The notes below the pieces were generated by a model that worked only from the letters and a program-made list of their open reading frames with translations, had not been told where the DNA came from and searched no databases. The position numbers were made by a program, and so were the translations under genes. From Escherichia coli (GTDB lineage: Bacteria > Pseudomonadota > Gammaproteobacteria > Enterobacterales > Enterobacteriaceae), in NCBI RefSeq assembly GCF_041886205.1, contig NZ_CP169029.1: a DNA stretch of 64,000 bases. One strand, 5' to 3'. Shown piece by piece: positions 1-64,000 of the stretch. Positions within the stretch are counted from its first letter, which is position 1, and every line of letters begins with the position of its first letter.

Positions 1-1
1 T

Positions 2-937
2 GATGGCGGACCGGCAGATTGCGTGTCGACCTTGCCATCAGCAGGTCTCTGGACACGCATGAATATCCCCCGAATGGTACAAGAGATTGACCGCTGCATT
101 GGGCTTAACGAGCATAACAGTCACTCGCGTTATGCCCCACCCGCCCTGCTGGCAACGGACCGCGCATTACTCCGCGACCCTTGTCTGGGTACGCCGGGTT
201 CAGGTAATCATTTTATTGAACTTCAGGTAGTTGATAGCGTGATCGATCGCCATGTAGCCTGGCAACAAGGGCTGAAAACGGGCGATATCGTGGTGATGAT
301 CCACAGTGGATCGCGAGATGTTGGCTTTTACGTCGGAAGACGCTGGATGGATCGCGCCCGTGCTGAATGGCCCATCGGACATAAACATCCACAAAGCGGG
401 TTATATGGTCTGGCAGGCGGACTGGCGGAGGAATATCTACAAGCGATGGGAATGGCGGCGCGTTACGCATGGTTAAATCGCGTGACCATTGCGGAAATGG
501 TTCGCGTATGTTTTGCCGATTTATTTCATCAGGATGATTCACATCTGGTGGTGGATGTGCCGCATAACATCATCCTTCGCGAACATGAAATGAATATTCA
601 TCGCAAAGGTGCAACACCGGCACACGCGGGCGCTCTGGCATTAATCCCCGGTTCAATGGGCGATTATACGTGGCTTGCGGTAGGTTGCGGCAACCCGGAG
701 TGGTTGTGGTCATGCAGTCACGGAGCAGGACGCAGCCAGCGTCGGCAGGCCATGCGCTCACGCGCGACTGAAGAGTCAACGCTGCCGTGGCAATGCGTCA
801 CATTGCGTGAAGAACGACGTCTTGAAGAAGCGCCAGCTGCTTATAAAGATATTGCTCCGGTTATCGAAGCCCAACAAGAAGCTGGATTGATTCAGCCTGC
901 GGTCAGATTTCGACCGTGGTTAACGTTTAAGGGGTAA
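2..937 (+). CDS. RtcB-family RNA ligase paralog, partial (5' end lies off the window start)
   Basis: Open frame runs from window edge with no upstream stop; translation carries RtcB hallmarks (GSGNHFIEL, HSGSRD, IPGSMG, CSHGAGR, AYKDI, C-terminal ...FKG) but is clearly divergent from the canonical E. coli RtcB as I recall it. Confidence 0.6.
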   Translation, partial: DGGPADCVSTLPSAGLWTRMNIPRMVQEIDRCIGLNEHNSHSRYAPPALLATDRALLRDPCLGTPGSGNHFIELQVVDSVIDRHVAWQQGLKTGDIVVMIHSGSRDVGFYVGRRWMDRARAEWPIGHKHPQSGLYGLAGGLAEEYLQAMGMAARYAWLNRVTIAEMVRVCFADLFHQDDSHLVVDVPHNIILREHEMNIHRKGATPAHAGALALIPGSMGDYTWLAVGCGNPEWLWSCSHGAGRSQRRQAMRSRATEESTLPWQCVTLREERRLEEAPAAYKDIAPVIEAQQEAGLIQPAVRFRPWLTFKG

Positions 938-1015
938 CTGAAATGATAAATGGCCTGCGGTTCTCACGCAGGTCAAATCTGGTATCTGCGTAAGCTAACA
1001 AACTTGTTTATCAAC

Positions 1016-1047
1016 AATTTCAGGCCATCCGAAGATGGCCTGAAATT
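1016..1047. terminator. Perfect 14-bp-stem hairpin between convergent RtcB-like ORF and mngB; possible bidirectional terminator
   Basis: aatttcaggccatc-cgaa-gatggcctgaaatt seen directly; flanking U-tracts are weak on both strands. Confidence 0.4.
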
Positions 1048-1081
1048 ATTGCCCCCCTTAGATACACTTTTAGCGCAATAA

Positions 1082-3715
1082 TCAGCCAAGGCGGTAGATA
1101 AATGTCCGTGACTGCCCCGGTAAAAATGCCCCCAGTTCCTTTAAATTATCTCTTTCCGCTGTGCTGATGCTTTCATCCATCATCGTTTGCGTACATGAAA
1201 TCACCTCACGACTGAACGCGACAGTTGCCTCACAGGTTGTCGATTCTGCCGGATTAAACAGTCGCAATACCACTTCTTGCCGGTCTTCCGCTTTTTTAAG
1301 AGCGCTAATCAGGCATCCCACAGGAGGCATTTTCAGCAAGCTATGGCTTTCCGGCACATTGAATCCGGCTTTATTTAACTTCATCGCATCCCATGGGATT
1401 TTGTTGTAACACTGTACTGGCGTCAGCCATGCACGCGCCTGCTGGGCTACACCGGCGGTCGCAGGCGTACCTGTATAACTAAATAAGCTCAGACGGCAGC
1501 TAAAGGAGCCACGTAATTGTGAATCGGGCACCGGCATTTTTATGCCTGAAGGACGTCCAGGCCTTAAGAGCAGATCTTCTTTGCCCAGTAAGCCCACGCC
1601 ACGCAGCAACGTAATGGCAAAGGTTTTCTTCTCTTCACCGATGACTTCGAATTCACGTAGCCCTTCGCTAAAGACAGCCAGACCGTTACGCCCTTCCTGT
1701 AAGGCAGCATAGTTGAGCATATTCCATACCGGAACAGGCGCTTCTTTCCAGCCTTCTTGTTGCCAGACATCCATCGCACTGTCGCTCACCGGGCGCGTTA
1801 GTGAACCAAACTGGGTATCGGCCAGAACACTGTCGGTGTTAAAAGGTGTAGGGACCAGGACGCGAAGGCGATGATCGTCAGCCTGGTTATCAAGGTTGAT
1901 ATCCACATCAATACGTCTGCTGTTATCACTCAGAGTGACAACCAACTCCACCCCTACTCTGCCAGTGGATTGCCGGGCGCTGCGTTCTGACAAATTGAGC
2001 GGCACTGCCATGTCATAGCGGATAACAGCCCTGCTCTGCCAGGCTTCATGAATAATATCGCATTGCGGTTTCGCGTTCGCCGCGGTAATTACCCACTCTT
2101 CTTTTGCGGGTGAATAGTCATATTCATCACCATCATCAGAGCTTTCTTCAATTTGCAACACCCGGTCATAGCGCACACCGCTATCTTTATCTACCAGTTG
2201 TAGCGTTCCATCCTCATTGAGCGCAATTTGCCAGAAAGCATTTTCCAGTATCCCTTCAGCGTTACTTTTTGCCGCAATCACGTTGCCAGGCTGATTCGCT
2301 TCGATATAAAGCGTGCGATAGCCCATAGAAGGGACAATCTGGTTGATCTGTATATCAAACTCCATAAAGGGATCGTAATTACCGTAATGAACGATTTGCC
2401 GATCGATTAGGCCAGGATCGATCTCACGGGCATGGCGAATAAAATACGGCACAGGATGACCGCGATCGTCCCGTAAATTAAACTGGCTGGCGCGCAGGCG
2501 CACAGTGGTGTTAATCACTTCTTCTCGCGGCCAGGGCATCAGGTTAAACAGGACGAGTTTGTCGGCGTCGCTCTGCGGCATGTTGTCGGCGATTTTACGC
2601 ATATAGAAACGAATCAGATTATCCGCCATGTCTTCAGCCAGTTCGAAGCGGGCGACGATTTCGCGATGAACTTTGTCACTGCAACAACAACCGATGCTGT
2701 CGTGGGCATGATTTTTTAAGATCTCTTTCCACATTTTCTCCAGCAAGCCGTGGTGGTATTCAAAACCCAACGTCCAGGCCAGCGTTGCCAGCGGTTCCAG
2801 CAGATTAACAATCTTATTTTCAATACGTGCGTGGGCAACTTTGATATCCATGCGCGTGGAACCGATGGTGCGATGTACGCGCATATATTTGCCATCAATA
2901 AATTCACCTTTCAGGGTCGCCAGACTTTCACGCTGCGCTTCAATCTGCTCGAATACCTCTTCAAAGCGGCTCATCACAAACTTTCGTTGAGGATAAATTT
3001 CGCGAAGTTTCTCCATCACTTCGAAGATATTTTGCTGCAATGGCATCTGGTCATGACCATTCGGCAGCAAAATCTCTTTGGTTACTGACGCTTTTTCCAG
3101 CACGTCAAAATAGCTGTCGAGGCGTTTACGTAATCCGTCTTCGTCCGCAGGTAAGTACTTACCGATGGCATAACCCAACGGCAGCACCTGCGCCGTCACT
3201 TCGCTACCGTCACTGCTTTGCCACAAAAACTCGGTTTTATCCGTACCGTGGCGCTCAGAACATCCGCGCCAGAACATGGTGCGGGTAATGCCAAATCCAT
3301 TGTAGATATGCGGCAGTTGCCCGGACATGCCAAAGGAATCCGGTAAATAACCTATTTTCATCGGCTCGCCAAACGCGAGGCAGTCACGCATTCCGTACAT
3401 CAGATTACGGACGATGGATTCCGCAGAAACAATCGTGGTATCGGTCTGGGTATACCAAGGGCCGATAATCAACTTGCCGGCTTCTACCAGTTTCTTCACG
3501 CGGTCTTTGTTTTCCGGTTTCACCGCGAAATAATCTTCGAGGATCGCCGTTTGCCCGTCGAGTACGTAATATTTGTATTCGTTGTCCTGTTCCAGTCGGC
3601 ACAGGATCTCTTCCATATTATTGACCAGCAGAATGCGTGACTCTTCGGTGGTGAAATACCACTCCCGATCCCAATGCATATGCGGGGTGATGTGAACGCG
3701 AGATACCGCTTTCAT
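1082..3715 (-). CDS. mngB: Mannosylglycerate hydrolase (GH38 alpha-mannosidase)
   Basis: 877-aa ORF; N-terminus [21 protein letters not shown] typical of GH38; length and position next to mngA match E. coli MngB. Confidence 0.95.
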
Positions 3716-3732
3716 CGTCGTTTCCTTTTTGT

Positions 3733-5709
3733 TTATGGCATTACGCCATCAGTCAGATAGTTGCCATGCTTAACCGCGTGACGCCGCCAGATCAGGAGAA
3801 TTGCAGTCGAGATTGCAGCCCCCACCAATGCCGCACCAAACCAGCCAATTGCCGCCATAACACCGCCCGCGCCATTATCATGAAGTAAAAAGAGCGAGAA
3901 AATGCCGGCACCGGGTGTCGAAAGGCCGATATTCATCGCGCCGACGATAGCGCCCGTTACCATAGAGCCCAGCACAAACGAACCAATAACCCGCAGCGGA
4001 TCTTCAATCGCCATCGGGATAGCCCCTTCGGTAATACCTGCCAGCCCTAACAGCCAGGTGGATTTCCCGGTCTCAATTTCAAACTCTTTAAACAGGCGCG
4101 GTGCGAGCATCGTGGAAGCGGTTACGGTAAATGCCGAAACCATTTTGACGGAGGCGAAAATGGCATACGGGCCGTAGACGCCGTTCGCCATTGCGCCCAG
4201 GCAGAATGCATAAGCGGCTTTGTTCACTGGCCCTCCAAGGTCAAAGGAACACATAAAACCGAGAATGGCACCCAGCAACAGCGCGTTACTTCCTGACAGA
4301 CCGTTCAGCCAGGCGGTAAGCGAGTTATTGATCCAGGCGACAGGTTCCCCCACCACAAACAGCATCAGACTGCCCGCTCCCAATGTACCGAGCACCGGGT
4401 AGAGATAAAAAGTCAGGAAACCATTGAATTTACTGCTAAGACGCAAGTAATTTTTCACCCAGCGCATCAAGTAACCGGCTATCAATCCGCCAACGACCGC
4501 GCCGAGAAACCCGGAGCCGATCATGTTGGCGGCAAGTCCAGCCGCAAAGCCTGGCGCTAACGCCGGTTTATCTGCCAGTGAATAGGCGGTGTAGGCTGCC
4601 AGCACCGGTACCATCAAAATCCCGAGCATCCCGCCGCCCAGCTTGCGGTACATCCACAGCCAGGAGTTTTCTTCATTAAAGAGATCTTGTAGCCCGAAGA
4701 TTTGCGACAGTAATACCGCAACCGCCAGCACCGTGCCCCCCGCGACAATCAACGGCACGGCGAAAGAGATCCCGCTCAACAGTGCCTGTTTCAGCTCCGT
4801 TTTGACACTTTTCACCGGTTGCGTGTCTTGCTGTACGGTACGCGTCTCATCGCTACGCTTGAGGGTAAGCGCTTGTTGAATCAACGCTTCTGCATGGCGA
4901 ATCGGCTCGGCAACAGGCACTGAAAGCGCGGGAATGCCATTAAAACGCTCACTCTCCTTGATGGCGACTTCAGCCGCAAAAATACAGGCGGTTGCACTAT
5001 TGAGTTGATCCGCCGTTAAACGCCCTTCAATGCCGTTAGCGCCTTGTTTTTCAACGTAAACATTTACGCCGAGTTTGCGTCCGGCTTTTTCCAGATATTC
5101 CGCAGCCATATAGGTGTGAGCAATACCCGCCGGACAGGCCGTTACGCAGACGATAGTTGGCGCGTTGGAAAAAGAGGCAGAAGGTTGCGAGCCTCCCTTG
5201 TCATCCAGCGCCGAGAGCAATTCATCAGGCGTCGTCGCCGACTGTATACGCGCCCGAATCTCATCATCCGCAAGGCGCGTGGTCAGCGCTGTCAGCAGTT
5301 GCATATGCGTAGTACCCGCTTCATTGGGGGGAATCGCCAGCAACACCACTAAATCAACTGCTTCCGGGCCATCAACGCCTTCCCACTGAAGCGGCTCGCT
5401 GAGTGTGGCGACCGCAAACGCCGCTTCTTTTACCGCAGCAGTTTTGCCATGCGGCACAGCCAACCCTTCACCTAAGGCGGTCGGGCCAAGGCTTTCACGG
5501 CGATACACTTCTTCCAGAAATTGCTCAGTACTGGAAATTTTCCCCAGAGCAGCAAGACGTTGAGTCAACGCGTGGATGGCCTCTTCACGGCTGTTAAAGC
5601 GCGCATTCAGACACAACGCATCGCGGTGGGTCAGAGTCGTCAGATTCATAATGATCCTCACTTGATCGTTTTTATAGTCGCGCCAGTGTGCCCGATAAAA
5701 CAATACCAT
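3733..5709 (-). CDS. mngA: PTS 2-O-alpha-mannosyl-D-glycerate-specific EIIABC component
   Basis: 658-aa ORF, fructose-like PTS permease with many TM segments; directly upstream of mngB. Confidence 0.95.
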
Positions 5710-5817
5710 TATGTGATCAATTTCACTTGATTGAAATTATTTGTATTGTATTTGTATTATTTACAGGATGAATTTATCGGGCATAATGGCTAAATTCGTA
5801 TTAATGAGATACTAAAA

Positions 5818-6540
5818 ATGGGACACAAGCCCTTATACCGGCAGATTGCCGATCGCATTCGTGAGCAAATTGCGCGTGGGGAGCTTAAACCTGGCGATGC
5901 GTTACCCACTGAATCAGCACTACAAAGAGAGTTTGGCGTCAGCCGGGTTACGGTGCGTCAGGCTTTGCGCCAGTTAGTCGAGCAACAGATCCTCGAAAGC
6001 ATTCAGGGCAGCGGGACTTACGTCAAAGAAGAGCGGGTCAATTACGATATTTTTCAGTTAACCAGTTTTGATGAAAAACTGTCGGACCGTCACGTCGATA
6101 CACACAGTGAAGTCCTGATATTTGAAGTGATTCCGGCTGACGATTTTCTTCAGCAACAGCTACAAATCATCGCGCAGGATCGTGTGTGGCATGTGAAGCG
6201 CGTGCGCTATCGCAAGCAAAAGCCAATGGCGCTGGAAGAAACCTGGATGCCGCTTGCGTTGTTCCCGGATCTCACCTGGCAGGTCATGGAAAATTCGAAA
6301 TATCACTTTATTGAAGAAGTGAAGAAAATGGTTATCGATCGTAGCGAACAGGAAATCATTCCTCTGATGCCAACCGAAGAGATGAGCCGTCTGCTTAATA
6401 TCAGCCAGACTAAGCCGATTCTTGAAAAAGTATCGCGGGGATATTTAATTGATGGTCGGGTGTTTGAATATAGCCGCAACGCTTTTAATACCGATGACTA
6501 TAAATTTACCCTGATAGCGCAGCGAAAATCATCGCGATAA
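5818..6540 (+). CDS. mngR: GntR/HutC-family transcriptional repressor MngR (FarR)
   Basis: 240-aa ORF with N-terminal GntR-type HTH (LPTESALQREFGVSRVTVRQAL); divergent from mngA. Confidence 0.95.
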   Translation: MGHKPLYRQIADRIREQIARGELKPGDALPTESALQREFGVSRVTVRQALRQLVEQQILESIQGSGTYVKEERVNYDIFQLTSFDEKLSDRHVDTHSEVLIFEVIPADDFLQQQLQIIAQDRVWHVKRVRYRKQKPMALEETWMPLALFPDLTWQVMENSKYHFIEEVKKMVIDRSEQEIIPLMPTEEMSRLLNISQTKPILEKVSRGYLIDGRVFEYSRNAFNTDDYKFTLIAQRKSSR

Positions 6541-6544
6541 GCAC

Positions 6545-6643
6545 AAAAAAGGCCATCATACGATGGCCAACCATGTCGAAACCGACAGCCCTTCGCCATT
6601 CCTGTAGAGGGAAGCGGCGAGGGCTATTTCTTATTACAAGTAT
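6545..6643 (-). ncRNA. sdhX: SdhX (RybD) sRNA derived from the sucD 3'UTR, ending in an intrinsic terminator
   Basis: Region immediately 3' of the sucD stop on the minus strand ends in hairpin ggccatc-atac-gatggcc (6551..6568) followed by a U6 tract on the minus strand; position matches the known 3'UTR sRNA. Exact 5' end is not determinable from sequence. Confidence 0.55.
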
Positions 6644-7513
6644 TTATTTCAGAACAGTTTTCAGTGCTTCACCGATATCCGCCAGGCTGCGAACGGTTTT
6701 CACGCCTGCGGCTTCCAGAGCAGCGAATTTCTCATCCGCAGTCCCTTTACCACCGGCAATGATGGCACCCGCGTGGCCCATACGTTTGCCTTTCGGCGCA
6801 GTCACACCAGCGATGTAACCTACAACTGGCTTGGTAACGTGCTCTTTGATGTACGCAGCAGCTTCTTCTTCTGCGCTACCGCCGATCTCACCGATCATCA
6901 CGATCGCTTCGGTCTGCGGATCTTTTTCGAACATTTCGAGGATGTCGATGAAGTTAGCGCCAGGGATCGGGTCACCGCCGATACCGACACAGGTCGACTG
7001 ACCGAAACCGTAATCCGTGGTCTGTTTAACCGCTTCATAGGTCAGTGTACCGGAACGGGAAACGATACCCACTTTACCCGGTTTGTGAATGTGACCCGGC
7101 TGGATACCGATTTTGCATTCACCCGGAGTGATAACGCCCGGGCAGTTCGGGCCGATCATACGAACGCCGGCTTCGTCCAGTTTCACTTTCACAGTCAGCA
7201 TATCCAGCGTCGGGATGCCTTCAGTGATGGTGATAATCAGTTTGATGCCTGCATCAATAGCTTCCAGAATGGAGTCTTTGCAGAACGGTGCTGGTACGTA
7301 GATAACAGAAGCGGTAGCACCAGTAGCAGCAACAGCTTCACGCACGGTGTTGAACACCGGCAGGCCGAGGTGGGTAGTACCGCCTTTACCTGGGGTTACG
7401 CCGCCAACCATTTTAGTGCCGTATGCAATGGCCTGTTCTGAGTGGAAAGTCCCCTGGCTACCGGTAAAGCCCTGGCAGATAACCTTGGTGTTTTTATCAA
7501 TTAAAATGGACAT
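6644..7513 (-). CDS. sucD: Succinyl-CoA synthetase alpha subunit
   Basis: 289-aa [27 protein letters not shown]...; 1-nt overlap with sucC stop. Confidence 0.97.
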
Positions 7514-8679
7514 TATTTCCCCTCCACTGCGGCAACAACCTGCTGAGCTGCATCCGTCAGACCTTTTGCTGCAATAATATTCAGGCCGCTGTCAGCCAGT
7601 TTCTTCGCGCCGAGTTCGGCGTTGTTACCTTCCAGACGTACCACGACCGGTACGTTAACACCCACTTCCGCTACCGCGCCGATGATACCGTCAGCGATCA
7701 GGTCGCAACGAACGATACCGCCGAAGATGTTAACCAGAACGGCTTTCACTTTGTCGTCAGAGAGGATGATTTTGAACGCTTCGGTTACACGTTCTTTGGT
7801 TGCGCCGCCGCCAACGTCCAGGAAGTTAGCCGGTTCGCCGCCGTGCAGTTTAACGATGTCCATCGTACCCATCGCCAGACCTGCGCCGTTAACCATACAA
7901 CCGATGTTACCGTCCAGCGCAACGTAGTTCAGTTCCCACTGTGCAGCCTGTGCTTCACGCGGATCTTCCTGCGACTGGTCACGCATTTCGCGCAGATCAG
8001 GCTGGCGGAACAGTGCGTTGCCATCAGCGCCCAGTTTGCCGTCGAGGCAAATCAGATCGCCCTGTTTGGTGATGACCAGCGGGTTGATTTCGATCAGCGC
8101 CAGGTCGCGCTCCAGGAAAATGGTCGCCAGGCCCATGAAGATTTTGGTGAACTGCTGAACCAGTTTACCTTCCAGACCCAGTTTGAACGCCAGCTCGCGT
8201 CCCTGATACGGCATCGGGCCAGTCAGCGGATCAAGCGCAACTTTGTGGATCAGGTGCGGAGTTTCTTCCGCCACTTTTTCGATTTCCACGCCGCCTTCGG
8301 TGGAGGCCATAAAGACCACGCGACGTGAACTACGGTCTACAACGGCACCGAGATACAGCTCTTTAGCGATATCGGTCGCCGCTTCAACCAGAATCTGGTT
8401 AACCGGTTGGCCATTGGCATCTGTTTGATACGTTACCAGACGTTTGCCCAGCCAGTTTTCTGCAAAAGCACGGATGTCTTCTTTGCTGTTTACAACTTTC
8501 ACACCGCCCGCTTTACCGCGGCCACCAGCGTGAACCTGACATTTCACTACCCACGGACCGGCACCGATTTTTGAAGCGGCTTCTTCTGCTTCGCGCGGAG
8601 TAGTACAGGCATAACCCACCGGTGCTGGTAAGCCATAGCGGGCAAAAAGTTGTTTTGCCTGATATTCATGTAAGTTCAT
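7513..8679 (-). CDS. sucC: Succinyl-CoA synthetase beta subunit
   Basis: 388-aa [21 protein letters not shown]... ATP-grasp. Confidence 0.97.
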
Positions 8680-8761
8680 GTGTTCTGTCCATCCTTCAGT
8701 AATCGTTATCTTTTAAACCGTAGACCGAATATTTCGTATCGCTTCCGGGTATTGTCGGTCA

Positions 8762-8935
8762 CCCGTAGGCCTGATAAGACGCGTTAAGCGTCGCATCAGG
8801 CATCGCTTGTCGGCTGCGGCGCGAGCGCCTTATCCGACCTACATTGGTGCTCCCCGTAGGCCTGATAAGACGCGTAAGCGTCGCATCAGGCTTCAATTGC
8901 CGGAGAAGGCGATAATGCCTTATCCGGTCTATAGT
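8762..8935. repeat. REP/BIME cluster in sucB-sucC intergenic region
   Basis: Multiple copies of the REP palindrome motif (gcctgataagacgcg...cgtcgcatcaggc; gccttatccg.cctac) seen directly. Confidence 0.7.
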
Positions 8936-8954
8936 GCAGGTGAATCTTAAACTA

Positions 8955-10172
8955 CTACACGTCCAGCAGCAGACGCGTCGGATCTTCCAGCAACTCTTTG
9001 ATCGTTACCAGGAAGCCCACGGATTCGCGACCATCGATCAGACGGTGATCGTAGGACAGCGCCAGGTACATCATCGGCAGGATCTCAACCTGACCATTCA
9101 CCGCCATCGGACGATCTTTGATAGCGTGCATACCCAGAATTGCGCTCTGCGGCGGGTTGATGATCGGCGTAGACATCAGGGAACCGAACACACCACCGTT
9201 GGTGATGGTGAAGTTACCACCGGTCAGATCTTCAACCGTCAGCTTGCCGTCACGGCCTTTAACTGCCAGCTCTTTGATTTTCTTCTCGATGTCTGCCATG
9301 CCGAGGGTATCGACATCACGCAGTACCGGCGTCACCAGGCCGCGCGGCGTAGAAACCGCCATGCTGACGTCGAAATAGTTGTGGTAAACCACGTCATCAC
9401 CGTCGATAGAAGCATTCACTTCCGGGTAACGTTTCAGGGCTTCAACCACCGCTTTCACGTAGAAGGACATAAAACCCAGACGGATGCCGTGGCGTTTTTC
9501 AAACGCTTCACCGTACTGCTTACGCAGATCCATAATCGGCTTCATGTTGACTTCGTTGAACGTGGTCAGCATGGCGGTGGAGTTTTTCGCTTCCAGCAGA
9601 CGCTCTGCCACACGCTTACGCAGGCGAGTCATCGGGACACGTTTTTCACTACGTGCAGCCAGAGCCGGTTGCGCCGCCGGAGCAGCCGCTGCCGGAGCAG
9701 ACTCTTTCGCCGGGGCTTTCGCCAGATGTTTTTCCACATCTTCACGAGTCAGACGACCACCCACACCGGTGCCTTTAATGGCGCTGGCGTCGAGATTGTG
9801 TTCAGCCAGCAGGCGACGGATCGCCGGGCTTAACGCATCGTTGTTTTGCTCTTCCAGAGACGCCTGCTGGCGTTGCGCCGGAGTGGACGCTTTCTCTTCA
9901 GATTTGGCGCTGGTTTCTTTACCGGCGCTGTTGCCTTCACGCAGGCGACCAAGGATCTGACGAGACGTTACCGTTGTACCTTCATCTTCCAGAACCGCAT
10001 CCAGAATGCCGTCTGCTGATGCCGGTACTTCCAGTACCACTTTGTCAGTTTCGATTTCTACCAGCACTTCATCACGTACGACTGCGTCGCCGGGTTTTTT
10101 ATGCCAGGTTGCGACGGTGGCATCGGCTACGGATTCAGGCAGGTCAGGGACCAGAATATCTACGCTACTCAT
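8955..10172 (-). CDS. sucB: 2-oxoglutarate dehydrogenase E2 (dihydrolipoyl succinyltransferase)
   Basis: 405-aa ORF with N-terminal lipoyl domain ([11 protein letters not shown]) and Ala/Pro-rich linker. Confidence 0.97.
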
Positions 10173-10186
10173 TGTGTATCCTTTAT

Positions 10187-12988
10187 TTATTCGACGTTCA
10201 GCGCGTCATTAACCAGATCTTGTTGCTGTTTCTGGTGAACGGACATATACCCTACCGCCGGAGAGGCGGAGGCCGGGCGGCCTGCATAACGCAGAGAAGC
10301 CCCAAACGGAATCACTTCACGGAAATGATGCTGGCTGCAGTACCATGCGCCCTGGTTGAGCGGCTCTTCCTGGCACCAGACAAAATCCTTGACGTGAGCA
10401 AACTGCTGCAACACTTCCTGCATCGCTTTATGCGGGAACGGGTAGAGTTGCTCGATACGCACAATGGCGACATCGTGTTGATTGTTCTTACGGCGTTGTT
10501 CCAGCAGGTCGTAATAAACCTTACCAGAACACATCACTACGCGCTTCACGCCCTTCGGATCAAGCTCGTCGATTTCACCGATGGCTGGCAGGAAGGTGCC
10601 GTTCGCCAGTTCTTCGAGGCTGGAAACCGCCAGCGGATGACGCAGCAGGGATTTCGGCGACATCACGACCAGCGGACGACGCATCCCGCGCAGCGCCTGA
10701 CGACGCAGCATGTGGTAAACCTGTGCCGGGGTAGACGGTACGCACACCTGCATGTTTTGCTCAGCACAAAGTTGCAGATAACGTTCCAGACGCGCGGAGG
10801 AGTGCTCCGGCCCCTGCCCTTCGTAACCGTGCGGCAGCAACATCACCAGACCACACATCCGGCCCCATTTCTGTTCGCCAGAGGAGATGAACTGGTCGAT
10901 AACCACCTGCGCACCGTTGGCGAAGTCACCGAACTGAGCTTCCCAGATAGTCAGAGTGCGTGGTTCTGCGGTGGCATAACCGTATTCAAACGCCAGCACT
11001 GCTTCTTCAGACAGTACGGAGTCCCAGACACGGAATGCGCCCTGCCCGTTATGGATATGTTGCAGCGGCGTGTAAGTGGAACCGTTAGACTGGTTGTGGA
11101 TAACCGCGTGGCGGTGGAAGAAGGTACCGCGACCGGAGTCTTCACCCGACAGGCGAACCGGAATGCCTTCGTCAACCAGCGTGGCGTAAGCGAGGTTTTC
11201 CGCGCCGCCCCAGTCGAACAGTTTCTCACCGGCTGCCATTGCCTGGCGATCGCCATAAATCTTGGCAACGCGAGACTGCATTTCAACCGCTTCCGGCACC
11301 GTGCTGATGCGTTTAGCCAGTTCCTGCAGGCGCTTCATCTCAACTTTGTTCGGGTACTCTTCGTCCCATTCGTGGTTGAGGTACGGCGACCAGGTGAAAG
11401 AGTGCATGTTCATCGGACGCCACTCTGCTACCACGCAATCGCCAGCATCCAGCGCATCGCGGTACAGGTTAACCATCTCGGTGGCATCTTCCAGCGTCGC
11501 CACTTTTTCCTGCTCCAGCTTGTCAGCGTAGATTTTGCGCGGTGTCGGATGTTTTTTGATTTTCTGATACATCAGCGGCTGGGTTGCGCTCGGCTCGTCG
11601 GCTTCGTTGTGGCCGTGACGGCGGTAGCACACCAGGTCGATGAAGACATCACGTTTAAAGGTGTTACGGAAATCGAGCGCCAGACGGGTCACAAAGGCAA
11701 CGGCTTCCGGATCATCCGCGTTAACGTGGAAAATCGGTGCCTGAACCATCTTACCGATATCAGTACAGTACGGTGTAGAACGGGCATCCAGCGGGTTAGA
11801 GGTGGTGAAGCCAACCTGATTGTTGATAACGATACGTACCGTACCGCCAACTTCATAACCACGCGCTTTCGACATGTTCAGAGTTTCCTGAACCACGCCC
11901 TGCCCGGTCACTGCGGCGTCACCGTGGATGGTGATTGGCAGCACTTTGTTGCTGCTCGGCTCATCAAGTCTGTCCAGACGGGCACGAACAGAACCGATAA
12001 CGACCGGGCTTACAATCTCAAGGTGAGACGGGTTAAACGCCAGCGCCAGGTGCACCAGGCCGCCATCGGTCTGGAAGTCAGACGAGAAGCCCATATGGTA
12101 TTTCACGTCACCCGTGCCGAGGTGTTCTTTATGTTTACCGGCAAACTCGTCGAACAAGTCTTGCGGTTTTTTACCCAGCACGTTCACCAGCACGTTCAGA
12201 CGACCACGGTGCGCCATCCCGAGAACCACTTCGCGGGTGCCGCTGTTGCCAGCGTGGCGGATCATCTCTTTAAGCATCGGGATTAACGCGTCACCGCCTT
12301 CCAGCGAGAAGCGTTTTGCGCCAGGGAATTTTGCGCCGAGGTAACGTTCAAGGCCTTCAGCGGCGGTCAGTTCGCTTAAGAAGCGTTTTTTCTCTTCGCT
12401 ATTGAAAGTCGCGCGACCAGACTCGATACGCTGTTGGATCCAGCGTTTTTCTTCGGTGCTGGTAATGTGCATATACTCGGCACCAATCGGGCCGCAGTAG
12501 GTTTGCTTGAGGGCTTCCAGCAGCTCGCCGAGTTTCATGGTTTCTTTGCCGCTGGCAAATGAACCGACGTTGAAGGTCTCCTGGAAGTCTGCTTCGGTCA
12601 GATCGTGGAAAGACGGATCCAGATCGGCCACTTTATCTTGCTGCCACAGTCCCAGCGGATCGAGATTCGCATGCTGGTGACCACGGAAGCGGTATGCGTT
12701 AATGAGCTGCAGGACTTTAACCTGCTTCACATTGGTGTCAGGGTCGGAGATCGTTGAAGAGTAACGTGAAGCGTCTTTCGCCAGGCGGCGGAAATATTCA
12801 CGCGTTTGAGAGTGGAATTGATCCGGTTTGACTCCCGTACCAGGTAACTGCTGGAACGTCGAACGCCAGTTAGCGTCAACCGAGTCAGGATCGGTTAAGA
12901 AGTCTTCATAGAGCTGTTCTATCCAGCTCTGGTTTGCGCCAGAGAGGTAAGAAGAGTCCAACCAGGCTTTCAAAGCGCTGTTCTGCAT
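10187..12988 (-). CDS. sucA: 2-oxoglutarate dehydrogenase E1 component
   Basis: 933-aa [33 protein letters not shown]... Confidence 0.97.
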
Positions 12989-13166
12989 CGTGATCCCTTA
13001 AGCATCTTTTTTATGCTTACTTCGCCGTGGATACTACCACGCACAGTGATGTGCGTGCCGGGGTTCACTTGCGAGCTCTTGTCTACGTAGTGGCTCGCGA
13101 AGGAACCTTTAAAAACTGTCTTAGTGTCAGGGGCAGTTTTTAAAGATTTCCTGCATTTCTTTGTTA

Positions 13167-13287
13167 CGCCTGATGCGCTGCGCTTATCAGGCCTACGGGT
13201 AATGGCTTGTAGGCCGGATAAGGCGTTCACGCCGCATCCGGCACTGGTTGCCTGATGCGACGCTTGCGCGTCTTATCAGGCCTACGG
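13167..13287. repeat. REP/BIME cluster in sdhB-sucA intergenic region
   Basis: REP palindrome motifs (gccggataaggcgttcacgccgcatccggc, cttatcaggcctac) seen directly. Confidence 0.7.
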
Positions 13288-13288
13288 T

Positions 13289-14005
13289 TTACGCATTACG
13301 CTGCAACAACATCGACTTGATATGGCCGATGGCGCGCGTCGGGTTCAGCCCCTTCGGACATACACTGACGCAGTTCATGATGCTGTGACAGCGGAATACG
13401 CTGAATGCATCGCTCAAACCGTCGAGGCGGCTGTCAGTCTCGGTATCACGGCTATCGATCAGGAAACGATATGCCGCTAACAAGCCTGCCGGGCCGATAA
13501 ACTTATCGGGATTCCACCAGAAAGACGGACAAGAGGTTGAACAACATGCGCAGAGAATACATTCATACAGCCCGTCGAGTTTTTCGCGCTGCTCTGGCAT
13601 CTGTAAATGCTCGCGAGCTGGCGGATTTTGTCCATTATTCAACAGGTAAGGCTTAATTTTCTCATATTGCGCATAGAATTGTCCCATGTCTACCACCAAA
13701 TCGCGGATCACCGGTAAACCTGGCAGCGGGCGAATCACAATCTTCTTGCCCGGCTGGTTGAGTGCCGAAATCGGGGTAATACAGGCCAGACCATTCTTGC
13801 CGTTCATGTTCAGACCGTCGGAACCGCACACACCTTCACGACAGGAGCGGCGGAACGACAGGCTGGGATCTTTCTCTTTCAGCTGGATAAGCGCATCCAG
13901 CAGCATCATGTCGCGACCTTCTTCCGCTTCCAGGGTGTAATCCTGCATACGCGGAGCATCATCAACATCCGGGTTATAGCGATAAATTGAAAACTCGAGT
14001 CTCAT
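13289..14005 (-). CDS. sdhB: Succinate dehydrogenase iron-sulfur subunit
   Basis: 238-aa ORF with Cys clusters for 2Fe-2S/4Fe-4S/3Fe-4S centres. Confidence 0.97.
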   Translation of the reverse strand: MRLEFSIYRYNPDVDDAPRMQDYTLEAEEGRDMMLLDALIQLKEKDPSLSFRRSCREGVCGSDGLNMNGKNGLACITPISALNQPGKKIVIRPLPGLPVIRDLVVDMGQFYAQYEKIKPYLLNNGQNPPAREHLQMPEQREKLDGLYECILCACCSTSCPSFWWNPDKFIGPAGLLAAYRFLIDSRDTETDSRLDGLSDAFSVFRCHSIMNCVSVCPKGLNPTRAIGHIKSMLLQRNA

Positions 14006-14020
14006 TTTCCTGTCTCCGCA

Positions 14021-15787
14021 TTAGTAAGTACGAATCTTCGGCGGGAATGCCGGGCGCAGTTTCGGTTCCATGTTGACGCTTCGGCGCGTCATGGATTCCG
14101 ACTCAGGCAGATACAGGGAGTGGCACAGCCAGTTTTCATCATCACGATCCGGGAAGTCGAAGCGGCTATGTGCGCCACGGCTTTCGGTACGGAAGTTGGC
14201 AGAAACAGCCGTTGCATACGCCGTTTCCATCAGGTTATCCAGTTCCAGGCACTCAACGCGCTGGGTGTTGAACTCGCTGGAAGTGTCATCCAGACGGGCA
14301 TTTTTCAGACGTTCGCGGATCACTTTCAACTGCTCAAGCCCTTTCGCCATCGCATCACCTTCACGGAAGACCGAGAAGTTATGCTGCATACATTCTTGCA
14401 GCGCTTTACGAATCGCCACCGGATCTTCACCGTTACGATTATTGTTCCAGCGGTTCAGACGATCCAGAGACGCTTCTACATCAGACTCGCTGGCATCGCG
14501 CAATGCGCCCTGCTCGGCGATAGACTCTTGCAGATGCAGACCTGCCGCACGACCAAAGACCACCAGGTCCAGCAGCGAGTTGCCGCCCAGACGGTTAGCG
14601 CCGTGTACCGATACACAAGCGATTTCACCAACGGCAAACAGCCCCGGAACAACCACATCTTCGCCTTTCTCGTTCACCGTCAGCGCCTGACCGGTCACTT
14701 TGGTCGGAATACCGCCCATCATGTAGTGACAGGTTGGGATAACCGGAATCGGCTCTTTCACCGGATCGACGTGAGCGAAGGTACGGGAGAGTTCCAGGAT
14801 ACCCGGCAGGCGGGATTCGAGAACTTCTTTACCCAGGTGGTCGAGTTTCAGTTTCGCGTGTGGCCCCCACGGACCATCACAGCCGCGACCTTCACGGATT
14901 TCGATCATGATGGAACGCGCCACCACATCACGGCCCGCCAGGTCTTTGGCGTTCGGCGCATAACGCTCCATAAAGCGTTCGCCATGTTTGTTCAGCAGAT
15001 AACCGCCTTCACCACGGCAACCTTCGGTGACCAGTACGCCCGCACCGGCAATACCGGTCGGGTGGAACTGCCACATTTCCATATCCTGCACCGGTACGCC
15101 TGCGCGGATAGCCATGCCGACGCCGTCGCCAGTGTTAATGTGGGCGTTAGTGGTGGACTGATAAATACGCCCTGCCCCGCCAGTCGCCAGCACGGTAGCG
15201 CGGGCTTTGAAATAAACCACTTCACCAGTTTCGATGCACAGTGCAGTACAACCCACCACCGCGCCATCCTGGTTCTTCACCAGATCCAGCGCATACCACT
15301 CGGAGAAAATGGTGGTGTGGTTTTTCAGGTTCTGCTGATAAAGCGTGTGCAACAGTGCGTGACCGGTACGGTCAGCCGCCGCCGCAGTGCGTGCCGCCTG
15401 CTCGCCGCCGAAGTTTTTCGACTGACCGCCAAACGGACGTTGATAGATACGACCATCATCAAGACGCGAGAACGGCAGGCCCATGTGTTCGAGTTCCAGA
15501 ATCGCTTCCGGCCCGGTTTTACACATATATTCAATCGCGTCCTGGTCACCGATATAGTCCGACCCTTTTACGGTGTCGTACATATGCCATTCCCAGTTAT
15601 CTTCATGGGTATTACCCAGCGCAACGGTAATGCCGCCTTGCGCAGAAACGGTATGGGAACGGGTCGGGAAGACTTTAGAGAGCAGCGCACAGGTCTGGCC
15701 GCTCTGGGAAATTTGCAGCGCCGCGCGCATACCTGCGCCGCCGGCACCAATCACAACTGCATCAAATTCTCTGACTGGCAATTTCAT
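14021..15787 (-). CDS. sdhA: Succinate dehydrogenase flavoprotein subunit
   Basis: ORF track gives 592 aa; start placed at internal Met ([27 protein letters not shown] Rossmann motif) giving 588 aa. Confidence 0.95.
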
Positions 15788-16134
15788 CACACACCCCACA
15801 CCACAACGAATCCATAAATCACGTAAACCACCAGTGCAACGACAATCACCAGTTGCAGCATCAGGCGCAAAGCCAGCGGTTTAACGTAGTCGGTCAACAC
15901 CTGCCACATGCCGATCCAGGCATGGATCAAGATAGAAAACAGCGCCAGCAGGGTGAACACTTTGGTAAACGCAGAGGCGAAGAAACCGATCCAGACTTCA
16001 TATGTCAGCTCGCCACTGGTAGCGAAAAAACCGACCATATAAATGATGTAGAGCGTCAGGACGATAGCGGTAGCGCGAACGAGGATGAAATCATGTACGC
16101 CATTGCGTCCTAATGCGGAGGCGTTGCTTACCAT
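15787..16134 (-). CDS. sdhD: Succinate dehydrogenase membrane anchor subunit
   Basis: 115-aa hydrophobic ORF directly upstream of sdhA. Confidence 0.95.
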
Positions 16135-16517
16135 ATGAGGACTCCTGCGAGAAGTGAAAGCACGACAGTAATAACAAAGGAGATTTTGGCGGAGCGTTTA
16201 CCCGCTTCGAATGTTTCTTCCAGATAGCCAAAATCCATCATCATGTGGCGAATACCTACGACGACGTGATACGCCAGAGCGGTAAGGATGCCCCACATGA
16301 TAAATTTGACGAAGAAGCTGCCCATAATCGCGGAAGCTTGCTCGAAACCTTCAGGGGAAGAGAGGCTGGTACCCAGAAGCCACAGCAGGATGCCCACTGC
16401 AACAAAGGTGATCACACCGGAAACGCGATGGAGAATGGACGCTATCGCCGTGATGGGGAACCGGATGGTCTGTAGGTCCAGATTAACAGGTCTTTGTTTT
16501 TTCACATTTCTTATCAT
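16128..16517 (-). CDS. sdhC: Succinate dehydrogenase cytochrome b556 subunit
   Basis: ORF track gives 134 aa; start placed at [15 protein letters not shown] (129 aa). Confidence 0.93.
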
Positions 16518-17225
16518 GAATAACGCCCACATGCTGTTCTTATTATTCCCTGGGGACTACGGGCACAGAGGTTAACTTTCTGTTACCTGGAGACGTCGGG
16601 ATTTCCTTCCTCCGGTCTGCTTGCGGGTCAGACAGCGTCCTTTCTATAACTGCGCGTCATGCAAAACACTGCTTCCAGATGCGAAAACGACACGTTACAA
16701 CGCTGGGTGGCTCGGGATTGCAGGGTGTTCCGGAGACCTGGCGGCAGTATAGGCCGTTCACAAAATCATTACAATTAACCTACATATAGTTTGTCGGGTT
16801 TTATCCTGAACAGTGATCCAGGTCACGATAACAACATTTATTTAATTTTTAATCATCTAATTTGACAATCATTCAACAAAGTTGTTACAAACATTACCAG
16901 GAAAAGCATATAATGCGTAAAAGTTATGAAGTCGGTATTTCACCTAAGATTAACTTATGTAACAGTGTGGAAGTATTGACCAATTCATTCGGGACAGTTA
17001 TTAGTGGTAGACAAGTTTAATAATTCGGATTGCTAAGTACTTGATTCGCCATTTATTCGTCATCAATGGATCCTTTACCTGCAAGCGCCCAGAGCTCTGT
17101 ACCCAGGTTTTCCCCTCTTTCACAGAGCGGCGAGCCAAATAAAAAACGGGTAAAGCCAGGTTGATGTGCGAAGGCAAATTTAAGTTCCGGCAGTCTTACG
17201 CAATAAGGCGCTAAGGAGACCTTAA
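16518..17225. promoter_or_regulatory. Divergent gltA / sdhCDAB-sucABCD promoter-control region
   Basis: About 700 bp, AT-rich, no credible ORF, lying between divergently transcribed gltA and sdhC; this intergenic region is known to carry the promoters of both operons. Individual sites not resolved here. Confidence 0.6.
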
Positions 17226-18509
17226 ATGGCTGATACAAAAGCAAAACTCACCCTCAACGGGGACACAGCTGTTGAACTGGATGTGCTGAAAGGCACGCTG
17301 GGTCAAGATGTTATTGATATCCGTACTCTCGGCTCAAAAGGTGTGTTCACCTTTGACCCAGGCTTCACTTCAACCGCATCCTGCGAATCTAAAATTACTT
17401 TTATTGATGGTGATGAAGGTATTTTGCTGCACCGCGGTTTCCCGATCGATCAGCTGGCGACCGATTCTAACTACCTGGAAGTTTGTTACATCCTGCTGAA
17501 TGGTGAAAAACCGACTCAGGAACAGTATGACGAATTTAAAACTACGGTGACCCGTCATACCATGATCCACGAGCAGATTACCCGTCTGTTCCATGCTTTC
17601 CGTCGCGACTCGCATCCAATGGCAGTCATGTGTGGTATTACCGGCGCGCTGGCGGCGTTCTATCACGACTCGCTGGATGTTAACAATCCTCGTCACCGTG
17701 AAATTGCCGCGTTCCGCCTGTTGTCGAAAATGCCGACCATGGCCGCGATGTGTTACAAGTATTCCATTGGTCAGCCATTTGTTTACCCGCGCAACGATCT
17801 CTCCTACGCCGGTAACTTCCTGAATATGATGTTCTCTACGCCGTGCGAACCGTATGAAGTTAATCCGATTCTGGAACGTGCTATGGACCGTATTCTGATC
17901 CTGCACGCTGACCATGAACAGAACGCCTCCACCTCCACCGTGCGTACCGCTGGCTCTTCGGGTGCGAACCCATTTGCCTGTATCGCAGCAGGTATTGCTT
18001 CACTGTGGGGACCTGCGCACGGTGGTGCTAACGAAGCAGCGCTGAAAATGCTGGAAGAAATCAGCTCCGTTAAACACATTCCGGAATTTGTTCGTCGTGC
18101 GAAAGATAAAAATGATTCTTTCCGCCTGATGGGCTTCGGTCACCGCGTATACAAAAATTACGACCCGCGCGCCACCGTAATGCGTGAAACCTGCCATGAA
18201 GTTCTGAAAGAGTTGGGCACGAAAGATGACCTGCTGGAAGTGGCTATGGAACTGGAAAACATCGCGCTGAACGACCCGTACTTTATCGAGAAGAAACTGT
18301 ACCCGAACGTCGATTTCTACTCTGGTATCATCCTGAAAGCGATGGGTATTCCGTCTTCCATGTTCACCGTCATTTTCGCAATGGCACGTACCGTTGGCTG
18401 GATCGCCCACTGGAGCGAAATGCACAGTGACGGTATGAAGATTGCCCGTCCGCGTCAGCTGTATACAGGATATGAAAAACGCGACTTTAAAAGCGATATC
18501 AAGCGTTAA
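17226..18509 (+). CDS. gltA: Citrate synthase
   Basis: 427-aa [39 protein letters not shown]... Confidence 0.97.
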
Positions 18510-18538
18510 TGGTTGATTGCTAAGTAGTAAATATTTTA

Positions 18539-18571
18539 ACCCGCCATTCATATGGCGGGTTGATTTTTATA
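18539..18571 (+). terminator. Intrinsic terminator downstream of gltA
   Basis: Hairpin aacccgccat-tcat-atggcgggtt followed by T-rich tract. Confidence 0.6.
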
Positions 18572-18900
18572 TGCCTAAACACAAAAAATTGTAAAAATAA
18601 AATCCACTATCGGATATTCATATATTCTAAAAAAATATATATCGGTATAAATTATAAACAAATCGATGGCTTTTAATCACCTATGTTCCTCTCAGTCACA
18701 TGAATAAACCACCAAATATAGCGCTTCCCTATAATTTCCAATGTTTTATTCATTAAACAATTAATTCATGTAATCAATTAATTACTTTTACATTTAATAA
18801 AATTAATAATATTTTTAAGAAAAACTAAAAACATTCGACAATTAAATAAGATATTCTTGCACCGATATACCTTTTTTCTTTTCTGTTAAAGGACTCAGTT

Positions 18901-19467
18901 ATGTTTAAAGGACAAAAAACATTGGCCGCACTGGCCGTATCTCTGCTGTTCACTGCACCTGTTTATGCAGCTGATGAAGGATCCGGTGAAATTCACTTTA
19001 AAGGTGAGGTTATTGAAGCGCCTTGTGAAATACATCAGGATGATATTGATAAAGAAGTTGAACTTGGTCAGGTGACCACCAGCCACATTAATCAGTCACA
19101 TCACAGCGATGCCGTTGCTGTCGACCTGCGCTTAGTCAACTGCGATCTGGAAAACTCCAGCAACGGTTCCGGTGGCAAGATTTCTAAAGTTGCAGTCACC
19201 TTTGATAGCTCAGCGAAAACAACCGGCGCAGATCCGATTCTCAACAACACCAGCACGGGTGAAGCCACCGGCGTCGGCGTGCGTTTATTGAATAAAAATC
19301 AAACCAATATCGTTTTAGGCACCGCTGCTCCTGACATCGACCTGGCACCGACCTCCAGCGAACAAACGCTGAATTTCTTTGCCTGGATGGAACAAATTGA
19401 TCAGGCAACACCTGTAACGCCAGGCGCAGTTACAGCGAATGCGACCTACGTGCTGGATTATAAATAA
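18901..19467 (+). CDS. ybgD: Fimbrial-like major subunit (type 1 pilin family)
   Basis: 188-aa ORF with signal peptide (MFKGQKTLAALAVSLLFTAPVYA) and pilin-type C-terminus. Confidence 0.85.
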   Translation: MFKGQKTLAALAVSLLFTAPVYAADEGSGEIHFKGEVIEAPCEIHQDDIDKEVELGQVTTSHINQSHHSDAVAVDLRLVNCDLENSSNGSGGKISKVAVTFDSSAKTTGADPILNNTSTGEATGVGVRLLNKNQTNIVLGTAAPDIDLAPTSSEQTLNFFAWMEQIDQATPVTPGAVTANATYVLDYK

Positions 19468-19517
19468 GTATTACTTTGGCGGCGCTATCGCCGCCTTTCC
19501 TCAAATATTTATCAGGT

Positions 19518-21977
19518 ATGGACACCGTGAATATTTATCGACTCTCTTTTGTATCCTGCCTGGTCATGGCGATGCCTTCCGCATTGGCGGTCGAATTCAA
19601 CCTGAATGTTCTCGATAAATCGATGCGCGATCGTATTGATATATCATTATTAAAGGAAAAAGGTGTCATTGCTCCAGGCGAATATTTTGTTAGCGTTGCG
19701 GTAAATAATAACCAAATCAGTAACGGGCAAAAGATTAACTGGCACAAAAATGACGATAAAACCATTCCATGCATCAATGATTTACTGGTCGATAAATTTG
19801 GCTTAAAACCTGAAGTCCGTCAGTCGTTACCATTGATAAATCAGTGCGTCGATTTTAGCTCCCGACCTGAAATGCTCTTCAATTTTGATCAGGCCAGTCA
19901 GCAACTAAATATCACCATTCCGCAGGCCTGGCTGGCGTGGCACTCAGATAACTGGCCCCCACCCTCCACATGGAAAGAAGGTGTCGCCGGTGTCCTGATG
20001 GATTACAACTTGTTTGCCAGCAGCTACCGCCCACAGGATGGCAGCAGCAGCACTAATCTTAACGCCTATGGAACAGCCGGAATCAACACGGGGGCATGGC
20101 GCTTACGCAGTGATTATCAGTTGAATCAGACTGATAGCGATGATAACCATGAACAGTCAGGCGAAATATCACGCACCTATCTTTTTCGCCCGTTACCGCA
20201 ATTAGGTTCAAAATTAACCCTCGGCGAAACGGATTTTAGTTCCAATATTTTCGACGGTTTTTCTTATACCGGCGCGGCACTGGCAAGTGACGATCGAATG
20301 TTGCCATGGGAACTACGCGGCTACGCCCCACAAATTAGCGGTATTGCACAGACCAATGCCACGGTGACGATCAGTCAATCAGGCCGCGTCATTTACCAGA
20401 AAAAAGTCCCACCAGGCCCATTTATCATTGACGACCTTAATCAGTCCGTCCAGGGGACGCTGGATGTCAAAGTGACGGAAGAAGATGGTCGGGTGAACAA
20501 TTTCCAGGTTTCGGCAGCATCGACGCCCTTTCTGACTCGCCAGGGACAGGTGCGCTATAAACTGGCCGCGGGTCAGCCACGGCCCTCCATGTCACATCAA
20601 ACTGAAAATGAAACCTTTTTTAGCAATGAAGTTTCCTGGGGGATGCTCTCAAACACCTCGCTGTACGGCGGCCTGCTGCTTTCTGGTGATGACTACCATT
20701 CTGCCGCAATAGGTATCGGGCAAAATATGCTGTGGCTTGGCGCGCTGTCGTTTGATGTCACGTGGGCCAGTAGTCACTTTGATACTCAGCAGGACGAGCG
20801 GGGCTTAAGCTACCGTTTTAATTACAGCAAACAAGTGGATGCCACCAACAGCACGATTTCGCTCGCCGCTTATCGTTTCTCCGATCGTCATTTTCACAGC
20901 TACGCCAACTATCTTGATCACAAATACAACGACAACGATGCGCAGGACGAAAAACAGACGATCAGCTTATCCGTGGGCCAACCGATTACCCCACTAAACC
21001 TCAATCTTTACGCCAACCTGCTGCATCAAACCTGGTGGAATGCAGACGCCTCCACGACCGCTAACATCACGGCGGGTTTTAATGTTGATATTGGTGACTG
21101 GAGAGATATCTCGATCTCAACGTCATTCAATACGACCCATTACGAAGATAAAGAGCGCGACAACCAGATTTACCTGTCGATTTCGCTCCCCTTCGGTAAC
21201 GGTGGTCGGGTTGGCTATGACATGCAAAACAGTAGCCACAGCACCACACACCGCATGTCGTGGAACGACACGCTGGATGAACGTAATAGCTGGGGCATGT
21301 CTGCCGGACTGCAATCCGACCGTCCGGACAATGGAGCCCAGGTGAGCGGTAACTATCAGCATCTGAGTTCAGCGGGTGAGTGGGATATTTCTGGTACCTA
21401 TGCCGCCAATGATTACAGTTCCGTCAGCAGCAGCTGGAGCGGTTCTTTCACCGCAACCCAATATGGTGCAGCGTTTCATCGCCGCAGCTCCACCAATGAA
21501 CCACGCCTGATGGTCAGCACCGATGGCGTGGCAGATATTCCGGTTCAGGGCAATCTCGACTACACCAACCATTTTGGTATTGCGGTGGTTCCATTGATTT
21601 CCAGTTACCAGCCTTCCACCGTGGCGGTCAACATGAATGACTTACCCGACGGCGTAACAGTTGCAGAAAACGTTATCAAAGAAACGTGGATTGAAGGCGC
21701 GATAGGTTACAAATCACTGGCTTCCCGTTCCGGTAAAGACGTTAACGTCATCATTCGCAACGTCAGCGGTCAGTTCCCTCCCCTCGGTGCGGATATCCGC
21801 CAGCATGACAGCGGCATTAGCGTGGGAATGGTTGGCGAGGAAGGACACGCCTGGTTAAGCGGAGTCGCTGAAAATCAAAAATTTACCGTGGTCTGGGGTG
21901 ATAGCCAGCGTTGCTCGATCCATCTTCCTGAACATATGGAAGACACCGCAAATCGCCTGATTTTACCTTGTCATTAA
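19518..21977 (+). CDS. ybgQ: Fimbrial outer-membrane usher protein
   Basis: About 820-aa ORF in usher position; exact start uncertain (ATG at 19518 or GTG at 19527). Confidence 0.85.
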   Translation: MDTVNIYRLSFVSCLVMAMPSALAVEFNLNVLDKSMRDRIDISLLKEKGVIAPGEYFVSVAVNNNQISNGQKINWHKNDDKTIPCINDLLVDKFGLKPEVRQSLPLINQCVDFSSRPEMLFNFDQASQQLNITIPQAWLAWHSDNWPPPSTWKEGVAGVLMDYNLFASSYRPQDGSSSTNLNAYGTAGINTGAWRLRSDYQLNQTDSDDNHEQSGEISRTYLFRPLPQLGSKLTLGETDFSSNIFDGFSYTGAALASDDRMLPWELRGYAPQISGIAQTNATVTISQSGRVIYQKKVPPGPFIIDDLNQSVQGTLDVKVTEEDGRVNNFQVSAASTPFLTRQGQVRYKLAAGQPRPSMSHQTENETFFSNEVSWGMLSNTSLYGGLLLSGDDYHSAAIGIGQNMLWLGALSFDVTWASSHFDTQQDERGLSYRFNYSKQVDATNSTISLAAYRFSDRHFHSYANYLDHKYNDNDAQDEKQTISLSVGQPITPLNLNLYANLLHQTWWNADASTTANITAGFNVDIGDWRDISISTSFNTTHYEDKERDNQIYLSISLPFGNGGRVGYDMQNSSHSTTHRMSWNDTLDERNSWGMSAGLQSDRPDNGAQVSGNYQHLSSAGEWDISGTYAANDYSSVSSSWSGSFTATQYGAAFHRRSSTNEPRLMVSTDGVADIPVQGNLDYTNHFGIAVVPLISSYQPSTVAVNMNDLPDGVTVAENVIKETWIEGAIGYKSLASRSGKDVNVIIRNVSGQFPPLGADIRQHDSGISVGMVGEEGHAWLSGVAENQKFTVVWGDSQRCSIHLPEHMEDTANRLILPCH

Positions 21978-21991
21978 TTAAGGAAATGAAA

Positions 21992-22723
21992 ATGACATTT
22001 ATGAAAGGACTTTCCCTTTTGTTGTTGGTTGCCAGTCTGTGCAGCCACGCTGCACTACAACCCGATCGCACTCGTATTGTGTTCAACGCTAATGATAAAG
22101 CTACCAGTCTGCGAGTAGATAATCGTAGCGATAAACTCCCCTACCTCGCTTATTCCTGGCTCGAAAATGAAAAAGGGGAGAAAAGCGACGATCTTCTGGT
22201 CGCCCTGCCACCGATACAACGTCTGGAACCGAAAGCAACAACGCAGGTGCGGATAGTCAAGCAAGCGTCGACCGCGAAATTACCAGGCGATCGCGAAACG
22301 CTATTTTTCTACAATATACGTGAAGTTCCTCCCGCCCCGGAAAAAAACAGCGACCATGCCGTTTTGCAAGTCGCCATCCAGAGTCGTATCAAGGTGTTCT
22401 GGAGACCGTCCGCGTTACGCAAGAAAGCAGGAGAAAAGGTCGAACTGCAGCTGCAAGTCAGCCAGCAGGGCAACCAACTTAGCTTAAAAAACCCGACCGG
22501 TTATTATCTGACAATCGCCTACCTGGGCCGAAATGAGCAAGGCGTTCTCCCGGGTTTCAAAACTGTAATGATTGCGCCTTTTAGTACAGTCAGCACAAAC
22601 ACCGGAAGCTATAGCGGCAGCCAATTTTATCTCGGTTATATGGATGATTACGGCGCGTTACGCATGACAACGCTCAACTGCAGCGGACAATGCCGTTTAC
22701 AAGCAGTGGAGGCGAAGAAATGA
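21992..22723 (+). CDS. ybgP: Fimbrial periplasmic chaperone (PapD-like)
   Basis: About 243-aa ORF with signal peptide; start among three close ATGs is uncertain. Confidence 0.85.
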
Positions 22724-23781
22724 GTGCTGGTAAGCGATTATTGCTCATCTTTTTTCTGCTGTTTCTACCCTTGAAGTCTGCGCTGGCGCTGAACTGCTAT
22801 TTTGGTACTTCCGGCGGGGCGGTAGAAAAATCGGAAGCTATTCAACCATTTGCTGTACCAGGCAATGCCAAACCAGGTGATAAGATCTGGGAATCTGACG
22901 ATATTAAAATTCCCGTCTATTGTGACAACAATACCAACGGCAATTTTGAAAGTGAGCATGTTTATGCCTGGGTAAACCCCTACCCGGGGGTGCAGGATCG
23001 CTATTATCAACTCGGCGTAACTTACAATGGCGTTGATTATGACGCCAACCAGGGAAAAAGCCGCATCGACACTAACCAGTGTATTGACAGTAAGAACATT
23101 GACATTTATATCCCTGAGCAGATTATCGCGATGGGATGGCAGAACAAAATTTGCTCGGGTGATCCCGCTAATATTCACATGTCGCGTACCTTTCTCGCTC
23201 GCATGCGGTTATACGTCAAAATACGAGAAATGCCGCCGCATGATTATCAAAGTACGCTTAGCGACTATATCGTCGTGCAATTTGACGGTGCCGGTAGCGT
23301 TAACGAAGACCCTACTGCCCAAAACCTGAAATATCATATTACTGGTCTGGAAAACATTCGCGTGCTGGATTGCAGCGTCAATTTTTCCATTTCACCGGAA
23401 ACACAGGTGATTGATTTTGGTAAATTTAATTTGCTGGATATTCGTCGCCACACAATGTCGAAAACATTCAGTATTAAGACGACAAAATCACAAAATGACC
23501 AATGCACCGACGGATTTAAAGTCAGTTCCTCGTTTTATACTGAAGAAACGTTGGTTGAAGAAGATAAAGCATTGTTGATTGGTAATGGTCTGAAGCTACG
23601 TTTACTGGATGAAAACGCCTCGCCTTATACCTTCAATAAATATGCTGAATACGCCGATTTCACCAGCGATATGCTGATCTACGAAAAAACCTATACGGCT
23701 GAACTTTCGTCCATTGCAGGCACCCCCATCGAGGCTGGGCCCTTCGATACAGTGGTGCTTTTTAAAATTAACTATAACTGA
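22720..23781 (+). CDS. ybgO: Fimbrial adhesin-like protein
   Basis: 353-aa ORF starting [23 protein letters not shown] (signal peptide); last gene of the operon, 4-bp overlap with ybgP. Confidence 0.8.
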
Positions 23782-23932
23782 TTTGCCATGATGCCCTTTG
23801 CAGCCGGAAAGGGCATCTCTTTCAGAAAATTGCTGATTTTCCCCTTTTCCTTGATTGCTGTTATTTTTTCCTGGCCCGGCTTTCTTTATGCTGTATCGAT
23901 ACACCAAAGAGAAAATAATGAGGGAGCGAAGG

Positions 23933-24979
23933 ATGCCAGTTTTGCAGTGGGGAATGTTATGTGTGCTATCACTTCTCCTTTCTATTGGTTTCCTCGCGGT
24001 ACATCTCCCGGCGGCGCTATTACTTGGGCCGATGATCGCCGGGATCATCTTCAGTATGCGCGGAATTACTCTGCAACTTCCCCGCTCCGCTTTTCTCGCC
24101 GCGCAGGCCATTCTTGGCTGCATGATTGCGCAAAACCTCACTGGTTCGATTCTCACCACGCTGGCCGCCAACTGGCCGATCGTGCTTGCTATTTTACTGG
24201 TGACGCTGCTTTCCAGCGCCATCGTGGGTTGGTTATTGGTGCGCTATAGCTCACTGCCTGGAAATACCGGTGCCTGGGGTTCTTCTCCAGGCGGCGCAGC
24301 GGCAATGGTCGCTATGGCGCAAGATTACGGCGCAGATATTCGCCTGGTTGCATTTATGCAATATCTGCGAGTGCTGTTCGTCGCGGGGGCCGCTGTTCTG
24401 GTCACCCGCATGATGCTGGGTGATAACGCTGAAGCGGTTAACCAGCAAATCGTCTGGTTCCCGCCAGTGAGCATTAATCTCCTGCTTACGATTTTGCTCG
24501 CAGTCGTTGCCGGTACGGCGGGATGCATGCTGCATCTTCCTTCCGGCACGATGCTCATCCCGATGCTGGCGGGCGCAGTGCTCCAGTCTGGTCAGCTCAT
24601 CACCATCGAACTACCGGAATGGCTGCTGGCGATGGCGTATATGGCAATTGGCTGGCGGATTGGTCTTGGTTTCGATAAACAAATCTTACTGCGGGCACTA
24701 CGCCCGCTACCGCAAATCCTGCTGTCGATTTTTGCTCTGCTGGCTATTTGTGCGGGTATGGCGTGGGGGCTGACCCGGTTTATGCACATTGATTTTATGA
24801 CTGCCTACCTCGCCACCAGTCCCGGCGGGCTTGATACCGTGGCGGTCATCGCCGCAGGGAGCAATGCCGATATGGCGCTTATTATGGCGATGCAAACCCT
24901 GCGCCTGTTCAGTATTTTGCTGACGGGGCCAGCCATTGCGCGGTTTATTTCAACCTATGCGCCGAAGCGGTCGGCCTAG
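23933..24979 (+). CDS. abrB: AbrB-family inner membrane protein (putative regulator of aidB; ybgN)
   Basis: Polytopic membrane ORF; start placed at [11 protein letters not shown] giving 348 aa. Confidence 0.8.
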
Positions 24980-25767
24980 TGCTGGCAGCCAGGGCACCAG
25001 TAAAACGGGCGAGATGACAGCGTGGTTTTCTCAATGATGCTGCCACAGCGTTCGCACGGTTCGCCATCACGATGAAAAACCTTAAAGCGAAACAGCGCCC
25101 CATGATGCTTATTCTCATCCACCTGCCCCCGCGTAGCGTAAGAAAACCGAGGAATCTCCAGTAACGCGTGTGCGAGTGCATCCAGTTGCGCCGCATTGAG
25201 ATCTTTCGCTTTATGATTTCCAGTCAACCCAACCTGCCAGAGGATCTCCACCCGCAAATAATTGCCAAGCCCAGCCAGAAACGCCTGATCGAGCAGTAAT
25301 CCTGCAAACTGACGGTTACGAAAGCGCGGTGACAATAACCGTTCCTTTACCACCTCCGGCGTCAGATTCGGATCCAGCACATCGGGACCAACGCGTTGTA
25401 AAAACGGATGCGTGGTCAGTTGTTCCGGCCTCAACATCTCAATATCCGAGGCGCTATAAAGCAGAATGGTTTTGTCAGCCGTTTGCAGTTTTACCCGCAA
25501 TACTCGCGTGGTCTGCGGCTCTTCGCCGGTATCAACCACGCGCCAGACGCCGTAAAGCTGATTATGGCTGTAGAGCGTTAAGTCGTTGGAAAAATGAGTT
25601 AACAACGCCTTACCACGCGTTTCCACATGGGTAACGTGTTGACCGATAAGTTGTGATTGATAAGTTTTTAACTGCGGGAAGGCAAACCAGACATCAGTTA
25701 GTGGTTTGCCTTTGATCGCCGCCTCCAGGTTATCCGCTGCACGGCGGATCTCCGGGCCTTCAGGCAT
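24976..25767 (-). CDS. nei: Endonuclease VIII (Fpg/Nei family DNA glycosylase)
   Basis: 263-aa [24 protein letters not shown]..., C-terminal zinc finger [26 protein letters not shown]. Confidence 0.95.
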
Positions 25768-25802
25768 GGTGATATCCTTTTTTCATTCTTTATTAATCGG
25801 GG

Positions 25803-26537
25803 TTATGCTGCGACAACAATCTCCTTTTCGGCAAATGTAGAGCGTAGTCGGCGGGCGAACGCCAGTGCGTGCTCGCCGTCGCCATGCAGGCAGACTGTTT
25901 GCGCCGTGACCGTTGCCCATTCGCCGGTGATACTTTTGACTCTGCCGTGTTGCACCATCTCTAGCGTTTGCGCCAGCGCCTGTTCTTCGTTTTCAATCAA
26001 CGCGCCTGGCTGACTTCGCGGCACCAGCGAGCCGTCAGCCTGATAACCGCGATCGGCAAACACTTCCTCGCGCGTTGTCAGGCCATATTGCTTGCCTGCA
26101 CGAATCAGCTCGCTTCCTGCCAGCCCAACGAGAATCAATGCCGGATCGCAAGCGTATACCGCTCTGGCGATGGCGTCTGCCAGTTGTGCTTCTTTCGCCG
26201 CCTGGTTGTACAACATGCCGTGCGGTTTGACATGACGCATTACGCCGCCTTGCGCACGGGCAATCGTTGCCAGCGCGCCAATTTGATACAGCGTCTGGGC
26301 GTAAACGGTTTCTGGCGGCAGCTGCATGGCGCTGCGACCAAAATTTTCCCTGTCGGGAAAACTCGGGTGAGCGCCAATCGCGACACCATTTTTTATTGCT
26401 TCACGCACGCAAGCCTGCATGGTTTGGGCATCGCCTGCATGAAATCCACAAGCAATATTGGCAGAGGAAACCAGCGTTAATAGCTCTGCGTCGCTGGCGC
26501 AGCCTTCGCCCAGATCGGCGTTCAGGTCAATTTTCAT
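25803..26537 (-). CDS. pxpA: 5-oxoprolinase subunit A (LamB/YcsF family)
   Basis: 244-aa [15 protein letters not shown]...; formerly ybgL. Confidence 0.9.
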
Positions 26538-27459
26538 TGTGCAGCCGCCACGCTAATTGTTCAAAATAACGTTGCTGATCTTGCCGCGCTTTCAGTGCCT
26601 CTTCCAGTGAACACTGGACAAAATGAATCGGCTGACCGAGCGGAATTTGCGCCAGATGGTACATATCAGCCTCAATGATACAGGCAATACGCGGGTAACC
26701 ACCGGTGGTCTGTGCGTCGTTCATCAACACAATCGGCTGCCCGTTATGTGGCACCTGCACCACGCCCGGTAACAAACCGTGAGATAACAGTTCGCGATCG
26801 GTGGTGCGTTTTAAAATTTGCCCCTGTAAGCGATAGCCCATGCGGTTACTTTGCGAGCTAAGCTGCCAGGGCGAACGCCAGAATGCATCCTGCGAGGCGC
26901 GATCGAACTCATGATATTCCGGCCCCGGCAAGGCGCGAATGCGGTTGCCCCACAGCAGCTGTTTAACGCCCTGCGCTTCCATAGAATCACGCTTCGATTT
27001 GCCAATCGGGAGTCGGTCACCATCCTTCAGTAAACGGCCTTCCAGCCCGCCAATCCCCACTTTGAGATCGGTGCTGCATGAGCCCATTACCGGCGGAACA
27101 TCAATACCACCCGCGACCGCCAGATAACTGCGCATCCCGTGCTGCGGGCGTTTAAGCGTTAAACGCTGGCCTGCTTTCATCGGCAATCGCCAGCCGGTCC
27201 AGACGGCATTATCATCCAGCCGCGCTTCGCAACCGGCCCCCGTCAGAGCAAACCACCCATCAGTTTCGAACTCAACCGTTAACTGACCGAGCGTGATCTC
27301 CAGCGCGGGGGCATTGGCGTCATTACCCACCAGCAGGTTAGAAATGCGCAGCGCAGGCATATCCAGTGCGCCGCAGTGGCTGATACCCGACTGGCGAAAA
27401 CCGTGACGACCGCCATCCTGCACAGTGGTATACATGCCCGCACGAATAATCTTCAGCAT
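26527..27459 (-). CDS. pxpC: 5-oxoprolinase subunit C (allophanate hydrolase subunit 2-like)
   Basis: 310-aa ORF; formerly ybgK; overlaps pxpA and pxpB. Confidence 0.9.
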
Positions 27460-28109
27460 ACACCCTCCTTCTGCGGTACAAAGCGCACGCTGTCTCCCGG
27501 ACGTAATAAGATGGGTTCGTCACGCGCCGGATCAAACAGGCTGAGTGAGGTATGACCAATCAACTGCCAGCCACCCGGCGTTGCCAGCGGATAAACACCA
27601 GTCTGCGGCCCGCCGATCCCGACAGAACCTGCCGGAACGAGCAAGCGCGGTTCAGCGCGCCGTGGCGTGTGTAGTTGTTCCGGCAAACTCCCGAGATACG
27701 GGAAGCCCGGTTGAAAACCTAAAAACCAGACCACGTATTCCACGAAGGAGTGCAATTCAACAACCTGTTTTTCGCTCAACCCGCAATGCGCCGCGACCAC
27801 CGCCAAATCCGGTCCGCCTGCACCACCGTAAACCACCGGAATTTCAATAAAGCGAGACTCAGGTTCCAGGGCCTCGCTCTCCTCCCACCAGCGTTGCAAA
27901 CGCTCTATGGCATCCAGCGCCAGCGACTCAGGATTACGCAAAATCACCGTGATATTGTTCATGCCGGGAATGGCTTCAACCACATTCGGCATATCCACCA
28001 GACGCTGCGCCAGTCGCCAGATCCGTTTCTGGCTAGCCAGCGTCACCGGCGGTTCCAGTTCCAGCACTACCGCCGTTTCACCTATCAGATAACAACGCGC
28101 TCGTTGCAC
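27453..28109 (-). CDS. pxpB: 5-oxoprolinase subunit B (allophanate hydrolase subunit 1-like)
   Basis: 218-aa ORF; formerly ybgJ. Confidence 0.9.
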
Positions 28110-28131
28110 TTTCGATCCCTCTGATTATTCG

Positions 28132-28875
28132 TTATGCAGGATTTGGAATATCAATAAAGGTCACATCAAGATCGGTATTTTCATTCAGCCACTCGCTCAA
28201 TGCGCGAATACCACCACGTTCAGTGGCATGGTGACCTGCAGCATAAAAATGCAATCCCTGCTCGCGGGCTGAATGAATGGTCTGTTCAGAAACTTCGCCA
28301 GTAATAAAAGCATCCACGCCAAAACGCGCGGCGCTATCGATAAAACTTTGCCCGCCGCCCGTGCACCAGGCGACGCGCTGGACCACCTCAGGTCCGGTAT
28401 CGCCACACCATAACGGCTTACGTCCCAGACGCGCTTCAATCCAGGAAGCCAGCTCCAGTCCCGGCACAGGCATGGTCAGCTCTCCCCACGGCACCAACGG
28501 CTCAATTTCGCCCATGACCGTGATCCCCAGTAACGCCGCCAGCTGTGCGTTATTGCCCAGCTCAGGATGTGCGTCAAGCGGCAAATGCCAGCCATACAGG
28601 TTGATATCATTCGCCAGCAACGTTTTTAAACGGTTACGCTTCATTCCGCGAATGACCGGAGACTCTCCTTTCCAGAAGTAGCCATGATGCACAATGACCG
28701 CATCCGCGCCCAGACGCACTGCCTCATCGAGCAAAGCCTGGCTGGCGGTGACACCGGTAACAATTTTTTGCACCGTCTCTTTGCCTTCCACCTGCAAACC
28801 ATTCGGCGCGTAATCACTAATCGCCGCGCTGTTCAGTTTTTCGTTAATCAGTTGTTCCAGTTCGGTGTTTTTCAT
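28132..28875 (-). CDS. ybgI: Nif3-family dinuclear metal-centre protein (GTP cyclohydrolase 1 type 2 homolog)
   Basis: 247-aa ORF, first gene of the ybgI-pxpBCA-nei operon. Confidence 0.9.
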   Translation of the reverse strand: MKNTELEQLINEKLNSAAISDYAPNGLQVEGKETVQKIVTGVTASQALLDEAVRLGADAVIVHHGYFWKGESPVIRGMKRNRLKTLLANDINLYGWHLPLDAHPELGNNAQLAALLGITVMGEIEPLVPWGELTMPVPGLELASWIEARLGRKPLWCGDTGPEVVQRVAWCTGGGQSFIDSAARFGVDAFITGEVSEQTIHSAREQGLHFYAAGHHATERGGIRALSEWLNENTDLDVTFIDIPNPA

Positions 28876-28962
28876 CTTCGCGCCTTCCGTATTCTGATAG
28901 CTACACCGTTAACATAGCGTTACCTCGCCTGTTCGTCGATAGCCAATCTTTTGACATATTAA

Positions 28963-30627
<1,665 letters not shown>

Positions 30628-30639
30628 TAGGCCAGCACC

Positions 30640-30776
30640 GATGCCTGATGCGACGCTTGACGCGTCTTATCAGGCCTACGTATTTCCTGCAATTTATTGA
30701 ATTTGCACAAATTTGTAGGCTGGATAAGGCGTTCACGCCGCATCCGGCATCTGGGCTCGATTGCCTGACGCGTCTG
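30640..30776. repeat. REP/BIME cluster between convergent dtpD and phr
   Basis: REP motifs (tgcctgatgcgacgc...cgtcttatcaggcctac; gccggatgcggcgtgaacgccttatcc on the opposite strand) seen directly. Confidence 0.7.
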
Positions 30777-32195
30777 TTATTTCCCCTTCCGCGCCGCCTC
30801 ATACGCTGCCAACGTTTGTACTCTCGCTTCTTTGTGCTCGACTATCGGTTGCGGATAATCCAGCGTCACACCTGCTTTCTGCGCCCACTTCCACGGCTCA
30901 TGCACCACTTTCCCTGGCACATCGCGCAGTTCCGGTAGCCACTGGCGGATAAACTCGCCCTCATGGTCAAATTTCTCGCCCTGAGTTATCGGATTGAAAA
31001 TACGAAAATACGGCGCAGCATCAGTACCCGTAGAAGCCGCCCACTGCCAGCCACCGTTATTAGCTGCCAAATCACCATCAATCAGCTGCGACATGAAATA
31101 TCGCTCGCCTTCGCGCCAGTCGATCAATAAATCTTTCACCAGAAAACTGGCTGTAATCATCCGTAGCCGGTTATGCATCCAGCCAGTGCTGTTAAGCTGA
31201 CGCATGGCAGCATCGACAATCGGGTATCCCGTTTTGCCTTCCTGCCAGGCCTGTAAATGTGCGGGATTGCTCTGCCACTGCACACGATCCGTCCAGGCAA
31301 TAAACGGACAATGTTTACACAACGAGGGGTAATACGTCATCAGATGACGGTAGAACTCGCGCCAGATCAGCTCACTAAGCCAGACACTACCGGCCCCACC
31401 GTCCAGCGCCTGCGGCTGTTCCGCCAACAAGCGATGCAAACACTGGCGAGGCGATAACCCGCCCGTTGCCAGGCTGGCGGACAAACGACTGGTGCCTTCC
31501 ACTGCCGGAAAATCTCGTTGTTGCTCATATTCTCCGGCACCGTTCTGGCAAAACTGGCGTAATTGCGCAATCGCCGCTTTTTCTTCCACCGGGAAATGCG
31601 CAGTATCGAAAGACTGACGAGGATAATTCAGCGTAATGGATGGCGCGGGCTTTATCGATCCGCTACTACGAACTTTTGGTGCAGCGACGCACTCCGGCAT
31701 CCCTTCCCGCAGCCGTTTCAGCCAGGCATTCTTAAAAGGCGTAAAGACTTTGCACATTTCGTGATTGCCGGTCATCACCGCCCCCGGCGGCAGGATCACA
31801 CTGTCATCAAATCCTTCACACACCACGTTACGCAGCGCTCTTTCAACTTCCACATCCCGCGCCCGCTCATTCACTTCATACTGATAGTTATAAAACAGGT
31901 GGGTAACGCTGTTTTCCGCGCACACCTGTTTAACTATTTCGACACTGGCGACAAAGTCATCCACTTCACGGAACAATAAAGGAATACCTTTTTCCGCAAG
32001 CGCTATTTGTAGCCCATTCAGTTGAGCATTGATAAGTTCAGCCTGACGCGGCGACATGTTATGCGTCGCCCACTGGCGTGGTGTAGCGATATACAACGCC
32101 AGCACGCGTGCAGACGAATTGCGGCAGGCGGCAGCCAGTGCGAGATTATCGTGCAGACGTAAATCCTGGCGAAACCAGACCAGATGGGTAGTCAT
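30777..32195 (-). CDS. phr: Deoxyribodipyrimidine photolyase
   Basis: 472-aa ORF, MTTHLVWFRQDLRLHDNLALAAA... photolyase/cryptochrome family. Confidence 0.95.
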   Translation of the reverse strand: MTTHLVWFRQDLRLHDNLALAAACRNSSARVLALYIATPRQWATHNMSPRQAELINAQLNGLQIALAEKGIPLLFREVDDFVASVEIVKQVCAENSVTHLFYNYQYEVNERARDVEVERALRNVVCEGFDDSVILPPGAVMTGNHEMCKVFTPFKNAWLKRLREGMPECVAAPKVRSSGSIKPAPSITLNYPRQSFDTAHFPVEEKAAIAQLRQFCQNGAGEYEQQRDFPAVEGTSRLSASLATGGLSPRQCLHRLLAEQPQALDGGAGSVWLSELIWREFYRHLMTYYPSLCKHCPFIAWTDRVQWQSNPAHLQAWQEGKTGYPIVDAAMRQLNSTGWMHNRLRMITASFLVKDLLIDWREGERYFMSQLIDGDLAANNGGWQWAASTGTDAAPYFRIFNPITQGEKFDHEGEFIRQWLPELRDVPGKVVHEPWKWAQKAGVTLDYPQPIVEHKEARVQTLAAYEAARKGK

Positions 32196-32701
32196 AAAAC
32201 TCCTGAATGGCGCAAGTTAATCACACGCGGCCAAAGTTCGAAATAACGCTGCCCTGAAAGCCAGGCGTCAGGATAAAGCGCCATATAGTGTTTGATACGC
32301 ATCAGCGGCGCAAGAAGTGGTTGCTCGCCACGGCGATAACTGTCGATAAGCGCAGCCAGCTGCTGGCGTTCTGTGGAATCAATATGCGGGCGAAAATAAC
32401 CCTGAACGTGCATCAAAACGTTGGTGTGGTCACGTCGGTTGGCGGGGTGAGAAAGCAAAACAACTACGCGTTGGCGGTACTGGTTGTAATAGTCATCCAG
32501 ATTTTGCCACTGGTGAATATCAGCCACGAACGGGCCAAGTTTGCGGTACTCCGGCTGAGAATGCGCCAGAAAGACGAGTTTATAGCGGCTGTGATAATCG
32601 AGAAGCGCCCCGCGCGTTAAGCCATGTTCTTTCAGTCGATGTAACTCATGAAGGGCAAAGATACGGATTAGGGTGCTGTCATCAAATCGTTGTAGATTCA
32701 T
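32192..32701 (-). CDS. ybgA: DUF1722-family protein co-transcribed with phr
   Basis: Start placed at MNLQRFDD (169 aa), preceded by an AGGAG Shine-Dalgarno at good spacing; 4-bp overlap with phr start. Confidence 0.85.
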   Translation of the reverse strand: MNLQRFDDSTLIRIFALHELHRLKEHGLTRGALLDYHSRYKLVFLAHSQPEYRKLGPFVADIHQWQNLDDYYNQYRQRVVVLLSHPANRRDHTNVLMHVQGYFRPHIDSTERQQLAALIDSYRRGEQPLLAPLMRIKHYMALYPDAWLSGQRYFELWPRVINLRHSGVL

Positions 32702-32802
32702 TACTGCTCCTGAACGGTTTACAGGAGTAAGTGTAGACGGCGAAAAGAAAAAAACCGCCAGCATCTCCACTAGCGGTTTTCAATGTATTCAAAACTCAGC
32801 AA

Positions 32803-33009
32803 TCAATAAAAATCACCAGTTGCCTTTTCGGCCTGATCCATCCACACCGGTTTATCGCTGGTTTTCGACCAGACGCGATGCAGGTAGCTGTAAAAGCGGG
32901 CGCGGTCTTTCCAGAAAAGCATGAAAGGCAGCGCCAGAACGCCCGCTGCAACCGCATAAGTACGGCGTAAAAAGATAAGCCATGCAGGATATTCTCTGTA
33001 GAGTTCCAT
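32803..33009 (-). CDS. ybfA: Small DUF2517-type protein YbfA
   Basis: 68-aa [37 protein letters not shown]..., adjacent and divergent to kdpF. Confidence 0.75.
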
Positions 33010-33218
33010 ACTTTTCTCCCCCTTTTGTATCTACCCGGTGAATGGCACCGGAAAAATGAATTTGTTTATCTGATGAAAATAGTACCGCCTTTTGTGTAAT
33101 TTTACTACTCATCCGACCACTTATTTTTGCTTATTGATGGTTTATTTACATTCATCCTGTAATTAAGTTACACAAAAGTTAAATTAATACTAAACATTAG
33201 TTAAATCATGGCTTTTGC

Positions 33219-33248
33219 CATTTTTATACTTTTTTTACACCCCGCCCG
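33219..33248 (+). promoter_or_regulatory. KdpE response-regulator binding site of the kdpFABC promoter
   Basis: Sequence catttttatactttttttacaccccgcccg about 75-100 bp upstream of kdpF matches the KdpE operator as I recall it; imperfect direct repeat of T-rich half-sites seen directly. Confidence 0.6.
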
Positions 33249-33321
33249 CAGATTTTTGCGAAATCTTTGCAGCCAGAATTCTACCCTTCCGGTATCACTT
33301 TTAGGCCACTGGAGGTGCACT

Positions 33322-33411
33322 GTGAGTGCAGGCGTGATAACCGGCGTATTGCTGGTGTTTTTATTACTGGGTTATCTGGTTTATGCCCTGATCAATGCGG
33401 AGGCGTTCTGA
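33322..33411 (+). CDS. kdpF: K+-transporting ATPase small subunit KdpF
   Basis: 29-aa hydrophobic peptide (GTG start) [28 protein letters not shown]; stop overlaps kdpA ATG by 1 nt. Confidence 0.85.
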
Positions 33412-35084
33412 TGGCTGCGCAAGGGTTCTTACTGATCGCCACGTTTTTACTGGTGTTAATGGTGCTGGCGCGTCCTTTAGGCAGCGGGCTGGCGCGGCTG
33501 ATTAATGACATTCCTCTTCCCGGTACAACGGGCGTTGAGCGCGTACTTTTTCGCGCACTTGGCGTCTCTGACCGTGAGATGAACTGGAAGCAATATCTCT
33601 GTGCCATTCTCGGCCTGAACATGCTGGGGCTGGCGGTGCTGTTTTTTATGTTGCTCGGTCAGCACTATCTGCCGCTTAATCCACAGCAGTTGCCGGGGCT
33701 GTCGTGGGATCTGGCGCTGAATACCGCCGTCAGCTTTGTCACGAATACCAACTGGCAATCTTACAGCGGTGAAACCACGTTGAGCTATTTCAGCCAGATG
33801 GCTGGCTTAACGGTGCAAAACTTTCTTTCTGCCGCCAGCGGGATTGCGGTGATTTTTGCCCTCATCCGTGCGTTTACCCGCCAGAGCATGAGCACACTCG
33901 GGAATGCCTGGGTCGATCTGCTACGCATCACGTTATGGGTGCTCGTCCCTGTGGCGTTGTTGATCGCACTGTTTTTTATTCAACAAGGTGCGCTGCAAAA
34001 CTTTCAGCCTTATCAGGCTGTGAATACCGTTGAAGGAGCGCAACAGCTGTTACCCATGGGGCCTGTAGCTTCTCAGGAAGCGATCAAGATGCTCGGTACT
34101 AACGGCGGTGGCTTCTTTAATGCCAACTCGTCGCATCCGTTTGAAAACCCAACCGCACTGACCAACTTCGTGCAGATGCTGGCGATCTTCTTGATCCCAA
34201 CGGCGCTGTGCTTTGCCTTTGGTGAAGTGACGGGCGATCGCCGCCAGGGGCGCATGTTGCTGTGGGCGATGTCAGTGATTTTTGTCATCTGCGTAGGCGT
34301 GGTGATGTGGGCAGAAGTTCAGGGTAATCCTCATCTGCTGGCGCTCGGCGCAGACAGCAGCATCAATATGGAAGGTAAAGAGAGCCGTTTCGGCGTGCTG
34401 GTCAGTAGCCTGTTTGCGGTCGTGACTACGGCGGCTTCCTGTGGCGCGGTGATTGCGATGCATGATTCGTTTACCGCTCTCGGTGGCATGGTGCCGATGT
34501 GGCTGATGCAAATTGGTGAAGTGGTGTTCGGCGGTGTCGGTTCTGGTCTTTACGGCATGATGCTGTTTGTCCTGCTGGCGGTGTTTATTGCCGGGCTGAT
34601 GATTGGTCGTACACCGGAATATCTGGGTAAAAAAATCGACGTACGTGAGATGAAACTGACTGCACTGGCGATTCTGGTCACCCCGACGCTGGTGCTGATG
34701 GGCGCGGCGCTGGCAATGATGACCGACGCCGGACGTAGCGCCATGCTCAACCCTGGCCCGCATGGTTTTAGCGAAGTGCTGTACGCCGTGTCATCCGCCG
34801 CTAACAACAACGGCAGCGCCTTTGCCGGATTAAGCGCCAACTCTCCGTTCTGGAACTGTTTACTGGCGTTCTGCATGTTTGTCGGTCGCTTCGGGGTGAT
34901 TATCCCGGTGATGGCAATTGCCGGTTCGCTGGTGAGTAAAAAGAGCCAACCCGCCAGCTCCGGCACGCTGCCAACGCACGGCCCGCTGTTTGTTGGCCTG
35001 TTAATCGGCACCGTGTTGCTGGTTGGCGCACTGACCTTTATCCCTGCCCTGGCGCTTGGTCCGGTGGCGGAATATCTCTCCTGA
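33411..35084 (+). CDS. kdpA: K+-transporting ATPase subunit A
   Basis: 557 aa from [25 protein letters not shown]; the ORF-track N-terminal extension is rejected. Confidence 0.95.
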
Positions 35085-35106
35085 TGATATTGAGTGAGCA
35101 CTGAAT

Positions 35107-37155
35107 ATGAGTCGTAAACAACTGGCGCTATTCGAACCAACACTTGTCGTTCAGGCGCTGAAAGAAGCGGTGAAAAAATTAAACCCGCAGGCGCAATGGC
35201 GCAATCCGGTGATGTTTATCGTCTGGATCGGCAGTCTGCTGACCACCTGTATTAGCATCGCGATGGCAAGCGGTGCGATGCCCGGCAATGCGCTGTTTAG
35301 CGCGGCCATTAGCGGTTGGCTGTGGATCACCGTACTGTTCGCTAATTTCGCCGAGGCGCTGGCAGAAGGCCGCAGTAAAGCGCAGGCCAACAGTCTTAAA
35401 GGGGTGAAAAAAACTGCCTTTGCCCGCAAGCTGCGTGAGCCGAAATATGGCGCTGCGGCGGACAAAGTTCCTGCCGATCAACTGCGTAAAGGTGACATCG
35501 TGCTGGTAGAAGCTGGCGATATTATCCCCTGCGATGGTGAAGTCATTGAAGGCGGCGCATCGGTCGATGAAAGCGCCATCACCGGGGAATCGGCACCGGT
35601 GATCCGTGAATCCGGCGGCGATTTTGCCTCCGTCACCGGCGGTACGCGTATTCTTTCTGACTGGCTGGTGATTGAGTGTAGCGTTAACCCCGGAGAGACA
35701 TTTCTGGATCGGATGATCGCGATGGTGGAAGGCGCGCAGCGACGTAAAACGCCGAACGAGATTGCCCTGACCATCCTGCTGATTGCCCTGACTATCGTCT
35801 TTTTACTGGCAACCGCCACGCTGTGGCCGTTTTCCGCGTGGGGCGGTAATGCAGTCAGCGTAACGGTACTGGTGGCGCTGCTGGTCTGTCTGATCCCAAC
35901 CACTATTGGCGGCCTGTTGTCAGCGATCGGCGTCGCCGGGATGAGTCGGATGCTGGGCGCAAATGTGATTGCCACCAGCGGACGTGCAGTTGAAGCGGCA
36001 GGTGACGTTGACGTTCTGCTTCTGGATAAAACCGGCACCATCACACTCGGTAACCGTCAGGCGTCGGCGTTTATCCCCACGCAGGGCGTGGATGAAAAAA
36101 CGCTGGCTGACGCCGCACAACTGGCTTCGCTGGCTGATGAAACGCCGGAAGGCCGCAGTATTGTGATCCTCGCCAAGCAACGTTTTAACCTGCGCGAGCG
36201 CGATGTGCAGTCGCTCCATGCCACCTTTGTACCGTTTACTGCGCAAAGCCGGATGAGCGGGATCAACATCGACAACCGCATGATCCGTAAAGGTTCTGTC
36301 GATGCCATTCGTCGCCATGTTGAGGCTAACGGTGGTCACTTCCCTACCGATGTTGATCAAAAAGTCGATCAGGTTGCGCGTCAGGGAGCCACGCCGCTGG
36401 TGGTGGTGGAAGGTTCTCGTGTGCTGGGCGTTATTGCGCTGAAAGATATCGTCAAAGGCGGTATTAAAGAGCGCTTCGCCCAGCTGCGCAAAATGGGCAT
36501 TAAAACGGTGATGATTACCGGCGATAACCGTCTGACTGCCGCCGCGATTGCTGCGGAAGCGGGTGTCGATGATTTTCTCGCCGAAGCGACACCGGAGGCC
36601 AAGCTGGCATTGATCCGTCAGTATCAGGCGGAAGGTCGTTTGGTAGCGATGACCGGCGACGGCACCAACGATGCTCCGGCGCTGGCGCAGGCAGATGTCG
36701 CGGTGGCGATGAACTCCGGCACCCAGGCGGCGAAAGAGGCGGGCAATATGGTCGATCTCGACTCTAACCCGACCAAGTTGATCGAGGTGGTGCACATTGG
36801 CAAACAGATGCTGATGACCCGTGGCTCGCTGACCACCTTCAGCATTGCCAACGATGTGGCGAAATACTTCGCCATTATTCCGGCGGCATTCGCGGCAACG
36901 TATCCACAGTTAAATGCGCTGAACATCATGCGCCTGCATTCGCCCGACTCCGCCATTCTCAGTGCGGTGATTTTCAACGCCTTGATTATCGTCTTTTTGA
37001 TTCCCCTGGCGTTAAAAGGCGTGAGTTATAAACCGCTTACCGCTTCTGCCATGTTGCGCCGTAACTTATGGGTTTACGGTCTGGGTGGGCTGCTGGTGCC
37101 GTTTATTGGTATCAAAGTCATTGATTTACTGCTGACCGTTTGCGGTCTGGTGTGA
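35107..37155 (+). CDS. kdpB: K+-transporting P-type ATPase subunit B
   Basis: 682-aa ORF with P-type ATPase motifs ([19 protein letters not shown]). Confidence 0.97.
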
Positions 37156-37163
37156 GGTTTACC

Positions 37164-37736
37164 ATGCGTGGATTACGTCCGGCATTATCGACATTTATCT
37201 TTCTGTTATTGATTACTGGCGGCGTTTACCCGCTGCTGACCACCGTGCTGGGGCAATGGTGGTTTCCCTGGCAGGCCAATGGTTCGTTGATTCGTGAAGG
37301 TGATACGGTGCGCGGTTCGGCATTAATCGGGCAGAATTTTACCGGCAACGGCTATTTTCATGGTCGCCCGTCGGCAACGGCAGAAATGCCCTATAATCCA
37401 CAGGCTTCTGGCGGGAGCAATCTGGCGGTCAGTAACCCTGAGCTGGATAAACTAATAGCCGCACGCGTTGCTGCATTACGGGCCGCTAACCCGGATGCCA
37501 GCACGAGCGTTCCGGTTGAACTGGTGACGGCATCGGCAAGCGGGCTGGACAACAATATCACCCCGCAAGCGGCGGTCTGGCAAATCCCACGCGTGGCGAA
37601 AGCGCGTAATCTCAGCGTTGAACAGCTCACGCAACTGATCGCAAAATACAGCCAACAACCGCTGGTGAAATATATCGGCCAGCCGGTCGTCAACATTGTT
37701 GAACTCAATCTGGCGCTGGATAAACTTGATGAATAA
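37164..37736 (+). CDS. kdpC: K+-transporting ATPase subunit C
   Basis: 190 aa from [25 protein letters not shown]. Confidence 0.93.
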
Positions 37737-40413
37737 CGAACCCTTACGTCCCGACCCCGATCGTCTGCTGGAACAAACTGCCGCGCCGCATCGGGGGAAG
37801 CTGAAAGTTTTCTTCGGTGCCTGTGCAGGCGTCGGGAAGACCTGGGCGATGCTGGCAGAAGCCCAGCGACTGCGGGCGCAAGGGCTGGATATTGTGGTTG
37901 GCGTGGTAGAAACCCATGGGCGGAAAGATACCGCCGCCATGCTTGAAGGGCTGGCTGTTCTGCCGCCCAAACGCCAGGCGTACCGTGGGCGGCATATCAG
38001 CGAGTTTGATCTCGATGCCGCCCTCGCCCGCCGTCCGGCGCTGATCTTAATGGACGAACTGGCGCACAGTAATGCGCCAGGTTCTCGTCATCCTAAACGC
38101 TGGCAGGATATCGAAGAACTGCTGGAAGCTGGCATTGATGTTTTCACAACCGTCAACGTTCAGCATCTGGAAAGTCTGAATGATGTGGTCAGCGGCGTCA
38201 CCGGAATTCAGGTACGGGAAACCGTGCCCGATCCTTTTTTCGATGCCGCCGACGACGTAGTGCTGGTGGACTTGCCCCCGGACGATCTGCGCCAGCGGCT
38301 GAAAGAAGGCAAAGTCTATATTGCCGGGCAGGCGGAGCGCGCCATTGAACATTTTTTCCGCAAAGGCAATCTGATCGCCCTGCGTGAACTGGCACTGCGC
38401 CGTACTGCCGATCGCGTAGATGAGCAAATGCGCGCCTGGCGGGGGCATCCTGGTGAAGAGAAAGTGTGGCACACGCGCGACGCGATCCTTTTATGCATCG
38501 GGCATAACACCGGCAGTGAGAAACTGGTCCGCGCGGCGGCGCGGTTGGCCTCGCGCCTGGGTAGCGTCTGGCACGCGGTGTATGTTGAAACCCCTGCCCT
38601 GCATCGCTTACCGGAAAAAAAACGTCGGGCAATTCTCAGCGCCTTACGTCTGGCGCAGGAGCTGGGCGCGGAGACGGCAACACTTTCTGATCCAGCGGAA
38701 GAGAAAGCGGTAGTCCGTTATGCCCGTGAACATAATCTCGGCAAGATTATTCTCGGTCGCCCAGCCTCGCGCCGCTGGTGGCGTCGGGAAACGTTTGCTG
38801 ACCGACTGGCGCGCATCGCCCCCGATCTCGATCAGGTGCTGGTCGCGCTTGATGAACCACCCGCCCGCACGATTAACAACGCGCCGGATAGCCGCTCTTT
38901 TAAAGACAAGTGGCGGGTACAGATTCAGGGATGCGTGGTTGCCGCCGCGTTATGCGCCGTTATCACCTTAATTGCCATGCAGTGGCTGATGGCGTTTGAT
39001 GCCGCCAACCTGGTGATGCTGTATCTGCTTGGCGTGGTGGTAGTGGCGCTATTTTATGGACGCTGGCCTTCGGTGGTTGCTACCGTCATTAATGTGGTGA
39101 GTTTCGATCTCTTTTTTATCGCCCCACGCGGCACGCTCGCCGTCTCTGATGTGCAATATCTGCTGACCTTCGCGGTGATGTTAACCGTCGGGCTGGTGAT
39201 CGGGAACCTTACTGCTGGCGTGCGTTATCAGGCGCGGGTAGCCCGTTACCGCGAGCAACGCACACGGCACTTATATGAAATGTCGAAAGCTCTGGCGGTG
39301 GGCCGCAGTCCGCAGGACATCGCCGCCACCAGCGAACAATTTATTGCCTCCACGTTTCATGCCCGCAGTCAGGTGTTGTTGCCCGATGACAACGGTAAAT
39401 TGCAGCCGTTAACACATCCGCAAGGAATGACGCCGTGGGACGATGCCATCGCGCAGTGGAGTTTTGATAAAGGCCTGCCTGCGGGTGCGGGCACCGACAC
39501 GTTACCCGGTGTACCGTACCAAATTTTGCCGTTAAAAAGCGGCGAGAAAACCTACGGACTGGTGGTGGTGGAACCGGGGAATCTGCGTCAGTTGATGATC
39601 CCGGAGCAGCAGCGCCTGCTGGAGACGTTTACGCTGTTAGTCGCCAATGCGCTTGAGCGGCTGACGCTGACCGCCAGCGAAGAACAGGCGCGGATGGCAA
39701 GCGAACGTGAACAGATCCGCAACGCCCTGCTGGCGGCGCTTTCGCATGATTTACGCACTCCGCTTACGGTGCTGTTTGGTCAGGCAGAAATCTTAACGCT
39801 CGATCTGGCAAGCGAAGGATCACCCCACGCCCGCCAGGCCAGCGAGATTCGTCAGCATGTGCTGAACACTACCCGACTGGTGAATAATCTACTGGATATG
39901 GCGCGAATTCAGTCCGGCGGCTTTAATTTGAAGAAAGAGTGGTTAACGCTGGAAGAAGTAGTCGGCAGCGCGCTGCAAATGCTGGAACCGGGTTTATCGT
40001 CGCCCATCAATCTTTCTCTGCCAGAACCGCTGACCTTAATCCACGTTGACGGGCCACTCTTTGAACGGGTGCTGATTAATCTGCTGGAGAACGCGGTGAA
40101 ATATGCGGGTGCGCAGGCCGAAATTGGTATCGATGCCCACGTTGAGGGCGAAAATCTACAACTGGATGTCTGGGATAACGGGCCCGGTCTTCCGCCAGGC
40201 CAGGAGCAGACGATATTTGATAAGTTTGCTCGCGGGAATAAAGAGTCGGCAGTACCGGGGGTAGGGCTTGGACTGGCAATTTGTCGGGCGATAGTGGATG
40301 TACACGGGGGCACTATTACCGCGTTCAACCGACCGGAAGGTGGTGCCTGTTTTCGTGTTACACTTCCCCAGCAAACTGCCCCTGAACTTGAAGAATTTCA
40401 TGAGGATATGTGA
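37729..40413 (+). CDS. kdpD: Sensor histidine kinase KdpD
   Basis: 894 aa from [16 protein letters not shown]; N-terminal KdpD domain with Walker A (GACAGVGKT), four TM segments, HisKA (LSHDLRTPL) and HATPase domains. Confidence 0.95.
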
Positions 40414-41087
40414 CAAACGTTCTGATTGTTGAAGATGAACAGGCTATTCGTCGCTTTCTGCGCACGGCGCTGGAGGGCGACGGTATGCGCGTCTTTGAGG
40501 CCGAAACGCTGCAACGCGGCTTGCTGGAAGCGGCAACCCGTAAGCCAGATTTGATTATTCTCGATCTCGGCCTGCCCGATGGTGATGGGATTGAGTTTAT
40601 CCGCGACCTGCGCCAGTGGAGCGCGGTGCCGGTGATAGTGCTTTCCGCACGCAGCGAAGAGAGCGACAAAATCGCCGCGCTGGATGCCGGAGCGGATGAT
40701 TATCTGAGTAAGCCGTTTGGCATTGGCGAATTGCAGGCCCGTCTGCGCGTCGCATTACGCCGCCATTCAGCCACTGCCGCGCCCGATCCGGTAGTGAAAT
40801 TTTCCGATGTTACCGTCGATTTAGCCGCCCGCGTGATTCACCGGGGTGAGGAAGAGGTGCATCTCACCCCGATTGAATTCCGCCTGCTGGCGGTGCTGCT
40901 CAACAATGCCGGAAAAGTGCTCACCCAGCGCCAGCTTCTTAACCAGGTGTGGGGGCCAAACGCGGTCGAACACAGTCATTATTTGCGTATTTATATGGGA
41001 CATCTGCGACAAAAACTGGAACAGGATCCCGCTCGCCCCCGCCATTTCATTACTGAAACCGGTATTGGGTATCGGTTTATGCTTTAG
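40410..41087 (+). CDS. kdpE: OmpR-family response regulator KdpE
   Basis: 225-aa ORF (GTG start) [17 protein letters not shown]...; 4-bp overlap with kdpD. Confidence 0.95.
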   Translation: MTNVLIVEDEQAIRRFLRTALEGDGMRVFEAETLQRGLLEAATRKPDLIILDLGLPDGDGIEFIRDLRQWSAVPVIVLSARSEESDKIAALDAGADDYLSKPFGIGELQARLRVALRRHSATAAPDPVVKFSDVTVDLAARVIHRGEEEVHLTPIEFRLLAVLLNNAGKVLTQRQLLNQVWGPNAVEHSHYLRIYMGHLRQKLEQDPARPRHFITETGIGYRFML

Positions 41088-41099
41088 GCGGTTGAATTA

Positions 41100-41182
41100 C
41101 CGGATGCGGCGTATACGCTTTATATGGCCTACGTAATGCTCCCGTAGGCATGATAAAACGCGCTAGCGTCGCATCAGGCATT
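41100..41182. repeat. REP-like palindromic element(s) between kdpE and ybfP
   Basis: cggatgcggcgtatacgc..., cccgtaggcatgataaaacgcgctagcgtcgcatcaggca seen directly. Confidence 0.55.
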
Positions 41183-41201
41183 GGCACTCATATCGAAATG
41201 T

Positions 41202-41696
41202 TTAATGCGTATTTATCGCTTTCAACTCTTGCTGGCATTTTTCTGACTGACAGCGTCGCAACTCAATAATCCCGACATGCATCATCGAGCCAAAAAATCC
41301 GCTTTCGCTGACATAATCATCATTAACTATCGGTCGAGTGCCGGGCTTACCCTGGCAAATCCTCATAAAAAATGAGGTGTAGCACTGCCAGCCGAGATTT
41401 AAACTGGTCTTTTCTTGTGCTGACATATCGTGAAGATAAGTATGTTCTTTTTCGTTCCCGCCTGACAACTGCCAACGTCGGGTATTATCAGGTAAGTTAT
41501 CGCCAAGGCAATTTGTCTTACACCGGGAAGGCGCAATATTTACTGCAATGCTACCCGTTAATCCTCTGTTTTTATCTTTAGGGGTCAGTAACCAGTCACC
41601 AGCCAATGATGATTGTTCAGGTTGGGCGCATGCAGTCAGCAGTAATGTGGCGGTAATTAGTGACACTCTGACGACCAGACTCCCGTTGGTCTTCAT
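41202..41696 (-). CDS. ybfP: Lipoprotein YbfP
   Basis: 164-aa ORF with lipoprotein signal peptide (…LLLTAC). Confidence 0.8.
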   Translation of the reverse strand: MKTNGSLVVRVSLITATLLLTACAQPEQSSLAGDWLLTPKDKNRGLTGSIAVNIAPSRCKTNCLGDNLPDNTRRWQLSGGNEKEHTYLHDMSAQEKTSLNLGWQCYTSFFMRICQGKPGTRPIVNDDYVSESGFFGSMMHVGIIELRRCQSEKCQQELKAINTH

Positions 41697-41741
41697 TGGG
41701 ATTTCCTTGAGCTATTCAGTTTGTTGACACAGTGTTCGTTG

Positions 41742-41850
41742 TTTTTGCCGGATGCGGCGTGAACGCCTTATCCGGCCTACAAAATCGCGCAAATTCAATA
41801 TATTGCACCATCTTTGTAGGCCTGATAAGCGTAGCGCATCAGGCAGTCAT
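41742..41850. repeat. REP/BIME cluster between pgm and ybfP
   Basis: gccggatgcggcgtgaacgccttatccggcctac ... gtaggcctgataagcgtagcgcatcaggc seen directly. Confidence 0.7.
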
Positions 41851-41899
41851 AAGTAAAAAAGGGCGATCTTCCGACCGCCCTTTTTCTTATTTAATGTGT

Positions 41900-43540
41900 T
41901 TACGCGTTTTTCAGAACTTCGCTAACAATCTCAACCGCTTCTTTCTCGATCTGCTTGCGATGTTCTTCCCCGAGGAAGCTTTCGCAGTAGATCTTATATG
42001 CGTCTTCCGTGCCTGACGGACGCGCGGCGAACCAGCCGTTGTCAGTCATCACTTTCAGGCCGCCGATAGAAGCACCGTTGCCCGGTGCCGCCGTCAGGCG
42101 CGCGGTGATTGGGTCGCCTGCCAGGGTGCTGGCGCTCACCATTTCCGGAGACAGCTTAGACAGCGCCGCTTTTTGTGCGGAAGTCGCAGCTGCCTGCAAA
42201 CGGTTGTAGCTCGGCGCACCAAAGCGTTTTGCCAGTTCGTTGTAGTGTTCCTGCGGGTTCTTACCGGTGACCGCGGTGATTTCCGCCGCCAGCAGACACA
42301 TAATGATGCCGTCTTTATCGGTGGACCACGGCGTGCCGTCGAAACGCAGGAAGGAAGCCCCTGCGCTCTCTTCGCCGCCAAAGCCGAAGCTACCGTCGAA
42401 CAGACCATCAACAAACCATTTGAAACCTACCGGTACTTCTACCAGCTTACGGCCCAAGTCATTGACCACACGGTCGATCATCGCAGAAGAAACCAGCGTT
42501 TTACCGACGGCAACATCTTTGCCCCACTGCGGACGATGCTGGAACAGGTAATTGATCGCCACCGCCAGGTAGTGGTTCGGATTCATCAAACCTGCCGGAG
42601 TGACGATACCGTGACGGTCATAATCCGGGTCGTTAGCAAACGCCAGATCGAACTTATCACGCAGTGCCAGCAGGCCCGCCATCGCACACTCGGAGGAGCA
42701 GTCCATACGGATCGCGCCGTCTTTATCAAGGTGCATAAAGCGGAAGGTTTGATCGACCTGATCGTTAACGATAGTCAGGTTGAGGTTGTAATACTCGCCA
42801 ATACGCTTCCAGTATTCGATACCGGAACCGCCCAGCGGATCAACGCCAAGCGTCAGGCCCGCTTTCTGAATCGCCGCCATATCAACGATATCGGCCAGCC
42901 CTTCCACGAACGGCTGCACCAGATCCTGCTCTTTCACATGACCGGATGCCATCGCTTCGTCGAGAGAGATACGCTTCACGCCTTTCAGGCCATCGGCCAG
43001 CAGTGCGTTGGCCCTGTCTTCCACCACTTTGGTGACGTTGGTATCAGCCGGGCCACCATTTGGCGGGTTGTACTTGATACCACCATCTTCCGGCGGGTTA
43101 TGGGACGGTGTAATCACGATACCGTCTGCCAGCGGGCCACCTTTTTTATTGTGAACCAGGATGGCATTGGAAACGGCAGGCGTCGGGGTGAAGCCATTGT
43201 TTTCCTGCACAATGACATCAACGCCGTTCGCTGCCAGCACTTCCAGTACGGAAATGAACGCAGGCTCGGACAGGGCGTGAGTATCTTTACCCACATAGCA
43301 AGGGCCAGTGATGCCGTTTTTCGCACGTTCTTCAGCAATTGCCTGAGCGATCGCCAGAATGTGCGGCTCGTTAAAGCTGTGGCGCGCTGCACTGCCACGG
43401 TGACCGGAAGTACCGAATTTCACCGCATGCTCCGCATTCCCTGCTTCTGGTTTCAGTACATAATATTGCGCCGTCAGTTGGGCGACGTTAATCAAATCAC
43501 TCTGTTGTGCAGGTTGGCCTGCACGATTGTGGATTGCCAT
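41900..43540 (-). CDS. pgm: Phosphoglucomutase
   Basis: 546 aa from [22 protein letters not shown]; active-site region [15 protein letters not shown]. Confidence 0.95.
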
Positions 43541-43565
43541 TGCTTTGTCCTTTGTCTGCAACGTT

Positions 43566-44111
43566 TTAGATAGTTCCGCAAACCTTCTCAATCAATTCCG
43601 CCGGGAATTGCATCGACTGCATGATGTGTTCGATCATGCTGCATTTACGGCCGGTGTTGGTGTTGGTGATCACCCAATACGGCGTGCCTGGCACATGTTT
43701 CGGCTTGGTCTGATTACCATTTTTCAGCAGCGTTTGTTCATCTGCCGCAAAGTAAACGCGCGTACGACCGTGCAACGATTCCGTTGCTTCGGCAAACGCC
43801 TGGGCGTCAAGAGAATATAGTGTAGACAACAGCAGCATAAAGCGATTGACCGCTCGCTTTTGCTCTGCGTATTCATCCGAAAGCAGAAGTTCACGCATTG
43901 CGCGAACCTTGTCTTTAATCGTTTTGACCGGCTTCGCTTCGACGATAGCAGGTGACGCAACGCGAACCTCTTTCGTCACCGGAGCAGCAGGCTGTGATGC
44001 GGCGGAAAATTTCAACATACGCCGTAAAATGTCGGATGCGCTCTCGCCGATATGCTTAGTGTGGCTGGCAATATAGCTGTAGAGTTCATCATCAACTTCA
44101 ATCGTTTTCAT
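43566..44111 (-). CDS. seqA: Replication-origin sequestration protein SeqA
   Basis: 181 aa from [35 protein letters not shown]; the ORF-track extension is rejected. Confidence 0.93.
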
Positions 44112-44295
44112 CTTAATCCAGTGCAGTGTCTTAGCTGAATACAAGTCGCCAGGAGTATATGAATAAATCCCGGCAGCGGATAGCGTCAAGCCTGGCTTGC
44201 AGAAAAACTCGGAATAAACCTTATTTGTTGCAGCCCTGTGGCACAATGGTCAACATAATACCCTAACCCGACAACGCGAAAAAAAGAACTTTGCC

Positions 44296-45060
44296 ATGAA
44301 ATTGAATATCCGCGCGCAAACTGCACAAAACCAGCACAATAATTCTCCCATCGTTCTTGTCCATGGTCTTTTTGGCAGCCTCGACAACCTTGGCGTACTG
44401 GCTCGCGATCTGGTAAACGATCACAATATCATCCAGGTTGATATGCGTAACCACGGTCTTTCACCGAGAGATCCGGTAATGAATTACCCGGCGATGGCGC
44501 AGGATCTTGTTAATACCCTGGATGCACAGCAGATCGACAAAGCAACATTTATCGGTCACTCCATGGGCGGTAAAGCGGTAATGGCACTTACTGCACTGGC
44601 CCCCGATCGCATCGATAAACTGGTGGCGATCGATATCGCACCGGTCGACTATCACGTACGCCGTCATGATGAGATTTTCTCGGCTATCAACGCGGTCAGT
44701 GAATCGTACGCACAAACTCGCCAGCAAGCAGCAGCAATAATGCGCCAGCATCTTAATGAAGAAGGGGTGATTCAGTTTCTGTTGAAATCTTTTGTTGACG
44801 GGGAGTGGCGCTTTAACGTGCCGGTATTGTGGGATCAGTATCCGCATATTGTGGGTTGGGAGAAAATCCCGGCATGGGATCACCCTGCCCTATTTATCCC
44901 TGGTGGTAATTCTCCGTATGTTAGCGAGCAGTACCGTGATGATTTACTGGCACAATTTCCACAGGCACGGGCGCATGTGATTGCAGGCGCGGGTCACTGG
45001 GTCCATGCTGAAAAACCGGATGCGGTATTACGCGCTATCCGTCGCTATCTCAATGATTAA
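44296..45060 (+). CDS. ybfF: Alpha/beta-hydrolase esterase YbfF
   Basis: 254-aa ORF with GHSMGG nucleophile elbow. Confidence 0.9.
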   Translation: MKLNIRAQTAQNQHNNSPIVLVHGLFGSLDNLGVLARDLVNDHNIIQVDMRNHGLSPRDPVMNYPAMAQDLVNTLDAQQIDKATFIGHSMGGKAVMALTALAPDRIDKLVAIDIAPVDYHVRRHDEIFSAINAVSESYAQTRQQAAAIMRQHLNEEGVIQFLLKSFVDGEWRFNVPVLWDQYPHIVGWEKIPAWDHPALFIPGGNSPYVSEQYRDDLLAQFPQARAHVIAGAGHWVHAEKPDAVLRAIRRYLND

Positions 45061-45199
45061 CGCAACTGATTAAAAACCCAGCGTCCGCGTCGCTTTCCGC
45101 GCGTGGGCGTTGGCGTGACTCATCGCGCTGATGTATTATGGCGCGCTATCCATCCGGGCAGAGGCCTGGCTGATTGTTTCCCCCGAAGTCACCAAGATC

Positions 45200-45493
45200 A
45201 TGGCCAAAGAACAAACGGACCGTACGACATTAGATCTGTTCGCGCACGAGCGTCGACCGGGACGACCGAAAACAAATCCGCTTTCGCGCGATGAACAGCT
45301 GCGTATTAATAAACGCAACCAACTAAAACGCGACAAAGTACGTGGCCTTAAGCGTGTCGAACTGAAGCTGAACGCGGAAGCTGTCGAGGCGCTGAACGAG
45401 CTGGCGGAATCGCGTAATATGAGCCGTAGCGAACTGATCGAAGAGATGTTAATGCAGCAACTGGCGGCGCTGCGTAGTCAGGGCATCGTTTAA
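45200..45493 (+). CDS. ybfE: LexA-regulated small protein YbfE (CopG/RHH-like)
   Basis: 97 aa from [24 protein letters not shown]... Confidence 0.8.
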
Positions 45494-45632
45494 ATTTCCA
45501 CTTTCATGTAGCACAGTGTGCAGTCCTGCTCGTTTGCTGATTCCGCAAGACTGCCTGTTCTGCTATGATTGCCTTTATCCGTGGGCAATTTTCCACCCCC
45601 ATTTCAATAAGTTTCAAGAGGTTATTTCACTC

Positions 45633-46163
45633 ATGGCTATCACTGGCATCTTTTTCGGCAGCGACACCGGTAATACCGAAAATATCGCAAAAATGATTCA
45701 AAAACAGCTTGGTAAAGACGTTGCCGATGTCCATGACATTGCAAAAAGCAGCAAAGAAGATCTGGAAGCTTATGACATTCTGCTGCTGGGCATCCCAACC
45801 TGGTATTACGGCGAAGCGCAGTGTGACTGGGATGACTTCTTCCCGACTCTCGAAGAGATTGATTTCAACGGCAAACTGGTTGCGCTGTTTGGTTGTGGTG
45901 ACCAGGAAGATTACGCCGAATATTTCTGCGACGCATTGGGCACCATCCGCGACATCATTGAACCGCGCGGTGCAACCATCGTTGGTCACTGGCCAACTGC
46001 GGGCTATCATTTCGAAGCATCAAAAGGTCTGGCAGATGACGACCACTTTGTCGGTCTGGCTATCGACGAAGACCGTCAGCCGGAACTGACCGCTGAACGT
46101 GTAGAAAAATGGGTTAAACAGATTTCTGAAGAGTTGCATCTCGACGAAATTCTTAATGCCTGA
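45633..46163 (+). CDS. fldA: Flavodoxin 1
   Basis: 176 aa from [27 protein letters not shown] (FMN-binding loop). Confidence 0.95.
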
Positions 46164-46202
46164 TGTGATGCGGCGTAGACTCATGTCTACGCCGTATTAA
46201 TA

Positions 46203-46226
46203 GATAATGCCAATCAAAATAATTGC
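46203..46226. promoter_or_regulatory. Putative Fur box in the uof-fur promoter region
   Basis: gataatgccaatcaaaataattgc resembles the Fur consensus GATAATGATAATCATTATC; fur autoregulation is established, this exact site assignment is an inference. Confidence 0.4.
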
Positions 46227-46372
46227 TACAAATTTGTAACTTTTGCTGTTGTACCTGTACAATGTCCCGGAGTTCAAGTGGCCTTGCCGTTGTAAATGTA
46301 AGCTGTGCCACGTTTTTATTAACAATATTTGCCAGGGACTTGTGGTTTTCATTTAGGCGTGGCAATTCTATA

Positions 46373-46459
46373 ATGATACGCATTATCTCAAGAGCAAATT
46401 CTGTCACTTCTTCTAATGAAGTGAACCGCTTAGTAACAGGACAGATTCCGCATGACTGA
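46373..46459 (+). CDS. uof: Upstream-of-fur leader peptide
   Basis: 28-aa ORF MIRIISRANSVTSSNEVNRLVTGQIPHD whose stop overlaps the fur start by 8 nt (translational coupling). Confidence 0.7.
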   Translation: MIRIISRANSVTSSNEVNRLVTGQIPHD

Positions 46460-46898
46460 TAACAATACCGCCCTAAAGAAAGCTGGCCTGAAAGTAACGC
46501 TTCCTCGTTTAAAAATCCTGGAAGTTCTTCAGGAGCCGGACAACCATCACGTCAGTGCGGAAGATTTATACAAACGTCTGATCGATATGGGTGAAGAAAT
46601 TGGTCTGGCTACGGTATATCGCGTACTGAACCAGTTTGACGACGCTGGTATCGTCACCCGCCACAATTTTGAAGGCGGTAAATCCGTATTTGAACTGACA
46701 CAGCAACATCACCACGATCACCTGATTTGCCTCGACTGCGGCAAGGTTATCGAATTTAGTGATGATTCCATCGAAGCGCGTCAGCGTGAAATTGCCGCAA
46801 AACATGGCATTCGCCTGACTAACCACAGTCTCTATCTTTACGGTCACTGTGCCGAAGGCGATTGCCGCGAAGATGAGCACGCGCACGAAGGCAAATAA
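46452..46898 (+). CDS. fur: Ferric uptake regulator
   Basis: 148-aa ORF MTDNNTALKKAGLKVTLPRLKILEVL... with HHHDH and C-terminal Cys/His metal sites. Confidence 0.97.
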   Translation: MTDNNTALKKAGLKVTLPRLKILEVLQEPDNHHVSAEDLYKRLIDMGEEIGLATVYRVLNQFDDAGIVTRHNFEGGKSVFELTQQHHHDHLICLDCGKVIEFSDDSIEARQREIAAKHGIRLTNHSLYLYGHCAEGDCREDEHAHEGK

Positions 46899-46913
46899 GT
46901 CAGCCTGAACGAG

Positions 46914-46942
46914 AAAAGCCAACCTGCGGGTTGGCTTTTTTA
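46914..46942. terminator. Intrinsic terminator between convergent fur and chiQ
   Basis: agccaacc-tgcg-ggttggct followed by T5 on plus strand; A/U-rich flank on the other side suggests bidirectional use. Confidence 0.6.
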
Positions 46943-46981
46943 TGCAAGGGAAATAAGAAAAGCGAGAGTTACAGCTCTCAC

Positions 46982-47308
46982 TTATTTGTTATTACTGCGT
47001 ATTTCCTGCCAGACTTTATCACAATCGGCTTTCACCGCCTGATCATTTCCGGTTTGTGTTGCGCGCAGACACTGCTGATAATCCAGTACGCGTACACTTT
47101 CCTGGTCGGCAAACTGCTGATGTTGTTTCTCTTTCTTCAGCACGTTTAACACGCTCTGGCAGGCTTCAATTTTTTCTGGCGAACCTTGCGCGGTGTTGAT
47201 ACAGGCGCTGTATGCCTCTTTCAGACGGCTGTCTTCCTGTGGTGCGGTTGATTGCGCACAAGCTACCAGCCCTGATGCCATCATGGCGATGAGAATCAGT
47301 TTTTTCAT
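46982..47308 (-). CDS. chiQ: Chitosugar-induced lipoprotein ChiQ
   Basis: 108 aa from MKKLILIAMMASGLVAC (lipobox); downstream of chiP. Confidence 0.8.
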   Translation of the reverse strand: MKKLILIAMMASGLVACAQSTAPQEDSRLKEAYSACINTAQGSPEKIEACQSVLNVLKKEKQHQQFADQESVRVLDYQQCLRATQTGNDQAVKADCDKVWQEIRSNNK

Positions 47309-47357
47309 AGCAAATTCCTCAAACGTGCGGCAGGCACAAAACCTGCCGCGTCGGGCA

Positions 47358-48764
47358 TCAGAAGATGGTGAATGGTGCAATTACCATAAATTTCACGTCA
47401 CGCTCATCCTGGAAGATGTTACCGTAACCGCCGCCCCAGCTTGGGATGTCGGAGTGGTTGTCGTATTCGGTGAAGTGCAGTTTGAACATCGTGCCTTTGG
47501 CGCGACCGTCCTGAATGGTGTAGACCGCATCCAGGCTGTAGGCAGACTCTTCAATAGTCCGGTTTTTGTCGTAGTACGCATCCGGATTGCTCTGCCAGGT
47601 CGCAGGTTTAGCATCCCATGCGTAAACGTAGGAAGCGCCGATGGCGAAGCCTGGAAGATTCCAGTTTTTCAGGTCATACATCGCACCGAAGAAGACCGCT
47701 TTTTCGCCGTTGGCGTTGAAGTCAGAACGGTTATCCCACCAGATATCCAGGCGACCATTCGAGGAAGCGTAGGTTGGGGTCATACGTTGCAGGAAGTATC
47801 CCTGCTGACCGTCAGCCTTAACCCAGGTGCCTTCGAGGCGCAAATCCACTACGTCAGCCGCCCGGTAACCAAAGGTCAACGCTTGCAGCCAGGCGGTGCC
47901 GTCATAAAGATCGTTGACGCTGCGATCGTCAACTTTATCGCGGGTACCATAGAACTGGTAGCTGGTGGTTAACGGGCTACCGGCGATATCAAATTTGTAG
48001 CTGGCTTTGGCAAAATATTGATCGATATACCCTTCCGCCTGACCAAATGCTGCTTCCAGTACGAAGTTATTTTTGAAGTCGTATTTCGCACCGATGGAGT
48101 GCAGGTAATCAACTTTGGTGGTTTTATCGTTCTGATAAAACTCATCCATTTCCAGATGCCACGGCGCTTTGTATTCGTTGGTCCACATGTAGGAGAAACT
48201 CAAGGCACCAGCATCGCCGTAATCAAAATTCGCTCCGGCTTCCGCACCCTGATAAGTACCTGGCATAAAGCTCCAGTGCGGCGCTAACAGCGTTTGACCA
48301 GTTGGCTGAATGTAACCTGCCCTCGCCCAAACCGGACCGTATTTAAATTTGGCCGCAGCTTTATACAGGCTTATACCGCTTTTGTCGCCGGACCAGTCTT
48401 CGTCATAGGCTTTATTACTTTTTGAAAACGCGATTTCGTTCGGGTGGGAGCTGTCGCCGTTTTCCGCCATTTCAATCGCCGTAAACGCAGCAATATCAAG
48501 GCCGAACATATCAGCAGCATAACCGGACTGAAAATCGAGGTTGGCATTCCAGGTGGAGTGAGAAAGGTTGGTTTTGTATTTGTCGCCGTCGGTAACATCT
48601 TTACGGTCGCGTTCACGCTGCCAGTAATATATACCGCCGGTTAAGGTTGAATCGTCGATGAATCCTTCGGCGCGAGCCTCCGGCATTGCCATAAAGCCCG
48701 ACATTGCTGTAACACCGGCGATAGCCAGCGCCAGCGTACTACGTTTGCCACTAAACGTACGCAT
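47358..48764 (-). CDS. chiP: Chitoporin (OprD-family outer membrane porin)
   Basis: 468-aa ORF with signal peptide and C-terminal aromatic residue (…IAPFTIF). Confidence 0.93.
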
Positions 48765-49114
48765 GGGTTAATCCTCTTTGACGTATAAATTGCTGCACCA
48801 AAGGTGAACAGCGAAAAAATAAAAATTAAAAAAGTAGCGTTGAGAAAAGTCTCGCTGACTACAGGAACAGACTATTTTTCGCGACGCGAATTATCAATCT
48901 CTTTCTGTAACCAGAATGTAAGAACATGAGCAACCGCACATATTTTGATGATTTTTGTTATAAGGCTTAAGTTTGCGGTTGAAAGGCTTGCAGAAGAATA
49001 AAAGCGTGAAATTCCAGCAAGATGAAAGCGGTTACATTTTATTTAATTATGTTTTGTTATTTTAAATTTATTTTATGGATAAATTGCGAAGCGGAATTAA
49101 TTCGCGAAGAAAAG

Positions 49115-49146
49115 CAGAAAAAACGCCGCTGAACGCGGCGTTTTGG
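49115..49146 (-). terminator. Intrinsic terminator downstream of glnS
   Basis: aaaaaacgccgc-tgaa-cgcggcgtttt: GC stem with A-run/T-run on either side, so it could function in both directions. Confidence 0.6.
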
Positions 49147-49159
49147 ATTGTTTGCATAT

Positions 49160-49330
49160 TTCTTGCCGGATGCGGCGTGAACGCCTTAACCGGCCTACAA
49201 AAGCACGCAAACTCAATATATTGCAGAGATCATGTAGGCCTGATAAGCGTAGTGCATCAGGCAATTTAGCGTTTGAAACTGTTTGTCTGTTCCTTGCCGG
49301 ATGCGACGTAAACGCCCCATCCGGCATAGC
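49160..49330. repeat. REP/BIME cluster between glnS and chiP
   Basis: Three REP copies (gccggatgcggcgtgaacgccttaaccggcctac; gtaggcctgataagcgtagtgcatcaggc; gccggatgcgacgtaaacgccccatccggc) seen directly. Confidence 0.7.
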
Positions 49331-49341
49331 GAAACTTAAAA

Positions 49342-51006
49342 TTACTCGCCTACTTTCGCCCAGGTATCACGCAGCCCAACGGTGCGGTTAAATACCGGTT
49401 TTTCCGCCGTAGAATGGCGGCTATCGAGGCAGAAGTAACCTTCACGCTCAAACTGGAATGCTTTACCCGCAACCGCATCTTTCAGCGACGGTTCAGCAAA
49501 GCCCTGTTTGATCACCAGCGATTCCGGGTTAATCACCGACAGGAAATCATCCGCAGCACCAGGGTTCGGCACGCTGAACAGACGGTCGTACAGACGGATT
49601 TCAACCGGCAGCGCATGTGCCGCGCTCACCCAGTGAATAACACCTTTGACTTTACGACCATCTGCCGGATCTTTGCTTAAGGTGTCGGCGTCATAAGTAC
49701 AGAAGATGGTGGTGATATTGCCTTCGGCATCTTTCTCCACGCGTTCTGCCTTAATGACGTAAGCATTACGCAGACGCACTTCTTTACCCAGCACCAGACG
49801 TTTGTACTGCTTGTTAGCTTCTTCGCGGAAATCGGCGCGATCGATCCAAATCTCACCGCTAAACGGCACCTGGCGGCTACCCATTTCCGGTTTGTTCGGA
49901 TGGTTCGGCATGGTAACCATTTCGCCTTCGCCCTGATAGTTTTCGATAACCAGTTTCACCGGATCGATAACCGCCATTGCGCGCGGGGCGTTTTCGTTGA
50001 GATCTTCACGGATGCAGGATTCCAGCGACGCCATCTCAATGGTGTTGTCCTGCTTGGTCACGCCGATGCGTTTGCAGAACTCACGAATAGAAGCAGCAGT
50101 GTAACCACGACGACGCAGACCGGAAATGGTCGGCATACGCGGGTCATCCCAGCCTTCAACGTGCTTGTCGGTCACCAGCAGGTTCAGCTTACGCTTGGAC
50201 ATCACAGTGTATTCCAGATTCAGGCGCGAGAATTCGTACTGGCGCGGGTGAACAGGAATGGTGATGTTGTCCAGCACCCAGTCGTACAGGCGACGGTTGT
50301 CCTGGAACTCAAGCGTACACAGAGAGTGCGTAATACCTTCCAGGGCATCGCTGATGCAGTGGGTGAAGTCGTACATCGGGTAGATGCACCACTTGTTGCC
50401 AGTCTGGTGGTGTTCAGCAAATTTAATGCGGTACAGCACCGGATCGCGCATCACGATAAACGGTGAAGCCATGTCGATTTTCGCACGCAGGCAGGCTTTA
50501 CCTTCTTCAAAACCACCGGCACGCATTTTTTCGAACAGCGCCAGGTTCTCTTCAACGCTGCGGTCGCGGTACGGGCTGTTTTTACCCGGTTGCGTCAGGG
50601 TGCCGCGGTATTCGCGGATCTGTTCCGGCGTCAGTTCATCAACGTACGCCAGGCCTTTATTGATCAGTTCGATCGCATAGGCGTGGAGCTGATCAAAATA
50701 ATCGGAGGAGTAACGGACGTTACCAGACCAGTGAAAACCTAACCACTCTACGTCGTTTTTGATCGACTCAACATACTCGATATCTTCTTTTACCGGGTTA
50801 GTGTCGTCGAAACGCAGGTTGCACTGGCCTTTATAGTCCTGGGCGATCCCGAAGTTCAGGCAGATAGATTTCGCATGGCCAATATGCAGATAGCCATTCG
50901 GCTCCGGCGGGAAACGGGTGTGTACTGTGGTGTGCTTACCACTGGCCAGATCTTCATCGATGATCTGACGGATAAAGTTAGTCGGGCGGGCTTCTGCCTC
51001 ACTCAT
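49342..51006 (-). CDS. glnS: Glutaminyl-tRNA synthetase
   Basis: 554-aa ORF with class I HIGH motif ([13 protein letters not shown]) and VMSKR (KMSKS-type) motif. Confidence 0.97.
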
Positions 51007-51161
51007 CGTGGATTCCTCAAAGCGTAAACAACGTATAACGGCGTATGATCTTATAAGCGGGACAGGCTGACAACTGTTAGTTTTTTAAAATTGATAATCT
51101 AACAAGGATTATGGGGATGATTGATGAAAAAAAAGCGGCAGAGAAGATCTCCACCGCTTGT

Positions 51162-51200
51162 CATTGTTGGATGCGACGCTCAAGCGTCGCATCAGGCATA
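51162..51200. repeat. Single REP element between nagE and glnS
   Basis: ggatgcgacgctcaagcgtcgcatcaggc seen directly. Confidence 0.5.
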
Positions 51201-51207
51201 AAGCAGA

Positions 51208-53154
51208 TTACTTTTTGATTTCATACAGCGGTGTTTGACCCGCCACAACATGGCCCTGAGCTTTAATGATCAAGCCACTGAAATCGTCGATATTGCTGCA
51301 AACCACCGGGCTAATCATCGAGCGGGCGTTAGCGTTCAGGTAATCCAGATCCATTTCCAGAATCGGTTGCCCTGCGCTTACCTGCGCACCCTCTTCCACC
51401 AGACGTTTAAAGCCTTTACCTTCCAGCGCTACGGTGTCGATACCCATATGGACGACGATCTCCGCGCCTTTTTCGGTTTCCAGGCAGAACGCGTGGTTGG
51501 TGTTGAAGATTTTCACGATTGTCCCTGCGGCTGGTGATACGACGATTTTATCTGTCGGTTTCACCGCCACACCGTCACCCACCGCTTTGCTGGCGAATGC
51601 TTCGTCAGGAACCTGATCCAGTGCCACGACATCACCGGTAATCGGCGATACCAGCTCCGCGATAGATACCGCGTTTGGTACAGCCTGCGGTTTTGCTACA
51701 GGCGCGGCAGTTGCCGGAGTTGCTTCAGCTGACGCAGCGGCTACCGGACCACGGGCAACAACTTTCTTCATTGCATCGCCGATGGATTCTGCTTTCGCGC
51801 CAACAATCACCTGAATAGTCTGTTTGTTCAGTTTCACTACACCAGAAGCACCCAGACGTTTACACATCGCATCGTTGACGCGGGCAGAGTCAGCCACGGT
51901 CAGGCGCAGACGGGTGATACAGGCGTCAATTGCTTTCAGGTTGTCAGTGCCGCCAACCGCAGCAATATAGTTGGTCGCCAGTTGATTGAGGCCTTCTTCA
52001 GTGTTGCTGTTGGCTTCTTCAGTAACGATCTCGTCTTCTTTATCTTCACGACCCGGCGTTTTCAGGTTGAACATGCGGATAACCAAACTGAACACCACGA
52101 AGTAGATAGCGAAGAAGACAACACCCATCACCAGCAGCATCCAGACGTTCTGGCTGGCGGCCGGCAGGTTATACATCAACGCGTAGTCGATAGCACCCGC
52201 AGAGAAAGAGAAGCCAGCATGGATACCCAGCAGCGTTGCCACAAACAGGCTGATACCGGTCAGCAGTGCGTGCAGGAGGTACAACAGCGGCGCAAGGAAC
52301 ATGAACAGGAATTCCAGCGGCTCAGTCACACCGGTCAGGAACGCAGTAACAGCAACAGAAAGCAGCATCCCGCCAACCATCGGACGACGCTCTTTCGGTG
52401 CTGCGAAGTACATCGCCAGCGCCGCCCCCGGCAGACCGAACATCATGATCGGGAAGAAGCCGGACATGAACATCCCCGCGGTGCCGTCACCGGCATAGAA
52501 GCGGTTAATGTCGCCGTGGAAAACCGTACCCGCCGCGTTGGTGAATTCACCAATCTGGAACCAGGCGATGGTGTTCAGTACCTGATGCAGACCGGTTGGG
52601 ATCAGCAGACGGTTGATGAAACCAAAGATACCGGAACCCAGCGCGCCCGCAGAAACGATCCACTCGCCGCCTGCATGGATAGCGTGCTGTACCGGCGGCC
52701 AGACATAACCAAAAATGGCCGCCAGCACCAGGCAGAAGAAGCCGGTGGCGATCGGCACAAAGCGTTTGCCGCCGAAGAAGCTCAGGAAGTCCGGCAGTTT
52801 AATATCGGACCAACGGTTATAGGCTGCACCACCAACCAGACCGGTAATGATACCCGCCAGTACACCCATGTTAATTTCTGGGTTGATGGTCACCATCGCT
52901 TTGGTTAACACAAAGTAACCGACCGCACCCGCCAGCGCCGCCGCACCTGCGCTGTCTTTCGACCAGCTGGATGCCACACCGATGGCGAAGATTAATGCGA
53001 GGTTATCAAAAATCGCACCGCCCGCCTGGGCAATAAACGCAACGTTAAGTAAATCTGGCTGACCGAATCGCAGCAACAGCGCCGCCACCGGCAGCACCGC
53101 GATAGGGAGCTGTAACGCCCTACCGAGTCGCTGGAAAAAACCTAAAATATTCAT
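51208..53154 (-). CDS. nagE: PTS N-acetylglucosamine-specific EIICBA component
   Basis: 648-aa ORF, MNILGFFQRLGRALQLPIAVLP... Confidence 0.95.
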   Translation of the reverse strand: MNILGFFQRLGRALQLPIAVLPVAALLLRFGQPDLLNVAFIAQAGGAIFDNLALIFAIGVASSWSKDSAGAAALAGAVGYFVLTKAMVTINPEINMGVLAGIITGLVGGAAYNRWSDIKLPDFLSFFGGKRFVPIATGFFCLVLAAIFGYVWPPVQHAIHAGGEWIVSAGALGSGIFGFINRLLIPTGLHQVLNTIAWFQIGEFTNAAGTVFHGDINRFYAGDGTAGMFMSGFFPIMMFGLPGAALAMYFAAPKERRPMVGGMLLSVAVTAFLTGVTEPLEFLFMFLAPLLYLLHALLTGISLFVATLLGIHAGFSFSAGAIDYALMYNLPAASQNVWMLLVMGVVFFAIYFVVFSLVIRMFNLKTPGREDKEDEIVTEEANSNTEEGLNQLATNYIAAVGGTDNLKAIDACITRLRLTVADSARVNDAMCKRLGASGVVKLNKQTIQVIVGAKAESIGDAMKKVVARGPVAAASAEATPATAAPVAKPQAVPNAVSIAELVSPITGDVVALDQVPDEAFASKAVGDGVAVKPTDKIVVSPAAGTIVKIFNTNHAFCLETEKGAEIVVHMGIDTVALEGKGFKRLVEEGAQVSAGQPILEMDLDYLNANARSMISPVVCSNIDDFSGLIIKAQGHVVAGQTPLYEIKK

Positions 53155-53308
53155 CTTATTCCCCCTACGAGAACCCTATTTGGCTCGTTTAAAGCCGTAT
53201 TTTTATTTTGCTGCAAATTGTACTGCCGATGTTCTGTAATCAGATTGTTAGATCATCTGCTACAGAGTGTGTGAAAATTTAATTCGTATCGCAAATTAAA
53301 CGCGTGTC

Positions 53309-53329
53309 TTTTGTGAGTTTTGTCACCAA
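53309..53329. promoter_or_regulatory. CRP-binding site in divergent nagE-nagB promoter region
   Basis: tgtga-gttttg-tcacc matches CRP consensus TGTGA-N6-TCACA; cAMP-CRP control of the nag regulon is established. Confidence 0.5.
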
Positions 53330-53486
53330 ATATCGTTATCATCACTCCCTTTTACTGGCTAAACCAGAAAACTTATTTTATCATTCAAAAAATCAGGTCG
53401 AATTGACGCCTGTCTGCGCAAATCCAGGTTACGCTTAAAGATGCCTAATCCGCCAACGGCTTACATTTTACTTATTGAGGTGAATA

Positions 53487-55495
<2,009 letters not shown>

Positions 55496-55503
55496 GAGAA
55501 AGT

Positions 55504-56724
55504 ATGACACCAGGCGGACAAGCTCAGATAGGTAATGTTGATCTCGTAAAACAGCTTAACAGCGCGGCGGTTTATCGCCTGATTGACCAGTACGGGCCAA
55601 TCTCGCGGATTCAGATTGCCGAGCAAAGCCAGCTTGCCCCCGCCAGCGTAACCAAAATTACGCGTCAGCTTATCGAACGCGGGCTGATCAAAGAAGTTGA
55701 TCAGCAGGCCTCCACCGGGGGCCGCCGCGCTATCTCCATCGTCACCGAAACCCGCAATTTCCACGCAATCGGCGTACGGCTTGGTCGTCACGACGCCACC
55801 ATCACCCTGTTTGATCTCAGCAGCAAAGTGCTGGCAGAAGAACATTACCCGCTGCCGGAACGTACCCAGCAAACGCTGGAACATGCCCTGTTGAATGCCA
55901 TTGCTCAGTTTATTGATAGCTACCAGCGCAAACTGCGCGAGCTGATCGCGATTTCGGTGATCCTGCCAGGGCTTGTTGACCCGGACAGCGGCAAAATTCA
56001 TTACATGCCGCATATTCAGGTAGAAAACTGGGGGCTGGTAGAAGCTCTGGAAGAACGTTTTAAAGTGACCTGTTTCGTTGGTCACGATATCCGTAGTCTG
56101 GCGCTGGCGGAGCACTACTTCGGTGCAAGTCAGGATTGCGAAGACTCCATTCTGGTGCGTGTCCATCGCGGAACCGGGGCCGGGATTATCTCTAACGGGC
56201 GCATTTTTATTGGCCGCAACGGTAACGTCGGTGAAATTGGCCATATTCAGGTCGAACCGCTGGGTGAACGCTGCCACTGCGGCAACTTTGGCTGCCTGGA
56301 AACTATCGCCGCCAACGCTGCCATTGAACAACGGGTGTTGAATCTGTTAAAGCAGGGCTACCAGAGCCGCGTGCCGCTGGACGACTGCACCATCAAAACT
56401 ATCTGCAAAGCCGCGAACAAAGGCGATAGTCTGGCGTCGGAAGTAATTGAGTATGTCGGTCGTCATCTGGGTAAAACCATCGCCATTGCTATCAACTTAT
56501 TTAATCCGCAAAAAATTGTTATTGCCGGTGAAATCACCGAAGCCGATAAAGTGCTGCTCCCTGCTATTGAAAGCTGCATTAATACCCAGGCGCTGAAGGC
56601 GTTTCGCACTAATCTGCCGGTGGTACGTTCTGAGCTGGATCACCGCTCGGCAATCGGCGCTTTTGCGCTGGTAAAACGCGCCATGCTCAACGGTATTTTG
56701 CTCCAGCATTTGCTGGAAAATTAA
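55504..56724 (+). CDS. nagC: ROK-family transcriptional regulator NagC
   Basis: 406-aa ORF with N-terminal HTH and ROK sugar-kinase-like domain (CHCGNFGCLE). Confidence 0.95.
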   Translation: MTPGGQAQIGNVDLVKQLNSAAVYRLIDQYGPISRIQIAEQSQLAPASVTKITRQLIERGLIKEVDQQASTGGRRAISIVTETRNFHAIGVRLGRHDATITLFDLSSKVLAEEHYPLPERTQQTLEHALLNAIAQFIDSYQRKLRELIAISVILPGLVDPDSGKIHYMPHIQVENWGLVEALEERFKVTCFVGHDIRSLALAEHYFGASQDCEDSILVRVHRGTGAGIISNGRIFIGRNGNVGEIGHIQVEPLGERCHCGNFGCLETIAANAAIEQRVLNLLKQGYQSRVPLDDCTIKTICKAANKGDSLASEVIEYVGRHLGKTIAIAINLFNPQKIVIAGEITEADKVLLPAIESCINTQALKAFRTNLPVVRSELDHRSAIGAFALVKRAMLNGILLQHLLEN

Positions 56725-56771
56725 TGTGCTTTTATAGTGGCGCTTATTGTTGTCAATATTCTGGGTAGTCC

Positions 56772-57524
56772 ATGACCATTAAAAATGTAATTTGCGATAT
56801 CGACGGCGTGCTGATGCACGATAACGTCGCCGTACCGGGTGCAGCGGAATTTTTGCACGGGATTATGGATAAAGGCCTGCCGCTGGTGTTGCTGACCAAC
56901 TATCCTTCGCAGACTGGGCAAGATCTGGCGAACCGCTTTGCCACCGCAGGTGTCGATGTACCTGACAGCGTGTTTTATACCTCTGCGATGGCGACTGCCG
57001 ATTTCCTGCGTCGCCAGGAAGGCAAGAAAGCGTATGTGGTGGGCGAAGGCGCACTGATTCATGAACTGTACAAAGCCGGTTTCACTATTACCGATGTGAA
57101 CCCTGATTTTGTGATTGTTGGCGAAACGCGTTCCTACAACTGGGACATGATGCATAAAGCGGCCTATTTCGTCGCTAATGGTGCACGCTTTATCGCCACC
57201 AACCCGGATACCCACGGGCGCGGTTTTTATCCGGCCTGTGGCGCGTTGTGTGCAGGGATCGAGAAAATCTCCGGGCGCAAACCGTTCTATGTCGGTAAGC
57301 CCAGTCCGTGGATCATCCGCGCGGCATTAAACAAAATGCAGGCGCATTCGGAAGAAACGGTGATTGTCGGCGATAACCTGCGTACCGATATTCTGGCGGG
57401 CTTCCAGGCAGGTCTGGAGACGATTCTGGTGCTTTCTGGTGTTTCGTCGCTCGACGATATCGACAGTATGCCGTTCCGCCCAAGTTGGATTTACCCATCG
57501 GTCGCTGAAATCGACGTTATCTGA
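56772..57524 (+). CDS. umpH: HAD-superfamily UMP phosphatase (NagD/UmpH)
   Basis: 250-aa ORF with HAD motif I (ICDIDGVLM). Confidence 0.93.
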   Translation: MTIKNVICDIDGVLMHDNVAVPGAAEFLHGIMDKGLPLVLLTNYPSQTGQDLANRFATAGVDVPDSVFYTSAMATADFLRRQEGKKAYVVGEGALIHELYKAGFTITDVNPDFVIVGETRSYNWDMMHKAAYFVANGARFIATNPDTHGRGFYPACGALCAGIEKISGRKPFYVGKPSPWIIRAALNKMQAHSEETVIVGDNLRTDILAGFQAGLETILVLSGVSSLDDIDSMPFRPSWIYPSVAEIDVI

Positions 57525-57531
57525 ATAGCAA

Positions 57532-57561
57532 CCACGTCTCAGGACGTGGTTTCTTATTTTT
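57532..57561 (+). terminator. Intrinsic terminator after the nagBACD operon
   Basis: ccacgtc-tcag-gacgtgg followed by tttcttattttt. Confidence 0.5.
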
Positions 57562-57765
57562 ACCCATCATTAAAATCATCCCATTCAATAAAACCCGCCA
57601 AAAATTATCGATCCATCAATAAATACGCCACCGCACCATCCCCTTTTTCACAAATCAGCAATCACCATTACGTTTTTTATTTTTCCACCGCCAAATCTCT
57701 TGCGCACGTTGCTGCTTTGCGGCATTTTTTAAACAAGCAACCGCAACAAATTAATGGAGAAGGTT

Positions 57766-59430
57766 ATGTGTTCAATTTTTGGCGTATTCGATATCAAAAC
57801 AGACGCAGTTGAGCTGCGGAAGAAAGCCCTCGAGCTGTCACGCCTGATGCGTCATCGTGGCCCGGACTGGTCCGGTATTTATGCCAGCGATAACGCCATT
57901 CTCGCCCACGAACGTCTGTCAATTGTTGACGTTAACGCGGGGGCGCAACCTCTCTACAACCAACAAAAAACTCATGTGCTGGCGGTAAACGGTGAAATCT
58001 ACAACCACCAGGCACTGCGCGCCGAATATGGCGATCGTTATCAGTTCCAGACCGGATCTGACTGCGAAGTGATCCTCGCGCTGTATCAGGAAAAAGGACC
58101 GGAATTTCTCGACGACTTGCAGGGCATGTTTGCCTTTGCCCTGTACGACAGCGAAAAAAATGCATATCTGATTGGTCGCGACCATCTGGGGATCATCCCA
58201 CTGTATATGGGCTATGACGAACACGGTCAGCTGTATGTGGCCTCAGAAATGAAAGCCCTGGTGCCAGTTTGCCGCACGATTAAAGAGTTCCCGGCGGGGA
58301 GCTATTTGTGGAGTCAGGACGGCGAAATCCGTTCTTATTATCATCGCGACTGGTTCGACTTTGATGCAGTGAAAGATAACGTGACCGACAAAAACGAGCT
58401 GCGTCAGGCACTGGAAGATTCCGTTAAAAGCCATCTGATGTCTGATGTGCCTTACGGTGTGCTGCTTTCTGGTGGTCTGGATTCCTCAATTATTTCTGCG
58501 ATCACCAAGAAATACGCCGCCCGTCGCGTGGAAGATCAGGAACGTTCTGAAGCCTGGTGGCCGCAGTTACACTCCTTTGCTGTAGGTCTGCCGGGTTCAC
58601 CGGATCTGAAAGCAGCCCAGGAAGTGGCAAACCATCTGGGCACGGTGCATCACGAAATTCACTTCACTGTACAGGAAGGTCTGGATGCCATCCGCGACGT
58701 GATTTACCACATCGAAACTTATGATGTGACCACTATTCGCGCTTCAACACCGATGTATTTAATGTCGCGTAAGATCAAGGCGATGGGCATTAAAATGGTG
58801 CTGTCCGGTGAAGGTTCTGATGAAGTGTTTGGCGGTTATCTTTACTTCCACAAAGCGCCGAACGCTAAAGAACTGCATGAAGAGACGGTGCGTAAATTGC
58901 TGGCCCTGCATATGTATGACTGCGCCCGTGCCAACAAAGCGATGTCAGCCTGGGGCGTGGAAGCACGCGTTCCGTTCCTCGATAAGAAATTCCTTGATGT
59001 GGCGATGCGTATTAACCCACAGGATAAAATGTGCGGTAACGGCAAAATGGAAAAACACATCCTGCGTGAATGTTTTGAAGCGTATCTGCCTGCAAGCGTG
59101 GCCTGGCGGCAGAAAGAGCAGTTCTCCGATGGCGTCGGTTACAGTTGGATCGACACTCTGAAAGAAGTGGCGGCGCAGCAGGTTTCTGATCAGCAACTGG
59201 AAACTGCCCGCTTCCGCTTCCCGTACAACACGCCAACCTCAAAAGAAGCGTATCTGTACCGGGAGATCTTTGAAGAACTGTTCCCGCTTCCGAGCGCCGC
59301 TGAGTGCGTGCCTGGAGGTCCTTCCGTCGCGTGTTCTTCAGCTAAAGCTATCGAATGGGATGAAGCGTTCAAAAAAATGGACGATCCATCTGGTCGTGCG
59401 GTTGGTGTTCACCAGTCGGCATATAAGTAA
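57766..59430 (+). CDS. asnB: Asparagine synthetase B (glutamine-hydrolysing)
   Basis: 554 aa from MCSIFGVFDIKTD (Ntn amidotransferase Cys2); ORF-track start 12 nt upstream rejected. Confidence 0.95.
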   Translation: MCSIFGVFDIKTDAVELRKKALELSRLMRHRGPDWSGIYASDNAILAHERLSIVDVNAGAQPLYNQQKTHVLAVNGEIYNHQALRAEYGDRYQFQTGSDCEVILALYQEKGPEFLDDLQGMFAFALYDSEKNAYLIGRDHLGIIPLYMGYDEHGQLYVASEMKALVPVCRTIKEFPAGSYLWSQDGEIRSYYHRDWFDFDAVKDNVTDKNELRQALEDSVKSHLMSDVPYGVLLSGGLDSSIISAITKKYAARRVEDQERSEAWWPQLHSFAVGLPGSPDLKAAQEVANHLGTVHHEIHFTVQEGLDAIRDVIYHIETYDVTTIRASTPMYLMSRKIKAMGIKMVLSGEGSDEVFGGYLYFHKAPNAKELHEETVRKLLALHMYDCARANKAMSAWGVEARVPFLDKKFLDVAMRINPQDKMCGNGKMEKHILRECFEAYLPASVAWRQKEQFSDGVGYSWIDTLKEVAAQQVSDQQLETARFRFPYNTPTSKEAYLYREIFEELFPLPSAAECVPGGPSVACSSAKAIEWDEAFKKMDDPSGRAVGVHQSAYK

Positions 59431-59438
59431 GAAATGCG

Positions 59439-59476
59439 AAACAGCCCCGGTGAAATCCGGGGCTGTTTCAATTATT
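59439..59476 (+). terminator. Intrinsic terminator after asnB
   Basis: aaacagccccgg-tgaaat-ccggggctgttt followed by an AT-rich tract. Confidence 0.6.
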
Positions 59477-59741
59477 GAGGTGCCTGTTGATTCTGATATG
59501 CAGTAAGGAAATGTTCCGGGTTTGCCACATCACTGTTTGACAACTCATCACTGTAGGCCAGTATTTCATAGATTAATTTCCCACCACTATTGTTGAATTC
59601 CGAATTTCATCCTGTACGACAAAAGAATGGCTGTAGGGTGGGGAAAAAACACAAAGTAAACAATAATTGACGAATATAGCGCCACGCTGTTCGCAACCTA
59701 ACCAAACAGTCACTTTCGAGCAATTTTCCTTGAAAAAGAGG

Positions 59742-59770
59742 TTGACGCTGCAAGGCTCTATACGCATAAT
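59742..59770 (+). promoter_or_regulatory. Sigma-70 promoter of the metT tRNA operon
   Basis: -35 ttgacg, 17-bp spacer, -10 cataat, then GC-rich discriminator gcgcccc (typical of stringently controlled stable-RNA promoters) and an A/T-rich UP-like region upstream; about 40 nt before the first tRNA. Confidence 0.6.
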
Positions 59771-59808
59771 GCGCCCCGCAACGCCGATAAGGTATCGCGA
59801 AAAAAGAT

Positions 59809-59885
59809 GGCTACGTAGCTCAGTTGGTTAGAGCACATCACTCATAATGATGGGGTCACAGGTTCGAATCCCGTCGTAGCCACCA
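59809..59885 (+). tRNA. metT: tRNA-Met (elongator, anticodon CAU)
   Basis: 77-nt cloverleaf ending CCA; anticodon loop ctCATaa read directly. Confidence 0.95.
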
Positions 59886-59893
59886 TCTTTTTT

Positions 59894-59978
59894 GCGGGAG
59901 TGGCGAAATTGGTAGACGCACCAGATTTAGGTTCTGGCGCCGCAAGGTGTGCGAGTTCAAGTCTCGCCTCCCGCACCA
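59894..59978 (+). tRNA. leuW: tRNA-Leu (anticodon UAG)
   Basis: 85-nt class II tRNA with long variable arm, ending CCA; anticodon loop ttTAGgt. Confidence 0.95.
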
Positions 59979-60001
59979 TTCACCAGAAAGCGTTGTACGG
60001 A

Positions 60002-60076
60002 TGGGGTATCGCCAAGCGGTAAGGCACCGGTTTTTGATACCGGCATTCCCTGGTTCGAATCCAGGTACCCCAGCCA
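60002..60076 (+). tRNA. glnU: tRNA-Gln (anticodon UUG)
   Basis: 75-nt tRNA tggggtatcgccaagcggtaagg...cca; anticodon loop ttTTGat. Confidence 0.95.
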
Positions 60077-60110
60077 TCTTCTTCGAGTAAGCGGTTCACC
60101 GCCCGGTTAT

Positions 60111-60185
60111 TGGGGTATCGCCAAGCGGTAAGGCACCGGTTTTTGATACCGGCATTCCCTGGTTCGAATCCAGGTACCCCAGCCA
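60111..60185 (+). tRNA. glnW: tRNA-Gln (anticodon UUG), identical copy
   Basis: Identical to the glnU copy, including its 5' leader. Confidence 0.95.
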
Positions 60186-60200
60186 TCGAAGAAACAATCT

Positions 60201-60277
60201 GGCTACGTAGCTCAGTTGGTTAGAGCACATCACTCATAATGATGGGGTCACAGGTTCGAATCCCGTCGTAGCCACCA
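60201..60277 (+). tRNA. metU: tRNA-Met (elongator, anticodon CAU), second copy
   Basis: Identical to the metT copy. Confidence 0.95.
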
Positions 60278-60324
60278 AATTCTGAATGTGTCGAATATGT
60301 TCGGCAAATTCAAAACCAATTTGT

Positions 60325-60399
60325 TGGGGTATCGCCAAGCGGTAAGGCACCGGATTCTGATTCCGGCATTCCGAGGTTCGAATCCTCGTACCCCAGCCA
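60325..60399 (+). tRNA. glnV: tRNA-Gln (anticodon CUG)
   Basis: 75-nt tRNA; anticodon loop ttCTGat. Confidence 0.95.
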
Positions 60400-60436
60400 A
60401 TTTATTCAAGACGCTTACCTTGTAAGTGCACCCAGT

Positions 60437-60511
60437 TGGGGTATCGCCAAGCGGTAAGGCACCGGATTCTGATTCCGGCATTCCGAGGTTCGAATCCTCG
60501 TACCCCAGCCA
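60437..60511 (+). tRNA. glnX: tRNA-Gln (anticodon CUG), identical copy
   Basis: Identical to the glnV copy. Confidence 0.95.
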
Positions 60512-60517
60512 CATTAA

Positions 60518-60550
60518 AAAAGCTCGCTTCGGCGAGCTTTTTGCTTTTCT
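60518..60550 (+). terminator. Intrinsic terminator of the tRNA operon
   Basis: agctcgc-ttcg-gcgagct followed by ttttgcttttct. Confidence 0.7.
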
Positions 60551-60556
60551 GCGTTC

Positions 60557-60655
60557 ATTCAATGTCGAATGCGATGTTGACACGTCTTATCCTTCAATGT
60601 CGGATGCGACGCTGCCGCGTCTTATCCGACCTACGGTTGGCACGCATCCGGCAAT
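60557..60655. repeat. REP/BIME cluster between tRNA operon and ubiF
   Basis: tcggatgcgacgctgccgcgtcttatccgacctac and related copies seen directly. Confidence 0.65.
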
Positions 60656-60664
60656 GTTGTAAGG

Positions 60665-61840
60665 CTACAACCCTAACGCATATTTCAGCGCCTGACGTTT
60701 CAACACGCCAGCACGCTCCGCCGCCATTAACCCGAGATTACGCATAAAACGCAGTGGTGGCAGATTATTGCTGAATCCGGCATAAAACAGATCCATACCG
60801 CTTTGCATAATGAAGTTATCCGCCATGCGCCGCATCTGGTAGCGCTTGAGGACAGGATAACTGGCCCACGCTTCGCCGTAGCTGCGGGCATTCACCAGAA
60901 CATCAATCAGGGCATCGACATCACGATAACCAAGATTCACCCCCTGCCCCGCCAGCGGATGGATGGTATGCGCGGCATCGCCCACCAGCGCAAGCCCCGG
61001 CTGCACATACTGCAACGCATGTCGGCGCGTCAGCGGAAACGCACCAGCGGCAAGCGGTGTAACGTAACCCAGACGCGACGGGAAATGCTTCGCGATTTCC
61101 GCCTGGAGTTGCGCCATATTCATATTCTGCAACTGGCGAATACGCACCGGAGAGTCATACCACACCAGCGATGCCCAGTTATCAAACAACGGCAGAAACG
61201 CACGCGGTCCGTCCGGGGTAAATTGCTGCCAGGTGCTGTCGCCGGGATCGTTCTCACACTGTACGCTAATCAACATACACGACTGCGCATACTGCCAGGC
61301 ATGAACGCCAATTCCCGCCATCTGCCGCACCTGCGAATTTGCGCCGTCAGCACCAATCACCAGCTTCGCGCGAATCACTTCACCGCCCTTCAGTTCCAGC
61401 TCCTGAAGATCATTATCTCGATGTAATGCAATCAGCGAGTCTGGCACACGTAACGTTACTTTCGGATGAGCTTCCAGCGCCTGCCACAATGCCTGTTGCA
61501 GGACGGTGTTTTCCACCATATAGCCAAGCAACGGTAGCTTAAGTTCAGCGGCGTCAAACACCACATGCGCCGTTTCCCACTCCCACGTTTCCAGTCTGCG
61601 GTAAGGATGGCAACGCATAGCCTGTACTGCATCCCAGACCCCTAACCCTTTAAGCAATGATACCGATGCGGCGCTGATCGCCGAGATCCGCACGTCCGGT
61701 TGGCTATCAGCGACAAACGGTGCAGGTTCTGCGTGCTCGATCACCGTTACCGAAAATCCGTGCTGTGCCAGCCCCAGCGCCAGCGCGCCGCCGACCATTC
61801 CTCCGCCGACAATGGCAATTTCCGTTGGTTGATTTGTCAT
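60665..61840 (-). CDS. ubiF: Flavin-dependent ubiquinone-biosynthesis hydroxylase (2-octaprenyl-3-methyl-6-methoxy-1,4-benzoquinol hydroxylase)
   Basis: 391 aa from MTNQPTEIAIVGGGMVGGALALGL (FAD GxGxxG); UbiH/UbiF/VisC family. Confidence 0.93.
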   Translation of the reverse strand: MTNQPTEIAIVGGGMVGGALALGLAQHGFSVTVIEHAEPAPFVADSQPDVRISAISAASVSLLKGLGVWDAVQAMRCHPYRRLETWEWETAHVVFDAAELKLPLLGYMVENTVLQQALWQALEAHPKVTLRVPDSLIALHRDNDLQELELKGGEVIRAKLVIGADGANSQVRQMAGIGVHAWQYAQSCMLISVQCENDPGDSTWQQFTPDGPRAFLPLFDNWASLVWYDSPVRIRQLQNMNMAQLQAEIAKHFPSRLGYVTPLAAGAFPLTRRHALQYVQPGLALVGDAAHTIHPLAGQGVNLGYRDVDALIDVLVNARSYGEAWASYPVLKRYQMRRMADNFIMQSGMDLFYAGFSNNLPPLRFMRNLGLMAAERAGVLKRQALKYALGL

Positions 61841-61985
61841 GGTCAATCATCCTGTTAGCAATATGCTTTAAGTTTACAGGATTTTTACCCCCAAGGGCTG
61901 ATAACGCTCATACTGGTCACAACGGCAGCAAAGCATTACACTATGCGCCCTGCATTCCTGGCTACTATTTCGCAAGAGCAAGTCG

Positions 61986-63410
61986 ATGACCAAAAAACTC
62001 CATATTAAAACCTGGGGCTGTCAGATGAACGAGTACGATTCATCGAAGATGGCCGATCTGCTGGATGCCACCCACGGCTATCAACTGACCGACGTGGCGG
62101 AAGAAGCGGATGTGCTGCTGCTGAACACCTGCTCAATCCGCGAGAAGGCTCAGGAAAAAGTCTTCCATCAGTTGGGTCGCTGGAAACTGTTAAAAGAGAA
62201 GAATCCAGACCTGATTATCGGCGTCGGTGGCTGCGTGGCATCGCAAGAAGGCGAGCACATTCGCCAGCGCGCCCACTATGTCGATATTATTTTTGGGCCG
62301 CAAACGCTGCACCGTCTGCCGGAGATGATCAACTCCGTGCGCGGCGACCGCAGCCCGGTTGTAGATATCAGCTTCCCGGAAATCGAGAAGTTTGACCGTC
62401 TACCGGAACCGCGCGCCGAAGGGCCGACCGCGTTTGTCTCCATCATGGAAGGCTGCAATAAATATTGCACCTACTGCGTGGTGCCTTACACCCGTGGTGA
62501 AGAGGTAAGCCGTCCGTCTGACGATATTCTGTTTGAGATTGCCCAGCTTGCGGCTCAGGGCGTGCGTGAAGTCAATCTGCTCGGTCAGAACGTGAACGCC
62601 TGGCGTGGTGAAAACTACGACGGCTCCACCGGATCGTTTGCCGATCTGCTGCGTCTGGTTGCTGCGATCGACGGGATCGATCGTATTCGCTTTACCACCA
62701 GCCATCCGATCGAATTCACCGACGATATCATCGAAGTGTATCGCGACACGCCGGAGCTGGTGAGCTTCCTGCATCTGCCGGTACAGAGCGGTTCCGATCG
62801 CATTCTGAACCTGATGGGCCGTACTCATACGGCACTGGAGTACAAAGCGATCATCCGTAAACTGCGTGCGGCGCGTCCAGATATTCAGATCAGTTCTGAT
62901 TTCATCGTTGGCTTCCCTGGCGAAACCACCGAAGACTTCGAGAAAACGATGAAGCTGATTGCCGACGTCAATTTCGACATGAGCTACAGCTTTATCTTCT
63001 CTGCACGTCCGGGTACACCAGCCGCCGATATGGTTGATGATGTTCCGGAAGAAGAGAAGAAGCAACGTCTGTATATTCTGCAAGAACGTATCAATCAGCA
63101 AGCGATGGCATGGAGCCGCCGGATGCTCGGCACCACCCAGCGTATTCTGGTAGAAGGGACTTCGCGTAAGAGCATCATGGAGCTTTCCGGGCGTACCGAA
63201 AATAACCGCGTGGTCAACTTCGAGGGCACACCGGATATGATCGGTAAATTCGTCGATGTAGAAATTACCGACGTCTACCCGAACTCTCTGCGCGGTAAAG
63301 TGGTGCGTACTGAAGATGAAATGGGTCTGCGCGTGGCAGAAACACCGGAATCGGTGATTGCCCGTACCCGCAAAGAAAACGACCTTGGCGTGGGTTATTA
63401 TCAGCCGTAA
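61986..63410 (+). CDS. miaB: tRNA-i6A37 methylthiotransferase (radical SAM)
   Basis: 474-aa ORF with MTTase N-terminal domain, radical SAM CxxxCxxC (CNKYCTYC) and TRAM domain. Confidence 0.95.
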
Positions 63411-63522
63411 TTCTCAGGCCCGCCGTTCCGGTGGGCCTTGTTTTTCTCTCTTTATCCCCATCTTTATCGCAATGCTTGCGCCTTTTTCCTGTGGCGTGAA
63501 TAATTTCCTTATAGGCCGGTGA

Positions 63523-64000
63523 ATGTTCAGCTTCCGGCGGCATACAGATAAGAGGAACGGTTTGAACATAGACACTCGCGAAATCACCCTGGAGCCAGCA
63601 GACAACGCGCGTCTGTTGAGCCTGTGCGGCCCGTTTGATGACAACATCAAGCAGCTCGAACGCCGTCTCGGCATCGAGATCAATCGCCGCGACAACCACT
63701 TTAAACTGACCGGCCGTCCGATTTGCGTCACCGCTGCGGCAGACATTCTGCGTAGCCTGTATGTCGATACAGCCCCGATGCGCGGTCAGATTCAGGATAT
63801 CGAACCGGAACAGATCCACCTTGCGATTAAAGAAGCAAGGGTACTGGAGCAAAGCGCGGAGAGCGTGCCGGAGTACGGCAAAGCGGTCAATATCAAAACC
63901 AAACGCGGCGTAATTAAGCCGCGCACGCCAAACCAGGCGCAGTACATCGCCAATATTCTCGACCATGACATTACCTTCGGCGTTGGCCCGGCGGGTACGG
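63523..64000 (+). CDS. ybeZ: PhoH-like ATPase YbeZ, partial (3' end off window)
   Basis: Open frame to window end not listed in ORF track; translation ...NIDTREITLEPADNARLLSLCGPFDDNIKQLERRLGIEINRR...GVGPAGTG matches YbeZ. Start is ATG at 63523 or in-frame TTG at 63562. Confidence 0.85.
   Translation, partial: MFSFRRHTDKRNGLNIDTREITLEPADNARLLSLCGPFDDNIKQLERRLGIEINRRDNHFKLTGRPICVTAAADILRSLYVDTAPMRGQIQDIEPEQIHLAIKEARVLEQSAESVPEYGKAVNIKTKRGVIKPRTPNQAQYIANILDHDITFGVGPAGT

Follow-up and report, generated by a model that had tools for sequence, protein, structure and literature searches.

RNA ligases of the RtcB family require GTP and Mn2+, and in several organisms Archease gives the enzyme multiple turnover (PMC4604427). 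In Escherichia coli K-12 the ligase RtcB1 is encoded by the rtcBA operon, which lies next to the divergent gene rtcR for a sigma-54 activator and is induced by damaged tRNA (PMC7790460). A paralog outside this operon, RtcB2, is encoded immediately upstream of prfH, and E. coli RtcB2-prfH modules protect against colicin E3 (Tian et al. 2022, PMC9304027; PMC9223846). Tian et al. 2022 (PMC9304027) also devote one sentence to a third RtcB in about 60 E. coli strains.

We analysed a stretch of 64,000 nt of E. coli DNA (contig NZ_CP169029.1; the window), whose left edge carries the 3' part of a gene that we call rtcB3. The reading frame at 2-937 of the plus strand encodes 311 amino acids without internal stop, terminates with TAA at 935-937 and is open at the left edge. 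The first 937 bases of the window are identical (100%) to the 3' end of a 1,398-bp CDS of E. coli PT62 (NZ_CP090448.1, WP_000546466.1), which is annotated as 'RtcB family protein' and encodes an intact protein of 465 amino acids. The frame in the window is a real gene and not a chance ORF, and the upstream frameshifts of a pseudogene, considered in the original prediction, do not occur in the PT62 CDS. Codons 1-154 lie, together with leader and promoter, in the 1-590 nt to the left of the window (L001:14411-15000). The features in the window are:

2 to 937, plus strand: 3' part of rtcB3, comprising the C-terminal 311 codons (residues 155-465) and the TAA stop, from the ORF translation and the match to the PT62 CDS
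197 to 214, plus strand: GSGNHF motif; N223 and H224 correspond to N167 and H168 of E. coli RtcB1 (metal and GTP site), invariant column
302 to 316, plus strand: HSGSR motif; H255 corresponds to RtcB1 H185 (metal ligand)
560 to 568, plus strand: PHN motif; H342 corresponds to RtcB1 H281 (metal ligand)
644 to 661, plus strand: IPGSMG motif in the translated ORF
713 to 733, plus strand: CSHGAGR motif; H394 (codon 719-721) corresponds to RtcB1 H337, the guanylylated histidine
938 to 1081, no strand: convergent spacer from the rtcB3 stop to the mngB stop, right-hand boundary of the conserved rtcB3 unit
1082 to 3715, minus strand: mngB (mannosylglycerate hydrolase), convergent to rtcB3, neighbour only

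The Pfam model RtcB (PF01139) matches residues 63-465 over model positions 7-426 of 426 (319.5 bits, E = 5.8e-95), and the motifs GSGNHF, HSGSR, IPGSMG and CSHGAGR, on which the original prediction had based the family assignment, are all present. D104, C107, H224, H255, H342 and H394 align with D75, C78, H168, H185, H281 and H337 of RtcB1, and these six catalytic residues are invariant in an alignment of nine proteins comprising paralogs and orthologs. As they are fully conserved we infer ligase chemistry for RtcB3, which most likely acts as other RtcB enzymes do and presumably shares with RtcB1 the GTP/Mn2+-dependent sealing of 3'-phosphate and 5'-OH ends. RtcB3 would guanylylate itself on His394 in a Mn2+- and GTP-dependent step, activate the 3'-phosphate of an RNA (or one obtained by opening a 2',3'-cyclic phosphate) and join it to a 5'-OH end. 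This reading carries the caveat that some RtcB paralogs have activities besides RNA sealing; M. xanthus RtcB3 is reported to cap 5'-phosphate ends (title of Maughan and Shuman 2015, cited in PMC9304027).

The protein is not the canonical RtcB, in line with the original prediction: identity to RtcB1 (K-12 b3421) is 29% with 18% gaps, RtcB3 is 57 residues longer, and a segment of ~65 residues (roughly residues 135-212) is absent from RtcB1. Its length is similar to that of P. horikoshii PH1602, T. thermophilus TTHA1785 and human RTCB, with which RtcB3 is collinear over the full length, residues 40-464 aligning to residues 30-480 of the P. horikoshii protein including the segment that RtcB1 and RtcB2 lack. 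The similarity to these proteins is only distant, however (130-152 bits), and whereas they have Archease as partner, no archease-like gene, annotated or called, was found within 6-15 kb of any inspected rtcB3 locus.

As some RtcB paralogs are linked to PrfH, such a link had also been considered for this gene. RtcB3 would then be a ligase of the RtcB2 type that re-joins cleaved 16S rRNA after rescue by PrfH, and both the existence of protective RtcB2-prfH modules in E. coli and the common fold family are compatible with this. RtcB2 and RtcB3 also resemble each other in being encoded outside the rtcBA operon and in keeping the catalytic motifs. However, RtcB3 is only 28% identical to genuine RtcB2 (465 versus 379 residues) and stays below the cutoffs of both RtcB2-type models, scoring 167.9 bits on TIGR03073 (release_rtcB; cutoff 271.8, genuine RtcB2 618) and 205.7 bits on NF007153 (cutoff 407, genuine RtcB2 643). 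The genomic context differs as well: prfH directly follows rtcB2, which resides between yafP and pepD, whereas rtcB3 resides between cydA and sucD and is followed by convergent mngB or by sucD. The survey covered eight E. coli loci, two of them (PT62 and IAI39) over 12-15 kb upstream of rtcB3 and the other six over 3 kb to either side, and none contained prfH, rtcA, rtcR or a mobility gene; prfH, rtcA and rtcR were likewise missing near rtcB3 from the loci of P. aeruginosa and Ralstonia and from three enterobacterial contigs, and no neighbour was conserved. PT62 does possess a decayed rtcB2-prfH remnant, but separate from rtcB3, beside pepD. Membership of RtcB3 in the RtcB2 type is effectively refuted, and the probability that it is a PrfH-coupled repair ligase is close to nil. 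Searches for other known associations gave no PADLOC match for membership of rtcB3 in a defence system, and generic phage RtcB homology only in PHROGs.

Of 5,426 complete E. coli genomes, 300 (5.5%) carry rtcB3, always between cydA and sucD, as compared to 4,857 (89.5%) with rtcB1. Lineages other than K-12 are enriched for the unit, and the extraintestinal pathogenic strains IAI39 and CE10 are among its carriers. In K-12 cydA directly follows mngB with no RtcB gene in between, just as stated in the original prediction, and K-12 shares the lack of rtcB3 with most E. coli, confirming that the gene is strain-variable accessory content. The genes flanking rtcB3 change with every configuration of the E. 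coli locus and with every genus. mngB is missing from many rtcB3-positive genomes, where sucD adjoins rtcB3 instead, and the sequence shared by the mngB-type and sucD-type configurations stops exactly at the rtcB3 stop codon, which is thus the right-hand limit of the conserved unit; between the E. coli configurations homology extends from the -35 box to this codon. Outside E. coli we found a large, well conserved orthologous group in Beta- and Gammaproteobacteria (55-67% identity). Since these orthologs have no neighbours in common, rtcB3 stands alone.

The location of rtcB3 at the edge of an island in a recombination hotspot, its presence in a small minority of genomes, its loss in O157:H7, where only 3' remnants are left, and an internally deleted allele in one lineage might suggest a passenger gene that is decaying or has no function and is carried along by the metabolic islands next to it (methylaspartate or hut clusters). 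Against this, 289 of the 300 copies are full length, seven intact alleles give a dN/dS of about 0.11-0.18 (dS up to 0.22), and no catalytic residue has been lost. Moreover, the gene is distributed independently of the neighbouring island, which occurs in 1,133 genomes, and is found with either a LysR gene or hutU upstream, and neither the conserved orthologous group nor a conserved promoter and leader of its own is expected of a passenger. We regard that explanation as highly improbable: rtcB3 is an intact, strain-variable, selectively maintained accessory gene, residing as a unit in the cydA-sucD hotspot, from which it has been lost repeatedly.

This gene is probably the third RtcB of Tian et al. 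2022 (PMC9304027), as both are RtcBs of a minority of strains that are distinct from RtcB1 and RtcB2; that paper names the third RtcB without sequence, locus or function. Locus, distribution, selection, orthologs and leader are new relative to it.

With its sigma-70-like promoter and its leader of ~95 nt, the rtcB3 CDS makes up a single-gene unit of ~1.5 kb. The region which the original prediction had singled out for prfH, rtcA/rtcR-like regulators or mobility genes contains a private promoter and a conserved structured leader instead. The leader, situated just outside the window, is found in 86 of 87 orthologous loci, among them loci of Escherichia, Burkholderia, Comamonas, Pseudomonas, Xenorhabdus and Tahibacter, and is absent from a Firmicute ortholog (L074). 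The heptamer GCTGCTG is located at most 200 nt upstream of the gene in 86 of the 87 loci, its distance to the start being constrained, and in 73 of 84 regions a -10-like box ends 16-27 nt before it. A GC-rich discriminator follows this box. Promoter scores of at least 8 out of 12 were obtained for 62% of the regions but for only 11% of shuffles. In E. coli, where the promoter is weak (8/12), it was picked up by this positional analysis, not by a generic sigma-70 scan. A sigma-54 promoter was considered and rejected, as visual inspection of the leader revealed no GG-N10-GC element.

The covariance model R3, trained on leaders from other genera (with one noise row, L083:438-493, in the training set), detected the E. 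coli leader with 23.5 bits (E = 0.003 in 864 kb); its matches occur essentially only at rtcB3 starts and end at the start codon. R3 is the third iteration and remedied a shortcoming of its predecessor R2, which was too specific for Betaproteobacteria and placed gammaproteobacterial leaders at noise level. The E. coli region and seven diverse orthologous loci gave no match to Rfam 15 at E <= 1, and a literature search yielded no known rtcB-associated RNA motif. The leader is a candidate regulatory RNA class absent from Rfam.

The leader comprises a 5' hairpin, P1, with an invariant GCUGCUG loop, and a covarying rod (H2 and H3). In addition, the loop is predicted to pair with CAGCAGC-like bases abutting the start codon (H1), which in E. 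coli would also cover the GG of the Shine-Dalgarno sequence AGGA and the AUG. In 54 distinct leaders, aligned by fitting to the structure of the model, 84.6% of cells are paired, compared to 38-59% when the partners are slid, and both-sided changes occur in 17 of 25 pairs, compared to 13.1 ± 1.2 in shuffles (0 of 500 reaching this value). The covarying pairs comprise 8 of 9 in H2 and 8 of 8 in H3, and a set restricted to Betaproteobacteria also supports covariation of these helices. RNAalifold recovered 12 pairs, all with compensatory changes, and P1 scores 5.66 with its own partner as compared to 4.99 ± 0.11 with permuted partners. Leader alignments made by MAFFT alone (A5, A12) misplace the variable hairpins and are unusable for this purpose. 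Judged from these substitution patterns, the secondary structure is backed by covariation in H2, H3 and P1. H1, on which the proposed mechanism depends, behaves differently: because its 5' strand is invariant it has no compensatory double changes, the changes that do occur being one-sided and wobble-preserving, and RNAalifold does not call it at the alignment level. A fixed-register test of the H1 flanks was weakly positive (43.5% versus 39.2 ± 1.6%), and the GCUGCUG and start regions pair in 65 of 65 minimum free energy structures, as compared to 49% and 25% in two shuffled controls.

The mean folding z-score is -3.9, with -2.8 and -2.6 for the E. coli leader at its presumed transcript boundaries; the signal appears only with these boundaries, a 125-nt E. 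coli region including CDS flank giving z = -0.62. The GGAAGG bases can pair either in P1 or in the lower part of H2, so that the leader may form a pseudoknot or a plain rod, and in both forms the start is predicted to be sequestered. H3 and a U-rich tract could be taken for an intrinsic terminator or attenuator; we rejected this candidate, as 4-10 nt separate the hairpin from the U tract, whose pairing partner is instead the A-rich strand of H2.

The predicted pairing of the start site in H1 would result in translational repression. On this model, translation of rtcB3 would be off by default and switched on by whatever releases H1. We consider it likely that a third-type RtcB gene with probable RtcB chemistry, organised as a single-gene unit and provided with a leader that acts as translational off-switch, jointly accounts for the data.

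Several effectors could operate such a switch. RtcB3 might bind its own 5' UTR, which would mimic its substrate, and stabilise the fold that traps the start, resembling the autogenous control of rpsO by S15 or of thrS by ThrRS. RtcB is an RNA-binding enzyme, the leader strictly accompanies rtcB3 and no other conserved partner, and the GCUGCUG sequence does not vary among 86 loci although the bases that it pairs with do, which suggests a constraint beyond base pairing, e.g. recognition by a trans factor. Specific binding of intact RNA is, however, not known for RtcB enzymes, and a ligand pocket or pairing with some other RNA would explain the invariance just as well, so that we hold autogenous control to be conceivable but on the unlikely side.

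If the invariance does reflect a pocket, formed by the P1 loop/H1 pseudoknot, the leader could be a riboswitch or ion sensor in which a ligand such as GTP, Mn2+ or an alarmone shifts the equilibrium at the start site. Translational riboswitches are typically compact pseudoknots in which covarying helices and an invariant loop overlap the ribosome binding site, as predicted here, the GC-rich discriminator would fit, and RtcB itself depends on GTP and Mn2+ (PMC4604427). Yet few unpaired nucleotides other than GCUGCUG are invariant, the rod is highly stable (as low as -40 kcal/mol) with no evident alternative ON structure found, and the leader is tied to a single gene family rather than to a metabolic regulon, which makes a riboswitch rather doubtful. 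An element with no specific effector is unlikely to a somewhat greater degree. RNA thermometers are in essence long hairpins that sequester the start site, and the 5'-terminal P1 could guard against 5'-end-dependent decay, but a thermometer needs less than the absolute conservation of GCUGCUG and of the arrangement of three helices over Beta- and Gammaproteobacteria, and the predicted stabilities, which span about two-fold across taxa (-21 to -42 kcal/mol), are hard to square with a common melting temperature.

A leader too stable to open spontaneously might instead be opened by cleavage: a stress or toxin endoribonuclease would cut it in the exposed loop or the rod and free the start, and RtcB3 would re-ligate the leader, thereby shutting itself off, as a bacterial analogue of the control of XBP1/HAC1 by IRE1 and RtcB. 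The invariant loop could be the nuclease site, and many leaders read GCUGCUGCAGG, containing CUGCAG, which we take to resemble an IRE1 site. The ends generated by such nucleases are exactly those that RtcB seals, and the rtcBA operon responds to damaged tRNA (PMC7790460). This proposal is purely speculative: no nuclease is linked to the rtcB3 locus, IRE1 is absent from bacteria, and CUGCAG may do no more than mark where the loop joins the 3' strand of P1. It is accordingly very unlikely in this specific form. Put more broadly, the leader would be a new cis-acting RNA class through which RNA damage controls how much of a stand-alone RNA ligase is made, GCUGCUG serving as a sensor that is either cut by a stress or toxin ribonuclease or titrated by exposed complementary RNA, which unmasks the start codon, and RtcB3 might reseal the leader in the manner of IRE1/RtcB on XBP1/HAC1. 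The universally conserved 530 loop of 16S rRNA also reads CAGCAGC. We offer this broader idea as a long shot.

Translational off-switching, the reading that we prefer, has precedents. The rpsO/S15 operator and the SAM-II and preQ1 riboswitches trap the start site in a pseudoknot, and the rtcB3 leader as modelled would share with them the position in the 5' UTR directly after the promoter, the covarying helices and the pairing of a loop with the ribosome binding site. It differs in having no similarity to any Rfam family and in occurring only with the gene of one RNA-repair enzyme, and is a further candidate for a class of regulatory RNAs, one that covariation supports solidly. The discrete accessory unit of ~1.5 kb to which it belongs is now documented in a known E. 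coli hotspot. Among the RtcB systems, RtcR and damaged tRNA point to the role of RtcB1 (rtcBA/RtcR), and PrfH and cleaved 16S rRNA to that of RtcB2 (rtcB2-prfH), whereas the rtcB3 unit, with neither rtcA nor rtcR nearby, has no partner gene that could serve as clue. Its private leader is the first handle on the control of RtcB3, since finding what opens it could tell when the ligase is needed. While RtcB1 is controlled by a CARF-domain activator, RtcB3 would appear to be controlled by an RNA leader in cis.

The reading frame at positions 2-937 (+) of the window is open for 311 codons up to a TAA at 935-937 and continues past the left window edge. Its translation contains all RtcB motifs named in the original prediction (GSGNHF, HSGSR, IPGSMG and CSHGAGR), and the RtcB-family ORF at the window edge is confirmed as a real observation. 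The window sequence matches the chromosome of the pigeon isolate E. coli PT62 (NZ_CP090448.1) with 100% identity, and there the frame forms the 3' end of rtcB3, an intact 1,398-bp gene convergent to mngB (window 1082-3715). The gene product (WP_000546466.1, annotated 'RtcB family protein') matches Pfam RtcB over residues 63-465 with 319.5 bits. At locus L014 (ETEC isolate L7_E1373) the annotated first codon (L014:3001-3003) translates as Ile, i.e. it is not ATG, GTG or TTG.

RtcB3 belongs to the RtcB family; the RtcB proteins of P. horikoshii, T. thermophilus and human are collinear with it along the full length, and it contains a segment of ~65 aa that is missing from RtcB1 and RtcB2. In the alignment D75, C78, H168, H185, H281 and H337 of RtcB1 correspond to the identical residues D104, C107, H224, H255, H342 and H394 of RtcB3, and these catalytic residues are invariant in the three paralogs and six orthologs aligned. 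According to work of the Shuman and Raines laboratories, all six are essential in RtcB1, and H337 is the guanylylated one. With GTP and Mn2+, RtcB3 would be expected to seal RNA 3'-P or 2',3'>P ends to 5'-OH ends.

As predicted, RtcB3 is not the canonical enzyme, being 29% identical to RtcB1 of K-12 (b3421), and it shares 28% identity with a genuine PrfH-linked RtcB2 (locus L013). The two RtcB equivalog models of NCBIfam turn out to describe RtcB2, which scores 643 bits with NF007153 and 618 bits with TIGR03073; RtcB3 reaches 206 bits (cutoff 407) and 168 bits (cutoff 272), respectively. Falling under both RtcB2-type cutoffs, RtcB3 therefore represents a third type of RtcB. Since the defining features of the RtcB1 (rtcBA/RtcR) and RtcB2 (PrfH) types were tested and are lacking, it belongs to neither. 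RtcB3 is similar to the archaeal and Thermus type in length and collinearity, but the genes nearby include no archease.

The closest relatives beyond Escherichia and Citrobacter are 55-67% identical, comprise 462-470 aa and occur in Enterobacillus, Xenorhabdus, Pseudomonas, Burkholderia, Ralstonia, Cupriavidus, Variovorax, Comamonas, Janthinobacterium, Massilia, Chitinimonas, Tahibacter and other genera. Their neighbourhoods share nothing: the gene follows nuoN in P. aeruginosa, is part of a variable island in Ralstonia and adjoins dmsABC in an enterobacterium, and none of these three neighbourhoods contains rtcA, rtcR, prfH, archease or rsr. The linkage to PrfH initially considered possible was thus not borne out, neither by the RtcB2-type cutoffs nor by the genes around the orthologs. 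PADLOC has no model for RtcB3. Between nuoN and a methyltransferase gene of P. aeruginosa we observed a sub-threshold RsmY-like match (L005:4974-5087 (-); 27 bits, gathering score 57), which is probably due to chance.

The gene proved to be strain-variable accessory content, as anticipated: it is present in 300 of 5,426 complete E. coli genomes, always on the chromosome and in one copy, and full-length in 289 of these carriers, while canonical rtcB1 is found in 4,857 genomes of the same set. Seven intact alleles diverge by up to 6% at the DNA level, with a dN/dS of 0.11-0.18 wherever dS exceeds 0.08, indicating purifying selection and ruling out that rtcB3 is a pseudogene. The dS among E. coli alleles reaches 0.22, which seems high within one species. 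PT62 also carries a K-12-like rtcB2-prfH remnant (L102:35094-35817, PT62 3615094-3615817) adjoining pepD, in which RtcB2 lacks its C-terminus and prfH its N-terminus. Owing to this decay the source strain has no RtcB2 that would make RtcB3 redundant, and RtcB3 is the sole intact non-canonical RtcB seen there.

In K-12 mngB is directly followed by cydA, just as the original prediction had it. The rtcB3 site always lies between cydA and sucD, with variable immediate neighbours:

LysR gene, rtcB3, mngB: PT62, L014 and L015
hutU, rtcB3, mngB: L017
hutU, rtcB3, sucD: IAI39, L016 and L018
LysR gene, internally deleted 198-aa allele, TPR gene, sucD: L019

Homology among these configurations extends from the -35 box (~128 nt before the ATG) to the stop codon, so that the conserved unit consists of promoter, leader and coding sequence (~1.5 kb). 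The adjoining methylaspartate/cobO/LysR island occurs in 1,133 genomes, O157:H7 among them, where both rtcB3 and mngRAB are gone and scraps of the rtcB3 3' end persist in the LysR-sucD spacer (strain Wll001, L011:8543-9208; …GTGGTCATGCAGTCA… and CAGTCAGATTTCGACCGTGGTTAA…TTTAAGG). These remnants imply that rtcB3 and mngRAB were deleted there rather than ancestrally absent. The internally deleted allele (L019:3001-5132, E. coli SCU-172) is in frame and followed by a hypothetical gene and the tetratricopeptide-repeat (TPR) gene. On a Logan contig (L020:6588-7805) an ortholog with 86% identity is likewise followed by a TPR gene, which may be an older downstream neighbour of rtcB3. In the LysR-type configuration only, the LysR gene and the rtcB3 promoter flank a putative ERIC/IRU-like enterobacterial repeat (…AATCTCCAGAAGATTACATAAGTAAGTGACCTGGGTGAGCG…; L001:14178-14300), judged by the ERIC consensus.

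Among E. coli alleles with 4-6% divergence in their coding regions, the 110 nt 5' of the ATG are near-invariant, and P. aeruginosa and Ralstonia show recognisably the same pattern. Of 87 orthologous loci, 86 have GCTGCTG within 200 nt upstream, in most cases 62-77 nt away from the start codon; the sole exception is a Peptococcaceae (Firmicutes) MAG contig (L074:382-581), and the leader therefore seems confined to Proteobacteria. In 73 of 84 distinct regions a -10-like hexamer (TAGAAT, TATACT, TATGAT, TACACT or similar) ends 16-27 nt before GCUGCUG, and a combined -35/-10 score of at least 8/12 was reached by 62% of regions vs 11% of shuffles. This promoter position would place the leader element at the mRNA 5' end. 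Between the -10 box and the first helix most leaders have a GC-rich stretch (CCGCGC, ACGCGCG; e.g. L007:5895-5915, L005:5900-5915, L001:14440-14446), presumably similar to the GC-rich discriminators of rRNA and tRNA promoters under stringent control.

Helix P1 joins a pyrimidine strand (CCUUCC type) to a purine strand (GGAAGG type), with GCUGCUG in the loop between them; H2 is formed by e.g. GGUAC:GUACC, AGAC:GUCU or AAAACAA:UUGUUUU; H3 is an apical hairpin of variable sequence with a U-rich stretch after it; and in H1 the complement of GCUGCUG is a CAGCAGC-like stretch that abuts the AUG. The PT62 region (L001:14411-14542), 459-590 nt to the left of window position 1, comprises:

L001:14411-14439, promoter-like TTGTAA-N17-TACACT at the start of the region
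L001:14450-14456 with 14476-14482, P1 (UCUUUCC with GGAAAGA)
L001:14466-14472, invariant GCUGCUG
L001:14480-14483 with 14518-14521, H2 (AGAC with GUCU)
L001:14491-14495 with 14504-14508, H3 (CCCUC with GGGGG)
L001:14529-14532, Shine-Dalgarno AGGA; 14533-14536, CAGC; 14540, AUG

Long leaders with a GCUGCUG-to-start distance of 103-134 nt were found at 14 loci (L026, L029-L031, L033, L039, L040, L059, L062, L065, L068, L069, L093 and L094; Variovorax, Acidovorax, Delftia, Roseateles, Rubrivivax and others); in these, P1 and the GCUGCUG/CAGCAGC pair are retained, and one or two extra hairpins replace the simple H2/H3 rod. The P1 strands resemble an anti-SD/SD pair (CCUCC/CCUUCC with GGAGG/GGAAGG) in L034, L007, L067, L036, L045, L072 and others, several such leaders having no obvious Shine-Dalgarno beside the AUG (e.g. 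UUUUCAGCAGCGAUG), and in the betaproteobacterial group the H3 3' strand keeps CCGGAGG.

Three iterative covariance models (R1 to R3) were built, R3 being trained on other genera only. R3 matched the E. coli leader (L001:14459-14542) with 23.5 bits and E = 0.003 (864 kb, both strands) and found those of IAI39, a Citrobacter sp. and three other enterobacterial contigs, nearly all matches ending at the rtcB3 start codon and none lying within the 64-kb window. Among 54 distinct leaders 84.6% of cells were paired vs 38-59% with slid partners, both sides changed in 17 of 25 pairs vs 13.1 ± 1.2 in shuffles (0 of 500 reaching 17), 205 cells were doubly changed (control 70.5 ± 6.5), and the covariation score was 0.418 (control 0.176 ± 0.008). 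Covariation involves 8 of 9 pairs in H2 and 8 of 8 in H3, the betaproteobacterial subset gave the same picture, and RNAalifold independently called 12 H2 and H3 pairs, all with compensatory changes. A P1 helix of at least 5 bp is present in 92% of 71 distinct leaders vs 44% with the 5' strand shuffled, and its own-partner fit is 5.66 vs 4.99 ± 0.11 when permuted (maximum 5.35, 200 permutations).

Changes in H1 are one-sided since its 5' strand never varies; they mostly keep a wobble pair (GC to GU, UA to UG), and H1 is 86.6% paired. RNAalifold did not call H1 and the fixed-register flank test was weak; the putative helix is supported by thermodynamic and positional evidence. The folding z-score of the GCUGCUG-to-AUG segment averages -3.9 (below -2 in 94% of leaders), and all of the 65 MFE structures have 4 or more of the 7 GCUGCUG bases paired to the last 22 nt, compared with 49% when those bases alone and 25% when everything between was shuffled. 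The predicted 100-nt PT62 transcript folds into the rod (MFE = centroid structure, z = -2.6), with GCUG pairing with CAGC, CC with the GG of the Shine-Dalgarno AGGA, and UGC with the G of the AUG plus CA.

Taken together, rtcB3 is an intact, selected, stand-alone gene with a complete active site and a private promoter, and its leader is conserved with covarying helices and an invariant loop whose predicted pairing partner is the translation start region. P1 and lower H2 compete for one purine strand; the active fold would be either an H-type pseudoknot (P1 and H1) or a plain rod (H1, H2 and H3), and the start is predicted to be masked in both. The leader may thus hold rtcB3 translation off until H1 is released. 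That GCUGCUG is invariant whereas its partner strand drifts argues for recognition by something besides the start region. Our preferred candidate is RtcB3 itself, with the leader as autogenous operator or substrate mimic, followed by a small ligand or ion, by simple stability or temperature control, and by cleavage and subsequent re-ligation of the leader.

The gene was already annotated and a third RtcB already noted in the literature: rtcB3 is very probably the 'third RtcB' mentioned in passing by Tian et al. (PMC9304027), apparently with no further publications on it. No Rfam 15 family matches the leader of E. coli or of seven diverse loci, and a full-text search found no literature linking rtcB to a structured leader, which is undescribed as far as we could find. 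Elsewhere in the window, Rfam gathering-score matches at 8768-8839 (-), 13212-13282 (+), 30672-30714 (-), 41781-41823 (+) and 59809-60508 (+) comprise two naRNA4 (REP-derived), two ES036 and a cluster of seven tRNA genes. With rtcB3 and its leader, the physiology of a bacterial RtcB becomes directly accessible to experiment. They do not amount to a categorically new system, and under the inferred mechanism this RtcB ligase would be controlled by an RNA in cis instead of by a protein partner.

Follow-up and report, generated by a model that had tools for sequence, protein, structure and literature searches.

The mngA and mngR genes of Escherichia coli are transcribed divergently from a short stretch of DNA that contains tandem repeats and a palindrome, and this raises the question of which proteins these elements serve and how they control the two genes. 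We examined the region within a 64-kb window (64,000 nucleotides, the whole stretch of DNA that was analyzed), in which mngB, mngA, and mngR are followed by sucD and sucC. The gene beside the repeats is named mngR in RefSeq. Its product carries a GntR domain (PF00392; E value, 2.7e-24) and a UTRA domain (PF07702; E value, 8.4e-37), which places it in the HutC subfamily, as the first-pass annotation had proposed. According to secondary sources, mngA and mngB are the sole targets of MngR, the genes are induced by the addition of mannosylglycerate, and phosphorylated mannosylglycerate is the predicted effector. The 301 bases at the locus (5600 to 5900) match an E. coli chromosome with 100% identity. 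Of 5426 complete E. coli genomes, 3867 contain them, with the genes named mngR and mngA in the annotation; about 29% of the genomes are without the locus. Taken as a whole, positions 5650 to 5817 probably form a divergent mngR/mngAB control region in which the known tandem operator, a predicted CRP-dependent promoter, and repression by MngR are combined.

The extent of this region depends on where mngA begins. The gap had been put at 108 bp, which is right for the longest open reading frame and for the legacy annotation of K-12 MG1655 (start at 765984, equivalent to window position 5709; 658 amino acids) but not for a start at 5649, with which the gap is 168 bp. In RefSeq, mngA of five other strains is annotated from 5649, giving 638 amino acids, and the 38 orthologues from other genera can all be aligned starting with the Met at this position. 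Many of the orthologues, including those of the closest relatives (Citrobacter), have an in-frame stop 4 to 8 codons 5' of this Met, and the 20-codon N-terminal extension of the longer form is not conserved among relatives. The ATG at 5709 is missing from the E. coli ST131 allele, and the EIIA domain starts at residue 9 of the 638-amino-acid form (Pfam boundary). A conserved Shine-Dalgarno sequence, GAGGA, precedes 5649, whereas none was found before 5709. The RefSeq strains, the orthologue alignment, the in-frame stops, the ST131 allele, the conserved GAGGA, and the EIIA boundary all point to ATG 5649 rather than 5709 as the true mngA start, and the intergenic region is therefore 5650 to 5817. 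The analysis thus supports correcting K-12 mngA from 658 to 638 amino acids.

The choice of start codon also bears on the palindrome, which had been described as overlapping the mngA ribosome-binding region. If mngA did begin at 5709, as in the longest open reading frame and in the K-12 MG1655 annotation, the palindrome would be 3 nt away from the start and could act on translation initiation or directly adjoin the coding sequence. We consider this very improbable, since each of the observations just given for 5649 (the position of the only Shine-Dalgarno sequence, the stops and the lost ATG in the extension, the RefSeq starts of the other strains, and the domain boundary) argues against it. 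With the conserved start at 5649, the palindrome is 53 nt upstream of GAGGA and clear of the ribosome-binding site.

The remaining elements were located by consensus matching and by comparison across species, and their coordinates are given in Table 1. A genome scan provided 38 orthologous loci, including those of Citrobacter, Enterobacter, Kluyvera, Buttiauxella, Atlantibacter, Leclercia, Serratia, and Edwardsiella, and mngA is divergent from mngR at all of them. Column identities were calculated from a 36-species alignment of the control region. The blocks that contain the tandem boxes and the palindrome have mean column identities of 0.93 to 0.94, compared to 0.45 to 0.55 for the diverged flanking DNA.

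Table 1. Features of the mngA-mngR control region and adjoining genes, in window coordinates, with mean column identities from the 36-species alignment
Feature	Coordinates	Strand	Mean identity	Details
mngB	1082-3715	-		
mngA coding sequence, conserved start	3733-5649	-		638 amino acids; PTS EIIA, EIIB, and EIIC domains
mngA Shine-Dalgarno sequence GAGGA	5655-5659	-		5 nt before ATG 5649; within the conserved GATCCTCAC block of the alignment
Putative mngA -10 hexamer CACACT	5685-5690	-	0.84	Predicted transcription start at ~5678
Candidate MngR box L, GGTATTGTTT	5698-5707	-	0.84	Inverted relative to boxes 1 and 2; at about -29 to -20 of the putative mngA promoter
CRP-type site, TGTGATCAATTTCACT	5712-5727	.	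0.93	TGTGA-N6-TCACT; center at 5719.5; the palindrome of the first-pass annotation
Variable spacer	5728-5738		0.45	
mngR promoter Pa (RegulonDB mngRp)	5731-5760	+		-35 TTGAAA, 18-bp spacer, -10 TATTAT; start at G5767
Tandem boxes (block)	5739-5764		0.94	
MngR/FarR box 1, TGTATTGTAT	5742-5751	+		8/10 match to TGTATTAWTT; 11 bp before box 2 in 38/38 orthologous loci
MngR/FarR box 2, TGTATTATTT	5753-5762	+		10/10 match to TGTATTAWTT, as published; shares bases with the Pa -10 and the Pb -35
Promoter-like element Pb	5760-5787	+		-35 TTTACA, 16-bp spacer, -10 CATAAT; predicted start at ~5794; from the consensus scan
Variable spacer	5765-5780		0.51	
Upstream open reading frame, MNLSGIMAKFVLMRY	5768-5815	+		15 codons; opens the Pa transcript, starting 1 nt from the 5' end that RegulonDB gives for mngR
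GCATAAT (Pb -10)	5781-5787		0.95	
Variable spacer	5788-5796		0.55	
Candidate MngR box R, CGTATTAATG	5797-5806	+	0.72	44 to 46 bp downstream of box 2
mngR coding sequence	5818-6540	+		GntR winged-helix and UTRA domains; HutC subfamily

The tandem repeat string TTGTATTGTATTTGTATTATT was confirmed at 5741 to 5761. It is part of a perfect 10-nt direct repeat, TATTTGTATT, at 5738 to 5747 and 5749 to 5758 with a period of 11 bp, and the same repeat can be read as the two 10-mers beginning with TGTATT that are listed as boxes 1 and 2. In dinucleotide shuffles of the 168-bp region, a short-range direct repeat of at least 10 nt arose in 32 of 5000 (0.6%), and the five GTATT pentamers seen here arose in 4 of 5000 (0.08%). 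The tandem repeat therefore exceeds chance.

These repeats had been suggested as operator half-sites for MngR, and this agrees with what has been published for the protein under its other name, FarR. In the list of Suvorova et al. (2015; PMC4494728), who cite Quail et al. (1994), FarR is one of the exceptions within the HutC subfamily, with "direct repeats TGTATTAWTT" as its binding site. A 2025 preprint describes, in its summary of the primary work, the experimentally determined primary site of FarR as 21 bp long and made up of a pair of imperfect 10-bp direct repeats, TGTATTA(A/T)TT. An exact TGTATTAWTT occurs only once in the 64-kb window, as box 2, and the 21-bp stretch from 5742 to 5762 reads box 1, a single T, and box 2, with the two repeats spaced by one turn of the helix; the published site thus maps uniquely to this stretch by a consensus match to secondary reports. 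The control region differs from that of K-12 MG1655 at two positions, both of which are outside the boxes. Given the unique match, the 21-bp span, and the unchanged K-12 boxes, positions 5742 to 5762 are, by consensus match, the known primary MngR (FarR) operator, and the finding restates a result from 1994. Taken by itself, a repressor site that was mapped in 1994 in the best-studied bacterium matters little.

The 64-kb window has no second copy of the exact tandem pattern, and no convincing match to another tandem MngR site was found there. The canonical HutC palindrome core (GT-N-TA-N-AC or GTMTAKAC), searched for by eye, is absent from 5650 to 5817; FarR with its direct repeats is a listed exception to the palindromic HutC operator (PMC4494728). 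The same source describes NagQ (HutC subfamily; TGGTATT repeats) and NanR (FadR subfamily; TGGTATAW repeats), which likewise use short direct repeats of the GGTAT/TGTAT type over the regulated promoter and not a palindrome, although the proteins, repeat sequences, and copy numbers differ, and the mng region would have two tandem boxes, one inverted box, and one distal box. A further direct repeat, D1, with copies of TCACTTGAT at 5658 and 5723, probably arose by chance, given that the ST131 allele does not have it.

The operator is also variable in natural E. coli strains. In K-12-type alleles, positions 5738 to 5762 form a (TTTGTA)n tract whose length differs among strains. There are two TGTAT copies in ST131, three in the window and in K-12, five in G6/7 (+12 bp), six in B18271 (+18 bp), and 11 in OkiPb01688 (+48 bp). 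Lengthening of the tract would disrupt the spacing of promoter Pa and add MngR boxes, and a length-variable hexamer tract as operator is relevant to the use of MngR as a strong repressor in synthetic circuits. The three expanded strains could also be taken as a sign that the TGTATT repeats are a slippage-prone, AT-rich microsatellite, or an AT tract for H-NS or SlyA, and that the match to a repressor site is incidental; H-NS was flagged at this spacer by Shimada et al. (2014), and mngAB expression has been reported to increase 3.4-fold on SlyA overproduction. However, the two plus-strand TGTATT boxes and their 11-bp phasing are kept at all 38 loci, including alleles without a hexamer tract. 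One of these is the ST131 allele, in which the operator reads TGTATTAAAT-T-TGTATTATTT. The published footprint work, as reported in later sources, gives the site to FarR, and the binding of H-NS or SlyA would add to the binding of MngR and not replace it. We therefore regard an incidental match as highly unlikely.

The tandem operator is located in the mngR promoter region. The mngR transcript in RegulonDB begins with Gatgaatttatcgggcataat, corresponding to G5767, and the operator spans -25 to -5 relative to this start. The promoter for this transcript, Pa, was recovered by a consensus promoter scan and is also listed for mngR by Shimada et al. (2014) as TTGAAA-18-TATTAT; its spacer and -10 hexamer are covered by the operator. 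The -35 hexamer of Pa is in a variable stretch of the 36-species alignment and is not conserved outside K-12-like E. coli strains. In contrast, the hexamers of the second promoter-like element, Pb, are conserved, with TTTAC and GCATAAT nearly invariant at a fixed spacing, and its -35 hexamer is overlapped by box 2. Because the Pb hexamers are conserved and the Pa -35 is variable, Pb may be the ancestral mngR promoter and Pa an addition of the K-12 lineage. The upstream open reading frame at the start of the Pa transcript is translated, and mutation of its AUG raises mngR expression (PMC4965119); it is not conserved outside E. coli. A divergent allele of the locus with approximately 90% intergenic identity, of which ST131 is an example, was found in 547 records. 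This allele is without the Pa -35 and the legacy mngA ATG; boxes L, 1, 2, and R are all retained, as are the CRP-like site and Pb.

The palindrome TGTGATCAATTTCAC was confirmed at 5712 to 5726. With one additional base, it has a single mismatch to the CRP consensus TGTGA-N6-TCACA and matches the 22-bp CRP consensus at 14 of 22 positions, compared to 15 of 22 for the lac site. The lac CRP site is itself TGTGA-N6-TCACT, so that its core half-sites are the same as those found here. A match of this quality is expected by chance approximately twice per 64 kb, and the CRP reading therefore rests on context. One other match to TGTGA-N6-TCACA with no more than one mismatch is present in the window, at 53312 to 53327 (TGTGAGTTTTGTCACC). 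Exact TGTGA-N6-TCAC sequences were found in 20 of the 38 orthologous intergenic regions and twice in the other 224 kb of these loci, an enrichment of approximately 300-fold. The bases that CRP reads, G in the GTGA half and C in the TCAC half, show little or no variation across genera, and the site is located upstream of a PTS sugar operon. The palindrome thus most probably serves mngA as an activator site for cAMP-CRP. A search of the accessible literature returned no paper linking CRP to mngA, mngR, or hrsA, and the mng genes are not mentioned in the main text of the CRP genomic SELEX paper.

Binding of a different regulator to this element (TGTGATCAnTTTCAC), for example, Cra/FruR, FNR, or MngR itself, was also considered. 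MngA is a fructose-family PTS gene product, as would suit Cra/FruR; the minus strand, TGAAATTGATCA, resembles a Cra half-site (TGAAWC) in a by-hand comparison; and the conservation of the central GATCA..TTTC goes beyond what CRP by itself would need. However, a Cra site would have a central C, and at the corresponding position here the base changes freely between species without ever being C; the near-invariant G and C named above are those that discriminate CRP from FNR. For MngR, neither GTATT nor the GT-N-TA-N-AC motif typical of HutC operators is present in the element. Cra and FNR were compared by hand with consensus sequences and not with a scored matrix. The distance from the element to the putative mngA -10 hexamer is in addition that of a class II CRP promoter, and another regulator at this position appears unlikely.

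This distance would connect the CRP-type site to mngA. In approximately 35 of 38 species, an nAnnnT hexamer begins precisely 29.5 bp away from the center of the site, whereas the spacing from the CRP-like site to the elements on the mngR side varies by 1 to 2 bp. Within the hexamer, the invariant bases are A5685 (position 6) and T5689 (position 2), which occupy the most informative positions of a -10 element. Fourteen species have CACAAT as the hexamer, whereas E. coli has CACACT, Serratia TATGAT (as TGT-TATGAT), and Edwardsiella TATCAT. A TGn motif precedes it in 29 of 39 sequences; E. coli has GGG at this place, and its putative -10 is weak and without the TG of most relatives. The consensus scan found no sigma-70 -35/-10 pair on the minus (mngA) strand, as expected for an activator-dependent promoter. 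The 29.5-bp geometry would be that of a class II promoter with CRP centered at -41.5, a predicted transcription start at ~5678, and a leader of ~28 nt, and the legacy ATG at 5709 would then be upstream of the mngA transcription start. In the accessible part of the Cappable-seq supplements, K-12 coordinates near the predicted starts had no match.

Two other candidates for the mngA promoter were rejected. TATAAA at 5678 to 5673 as the -10 hexamer would put CRP at approximately -53.5, and this block is poorly conserved. The second is the promoter TTAATA-19-GATAAA of Shimada et al. (2014; ~5773 to 5805, minus strand), a candidate constitutive mngAB promoter from genomic SELEX with RNA polymerase, which would start transcription at ~5766 and is compatible with the legacy start codon at 5709. 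Transcription of mngA from this promoter would make the tandem boxes a roadblock at approximately +5 to +25 and would place the CRP-like site within the leader. Neither of its hexamers is conserved in the 36-species alignment, and it was rejected as the main mngA promoter on this ground; the promoter scan also returned no qualifying promoter on the minus strand. In addition, it leaves unexplained the strict spacing between the CRP site and the -10 hexamer, which extends to Serratia and Edwardsiella. We consider this reading improbable.

That mngAB is driven by a so far unreported class II cAMP-CRP promoter, with an extended -10 in most Enterobacterales, is put forward tentatively and judged somewhat less likely than not. 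In this proposal, MngR boxes flank the CRP site, the inverted box in the -29 to -20 spacer on one side and the tandem operator on the other, and the promoter has been hidden by the misannotated K-12 start. This estimate covers both the promoter being real and its not being recorded already in RegulonDB, EcoCyc, or the primary papers. The same tentative reading holds that the K-12 start is annotated 60 nt too far upstream, beyond the real transcription start, and that a repressor and an activator compete or cooperate on ~65 bp.

The two additional boxes are L and R, each of which matches 8 of 10 consensus positions in E. coli. In most species, box L reads TGTATTATTT or TGTATTGTTT on the mngA strand. 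Its AATAC core is invariant, and in 34 of 38 orthologous loci its distance to the CRP-like site is fixed at 10 bp. Box R is GGTATTA in most species. We infer that boxes L, 1, 2, and R form a four-box operator array, of which only the tandem pair has support in the literature. Such a layout could help to clarify the recognition of direct repeats by a dimer of the HutC type.

These elements suggest the following mechanism. MngR bound to the tandem boxes would shut off mngR by excluding RNA polymerase, as the boxes overlap both mngR promoter candidates, and autorepression would result. On the other side, cAMP-CRP at -41.5 would activate the weak CACACT hexamer of mngAB, and MngR at the inverted box L, between the CRP site and the -10, would block the mngA promoter directly. 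The tandem boxes, at -64 to -84 relative to mngA, and box R may contribute to this repression. In a survey of synthetic promoters, MngR was among the strongest repressors and gave similar repression from proximal and distal positions (+1 and -103), and the distal effect agrees with MngR also repressing mngA while bound at the upstream boxes. Induction would follow from the release of MngR by mannosylglycerate, which probably acts as the phosphorylated compound, and CRP would limit expression to conditions without a preferred sugar. None of the four rival explanations fits the conservation pattern as well as the combination of the operator with a class II CRP promoter.

Compared to the FarR/MngR operator of K-12 (Quail et al., 1994; Sampaio et al., 2004), the tandem boxes are the same element without difference, and boxes L and R, Pb, and the CRP site are additions predicted here. 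Together with the 168-bp extent and the start at 5649, these would be modest refinements of a known operator. If the CRP site is functional, it predicts catabolite control of mannosylglycerate use and would complete the picture of a two-gene regulon.

The proposed arrangement has counterparts among well-studied promoters. The galP1 promoter is a class II CRP-dependent promoter with an extended -10 element. The candidate mngA promoter shares with this type the 29.5-bp distance from the CRP center to the -10, the lack of a -35, and TGn in most orthologues; it differs in that the E. coli allele is without TG and has a weak -10. In the divergent nagE-nagBACD region, operators for NagC, a ROK family protein, flank a CRP site and form a loop of ~115 bp. 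The likeness to mng consists in a divergent PTS transporter/regulator locus with sites for a sugar-specific repressor on either side of a single CRP site that is situated between two promoters. However, the flanking boxes at mng are only ~50 bp apart, and the repressor is of the HutC type.

Several minor observations were made at and around the locus. An 18-nt inverted repeat with 89% complementarity (5682 to 5699, GCCAGTGTGCCCGATAAA; 5773 to 5790, TTTATCGGGCATAATGGC) pairs the sequence around the putative mngA -10 with that around the -10 of Pb and gives the control region a pseudo-dyad; other species share only its GGCAyAAT core. By analogy to K-12, in which sdhX (b4764) is located directly after sucD, the small RNA SdhX is expected at approximately 6541 to 6643 on the minus strand, between the mngR stop and the sucD stop and convergent with mngR. 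In E. coli 1217KP, almost the whole control region is gone (locus 2550-2588), with only 37 bp left between the mngA ATG and mngR, which is itself shortened. An internal stop makes mngB a pseudogene in this strain, and the pathway may thus be in decay.

Follow-up and report, generated by a model that had tools for sequence, protein, structure and literature searches.

INTRODUCTION

The closest described counterpart of the RNA studied here is SdhX of Escherichia coli K-12 (RybD, b4764), which is encoded directly after the sucD stop codon. Our sequence agrees with the K-12 RNA in locus, length, seed, terminator and the two bases C34 and G62, and it differs only at positions 4-5, where K-12 has UC and our sequence has CU. 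SdhX has been detected on published Northern blots, UUU has been described as its RNase E processing site, and compensatory mutagenesis in E. coli showed that G62 matters for fdoG and C34 for katG (PMC6393394); forms of about 101 and about 38 nt are given in a review (PMC9438474). In Salmonella, SdhX1 and SdhX2 (87 and 38 nt; Miyakoshi et al. 2018/2019, PMC6393394) come from the same parent operon, carry the seed UUCGACAUGGU next to the terminator, target ackA and share the RNase E biogenesis. Unlike the E. coli type, however, the Salmonella RNA has a non-homologous region upstream of the seed, without the katG-targeting hairpin and without the G62 that acts on fdoG (PMC6393394).

CpxQ, SroC, NarS and MalH are also sRNAs from mRNA 3′UTRs, and like SdhX they have a seed just upstream of the terminator of the parent mRNA, are released by RNase E and depend on Hfq (PMC9438474). 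Their parent genes, seeds and targets are nevertheless different from those of SdhX, and there is no sequence relationship between them and SdhX.

A different kind of comparison is offered by the terminators between convergent genes. In SEnd-seq work, such intrinsic terminators were reportedly found to be bidirectional, with an A tract on one side of the hairpin, a U tract on the other and a U tail on both strands. The junction at the end of SdhX resembles them in having a single hairpin between two convergent stop codons, but here the place of the second tract is held by a conserved seed.

RESULTS AND DISCUSSION

Position and identity of sdhX

All positions given here refer to the window, i.e. 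the whole 64-kb stretch of E. coli DNA that was analysed. On the minus strand, a 289-aa ORF occupies 6644..7513, with its stop codon at 6644-6646 in the ORF list; K-12 and strain ET201 both annotate it as sucD, and it is the last gene of sdhCDAB-sucABCD, the parent mRNA. On the plus strand, a 240-aa ORF at 5818..6540 is annotated as mngR in the same two strains; this convergent neighbour, with its stop codon at 6538-6540, lies outside the sRNA. Between the two convergent stop codons lies a spacer of 103 nt (6541..6643). The first 17.8 kb of the window aligns collinearly with strain ET201, at 7 mismatches, and the annotation of that strain, when transferred, puts sdhC, sdhD, sdhA, sdhB, sucA, sucB (odhB), sucC and sucD all on the minus strand, the whole operon being upstream of the spacer.

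K-12 MG1655 (NC_000913.3) annotates the ncRNA sdhX (b4764) at 765050..765150, between sucD and mngR. When the minus strand of the window was read from 6643 to 6543, 99 of 101 nt were identical to this ncRNA, the sole differences being positions 4-5 after the sucD stop codon, and 6543..6643 (minus, 101 nt) is thus the equivalent of the long form of K-12 SdhX. The sequence-only reading of this DNA had taken the stretch for SdhX, the 3′UTR of sdhCDAB-sucABCD, which is borne out by the K-12 annotation, by this identity and by the presence of the operon on the same strand. We also searched Rfam 15, which gave no SdhX match, either at the gathering threshold over the whole window or with E-values up to 10 between 6400 and 6800; in the latter interval only sub-threshold matches to isrD and MicA, which are terminator look-alikes, were obtained. 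The SdhX family seems to be absent from Rfam 15, and because there is no model in it, family membership rests on synteny, sequence identity and such features as the seed next to the terminator and the residues G62 and C34.

We are therefore highly confident that 6543-6643 (minus) is sdhX, the Hfq-dependent sRNA formerly called RybD, which forms the 3′ untranslated end of the ~10-kb sdhCDAB-sucABCD transcript, with the processing and target mechanism described below. SdhX is already known and well studied, and its literature is consistent with the identification made here (PMC6393394, PMC9438474, PMC8175672). As a regulator attached to the tail of an operon for central metabolism, it is a textbook example, and its occurrence at this locus only confirms the annotation. 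A plus-strand ORF of 81 aa at 6573-6818, which overlaps the locus, was taken as a chance ORF, being antisense to sucD and having no ribosome-binding site.

The terminator and the RNA 3′ end

A terminator scan of 5600-7600 returned exactly one site, on the minus strand, with the stem at 6568..6551 followed by TTTTTTGTGC. This Rho-independent hairpin (6551..6568, minus) has a stem of 7 bp, of which 5 are G-C, and a loop of 4 nt (GUAU), and the U6 tail, seen in both the sequence and the scan, occupies 6545..6550 (minus); the GC hairpin and six U residues which had been proposed to end the transcript were accordingly found. By itself such a pattern is not above chance, as shuffled sequences had a mean of 2.1 sites compared with the one site found here. 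The 101-nt RNA as a whole folds at -41.3 kcal/mol (z = -4.7), and 0 of 200 shuffles were as good. The observation made in the sequence-only reading and its coordinates are therefore correct.

In published K-12 Term-seq data, each of the three growth conditions shows a very strong RNA 3′ end at 765148(+). Through the sdhX alignment, this base is equivalent to window 6545, which is the last U of U6 and also the base at which the sequence-only reading had started the feature, and the mapping of 3′ ends which had been suggested as a check is thus in agreement for the SdhX strand.

The same hairpin was further said to lie directly after the mngR stop codon on the plus strand, and this holds, as the hairpin starts 10 nt past that stop codon and the U tract is 4 nt from it. 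However, the tail score on the plus strand (AACCAUGUCGAAACC) is 0.11, versus 4.73 on the minus strand, and past the hairpin the plus strand reads GGCC-AACCAUG without any U tract. For this reason the hairpin is a one-way terminator, and a further reason is that the conserved seed occupies the flank on which the second U tract of a bidirectional terminator would lie. A bidirectional terminator shared by mngR and sucD was rejected as a candidate, given the plus-strand tail score and the lack of an A tract on one side with a U tract on the other.

Transcription from the convergent gene mngR

The sequence-only reading had added that convergent mngR transcription might hamper the production of SdhX. 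In its fuller form, this idea takes the hairpin to be shared or bidirectional and has mngR transcription measurably disturb the output of the sRNA, either by collision of RNA polymerases or by an mngR 3′UTR antisense to SdhX. The geometry described above fits this idea, and convergent MngR homologues are found at the same position in Kluyvera and in two Enterobacter species. Moreover, as no U tract follows the hairpin on the plus strand, an mngR transcript which is not stopped must cross the SdhX seed, to which it would be perfectly complementary. Nevertheless, we consider such interference to be very unlikely: the tail scores are not those of a bidirectional terminator, and the curated K-12 Term-seq list has no mngR-strand 3′ end at 7650xx-7651xx, where mngR is possibly below the expression threshold of the list, while the SdhX-strand end has very high read scores.

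Genomes without mngR are also against interference. In about 28% of 5,426 complete E. coli genomes mngR is missing beside sdhX, with homology ending exactly at window 6538-6545, and sdhX in these genomes is intact and near-identical. In the other genera which have mngR at this place, no plus-strand terminator is conserved beyond SdhX. Among the papers of the library searched in full text, none linked SdhX with mngR or mngR with sucD, and the SMRT-Cappable-seq supplements do not mention mngR or sucD and have no coordinates near 765 kb.

In the Term-seq data of Adams et al. 2021, the only nearby feature besides the SdhX 3′ end is a Rho termination region at 765604(+), which falls within mngR but on the opposite strand, the one that encodes SdhX. 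This position is about window 6089 (minus strand), downstream of the SdhX terminator. The SdhX strand is therefore transcribed within mngR, perhaps by polymerases that have passed the SdhX terminator or else from a start site which is not mapped. Such a region would be consistent with sdh-suc transcripts extending into mngR, rather than the other way round. Thus, interference of mngR with SdhX has the geometry in its favour and is otherwise unsupported, and it cannot be a general feature, as sdhX is unchanged in the genomes lacking mngR.

The nearest candidate stop for mngR transcripts is a hypothetical one of moderate quality on the plus strand (6588..6635), consisting of a hairpin (6588-6624), which is the SdhX 5′ stem-loop read in reverse complement, and UAUUUCUUAUU after it. 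The energy of this predicted hairpin is -21.8 to -23.4 kcal/mol and its tail score is 2.1-2.8. It was rejected as an mngR terminator, as its tail is interrupted and the K-12 Term-seq list has no 3′ end there; in addition, E. albertii keeps the hairpin without having mngR, and Kluyvera and Enterobacter with mngR at this place have no equivalent of it.

In a wider version of the idea, the seed sits where a second U tract would be, and any convergent neighbour at this junction, whether mngR as in the window, RtcB as in other E. coli or the different genes of E. albertii, would consequently have to be transcribed across the seed. Its 3′UTR would then be perfectly antisense to SdhX, and derepression of mngR might lead to titration or loss of stability of the sRNA. 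The probability that we give to this version is very small. If it were true, the use of mannosylglycerate would be linked to acetate metabolism and TCA-cycle control through titration of SdhX, and any effect of neighbour read-through on SdhX, if there were one, would add a minor new level to a circuit that is already known.

The variable region next to sdhX

Beyond the SdhX U tract, the E. coli genomes differ. In O157:H7, the junction has a remnant of the RtcB gene (its last few dozen bases) beside a LysR/cobO/fumarate-hydratase block, and in strains 1428 and CE10 the place of mngR is taken by an intact RtcB gene in convergent orientation. In these two strains the junction reads RtcB-stop, GGCAT, A6 and then the SdhX hairpin. 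The genes mngR-mngA-mngB (window 938-6544) behave like an indel bounded by the RtcB stop codon (935-937) on one side and the SdhX U tract on the other. The U tract and terminator of SdhX form the fixed edge of this variable region, where some genomes have the mngRAB cassette and others lack it.

The hairpin GGCCATC-N4-GATGGCC has exactly two copies in the 64-kb window, one at 1023-1040, in the convergent spacer between RtcB and mngB, and the other at 6551-6568, which is the SdhX terminator; the mngRAB cassette therefore has a copy at either edge. The sequences around the two copies are different, and junctions without the cassette bypass the first copy. The two copies may reflect chance or may be a trace of the arrival of the cassette.

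Conservation of the seed and terminator

The seed UUCGACAUGGU is at 6570..6580 (minus), single-stranded and directly 5′ of the terminator hairpin. In the comparison with published SdhX which had been suggested for this locus, the seed was identical and both C34 and G62 were present. To follow it across species without reference to the sRNA sequence, the SucD protein was used to collect 80 loci from species-representative genomes, and the 3′UTR was read after each sucD stop codon. In Enterobacteriaceae, the module of seed and terminator was found in Escherichia albertii, Citrobacter, Enterobacter, Kluyvera, Pluralibacter, Phytobacter, Mangrovibacter, Cedecea and Superficieibacter. A modified module, with small variants, was found in Serratia, Dickeya, Rahnella and Hafnia. 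Among the 80 SucD loci, the module was not found in Pantoea, Erwinia, Photorhabdus, Tatumella or Rosenbergiella, or at any locus outside Enterobacterales.

We aligned 23 sequences, i.e. the window and 22 other Enterobacterales species carrying the seed. The seed core GACAU and the ends of the stem are invariant in this alignment and the seed flanks are nearly so, while neither the length nor the sequence of the 3′UTR upstream of the seed is kept among the species. This answers in the affirmative the question, raised by the sequence-only reading, of whether a seed next to the terminator is conserved: the core is constant in all 23 sequences and the rest of the UTR is divergent. The 7-bp stem is 100% paired across the species, with compensatory changes at 4 of the 7 pairs, and its covariation score was reached by 0 of 500 shuffles; when the register of the stem was slid, pairing dropped to 22-62%.

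Pairing of the seed with ackA was computed on the K-12 gene, as the ackA of this strain is outside the window. Against ackA CCAUGUCGAG, the seed forms 10 contiguous bp from -2 to +8, by which the start codon is covered. The duplex energy is modestly better than that of shuffled controls (31 of 1000 shuffles were as good), and the modest margin is due to the shortness of the seed. Folding of the full-length SdhX-ackA duplex was uninformative, as it ignores intramolecular structure, and the seed-only duplex was used instead. The predicted complementarity between seed and ackA agrees with the published repression of acetate kinase.

From these data, it can also be judged whether the stretch is an operon terminator and 3′UTR only, with no function in trans, to which we assign a negligible probability. 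A hairpin and a U run are indeed expected at the end of any operon, and the simple pattern, as stated above, is not enriched over shuffles; but an 11-nt single-stranded sequence directly 5′ of the hairpin is kept across genera, in contrast to the rest of the UTR, and is complementary to the start codon region of ackA. Furthermore, published compensatory mutations show regulation of ackA, fdoG and katG (PMC6393394), and the terminator-only reading is already refuted by this K-12 and Salmonella genetics.

SdhX forms and the proposed mechanism

The long form begins with a 5′ stem-loop (6587..6625, minus), which is present in the minimum-free-energy fold and carries in its apical part CUUCCCUCU with C34, the published katG-pairing region. 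Compared with E. albertii, this stem-loop has one compensatory change, C28-G47 to U-A. The short form is placed at 6545..6582 (minus, 38 nt) and is equivalent to SdhX2, its 5′ end being taken from the Salmonella and E. coli literature. The E. coli-specific determinants G62 and C34 are both intact in the window sequence, and the two bases by which SdhX here departs from K-12 (positions 4-5) fall in the unstructured 5′ end and in none of the published pairing regions.

In the mechanism which we favour for SdhX as a 3′UTR-derived sRNA, transcription of sdhCDAB-sucABCD would end at the intrinsic terminator formed by the hairpin and U6, giving a 3′ end at 6545, and RNase E would then release the ~101-nt and ~38-nt forms, as reported in the literature. 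The hairpin and U run would at the same time serve as the 3′ module that Hfq binds. The seed would pair across the ackA start codon, with acetate kinase being repressed according to published work, and this repression would tie acetate and acetyl-phosphate metabolism to the expression of the TCA cycle. According to the same literature, G62 would extend pairing to fdoG, and the upstream CUUCCCUCU element with C34 would target katG in E. coli. In this scheme, the position, identity, fold, covariation, seed conservation, ackA complementarity and agreement with the 3′-end map come directly from the present analysis, and RNase E processing, Hfq binding and target repression are derived from the literature.

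That the sRNA is instead an independent gene of the MicL type, transcribed from a promoter within sucD, and is not processed from the operon mRNA, is scarcely credible: SdhX and SucD levels are not always parallel (PMC6393394) and there is one weak promoter-like match about 420 nt upstream (minus 7089..7062, 9/12 matches), but the number of such matches equals the shuffle expectation (3 found versus a mean of 2.4), published work has no transcription start site or conserved promoter, and both SdhX species are lost in an RNase E temperature-sensitive mutant (PMC6393394).

Variation of sdhX within E. coli

A 401-nt probe around the spacer matched 5,425 of the 5,426 complete E. coli genomes. The SdhX element is at least 95% identical across these 5,425 genomes, except for 7 records at 80-90%, and SdhX is thus essentially fixed in E. 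coli. The variants that occur include a base of the terminator loop, a C-to-U change in the stem which keeps a G-U pair (strain CE10), and two changes in the 5′ hairpin (ST131).

At SdhX positions 4-5 (window 6640 and 6639), CU is found here, UC in K-12 and most E. coli, and CC in E. albertii. The CU allele is rare, with only 14 of the 5,426 genomes being at least 99% identical over the surrounding 401 nt.

The ST131-type genomes carry U36-to-C, inside the katG-pairing CUUCCCUCU, together with U46-to-G; these positions are equivalent to window 6608 and 6598 (locus ~3031-3041). The two changes might alter the strength of katG regulation in that lineage.

In E. coli FDAARGOS_944, an IS1 element is inserted inside the SdhX seed (locus 3229-4001; window ~6571-6579), with a 9-bp target duplication, CCATGTCGA. 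The element parts the body of the 3′UTR from the terminator and is a natural disruption of sdhX, and the duplicated seed core still precedes the terminator beyond IS1.

Other RNA features of the window

Two matches to Rfam naRNA4 (CssrE), which are REP-type repeats, were found at 8768-8839 (-) and 13212-13282 (+), in the sucB-sucC and sdhB-sucA spacers of the operon. Matches to the ES036 (CssrF) sRNA at 30672-30714 (-) and 41781-41823 (+), and a cluster of seven tRNA genes at 59809-60508 (+), are unrelated to SdhX.

Follow-up and report, generated by a model that had tools for sequence, protein, structure and literature searches.

The repeats at eight intergenic sites described here are canonical E. 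coli REPs, i.e. palindromic units of the types Y, Z1 and Z2 that stand singly or are clustered as BIMEs; we consider this reading about 97% probable, and nothing contradicting it was found. Repeats of this kind are already known, well described and ordinary textbook biology, with regard to REP types and BIME classes (PMC8266576, PMC1187871) as well as to BIME polymorphism and the RayT transposase (PMC3333891).

The window, by which we mean the whole stretch of 64,000 nucleotides that was analyzed, is a segment of the E. coli chromosome reaching from the edge of an rtcB island via mngB to ybeZ. It closely corresponds to the reverse complement of positions 1223903-1287902 of strain wlxctx60 (NZ_AP045833.1), from which it differs by 7 SNPs and two 1-nt gaps, the match being 100% over the first 25 kb of the window. 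In window orientation, the gene order is rtcB-like, mngB, mngA, mngR, sucD, sucC, sucB, sucA, sdhB through gltA, then dtpD, phr, ybgA, ybfA, kdpFABCDE, ybfP, pgm through chiP, glnS, nagE, and finally asnB, an array of seven tRNA genes, ubiF, miaB and ybeZ. The names of the gene pairs come from the RefSeq annotation of the near-identical wlxctx60, to which the window was mapped, and the start and stop codons of the genes adjoining the repeats were verified directly in the window sequence.

Repeat units at eight intergenic sites

The window was scanned by blastn-short with the E. coli consensus of each unit type (Y, 35 nt; Z1, 30 nt; Z2, 37 nt). The scan returned 18 units at 33-57 bits and 79-100% identity, all other hits remaining at 25 bits or below, and degenerate units occur besides. 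These 18 clear units lie precisely at the eight intergenic sites that the earlier note had listed, and all eight gene pairs were named correctly there. The exact 34-nt Y sequence given in that note occurs at 13209-13242 (minus strand) and 41747-41780 (plus strand), where shuffled sequences lead one to expect 0, and with one mismatch at 30715-30748 (minus) and 49165-49198 (plus); the Z2 variant gcctgatgcgacgct has 8 matches compared to 0.17 expected by chance. The interval highlighted in the note, 8700-8950, does hold a REP array, but the Y units there have diverged from the consensus (86% and 79% identity), and canonical Y units are found at other sites. The sites, referred to as S1 to S8, and their units are as follows.

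S1, sucB-sucC, 8765-8932: Z2 (minus), Y (plus), Z2 (minus), Y (plus), plus a degenerate fifth unit
8718-8754, minus: degenerate fifth unit, resembling Y, with GTAG at 8720; its stretch GTAGACCGAATATTTCG...CCGGG aligns with Y-family units
8765-8802, minus: Z2 unit, 92% to the Z2 consensus, 45.7 bits; hairpin of -21.8 kcal/mol
8808-8842, plus: diverged Y unit, 86%, 41 bits
8855-8891, minus: Z2 unit, 94%, 52 bits
8898-8932, plus: diverged Y unit (S1d), 79%; tag ATAG; starts 22 nt past the sucB stop
S2, sdhB-sucA, 13167-13285: Z1 (plus), Y (minus), Z2 (plus)
13167-13196, plus: Z1 unit, 97%, 44 bits
13209-13243, minus: Y unit, identical to the consensus
13249-13285, plus: Z2 unit, 3 nt from the sdhB stop
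S3, dtpD-phr, 30642-30749: Z2 (plus), Y (minus)
30642-30679, plus: Z2 unit, 14 nt past the dtpD stop
30680-30714: 35-nt linker with IHF-like site ATTCAATAAATTG on the minus strand
30715-30749, minus: Y unit, 27 nt from the phr stop
S4, kdpE-ybfP, 41098-41180: Y (plus), Z2 (minus)
41098-41132, plus: decayed Y unit, -6.8 kcal/mol, 10 nt past the kdpE stop
41144-41180, minus: decayed Z2 unit, -10.5 kcal/mol, 21 nt from the ybfP stop
S5, ybfP-pgm, 41746-41845: Y (plus), Z1 (minus)
41746-41780, plus: Y unit of a BIME-1, identical to the consensus
41781-41815: 35-nt linker with IHF-like site ATTCAATATATTG
41816-41845, minus: Z1 unit, identical to the consensus; 11 extra nt at its outer edge in K-12
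S6, chiP-glnS, 49164-49329: Y (plus), Z1 (minus), Y (plus)
49164-49198, plus: Y unit from the consensus scan
49199-49233: 35-nt linker with IHF-like site ACTCAATATATTG
49234-49263, minus: Z1 unit from the consensus scan
49295-49329, plus: second Y unit (S6c), a variant without GTAG, 12 nt from the glnS stop
S7, nagE-glnS, 51162-51198, minus: single Z2-derived unit, a near-perfect palindrome without GTAG, 9 nt past the nagE stop
S8, tRNA-ubiF, 60598-60634, plus: single Z2 unit, 30 nt from the ubiF stop

In a GTAG-first alignment, the GTAG tag is kept in 15 of the 18 units, the exceptions being S1d (ATAG), S6c and S7, and the GATAAG...CGCATC (AA/GC) bulge is kept in nearly all of them. The predicted hairpins reach -10 to -24 kcal/mol in 17 of the 18 units, the exception being the Y unit of S4, of which, as of the whole Y-Z2 pair, a better-preserved copy exists in strain CFSAN061770. 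Within multi-unit sites the orientations alternate, with linkers of 5 nt and 11-13 nt at S1, S2 and S4; the 35-nt linkers of S3, S5 and S6 carry IHF-like sites with one mismatch to WATCAANNNNTTR. The unit S6c is part of a 131-bp direct repeat together with 49138-49197 (60 nt aligned, 77%), in which a non-REP flank is combined with a Y unit (49138-49328), and S8 is flanked by weak fragments at 60569-60591 and 60643-60653.

All units are intergenic although intergenic sequence makes up 10.5% of the window, a placement with a chance of about 1.5e-8 for eight sites. Of the 28 spacers that measure at least 60 bp, 8 contain units; these 8 all lie between tandem or convergent genes, and none is a divergent promoter region. 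Each of the eight sites is located at the 3' end of a gene. The distance between a stop codon and its nearest unit ranges from 3 to 54 nt (sdhB 3, nagE 9, kdpE 10, glnS 12, dtpD 14, ybfP 21, sucB 22, phr 27, ubiF 30 and pgm 54).

An A-run at 51127-51135, 27 nt from the S7 REP, counts 8 A in the window versus 9 in wlxctx60 and K-12, which could be true slippage or a sequencing artefact. The seven tRNA genes at 59809-60512 (Met, Leu, Gln x2, Met, Gln x2) contain internal direct repeats of 82-87 nt and are the same as metT-leuW-glnUW-metU-glnVX of K-12. Positions 6541-6643 in the sucD 3' UTR and 48765-48862 upstream of chiP correspond to the K-12 sRNA genes sdhX and chiZ, respectively, neither of which was reported by the Rfam scan at the gathering threshold.

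Compared to the E. coli REPs of types Y, Z1 and Z2 (Stern, Higgins; Gilson, Bachellier, Hofnung; PMC8266576, PMC3333891), the units in the window share the consensus at up to 100% identity, the GTAG tag, the AA/GC bulge and the extragenic location at 3' ends. REPs of this family number in the hundreds per genome; BIME queries from the window matched at a median of at least 33-40 places per genome. There is no substantive difference, with S1d, both S4 units, S6c and S7 being decayed or devoid of GTAG. The REPIN/RAYT system of Pseudomonas (PMC3116915) likewise comprises a domesticated Y1 transposase in single copy along with REPs in inverted pairs, the pair being the probable unit of mobility, but belongs to a different sequence family.

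With respect to BIME classes, S1 resembles BIME-2, i.e. tandem Y-Z2 arrays such as REP325/naRNA4 (RF02564), in its alternating Z2-Y-Z2-Y order, its linkers of 5 and 12 nt, its period of 90-91 bp and the polymorphism in unit number between strains that is described for this class (PMC1187871, PMC3333891). It differs from REP325 in having 4-5 instead of 12 units, in its diverged Y units, and in its location inside an operon of essential metabolism, whereas REP325 lies between yjdM and yjdN. BIME-1 (alias RIP/RIB), in which a Y unit is joined to a Z1 unit by the 35-nt L linker with an IHF site, is exactly what is found at S5 and in the first two units of S6, the latter site having one Y unit more; at S3 this linker is combined with Z2 instead of Z1, which makes the site atypical. 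Judged by units and linkers, S1 is BIME-2-like, whereas neither S2 (Z1-Y-Z2) nor S3 (Z2-linker-Y) has a typical arrangement. As classes, BIME-1 is known to bind IHF through its 35-nt linker, and BIME-2, with its Y-Z2 arrays, to bind DNA gyrase.

The array in the sucB-sucC spacer

The S1 array (8718-8932) is located inside the sdhCDAB-sucABCD operon and ends 85 nt before the start of sucC, or 38 nt if the degenerate fifth unit is counted. The RNA of the spacer (minus strand) has a predicted folding energy of -106 kcal/mol (z = -6.2), and in the predicted structure the outermost units, i.e. the fifth unit and the unit at 8898-8932, pair up and enclose three inner hairpins.

Among 5,426 complete E. 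coli genomes, 2,009 (37%) carry a window-like S1 allele, defined here and for the other sites as at least 80% of the query covered. In a spread sample of 59 chromosomes, 37 had a short allele with a span of 489 bp, which has a single 31-nt GTAG...CTAC hairpin (e.g. O157 and ATCC 11775) and whose left boundary is the outer GTAG that it has in common with the fifth unit of the window. The allele of 670-671 bp with five units, present in the window and in K-12, was found in 9 of these chromosomes, an allele of 761 bp with seven units, owing to one extra Z2-Y pair of 90 bp, in 12, and an allele of 657 bp in one. Since 63% of the complete E. coli genomes have the 31-nt hairpin only, the multi-unit array is dispensable.

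For the outgroups, an exact-match scan using sucC's 5' end yielded 50 enterobacterial species, from 45 of which a clean sucB-sucC spacer was obtained. This spacer measures 87-152 nt in 44 of the 45 species, the exception being Escherichia whittamii with 274 nt and five units as in the window. An element with GTAG...CTAC as its bounds is present in 26 of the 45, starting 21-30 nt past the sucB stop; among these 26 are species of Citrobacter, Salmonella, Klebsiella, Raoultella, Trabulsiella and Escherichia. The length of the element is 27, 41, 51, 64, 71, 83 or 212 nt, ranging from a 27-nt hairpin up to a five-unit array of 212 nt. As the outgroup spacers are mostly short, the short form is taken to be ancestral, the REP slot between sucB and sucC to be old, and the multi-unit array to have arisen within Escherichia.

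Two Rfam families match above their gathering scores, naRNA4 at S2 (13212-13282, 88 bits) and S1 (8768-8839, 64 bits), and ES036/CssrF at the linkers of S3 (30672-30714, 75 bits) and S5 (41781-41823). These matches could be taken to mean that the arrays are genes for trans-acting sRNAs, of which those of the naRNA4/CssrE type would organize the nucleoid together with HU and ES036/CssrF would be a separate sRNA, all the more since about 80% of REPs are transcribed and naRNA4 associates with HU (PMC4550694). However, both families were made from REP/BIME sequence, naRNA4 being built on Y-Z2 pairs of REP325, so that a match merely restates membership. Moreover, no promoter-like site was found at S1 or in the rest of the sucB-sucC spacer, and REP325/naRNA4 was reported to act locally in cis, with no measurable nucleoid compaction (10.64898/2026.03.23.713779), which makes sRNA genes an improbable explanation.

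That all sites follow shortly after stop codons and that every unit folds as a hairpin would also suit ordinary gene-specific intrinsic terminators or regulatory hairpins, which would be alike only as GC-rich palindromes. Yet between unrelated loci the units share 85-100% identity over 30-37 nt, loop and bulge included, no intrinsic terminator (hairpin plus T-run) was found in 8600-9000 on either strand, and true terminators adjoin the REPs as separate hairpins at pgm and nagD. This reading, to which we assign next to no probability, is refuted by the sequence identity between the sites. The small ORFs of 23-47 aa that overlap S1 in several frames could in turn be supposed to encode real micro-proteins. 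They run on both strands and in overlapping frames as a palindromic repeat predicts, are gone in those genomes that have the short S1 allele, and are annotated neither in K-12 nor in wlxctx60; they are thus spurious, as the earlier note had stated, and their being genuine would be extremely surprising. On these counts, sRNA genes and micro-proteins are rejected as well, and the identification of the arrays as REP/BIME elements is retained.

As parts of a 3' UTR or of an intercistronic RNA, transcribed REPs fold into GC-rich hairpins with the conserved AA/GC bulge. Such hairpins hinder 3'->5' exonucleases and thereby stabilize the upstream message, and they can also serve as partial, Rho-assisted attenuators, lowering the expression of the downstream gene. 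A dual role as stabilizer and attenuator has been described for REP325 in a 2026 preprint, according to which REP effects are context-dependent and not uniform (bioRxiv 10.64898/2026.03.23.713779). By analogy with other REP loci and with REP325, the S1 array most likely sets the ratio of sucAB to sucCD transcripts, which would favour sucAB. For the array between sucB and sucC, the searchable literature yielded data on neither transcripts nor half-life nor termination, and the only papers found to deal with the regions of the sucB-sucC and sdhB-sucA REPs are sRNA papers, which do not mention the REPs. REPs within 15 nt of a stop codon reportedly stall terminating ribosomes, a finding ascribed to Liang, Rudd and Deutscher (Mol Cell, 2015); five sites in the window have a unit within 15 nt of a stop and would be close enough for such stalling. 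A further-reaching and rather doubtful idea is that the spacer contains an ancient fixed slot, in which units would be exchanged and amplified between the outer GTAG and CTAC ends by cleavage and joining of the RayT type, so that the number of units would act as a heritable, lineage-specific dial of the sucAB:sucCD ratio.

Variation among strains and differences from K-12

The comparison across the 5,426 complete genomes revealed variation at the multi-unit sites. Window-like alleles are present in 2,886 genomes for S2 (spans of 321, 421 and 470-482 bp), in 1,981 for S3 (391 versus 283 bp), in 2,013 for S5 and in 4,491 for S6, where spans of 511 versus 373-381 bp reflect a 131-bp unit, and where the 131-bp repeat is present in one copy less in about half of the genomes sampled. 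The kdpE-REP-ybfP arrangement of S4 is found in 253 of the 5,426 genomes (4.7%), in two haplotypes about 8% apart. With regard to the single units, 3,672 genomes have the window-like allele of S7, whose unit was wholly covered in 12 of 14 sampled rows and partially matched in 2, and S8 is near-fixed, with 5,366 genomes (99%). BIME-1 elements have been described as present or absent and BIME-2 elements as variable in length (PMC1187871, PMC3333891), and 100 K-12-specific "loops" are BIME-associated according to PMC1187871, which cites Bachellier et al. 1997, and PMC3333891. The variation at the window sites matches this published BIME polymorphism. Compared to K-12, the REP sites are not enriched in SNPs, with 18 in 939 bases versus about 2.4% overall.

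Alignment of the window to K-12 MG1655 revealed four structural differences. Window positions 1-1078 form the edge of an island of 15.5 kb, which lies between mngB and cydA and in place of which K-12 has 470 bp with a BIME. The island encodes an RtcB-like protein, a LysR regulator, CobO, a class I fumarase, a dicarboxylate symporter, a methylaspartate ammonia-lyase and glmS/glmL/glmE, the last three being genes of glutamate (methylaspartate) mutase; no REP was found at its flanks in this strain, including the window side of the mngB junction. The window lacks the 9.5-kb RhsC element that K-12 has (rhsC through ybfD), ybgA and ybfA being adjacent to each other, and no REP was found on either side of the junction at 32739-32749 (within 32702-32802). 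At S4, where K-12 has a segment of 5.15 kb with speFL-speF-potE-ybfI-ybfG, the window has 115 bp (41086-41200) with the Y-Z2 pair instead. Finally, K-12 has an insertion of about 170 bp with a BIME-1 between nagD and asnB (K-12 699377-699546), which the window lacks; this spacer is empty, as in the window, in 3,111 genomes (57%), a polymorphism of the presence/absence kind reported for BIME-1. In three of these four differences (n = 4), one of the two alleles contains a REP.

Smaller differences comprise an 11-nt insertion in K-12, located right at the outer edge of the Z1 unit in S5, and 1-nt indels in S1 and S6. The earlier note had linked two of the sites to indel junctions with respect to K-12, a link that holds in part. 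Among the eight sites, one, S4, is indeed a gene-content junction with REPs on the window side, and one more, S5, merely has a small indel at its edge. Two additional REP-linked differences, the BIME between mngB and cydA and the BIME-1 between nagD and asnB, are visible from the K-12 side only.

Two observations concern the sequences around these junctions. The K-12 pseudogene ybfI (716723-716864) is a second copy, 89% identical, of the last 142 bp of kdpE (window 40944-41085), so that in K-12 two copies of the kdpE 3' end, in direct orientation, flank the speF-potE segment. The intrinsic terminator of nagD keeps its T-run in the window (57540-57570), whereas the K-12 insertion, located directly after the stem, replaces it.

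In strain ESDR8, kdpE is joined directly to pgm via a hybrid Y unit (9389-9550 of the ESDR8 locus), whose left flank is that of S4 and whose right flank is that of S5, ybfP being deleted. This join is clearly the product of REP-by-REP recombination between the Y units of S4 and S5, and the hybrid unit is direct evidence that REPs mediate such rearrangements.

Presumed mobility and biological meaning of the repeats

REPs are non-autonomous elements, and the transposase RayT (TnpA-REP), encoded by a single-copy gene, would move and amplify them in trans. An intact rayT gene (WP_000006256.1) is located outside the window in wlxctx60, between yafL and an fhiA-like pseudogene. The GTAG tag was reported to be essential for recognition by RayT (PMC8266576), and S1d, S6c and S7, which have no GTAG, as well as the decayed units of S4 are probably no longer RayT substrates. 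In the case of S1d, one SNP at position 8932 turns GTAG, as present in K-12 and other strains, into ATAG; because GTAG is needed for recognition, this unit would be immobilized. Being dispersed, REPs are, in addition, substrates for homologous recombination and for the gain and loss of units, which is why several of them mark differences in length between strains.

The main use of these results is annotation hygiene, i.e. the masking of REPs against spurious ORFs and spurious "sRNA" calls. Furthermore, the REPs explain several of the length differences between this strain and K-12, and the window provides a compact illustration of the 3' location of REPs, of the presence and absence of BIME-1, of length variation in BIME-2 and of gene deletion by REP-by-REP recombination. 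As a mildly useful lead, the natural allelic series of 1, 5 and 7 units in the sdh-suc operon offers a ready-made test of REPs as stabilizers and attenuators.

Follow-up and report, generated by a model that had tools for sequence, protein, structure and literature searches.

RNase III processing stems are a familiar feature of polycistronic mRNAs, with the rpsO-pnp leader and the intercistronic sites of phage T7 as examples, and the sucA, sucA-II and sucC motifs in Rfam stem from other proteobacterial lineages. The sdhB-sucA spacer of Escherichia coli is itself a textbook case of intra-operon control, and the locus as described is already known. Three RNase III sites and a weak Psuc promoter are assigned to this spacer (Cunningham & Guest 1998, as cited in PMC9731577, PMC5371410 and PMC6393394), the three sites lying upstream of the GlnZ site (PMC9731577), and an internal terminator and a secondary promoter are described by Conway et al. 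(PMC4161252, Fig. 3). The seed of the small RNA GlnZ, UUGCCGUGGAAA, base-pairs with the sucA leader according to Miyakoshi et al. 2022 (PMC9731577) and a preprint by Walling et al. 2022. PMC9731577 further reports that the target was validated by compensatory mutation, that a purine-rich stretch of 15 nt near the ribosome-binding site is required both for basal translation of sucA and for its repression by GlnZ, that SucA but not SucB is lowered in an rnc mutant, and that repression of SucA by GlnZ requires RNase III. An earlier note on this DNA, made from the letters alone, had read the gap as a partial terminator or processing site with an internal suc promoter, together modulating sdh versus suc expression, and published work on this locus says the same.

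The window analysed here is a stretch of 64,000 nt from an E. coli contig (NZ_CP169029.1), in which the 300-nt gap 12989..13288 forms the spacer between sdhB (13289..14005) and sucA (10187..12988). Both genes lie on the minus strand, so that the spacer is transcribed from 13288 down to 12989. It differs by a single base from the corresponding region of E. coli K-12 MG1655 (NC_000913.3 758406..758705), and published K-12 coordinates can therefore be transferred (window = 771694 - K-12 coordinate). On the RNA, three REP units are followed by a sucA leader in the order P1, P2, P3, GlnZ site and P4, the last of these next to the Shine-Dalgarno sequence:

13250..13285, minus strand: REP1, the first REP on the RNA, with an internal palindrome; Rfam RF02564
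13209..13243, minus strand: REP2, in orientation opposite to REP1, with which it makes a BIME-like pair; Rfam RF02564
13167..13198, minus strand: REP3, a lone REP hairpin of -14.5 kcal/mol
13101..13152, minus strand: P1, an RNA helix with the 12-bp inverted repeat as its core, brought to 18-19 bp by the flanks AGGAA / UUCCU
13062..13107, minus strand: P2, GCGAGCC...GCUCGC closed by GGUUCC / GUGAACC; -18.5 kcal/mol, z = -4.7
13038..13057, minus strand: P3, the sucA-leader hairpin of 8 bp with a 4-nt loop; arms 13038-13045 and 13050-13057
13021..13032, minus strand: GlnZ sRNA target, single-stranded AUCCACGGCGAA, which pairs with the GlnZ seed UUGCCGUGGAAA (PMC9731577)
12999..13019, minus strand: P4, 7 bp UAAGCAU / AUGCUUA with the purine-rich loop AAAAAAG; -5.7 kcal/mol, z = -4.1
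12986..12988, minus strand: start codon of sucA from the gene layout, with a published Term-seq 3' end on its U (12987)

Three of these elements had been called in the earlier note, and each is present: the leader hairpin at 13038..13057, with 8 bp in place of the 7 noted; the perfect 12-bp inverted repeat with a 15-nt spacer at 13107..13145, exactly as described (arms 13107-13118 and 13134-13145); and the REP cluster at 13167..13287, which resolves into three REP units and a match to RF02564. P2 (13062-13107) and P4 (12999-13019) were absent from it, as was the minus-strand orientation; the palindromes are identical whichever strand is read.

The spacer is strongly structured. Folded as a whole it reaches -119 kcal/mol (z = -6.9 against shuffles), and the folding energies that the earlier note had proposed as a check show every individual hairpin to be more stable than shuffled versions of itself (z from -2.8 to -7.7). 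The window contains four perfect inverted repeats with arms of 12 bp or more and a spacer of 3-30 nt, where a first-order Markov model predicts 0.175. The other three, at 1016-1047, 29023-29056 and 59438-59469, are probably terminator hairpins. A search of Rfam 15 at E <= 1 matched only naRNA4, a REP-derived family, within the spacer, and no sucA leader family. For comparison, the sdhB-sucA spacers of 80 gammaproteobacterial genomes were collected, 30 of them Enterobacterales loci. Beyond the Enterobacterales the P1-P4 leader motifs are absent, and the spacers are shorter and mostly carry a plain hairpin and a U-run after sdhB.

The upstream part of the spacer belongs to the REP/BIME family. 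Its units are imperfect palindromes of about 35 nt in alternating orientation, with dispersed extragenic copies and a variable tandem number. REP1 and REP2 together fold into a duplex of about 33 bp (-48.9 kcal/mol, z = -7.7), the longest and most stable helix in the gap. The match to naRNA4/REP325 (RF02564) covers 13212-13282 with 88.4 bits (gathering score 59.5); the family scores 53 bits on the operon's sense strand and 88 bits on the opposite one. With a 400-nt query, REP-like matches were found at a median of at least 39 places per E. coli genome; the 178 nt outside the REPs have a median of one place per genome and were found in 5425 of 5426 complete genomes. The sdhB stop codon occupies 13289-13291, and the REP1 stem begins 3 nt past it. 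Liang, Rudd and Deutscher reportedly found in 2015 that a REP located about 15 nt or less from a stop codon can lower translation of the upstream gene; if this is true, output of SdhB could drop in REP-bearing strains. The number of REPs in the spacer differs between E. coli strains, being 0, 3, 4 or 8:

E. coli AQ15, spacer of 200 nt: no REP, with the GC-rich hairpin GCCGGGGAAAUCCCCCGGC in place
E. coli K-12 and the present window, spacer of 300 nt: three REPs
E. coli Esc19, spacer of 361 nt: two 94-nt tandem units
E. coli 25DN, spacer of 550 nt: four 94-nt tandem units

Most Enterobacterales, and some E. coli strains, have no REPs in this spacer. A GC-rich hairpin lies at most about 15 nt upstream of P1 in some 20 of 29 loci, and REP-free E. 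coli AQ15 has this same layout of GC-rich hairpin followed by P1. Judged from these sequences, the REPs look like a lineage-specific stand-in for an ancestral protective hairpin after sdhB.

Published RNA ends, which the earlier note had suggested mapping across the gap, place a 3' end directly behind this cluster. Adams et al. 2021 list Term-seq 3' ends at 758531 and 758707 (PMC7815308 supplement). The first, at window 13163, falls between REP3 and P1, at distances of 4 nt from the REP3 stem and 11 nt from P1. The second, at window 12987, is the U of the sucA AUG and lies 12 nt beyond P4; this end appears in two of the 3'-end tables and is listed as not Rho-dependent (PMC7815308 supplement), and could represent a leader-derived fragment or a cleavage tied to repression by small RNA and Hfq. 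A third landmark comes from Gordon et al., who recorded 0 wild-type reads against 305 in the rnc mutant at 758515 of NC_000913.3 (PMC5371410). This peak of the rnc/WT coverage ratio corresponds to window 13179 and falls within REP3, outside P1.

A scan of 12800-13500 for intrinsic terminators (GC-rich stem plus U-run) returned none on either strand; REP3 is followed by CGUAACAAAG. P1 was considered as the terminator hairpin of sdh and rejected, as the mapped 3' end precedes P1 on the RNA and P1 has no U-run behind it. Nor did the gap contain a sigma-70 promoter, defined as -35 and -10 hexamers with 16-18 bp spacing and at least 9 of 12 matches; a weak extended -10-like TGGTAGTAT at 13031-13039 is a visual candidate only. 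The labels "terminator" and "promoter" for this spacer thus rest on the literature.

The main addition from the comparison concerns P1. The inverted repeat extends to 15-nt arms that are 93% complementary, and the RNA is predicted to fold into an 18-bp helix with one bulge (-18.4 kcal/mol, z = -4.3). Conservation of the repeat, another check proposed in the earlier note, extends across the order: 29 of the 30 Enterobacterales loci have P1, whose stem measures about 16-22 bp there and includes the flanking AGGAA and GGUUCC. Covariation was scored for 19 pairs in an alignment of 28 sequences with the long loops trimmed. Here, 91% of cells were paired, compared to 33-62% with slid partner columns, nine of the 19 pairs carried changes on both sides, and the observed score was matched by none of 500 shuffles. 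P1 was also predicted independently by RNAalifold. Compensatory variants include CUCUAAAAACCGG / CCGUUUUUAGAG in Yersinia and CUUUGAAAGCUG / CAGUUUUCAAAG in Klebsiella sp. BIGb0407, and in Erwinia psidii and Rosenbergiella the stem sequence is wholly replaced while the helix is retained; the counted alignment does not include E. psidii, whose replaced stem was misaligned by MAFFT. Read as the sense strand, 91.0% of cells pair vs 87.0% for the antisense, with 49 G-U cells vs 28 A-C cells, a weak difference of 4 points. The loop varies from 3 to about 136 nt across loci. Taken from sequence comparison, this pattern fits a helix that would act as RNA and whose loop would be irrelevant.

The earlier note had offered a different function for the same repeat, a protein-binding palindrome, which in its most specific form would be a DNA site through which a dimeric regulator such as IHF or Nac acts on the internal suc promoter. 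The arms are AT-rich and near identical in many genera, as such a site might be. Cunningham and Guest reportedly observed in 1998 that IHF represses Psuc. Binding of Nac at the sucA promoter is reported in PMC9731577. The half-sites, however, would be spaced anywhere from 3 to about 136 bp apart, where an operator calls for constant spacing and a conserved sequence, and both the compensatory substitutions and the replacement of whole stems keep the pairing and not the sequence. Arms that covary around a loop of such variable length argue against a palindrome recognised in DNA. The IHF consensus WATCARNNNNTTR with up to one mismatch is absent from 12989-13288, its nearest occurrence being at 13310-13322 inside sdhB, and the sigma-70 scan gave no promoter in the gap. 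We therefore regard this function as very improbable.

Several loci show what the P1 loop can accommodate. An ERIC-like element sits in the loop in Enterobacter sp. Bisph1 and in Phytobacter, where the ERIC primer sequence matches, and something similar was seen by eye in Salmonella SL1344; the Pseudocitrobacter loop holds a BoxC-like element, CCCUCUCCC / GGGAGAGGG. ERIC-like insertions, called by matches to the ERIC1R and ERIC2 primers and in Salmonella by eye only, have arisen independently at three points of the spacer: in the P1 loop (L005, L006), in the interval between P2 and the GlnZ site (L018, L020), and in the interval between the GlnZ site and P4 (L002, Salmonella SL1344). Such inserts always lie between conserved RNA modules or within a loop. 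In E. coli B2.3 (L085, NZ_CM185023.1), a deletion has removed the 5' arm of P1, so that the last REP unit runs directly into the loop of this helix; the 3' arm and the remaining leader are retained.

The explanation that we consider best, with a probability of roughly 60%, is that the REPs form a 3'-end barrier for sdh and that they are followed by a conserved structured sucA leader in which P1 is an RNase III stem. The read-through sdhCDAB-sucABCD transcript, unstable and 10 kb long, would be cut in the spacer. RNase III would cut P1, an AU-rich double-stranded RNA of 18-19 bp, as one of the published sites, and so separate the sdh and suc halves. The sdh half would then be trimmed by 3' exonucleases back to the REPs, that is to REP3, so that the REP/BIME cluster would most likely serve as 3'-end barrier and stabiliser of the sdhCDAB mRNA. 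P2, P3, the GlnZ site and P4, which are known or likely determinants of sucA translation, would all remain on the downstream fragment. This scheme builds on what has been established here or in the literature, namely the structures and their covariation, the RNase III dependence of the spacer, the position of the 3' end and the pairing of GlnZ. We infer the placement of the RNase III cuts in P1 rather than in the REP1/REP2 duplex, and also the way in which such cleavage would raise SucA output. The stable end at 13163 lies downstream of all three REPs, from which it follows that the end-generating event occurs after them, and cleavage in P1 with trimming to REP3 would fit the published rnc-dependent loss of coverage at 13179.

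RNase III acts on intramolecular duplexes about two helical turns long. Both P1, with 18-19 bp and one bulge or mismatch, and the REP1/REP2 duplex, with about 33 bp, are plausible RNase III substrates, and the cuts could instead fall in the BIME duplex, with P1 conserved for another reason at the RNA level. P1 might then be a folding insulator that shields the sucA leader from variable upstream repeats, or a base-paired 5' cap that stabilises the processed or promoter-derived suc mRNA. The REP duplex is longer than P1 and is the most stable helix in the gap, and the REP of GlnZ is published to be cut extensively by RNase III in vitro, which makes the duplex a strong alternative substrate. For an RNase III substrate, a bulged stem of 18-19 bp is on the short side, and the coverage-ratio peak at 13179 falls in the REP part (REP3), not in P1. 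P1 also appears dispensable in at least one strain, since E. coli B2.3 lacks its 5' arm, and the preference for the sense over the antisense strand is weak at just 4 percentage points. None of the REP, BoxC-like and ERIC-like inserts interrupts the P1 arms, P2, the GlnZ site or P4, as a modular, insulated leader would predict. Against cuts in the REP duplex, REPs are absent from most Enterobacterales and from some E. coli strains and thus cannot explain conservation of P1 across the order, and the stable 3' end retains three REPs, which places the dominant cut elsewhere than in REP1/REP2. Overall, we hold this alternative to be possible, at about one chance in four, and keep P1 as the preferred RNase III stem.

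Downstream of P1, P2 and P3 (P3 at -12.9 kcal/mol, z = -3.0) show compensatory changes among 11 Enterobacteriaceae sequences. Within E. coli, the P2/P3 part of the leader (window 13035-13107) occurs as two alleles, a K-12 type and an E. albertii-like type, the latter 80-90% identical (about 87%) and found in 1114 of 5425 E. coli genomes. The alleles differ in P2 (GCGAGC/GCUCGC vs GCGGAC/GUCCGC), and the P3 loop is longer in the E. albertii-like type (L083, L084, L059); the compensatory P2 and P3 changes of this allele were read in L083 and L084. The P1 hairpin and P4 are identical between the two alleles in the genomes read. A long-range pairing of 13097-13115 with 13007-13025 (79% complementary) was considered and rejected: the E. 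albertii-like change of CUUCGC to CUUAGC is uncompensated, and the complementarity is wholly absent from the Yersinia and Photorhabdus leaders.

The GGUUCC motif is common to the base of P1 and the closure of P2, which makes the extension of P1 and the closing of P2 alternative pairings. GGUUCC is invariant across the order, and the GAAC in GUGAACC is nearly so. In E. coli the two pairings are near equal in predicted energy (-28.0 vs -27.4 kcal/mol), and this raises the idea of a two-state junction, in which GGUUCC would pair 5'-ward to lengthen P1 or 3'-ward to close P2 and so tune translation of sucA. Cleavage by RNase III or the binding of a factor might decide which state prevails. The lowering of SucA but not SucB in the rnc mutant (PMC9731577) would agree with a switch of this kind. 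Both partner sequences are invariant, however, so that covariation cannot tell the pairings apart, and the two helices could also stack coaxially with no switching involved. We know of no ligand or factor for the GGUUCC junction. We consider such a junction doubtful, and we think it just as unlikely, in a broader form, that the enteric sucA leader is an undescribed order-wide cis-regulatory RNA whose GGUUCC toggle, through cleavage of P1 by RNase III or through another factor, controls how much sucA is translated, separately from sdh and sucB.

In the distal part of the leader, CCACGGC with its flanks at 13021-13032 is complementary to the GlnZ seed, and the sequence is that of the K-12 construct validated in PMC9731577. 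CCACGGCG is retained in most Enterobacterales leaders, with departures in Pantoea, Rosenbergiella and a few Enterobacteriaceae. P4 is present in all 30 Enterobacterales loci, in the compensatory variants AAGCAU/AUGCUU, AAGCAC/GUGCUU, AAGCC/GGCUU and AAGCUU/AAGCUU, and its 3' arm continues straight into the Shine-Dalgarno sequence AAGGGA (12994-12999). An overlap of P4 with the published purine-rich region of 15 nt is probable. In Acerihabitans arboris (L032), the spacer is reduced to 68 nt and has no P1, P2 or P3; the GlnZ target, P4 and Shine-Dalgarno sequence are kept, which indicates that the distal half of the leader can stand alone.

One unstable 10-kb transcript encodes two enzyme complexes of the TCA cycle, and the spacer sets the ratio between them; it is also the point at which nitrogen status enters carbon flux via GlnZ, as already published for E. 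coli and Salmonella. What the comparison adds is modest and descriptive: P1-P4 are under selection at the RNA level across the Enterobacterales, and mobile repeats (REP, BoxC-like and ERIC-like) have repeatedly been inserted between the modules or in loops without disrupting them.

Set beside the systems that it most resembles, the locus combines features of several. With the REP/BIME elements of E. coli it shares imperfect palindromes, about 35 nt long and ending in GTAGGCC...GGCCTAC, that alternate in orientation and lie outside genes, as well as a copy number in the tens per genome and a tandem number that varies between strains. It differs from naRNA4/REP325 (RF02564) in its stronger match on the operon-antisense strand, and the role of the spacer copy is most plausibly protection of an mRNA 3' end rather than production of a nucleoid-associated RNA. 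The resemblance to the RNase III stems of rpsO-pnp and phage T7 lies in an intercistronic helix with a dispensable loop, in the published rnc-dependent processing of the spacer and in the altered downstream expression; P1 differs in being just 18-19 bp and AU-rich, and in that its cleavage would follow from the model proposed here. The regulation of sucA by GlnZ (PMC9731577; Walling et al. 2022) is matched directly, as the target AUCCACGGCGAA and the purine-rich region are present in this leader, whose sequence there is identical to K-12; the text of those papers centres on the target site and does not describe P1-P4 as covarying helices. Like the sucA, sucA-II and sucC motifs of Rfam, the enteric leader is a conserved structured leader of 2-oxoglutarate dehydrogenase or succinyl-CoA synthetase genes, but it differs from them in giving no match at E <= 1, and the enteric P1-P4 leader is absent from Rfam 15.

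Follow-up and report, generated by a model that had tools for sequence, protein, structure and literature searches.

A 64,000-nucleotide stretch of Escherichia coli DNA (contig NZ_CP169029.1, called the window here) contains a strongly AT-rich tract of about 330 bp directly upstream of the fimbrial genes ybgD, ybgQ, ybgP, and ybgO. The locus raises the question of whether this tract is the regulatory region of a silenced fimbrial operon and, if so, by what kind of mechanism silencing occurs. Gene order in the window is the same as in K-12, with sucA and sdhBADC on the minus strand followed by gltA, ybgD, ybgQ, ybgP, ybgO, and abrB on the plus strand. An earlier interpretation made from the letters alone (the sequence-only reading) had placed the tract upstream of a ybgD-ybgQ-ybgP-ybgO operon, and this identification of the genes proved right. 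Positions below are numbered along the window, and the elements that frame the tract are as follows.

17226–18509, plus strand: gltA, citrate synthase, the upstream neighbour (98.6–98.9% nucleotide identity to the other E. coli alleles compared, identical protein).
18536–18569, plus strand: intrinsic terminator of gltA, a 10–12 bp GC-rich stem (AACCCGCCAT/ATGGCGGGTT, 18536–18563) followed by a T-run.
18572–18900, no strand: AT-rich spacer, the ybgDQPO regulatory region and a putative platform for H-NS nucleation and spreading, orthologous to the K-12 ybgD/gltA "promoter island".
18901–19467, plus strand: ybgD, major fimbrial subunit, 188 aa (Pfam Fimbrial, 1–151 of 151, 105.7 bits).
19518–21977, plus strand: ybgQ, outer-membrane usher, 819 aa (PapC_N, Usher 2–548 of 549, and PapC_C, with no frameshift).
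21992–22723, plus strand: ybgP, periplasmic chaperone, 243 aa (PapD_N and PapD_C).
22720–23781, plus strand: ybgO, putative two-domain tip adhesin, 353 aa (C-terminal pilin, or Fimbrial, domain at 23.2 bits, slightly below the Pfam cut-off of 25.6).

The operon encodes a complete chaperone-usher set consisting of a major subunit, an usher, a chaperone, and an adhesin-like subunit, all of them intact by Pfam search and stop codon check. No internal stops occur in ybgD, ybgQ, ybgP, or ybgO, and the Pfam domains are full-length, so the genes are as intact as the sequence-only reading had taken them to be. That reading had named a frameshift in the usher as a possible refutation, and none was found in ybgQ. 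No Pfam family matched the N-terminal ~200 amino acids of YbgO. All four ybg genes are also annotated as intact in the closest complete genome, that of strain LHM10-1, which is 100% identical to the window over 18400–19000 and has 27 differences from it over 14.6 kb. Eighteen of the 27 crowd into 576 bp at the nei/pxpA end (25387–25962), and may mark a short tract of recombination. Of 5,071 matches to 18400–19000, one sits on a plasmid-typed record, which could reflect either chromosomal DNA carried by an F-prime-like element or a replicon typed wrongly. Examples of Ybg decay were seen in other strains. The ybgQ gene of MS 115-1 is annotated as frameshifted (7116–9574 of that locus). ATCC 25922, a B2-type strain, has lost most of the operon (its locus 7111–7784), from the window equivalent of ~18607 to the middle of ybgO; the deletion begins directly after a conserved block (~18606), and the 396 bp of ybgO that survive it carry a pseudogene annotation.

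The full gltA-ybgD spacer in the window is 391 bp long (18510–18900), and the AT-rich tract within it is limited by the gltA terminator on the 5' side and the ybgD ATG (18901) on the 3' side. GC content is 0.24 (76% A+T) over the 329 bp of the tract and 0.52 over the 64-kb window. The stretch 18560–18888 has the lowest GC content of any 329-bp stretch in the window (0.228); values as low as that of the tract occur in 0.1% of 329-bp stretches, every one of which overlaps the tract. The AT-richness that the sequence-only reading had noticed is therefore the compositional extreme of the region. Within it, 13 A- or T-tracts reach 4 nt or more, uninterrupted A/T sequence extends for up to 27 nt (18792–18818), and TpA makes up 12.8% of steps, a threefold excess over the 4.3% found in the window as a whole. 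An A/T string that had been quoted as an example is present at 18778–18819, with the quotation off by one missing T (actual sequence ACTTTTACA, quoted as ACTTTACA). The description of the tract as ORF-free was borne out, in that no ORF longer than 42 aa touches the spacer. The only ORFs are of 20–42 aa and differ between alleles, and hidden small genes were rejected because these ORFs are not conserved. The one other place in the window with a GC content below 0.33 is the divergent gltA/sdhC spacer (16748–17076, GC 0.325), which has a small annotated ORF, ybgU (~16913–17020), inside it and is also HNS-marked in K-12 genomic SELEX tables (Shimada 2014, PMC3946193).

Published data on the orthologous K-12 spacer point to H-NS. 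The ybgD/gltA spacer (413 bp, 751980_413) is among 78 "promoter islands", defined by an extremely high density of transcription start points predicted with the PlatProm algorithm over at least 300 bp (Panyukov & Ozoline 2013, PMC3661553, Table 1). Promoter islands bind RNA polymerase and form open complexes, yet give very little transcript (Panyukov & Ozoline 2013). The K-12 ybgD/gltA island is called foreign DNA by three predictors and is marked "A", meaning that H-NS was bound in all ChIP-chip data sets compared (PMC3661553); consulting H-NS ChIP data for this region was a check proposed with the sequence-only reading, and the outcome agrees with it. In commensal E. coli, many of the cryptic chaperone-usher fimbriae are repressed by H-NS, and Ybg is placed among the "core-associated" chaperone-usher fimbriae, with many strains lacking an intact copy (Wurpel 2013). 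Additionally, ybgQ is among the H-NS-regulated genes in a 2025 NAR paper (PMC12455589). The H-NS interpretation of the spacer matches published knowledge of the K-12 locus and is in that sense already known. Expression under some conditions, which had been anticipated, is also on record: ybgD goes up when BolA is overexpressed, and ybgDQPO levels are 1.6–2.3 log2 higher in HUS-associated STEC.

The window carries a different allele of this spacer from K-12, with 72.5% identity over 329 bp and a spacer GC content of 0.256 compared with 0.29. Because identity is this low, the K-12 occupancy data do not transfer directly, and we infer H-NS binding to the window allele from its even higher A+T content. 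The earlier claim of an H-NS-silenced cryptic operon is thus supported by the literature on the K-12 ortholog and, for the window allele, is suggested by composition. Sequence predictors of H-NS binding were also calculated. The H-NS high-affinity motif is TCGATAAATT. A single match to TCGATAAATT, with two mismatches, occurs in the tract, no more than composition predicts, and AA/TT phasing at the 10–11 bp helical repeat is absent. In a wedge model, mean curvature is at the 94th percentile and peak curvature at the 98th (14.9 degrees per turn, at 18586). When AT content and curvature were calculated as the sequence-only reading had proposed, composition gave an extreme value and curvature was just moderately high. 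Curvature, phasing, and the motif appear to add nothing beyond composition. A high-affinity motif or curvature is helpful, not required, for H-NS binding.

Candidate promoters were located with a hexamer scan, and the following elements are oriented toward ybgD.

18576–18603, plus strand: distal promoter-like site, TAAACA-16-TAAAAT, found in the hexamer scan and containing TTGTAAAAAT.
18787–18815, plus strand: predicted proximal promoter-like site, TTTACA-17-TATTTT, within the best-conserved interior block (18786–18832).
18889–18893, plus strand: Shine-Dalgarno sequence AAGGA, 7 nt upstream of the ybgD ATG.

Both promoter-like sites are sigma-70-like. The distal site falls inside a conserved island (18565–18603); its TTGTAAAAAT is invariant across the E. 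coli alleles, and an extended -10-like TGTAAAAAT lies within it at 18590–18598. Its hexamers are those assigned to ybgD in K-12, where genomic SELEX with RpoD holoenzyme placed a site, TAAACA-16-TAAAAT, that carries an HNS mark (Shimada 2014, PMC3946193, Table 2). The proximal -10 (TATTTT, TATTAT, or TATTGT) is retained in E. whittamii and strain E69 as well as in every E. coli allele. Transcription from the proximal site is predicted to start near 18822 and would give a leader of ~79 nt. Conserved blocks in the spacer comprise the terminator stem, which is retained in all alleles and in other Escherichia species, 18565–18603, the Shine-Dalgarno sequence, and above all 18786–18832. Since these blocks are kept, and 18786–18832 most of all, we favour the proximal site as the probable working promoter. 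The sequence around the Shine-Dalgarno, TTAAAGGACTC-GTT, is invariant across alleles. The string TTAAAGGAC is present twice, once in the Shine-Dalgarno region (18886–18894) and once over ybgD codons 2–4 (18905–18913), with both copies invariant in every allele examined; an in-frame TTG (18922) lies 9 nt beyond the second copy. An IHF-like core (AATCAATTAATTA, 18772–18784) spotted by eye was dropped when it was not conserved in other alleles.

An ordinary weak promoter region would be a simpler account of the tract. Its AT-richness would then come from a terminator tail plus a promoter; dedicated silencing would play no part, and expression would be low because the promoter is poor or an activator is missing. 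The promoter-like sites are indeed weak (9 of 12 matches) and are not enriched, with three found against 3.5 expected in dinucleotide shuffles by a simple hexamer scan rather than PlatProm, and the tract has neither a specific H-NS motif nor strong curvature. Against this, nothing else in the 64 kb approaches 24% GC over 330 bp, and every ChIP data set shows H-NS on the K-12 ortholog, to which RNA polymerase binds without making transcripts. We consider the weak-promoter explanation improbable.

We regard it as likely instead that the 329-bp tract is the ybgDQPO promoter region and is silenced by H-NS polymerising over AT-rich DNA. Composition, anatomy, the four intact genes, orthology to K-12, and conservation of the promoter-like blocks were all observed, and no switch of another type was found. 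The literature on the K-12 ortholog contributes occupancy by H-NS and RNA polymerase, very low transcript, and H-NS regulation of the operon. In the mechanism that we propose, TpA-rich DNA with 76% A+T would give RNA polymerase several sigma-70-like sites, the distal one at 18576–18603 and the better-conserved proximal one at 18787–18815, and the same composition would make the tract a preferred H-NS substrate. H-NS would nucleate in the spacer and polymerise over its whole length, probably with StpA/Hha, and the filament probably reaches the AT-richer 5' part of ybgQ. Polymerase would be excluded or trapped, leaving an intact operon "cryptic" in laboratory culture. Expression would occur only once silencing is lifted, as under high BolA or in certain STEC backgrounds. 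We infer that this mechanism holds for the more AT-rich window allele, and likewise which promoter-like site works and what relieves silencing. The spacer stays AT-rich (GC 0.26–0.32) in three E. coli alleles and three other Escherichia lineages despite 25%–50% divergence, as a compositional rather than sequence-specific constraint predicts.

Comparison with other genomes revealed how abruptly the spacer diverges. Against MG1655, the window is 98%–100% identical through gltA to ~18593 and then falls abruptly to 64%–77% over 18594–18893 with two gap columns only, before returning to 95% over the ybgD signal-peptide codons and dropping to 63%–80% over mature ybgD. Three spacer classes were identified among 5,426 complete E. 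coli genomes, pairwise 64%–76% identical and all 388–391 bp long, with flanking gltA sequences ~99% identical. Type I, the window allele, occurs in ~1,500 genomes, 11 of them at 99% identity or higher and the others near 94%; type II, the K-12 allele, occurs in 929; and type III, the allele of REL606 and CX08, occurs in 1,333. A further ~575 genomes match just the first 11%–20% of the type III spacer query, and one listed example of these partial matches overlies a "type 1 fimbrial protein" remnant, as in ATCC 25922. The K-12-type spacer was also found at 100% identity over the 395 bp upstream of ybgD in JAIJJM010000367.1, a 3,220-bp contig of a "Collinsella sp." MAG, where E. coli DNA has almost certainly contaminated an Actinobacteria MAG. 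Synonymous divergence between types is low in gltA (dS 0.04–0.06) and high in ybgD when K-12 is compared with the others (dS 1.2–1.3, dN/dS 0.13). The YbgD proteins of K-12 and the window share 80% amino acid identity, ybgP has a dS of 0.8, and divergence is far smaller in ybgO and over most of ybgQ. The ybg operon is a recombination mosaic. Differences between ybgD alleles already serve phylogroup PCR typing.

The limits of the divergent segment were placed with a pair of strains, JS316 (type I) and 08-00022 (type III), whose YbgD proteins do not differ and whose flanks on both sides (18369–18528 and 18969–19348) are ~99%–100% identical.

18529–18968, no strand: hypervariable "switched" cassette of ~440 bp, made up of the spacer and the first ~70 nt of ybgD (49%–70% identity between JS316 and 08-00022).

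Judged from these alignments, the spacer swaps as a sharply bounded unit, independently of which ybgD coding allele follows it. Identity to E. coli is 92%–95% at the 3' end of gltA and 50%–72% in the spacer for E. whittamii, "E. coli" E69, and Escherichia sp. E1V33 (93%–95% in gltA and 58%–72% in the spacer for E. whittamii and E69). Spacer identities within E. coli are like those across species, so divergence within the species equals divergence between species. Switched intergenic regions with effects on expression are an established phenomenon (Oren et al. 2014; Thorpe et al. 2018, Piggy), recognized by at least two alleles of less than 90% identity between the same genes together with recombination breakpoints. 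The gltA-ybgD spacer has three such classes and boundaries at 18529 and 18968. Since this pattern fits the known class, the spacer would be a further example of switched intergenic regions and not a new kind. Its alleles share with those described the identity below 90%, the same two flanking genes, and the sharp boundaries; they differ in being homologous and collinear (64%–76% identical with almost no indels) rather than unrelated sequences.

These alleles allow an account that complements H-NS silencing, in which the spacer is an H-NS target and also a recombining unit whose three or more ancient haplotypes give lineage-specific regulation of ybg. In its favour are the low spacer identity between types I, II, and III next to nearly identical gltA sequences, the commonness of all three types, the 30%–51% difference between JS316 and 08-00022 over 18529–18968 despite like flanks and the same YbgD, divergence that matches that from E. 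whittamii and E69, and the precedent for switching with expression effects. However, all alleles are AT-rich and have both promoter-like sites and a Shine-Dalgarno sequence, so they may not differ in function and may simply be old, and relaxed constraint with recombination, rather than selection, could explain the divergence. We hold this complementary account to be a real possibility that falls short of probable. Somewhat more doubtful still is the full claim that a ~440-bp cassette (18529–18968) with at least three ancient, collinear haplotypes reassorts relative to the ybgD allele and thereby may confer lineage-specific regulation of the fimbria.

Spacer length is nearly constant at 388–391 bp in E. 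coli types I–III and in E. whittamii, despite 25%–36% substitutions and with one to ~5 indel events. No explanation for this was found in RNA structure, ORFs, or inversion. A long structured 5' leader or an sRNA transcribed from the distal promoter would account for constant length among such divergent alleles, and the distal block (18565–18603), from which a leader of ~295 nt would be made, is conserved. However, the spacer has no Rfam match even at E ≤ 1, the strand folds no better than shuffled sequences (z = 0.20), and the six-allele consensus fold (alifold) reaches just −1.45 kcal/mol with a single compensatory pair. With no Rfam match, an unexceptional fold, and a near-empty consensus structure, a conserved leader RNA or sRNA was rejected; we give this explanation very little probability.

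A phase-variable switch was weighed in two forms, a fimS-like inversion and Pap-like Dam/Lrp methylation. The first would use a pair of inverted repeats.

18630–18877, no strand: long-range inverted repeat with arms at 18630–18646 and 18861–18877 (15 of 17 positions complementary).

The arms bracket 214 bp that include the proximal promoter-like site, and the repeat is better than in shuffled sequences for type I alleles (P ~0.002, with zones chosen post hoc). However, it is not significant or kept in K-12 and type III alleles. A flipped version of the 214-bp segment, used as a query, had no match with at least 80% coverage in any of the 5,426 genomes, ~1,500 of which are type I, and the annotation between gltA and abrB includes neither a recombinase nor a papI/papB-like gene. 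The repeat is most likely allele-specific or due to chance. With no flipped copy in those genomes, a repeat that is not conserved, and no annotated recombinase, a fimS-like invertible element was rejected. A Pap-like Dam switch was rejected as well, since the 391-bp spacer contains no GATC (1.9 expected) and no papI/papB-like gene is annotated at the locus. Phase variation of either kind is accordingly very unlikely. Pap-type (Dam/Lrp) and fimS-type promoters share with ybg an AT-rich region upstream of the major subunit of a chaperone-usher system; ybg differs from them in having no GATC, no inversion in ~1,500 genomes, and no annotated genes like those for PapI/PapB or FimB/FimE.

H-NS silencing of an AT-rich promoter region, the preferred reading, places the ybg spacer among several similar ones. 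The K-12 gltA-ybgD spacer is the closest, with the same flanking genes, nearly the same length (391 bp in the window and 389 bp in K-12), and the terminator, distal hexamers, proximal block, and Shine-Dalgarno sequence in common; the window allele differs in sequence and is more AT-rich, and the occupancy data for H-NS and RNA polymerase belong to the K-12 allele only. An AT-rich, ORF-free region upstream of the major subunit is also shared with yad, yeh, yfc, yra, sfm, elf/ycb, and fimB/fimE/fimA, and H-NS-bound promoter islands occur at yadN, sfmA, yehD, yfcV, yraH, elfA, and fim (PMC3661553, Table 1). Cryptic chaperone-usher operons are poorly expressed in the laboratory (Wurpel 2013). Unlike fim, ybg has no recombinase-driven invertible element, and it differs from other cryptic chaperone-usher operons in having no dedicated regulator gene annotated between gltA and abrB.

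The tract thus re-identifies a catalogued H-NS-bound "promoter island" of a cryptic fimbrial operon, a real but ordinary element. The window adds a strain with an intact operon to the record of a "core-associated" fimbria, which B2 strains lack through deletion and which has decayed in other strains. The allele structure is a natural experiment in which three very different AT-rich promoters precede the same intact operon and sometimes the same subunit protein. These alleles could be used to ask whether H-NS silences by sequence or by composition and whether E. coli lineages adjust adhesin expression by exchanging promoters. If the spacer does act as a switched cassette, lineages would silence or induce the same fimbria differently, and the adhesin would be diversified in its regulation instead of its antigens, perhaps under balancing selection.

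Follow-up and report, generated by a model that had tools for sequence, protein, structure and literature searches.

An Escherichia coli ybfA-ybgA gap that is very probably an unoccupied RhsC site

The 101-bp gap (32702-32802) that separates ybfA from ybgA in the window, the 64-kb stretch of Escherichia coli DNA analysed here, is very probably an unoccupied allele of the RhsC site (rhs 'position 5') that retains the ancestral enterobacterial layout. A first-pass annotation had remarked that the two genes adjoin with about 100 bp between them, that the K-12 RhsC element is absent at this point and that the place looks like an empty Rhs insertion site. The measured length and a protein search agree with the first two remarks, and the third is borne out by 8-9 nt in the gap that occupied alleles lack. 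The K-12 map that it gave, with the rhsC element between ybfA and ybgA-phr, agrees with the MG1655 annotation, and the alignment it proposed maps the boundary to a single base.

Junction sequence compared with the K-12 RhsC element

The genes at the locus all lie on the minus strand in the order phr, ybgA, gap and ybfA (Table 1); kdpFABC and dtpD flank the group, an arrangement also found in K-12. The ybfA stop codon occupies 32803-32805; at the other end of the cluster the phr start overlaps the ybgA stop, and ybgA and phr are presumably co-transcribed. Strain LHM10-1 is 100% identical to the window over 701 bp spanning the gap and carries the same annotation, with phrB named there. A tblastn search of the 64-kb window with K-12 proteins matched YbfA, YbgA, Phr and KdpA, and detected no homology to RhsC or YbfD (H-rpt) anywhere in it. 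No known RNA family was recognized in 32500-33450, where a single miRNA match is attributable to chance (E = 0.37).

Table 1 Features at the ybfA-ybgA junction, in window coordinates
Feature	Position	Strand	Description
phr (phrB), deoxyribodipyrimidine photolyase	30777..32195	-	472-aa ORF; tblastn 98.3% to K-12 Phr
ybgA, DUF1722 protein, 169 aa	32192..32701	-	true start is the ATG at 32701; 99.4% to K-12 YbgA
Shine-Dalgarno AGGAG of ybgA	32707..32711	-	read directly from the sequence
Conserved box TCTACACTTA	32728..32737	-	core hexamer TACACT at 32730-32735; candidate sigma-S-type extended -10 of a ybgA-phr promoter
Insertion slot	32740..32748	.	(T)CTTTTCGC in ybfA sense; sole gap bases without a K-12 counterpart
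U7 tract of the ybfA terminator	32748..32754	-	T6 in K-12 and some empty alleles
ybfA intrinsic terminator hairpin (putative), extended by A:U pairs	32750..32781	-	core stem-loop 32755-32776: CCGCUAGUG / UGCUGGCGG, GAGA loop
ybfA, DUF2517 protein, 68 aa	32803..33009	-	tblastn 100% to K-12 YbfA

K-12 MG1655 (NC_000913) has the order ybfA, rhsC, ybfB, ybfO, ybfC, ybfQ, ybfL, ybfD and ybgA, with ybfA at 729134-729340 and ybgA from 739001. In blastn alignments the left flank of the window (33598-32749) corresponds to K-12 728545-729394 with 99.5% identity and the right flank (32739-32000) to K-12 738963-739702 with 99.2% identity, the boundary bases being window 32749 paired with K-12 729394 and window 32739 paired with K-12 738963. 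Between these flanks lie 9,568 bp in K-12 versus 9 nt (32740-32748) in the window. Written in ybfA sense, the window reads ...GCTGGCGG-TTTTTTT-CTTTTCGC-CGTCTACACTTAC..., and K-12 reads ...GCTGGCGG-TTTTTT/GTATCAGG...(island)...TTTCTCAA/CGTCTACACTTAC..., with slashes at the boundaries. Since the T-run is T6 or T7 among empty alleles, the island replaces 8-9 nt. The slot sits directly 3' of the ybfA terminator U-tract and 2-4 nt ahead of the TCTACACTTA box, from which it is separated by CG (32738-32739).

The ends of the island carry none of the marks of a mobile element. There is no target-site duplication, the longest string common to both flanks being 2 nt, and 8-9 nt of target are lost instead; the terminal inverted repeat of the island, 6 nt, matches what shuffling gives (mean 6.0); the annotation of the K-12 element and of its flanks shows neither an integrase nor a tRNA; and no att repeat or core is found at the site. 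Insertion mediated by a transposon, an IS or an integrase is rejected on these grounds, and arrival would therefore not have been by IS- or integrase-type chemistry. Neither an Rhs-end remnant nor a scar is present in the gap, the full length of which aligns with other empty alleles.

Over the 64 kb the window is typically 98-99% identical to K-12, with divergent patches, and several differences lie away from the junction. The ybgD-ybgQ-ybgP-ybgO fimbrial operon (18001-23000) is 81-95% identical to K-12 against that 98-99% background. At 41085-41201, 115 bp of REP-like sequence occupy the position of a 5.15-kb K-12 segment (speFL-speF-potE-ybfI-ybfG), and the inducible ornithine decarboxylase/putrescine antiporter operon is absent there, as it is from strain A3176. 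The first 1,078 positions (1-1078) have no counterpart in K-12 697500-773000, a stretch that includes the mngB-cydA intergenic region; a plus-strand RtcB-like ORF at 23-937 (304 aa as listed, motifs GSGNHFIELQ and HGAGR) adjoins mngB. Within phr, 31002-31801 is 95-96% identical to K-12 with runs of UTI89-matching sites and the neighbouring 31802-32201 is 100% identical, a pattern suggestive of mosaicism by recombination within the photolyase gene.

Distribution and history of the empty and occupied states

Empty E. coli alleles were read in the window, ET201, PE164, EC1515, PS10-3, 042, N3, O145 RM9872, 23CRST026, UTI89 and two divergent species-cluster representatives. The comparison of eleven sequences takes in A-like lineages, D (strain 042), O145, B2 (UTI89) and two divergent 'E. 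coli' representatives. All eleven alleles show the hairpin, a T-run and an 8-9-nt filler, followed by CGTCTA(C/A)AC. The filler reads CTTTTCG(C/G) in nine alleles, GTTTTCGC in E69 and ATGTACGC in SCPM, and occupied alleles lack the filler found in every empty allele examined.

For an outgroup survey, one genome per species was scanned with YbgA and then searched by tblastn. In six Citrobacter genomes, Enterobacter and Trabulsiella, kdpA, ybfA, ybgA and phr are directly adjacent, and the gap contains the same hairpin, T7-8, a filler of 8-11 nt and CTACACTTA. Downstream of the variable filler, these close genera share a conserved (C)GTCTACACTTA, followed by AGGAG and ATG; the AGGAG is kept in Citrobacter and Enterobacter and is AGGGA in Trabulsiella. 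In Dickeya, Erwinia, Pragia, Budvicia and Samsonia, ybfA lies 0.5-2.2 kb upstream of ybgA. The same gap layout in Citrobacter, Enterobacter and Trabulsiella argues that the empty state is ancestral, and the comparison indicates that the empty allele is the ancestral configuration and not the product of a deletion.

The empty state, ancestral to Enterobacteriaceae and to further Enterobacterales genera, is also neither rare nor peculiar. Among 5,426 complete E. coli genomes, 5,424 of which have the flanks, about 1,310 (24%) show the contiguous arrangement. The K-12-type left junction occurs in 3,720 genomes and the K-12-type right junction in 3,209, the shortfall including rearranged H-rpt ends, as in EC21Z-097. 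Small IS insertions interrupt the ybgA-ybfA region in some empty genomes, for example IS1 in DETEC-S586 (NZ_CP116074.1).

The right junction was compared in other Escherichia species, whose contigs end inside the insert. The junction ...CACAAAnnTCATTnnCnAn/CGTCTACAC is common to E. albertii, E. whittamii and Escherichia spp. MOD1-EC7003 and E1V33; in these four lineages the foreign DNA upstream of ybgA ends exactly at the K-12 right boundary, and its last 20-100 nt are recognizably homologous to the end of the K-12 island, which argues that the insertion is old. An H-rpt copy with 92-93% identity to that of K-12 is present in E. whittamii, and E1V33 has an Rhs fragment. On this sequence comparison the occupied state predates E. 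coli, in agreement with what Jackson et al. 2009 (PMC2935791) state in their passages on Rhs loci. Because the site is occupied in other Escherichia and the empty layout is ancestral, both states would have coexisted for a long time within the genus.

What the slot holds varies from strain to strain: the K-12-type Rhs island; in E. coli Ecol_545, a divergent Rhs island with the same two boundaries and a left end 86% identical to that of K-12; or a 1.75-kb SUKH/CdiI immunity island. The last, which contains no rhs, is found between the ybfA terminator and ybgA in 171 complete E. coli genomes. In one example, E. coli A3176 (L034), it spans 16047-17795, and its slot corresponds to window 32740-32754. 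It encodes three small ORFs, of which one is SUKH-1-like below the Pfam cutoff, one is of no assigned family and one matches CdiI_3 at E = 4e-17. Entry of the immunity island is at the T-run or inside it, and a filler-like copy, T6-CAATACTGC, remains at the right end of this island; the entry points of the immunity and Rhs islands thus fall within about 9 nt of each other and are not identical. Separately, strain B1.H1.18 has an IS1 inside its immunity island, an approximately 200-bp repeat inside the island (L034 16147-16342) has 96-98% matches at several other chromosomal places, and a 1.85-kb island query finds a median of 7 matching places per E. coli genome, one of them adjoining Rpn-family nuclease genes.

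The RhsC island most likely arrived by illegitimate insertion, once and long ago, after which both states would have been inherited vertically and swapped by homologous recombination through the conserved flanks. Foreign DNA would have replaced only the filler, the sole stretch of the gap that is not conserved between genera. We infer the spread of both states by flank recombination from a SNP comparison in which the flanking markers do not sort by site state, a pattern that points to homologous exchange through the flanks. The window carries K-12-type SNPs within 34-46 bp on both sides of the junction, at 32693/32694 and 32806, together with empty-type markers at 32714, 32769 and 32772, and the empty strains 042 and N3 carry the K-12 hairpin.

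An old occupied state combined with unsorted markers means that the lineage of the window could once have been occupied and then re-emptied, an occupied ancestor having exchanged its RhsC element for an imported empty allele by recombination through the ybfA and ybgA flanks. We regard this course of events as possible and on the whole doubtful. In its favour, the occupied state is common to other Escherichia species. The allele of the window is rare, occurring in 9 of the 5,426 genomes, and over 20001-45000, where strains wlxctx60 and 6EVA match the window at 100% and no more than nine genomes reach 99%, the next best matches (98.2%; HS, O121 and others) are rhsC-occupied. The mosaic of markers near the junction and the recombinant patches in phr would also fit. 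Against it, no recombination tract boundary is demonstrable, and the nine-member clade differs by about 1.8% from every other genome over the 25 kb and, in the present data, has no close position inside an occupied lineage; moreover, the hairpin type is unlinked to site state, as 042 and N3 illustrate, so that a mosaic could form without any change of state. A simpler version, in which the window belongs to a near relative of K-12 with a recent loss of RhsC, is rejected on its identity of about 98-99% to K-12 over 64 kb and on the distance of at least 1.8% over 25 kb that separates it from all genomes outside its clade.

The reading that keeps the empty state as an inherited ancestral allele is opposed far less by deletion. 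If RhsC had been removed by illegitimate recombination or excision, the 101-bp gap would be its footprint, and it is true that Rhs loci are lost and eroded in some strains, according to the Rhs-loci passages of PMC2935791, and that reduced variants occur at this site. Deletion of the island could not, however, regenerate the filler, because occupied alleles lack it; the filler of the window is homologous to the one in other empty alleles of E. coli, its length and position are those seen in the outgroup genera, and no Rhs or H-rpt remnant is left in the window. We therefore consider a deletion scar highly improbable, and the junction sequence effectively refutes it. Collapse of a repeat-rich Rhs island during assembly has a negligible probability: short-read assemblies do fragment at Rhs and H-rpt repeats, and outgroup contigs end inside the insert, but identical junctions recur in nine independent complete genomes, the contiguous arrangement is seen in about 1,310, and the junction holds filler bases that occupied alleles are missing.

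The ybfA terminator and a candidate ybgA-phr promoter

In the direction of transcription, the gap would be composed of the ybfA stop, a terminator, 8-9 nt of unconstrained filler, the TCTACACTTA box, a short leader with AGGAG and the ATG of ybgA. Replacement of the filler alone would leave the terminator and the -10/leader segment intact in occupied strains.

A terminator scan returned one minus-strand site, 32781-32750, with 14 pairs (5 G-C) and a 4-nt loop followed by TTCTTTTCGC. The extended stem starts (32781) 21 nt past the ybfA stop codon, and U7 follows the stem-loop on the sense strand; the core of the putative terminator is a 9-bp stem with a U6-7 tract. The ybfA-sense RNA folds with -19.6 kcal/mol over 63 nt (z = -3.2 versus shuffles), compared with -10.7 kcal/mol for the opposite strand. 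Ten sequences from four genera (Escherichia, Citrobacter, Enterobacter and Trabulsiella) retain the consensus hairpin, with double changes in two pairs, and the position of the hairpin is conserved across these genera. The hairpin and U-tract are best read as the intrinsic terminator of ybfA, as the first-pass annotation had thought plausible on the strength of a weak hairpin and U7 at 32753..32787. The hairpin it described is real and has its U7; its coordinates are slightly offset (core 32755-32776, extended 32750-32781), and 'weak' does not suit a fold of this energy.

The K-12 hairpin folds with -28.6 kcal/mol (z = -6.2). It differs from that of the window at four positions, one in the loop and three in the stem, and the stem changes are G-U wobbles in the ybfA-sense RNA only. 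Two of the four differences are common to other empty alleles (PE164, EC1515 and O145) and two are specific to the clade of the window. The idea that the hairpin of the window carries a cluster of unique mutations is not upheld, since only 32763 and 32765 are clade-specific and the others are seen in other empty alleles. In the B2-type empty alleles (UTI89 and 23CRST026), identity to window 32602-33001 is only about 89.5% across the gap, and an essentially different 20-nt sequence leads from the ybfA stop to the hairpin (TGCCAAACATGACGTTTAAAG vs TGCTGAGTTTTGAATACATTG); this divergence is far above that of typical core genes.

No other part of the gap is as well conserved as the TCTACACTTA box: its conservation is at least 90% in 10 sequences from four genera, and the filler next to it is not conserved. 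The published sigma-S extended -10 consensus is TCTATACTTAA (PMC3367168); TCTACACTTAC matches it at 9 of the 11 positions, the C at -13 included. The box fits the pattern KCTAYRCTTA exactly, and this pattern has 2 matches in the 64 kb versus 0.4 expected. RegulonDB lists a sigma-38 promoter, ybgAp1, which is reported to be one of only two among 169 sigma-38 promoters with a detectable -35 (bioRxiv 10.1101/2020.02.05.936344). The box may thus be a sigma-S-type -10 element for ybgA-phr. Neither the gap nor the right junction of K-12 yields a sigma-70 promoter in a simple scan with 16-18-nt spacing. A leader hairpin (CUCCUG...CAGGAG) that would hide the ybgA Shine-Dalgarno sequence was considered and rejected, as its fold reaches -9.1 kcal/mol (z = -1.3) and Citrobacter and Enterobacter do not conserve it.

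K-12 has a -35-like TTCACA 19 nt upstream of TACACT, in island DNA and outside the 16-18-nt spacing of the scan. If TACACT is the -10 of ybgAp1, everything upstream of about -16 would be island DNA in K-12, where the window has the T-tract and hairpin of the ybfA terminator. The island may consequently alter the strength of a ybgA-phr promoter while preserving the terminator and the box. A broader proposal, speculative and in our view unlikely, is that the filler serves as a recurrent entry slot for unrelated toxin/immunity cargo, the occupancy of which rewires expression of the ybgA-phr photolyase operon. If it were true, photoreactivation capacity would differ between Rhs-occupied and Rhs-empty E. 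coli, and the TTCACA of the island may explain why ybgAp1 has a reported -35.

Comparison with known systems

The RhsC element of K-12 (rhsC-ybfB-ybfO-ybfC-ybfQ-ybfL-ybfD) was reportedly described by the group of C. W. Hill in the 1990s. The window represents the same chromosomal site to the base, with flanks 99.2-99.5% identical; it differs in being without the 9,568 bp of the element and in having 8-9 nt (CTTTTCGC plus or minus one T) absent from K-12. Rhs-free ('Rhs-null') sites are said to have been found in ECOR strains by Hill et al. in Genetics in 1995 and by Zhao et al. in J Bacteriol in 1993, and at those sites a short unique sequence reportedly takes the place of the Rhs element with no duplication. 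The empty RhsC site of the window is the same kind of observation. Chromosomal integration hotspots between conserved core genes are a general concept, and the RhsC site likewise offers one intergenic slot with cargo that varies from strain to strain; it differs from them in being without a tRNA, an integrase, an att repeat or a target-site duplication.

Presence or absence of the element at the RhsC site is a real, common and already known strain difference, and the current understanding of Rhs systems is unchanged by our analysis. The additions are modest: a junction at base level, the ancestral layout, the frequency of the empty state, the reuse of the slot and a hypothesis on the ybgA-phr promoter. 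The pre-insertion sequence of the RhsC site, given to the base, has reference value, and it constrains how the Rhs island arrived, which was apparently not by IS- or integrase-type chemistry and probably happened once, with later spread through flank homology.

Jackson et al. 2009 (PMC2935791), in their passages on Rhs loci, designate the kdpA...phr region rhs 'position 5' and describe it as variably occupied among E. coli and Shigella strains, with the element present in E. albertii and lacking in a group of pathogenic strains; they infer that the locus is older than E. coli and treat absences as loss. Their Abstract, E. coli Rhs-loci and Discussion passages contain no junction sequence. Our results agree with those passages in that B2 strains such as UTI89 are empty and that the right junction of E. 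albertii is occupied. They depart from the loss interpretation given there in that the empty allele described here appears to keep the ancestral intergenic layout, rather than being the product of a deletion.
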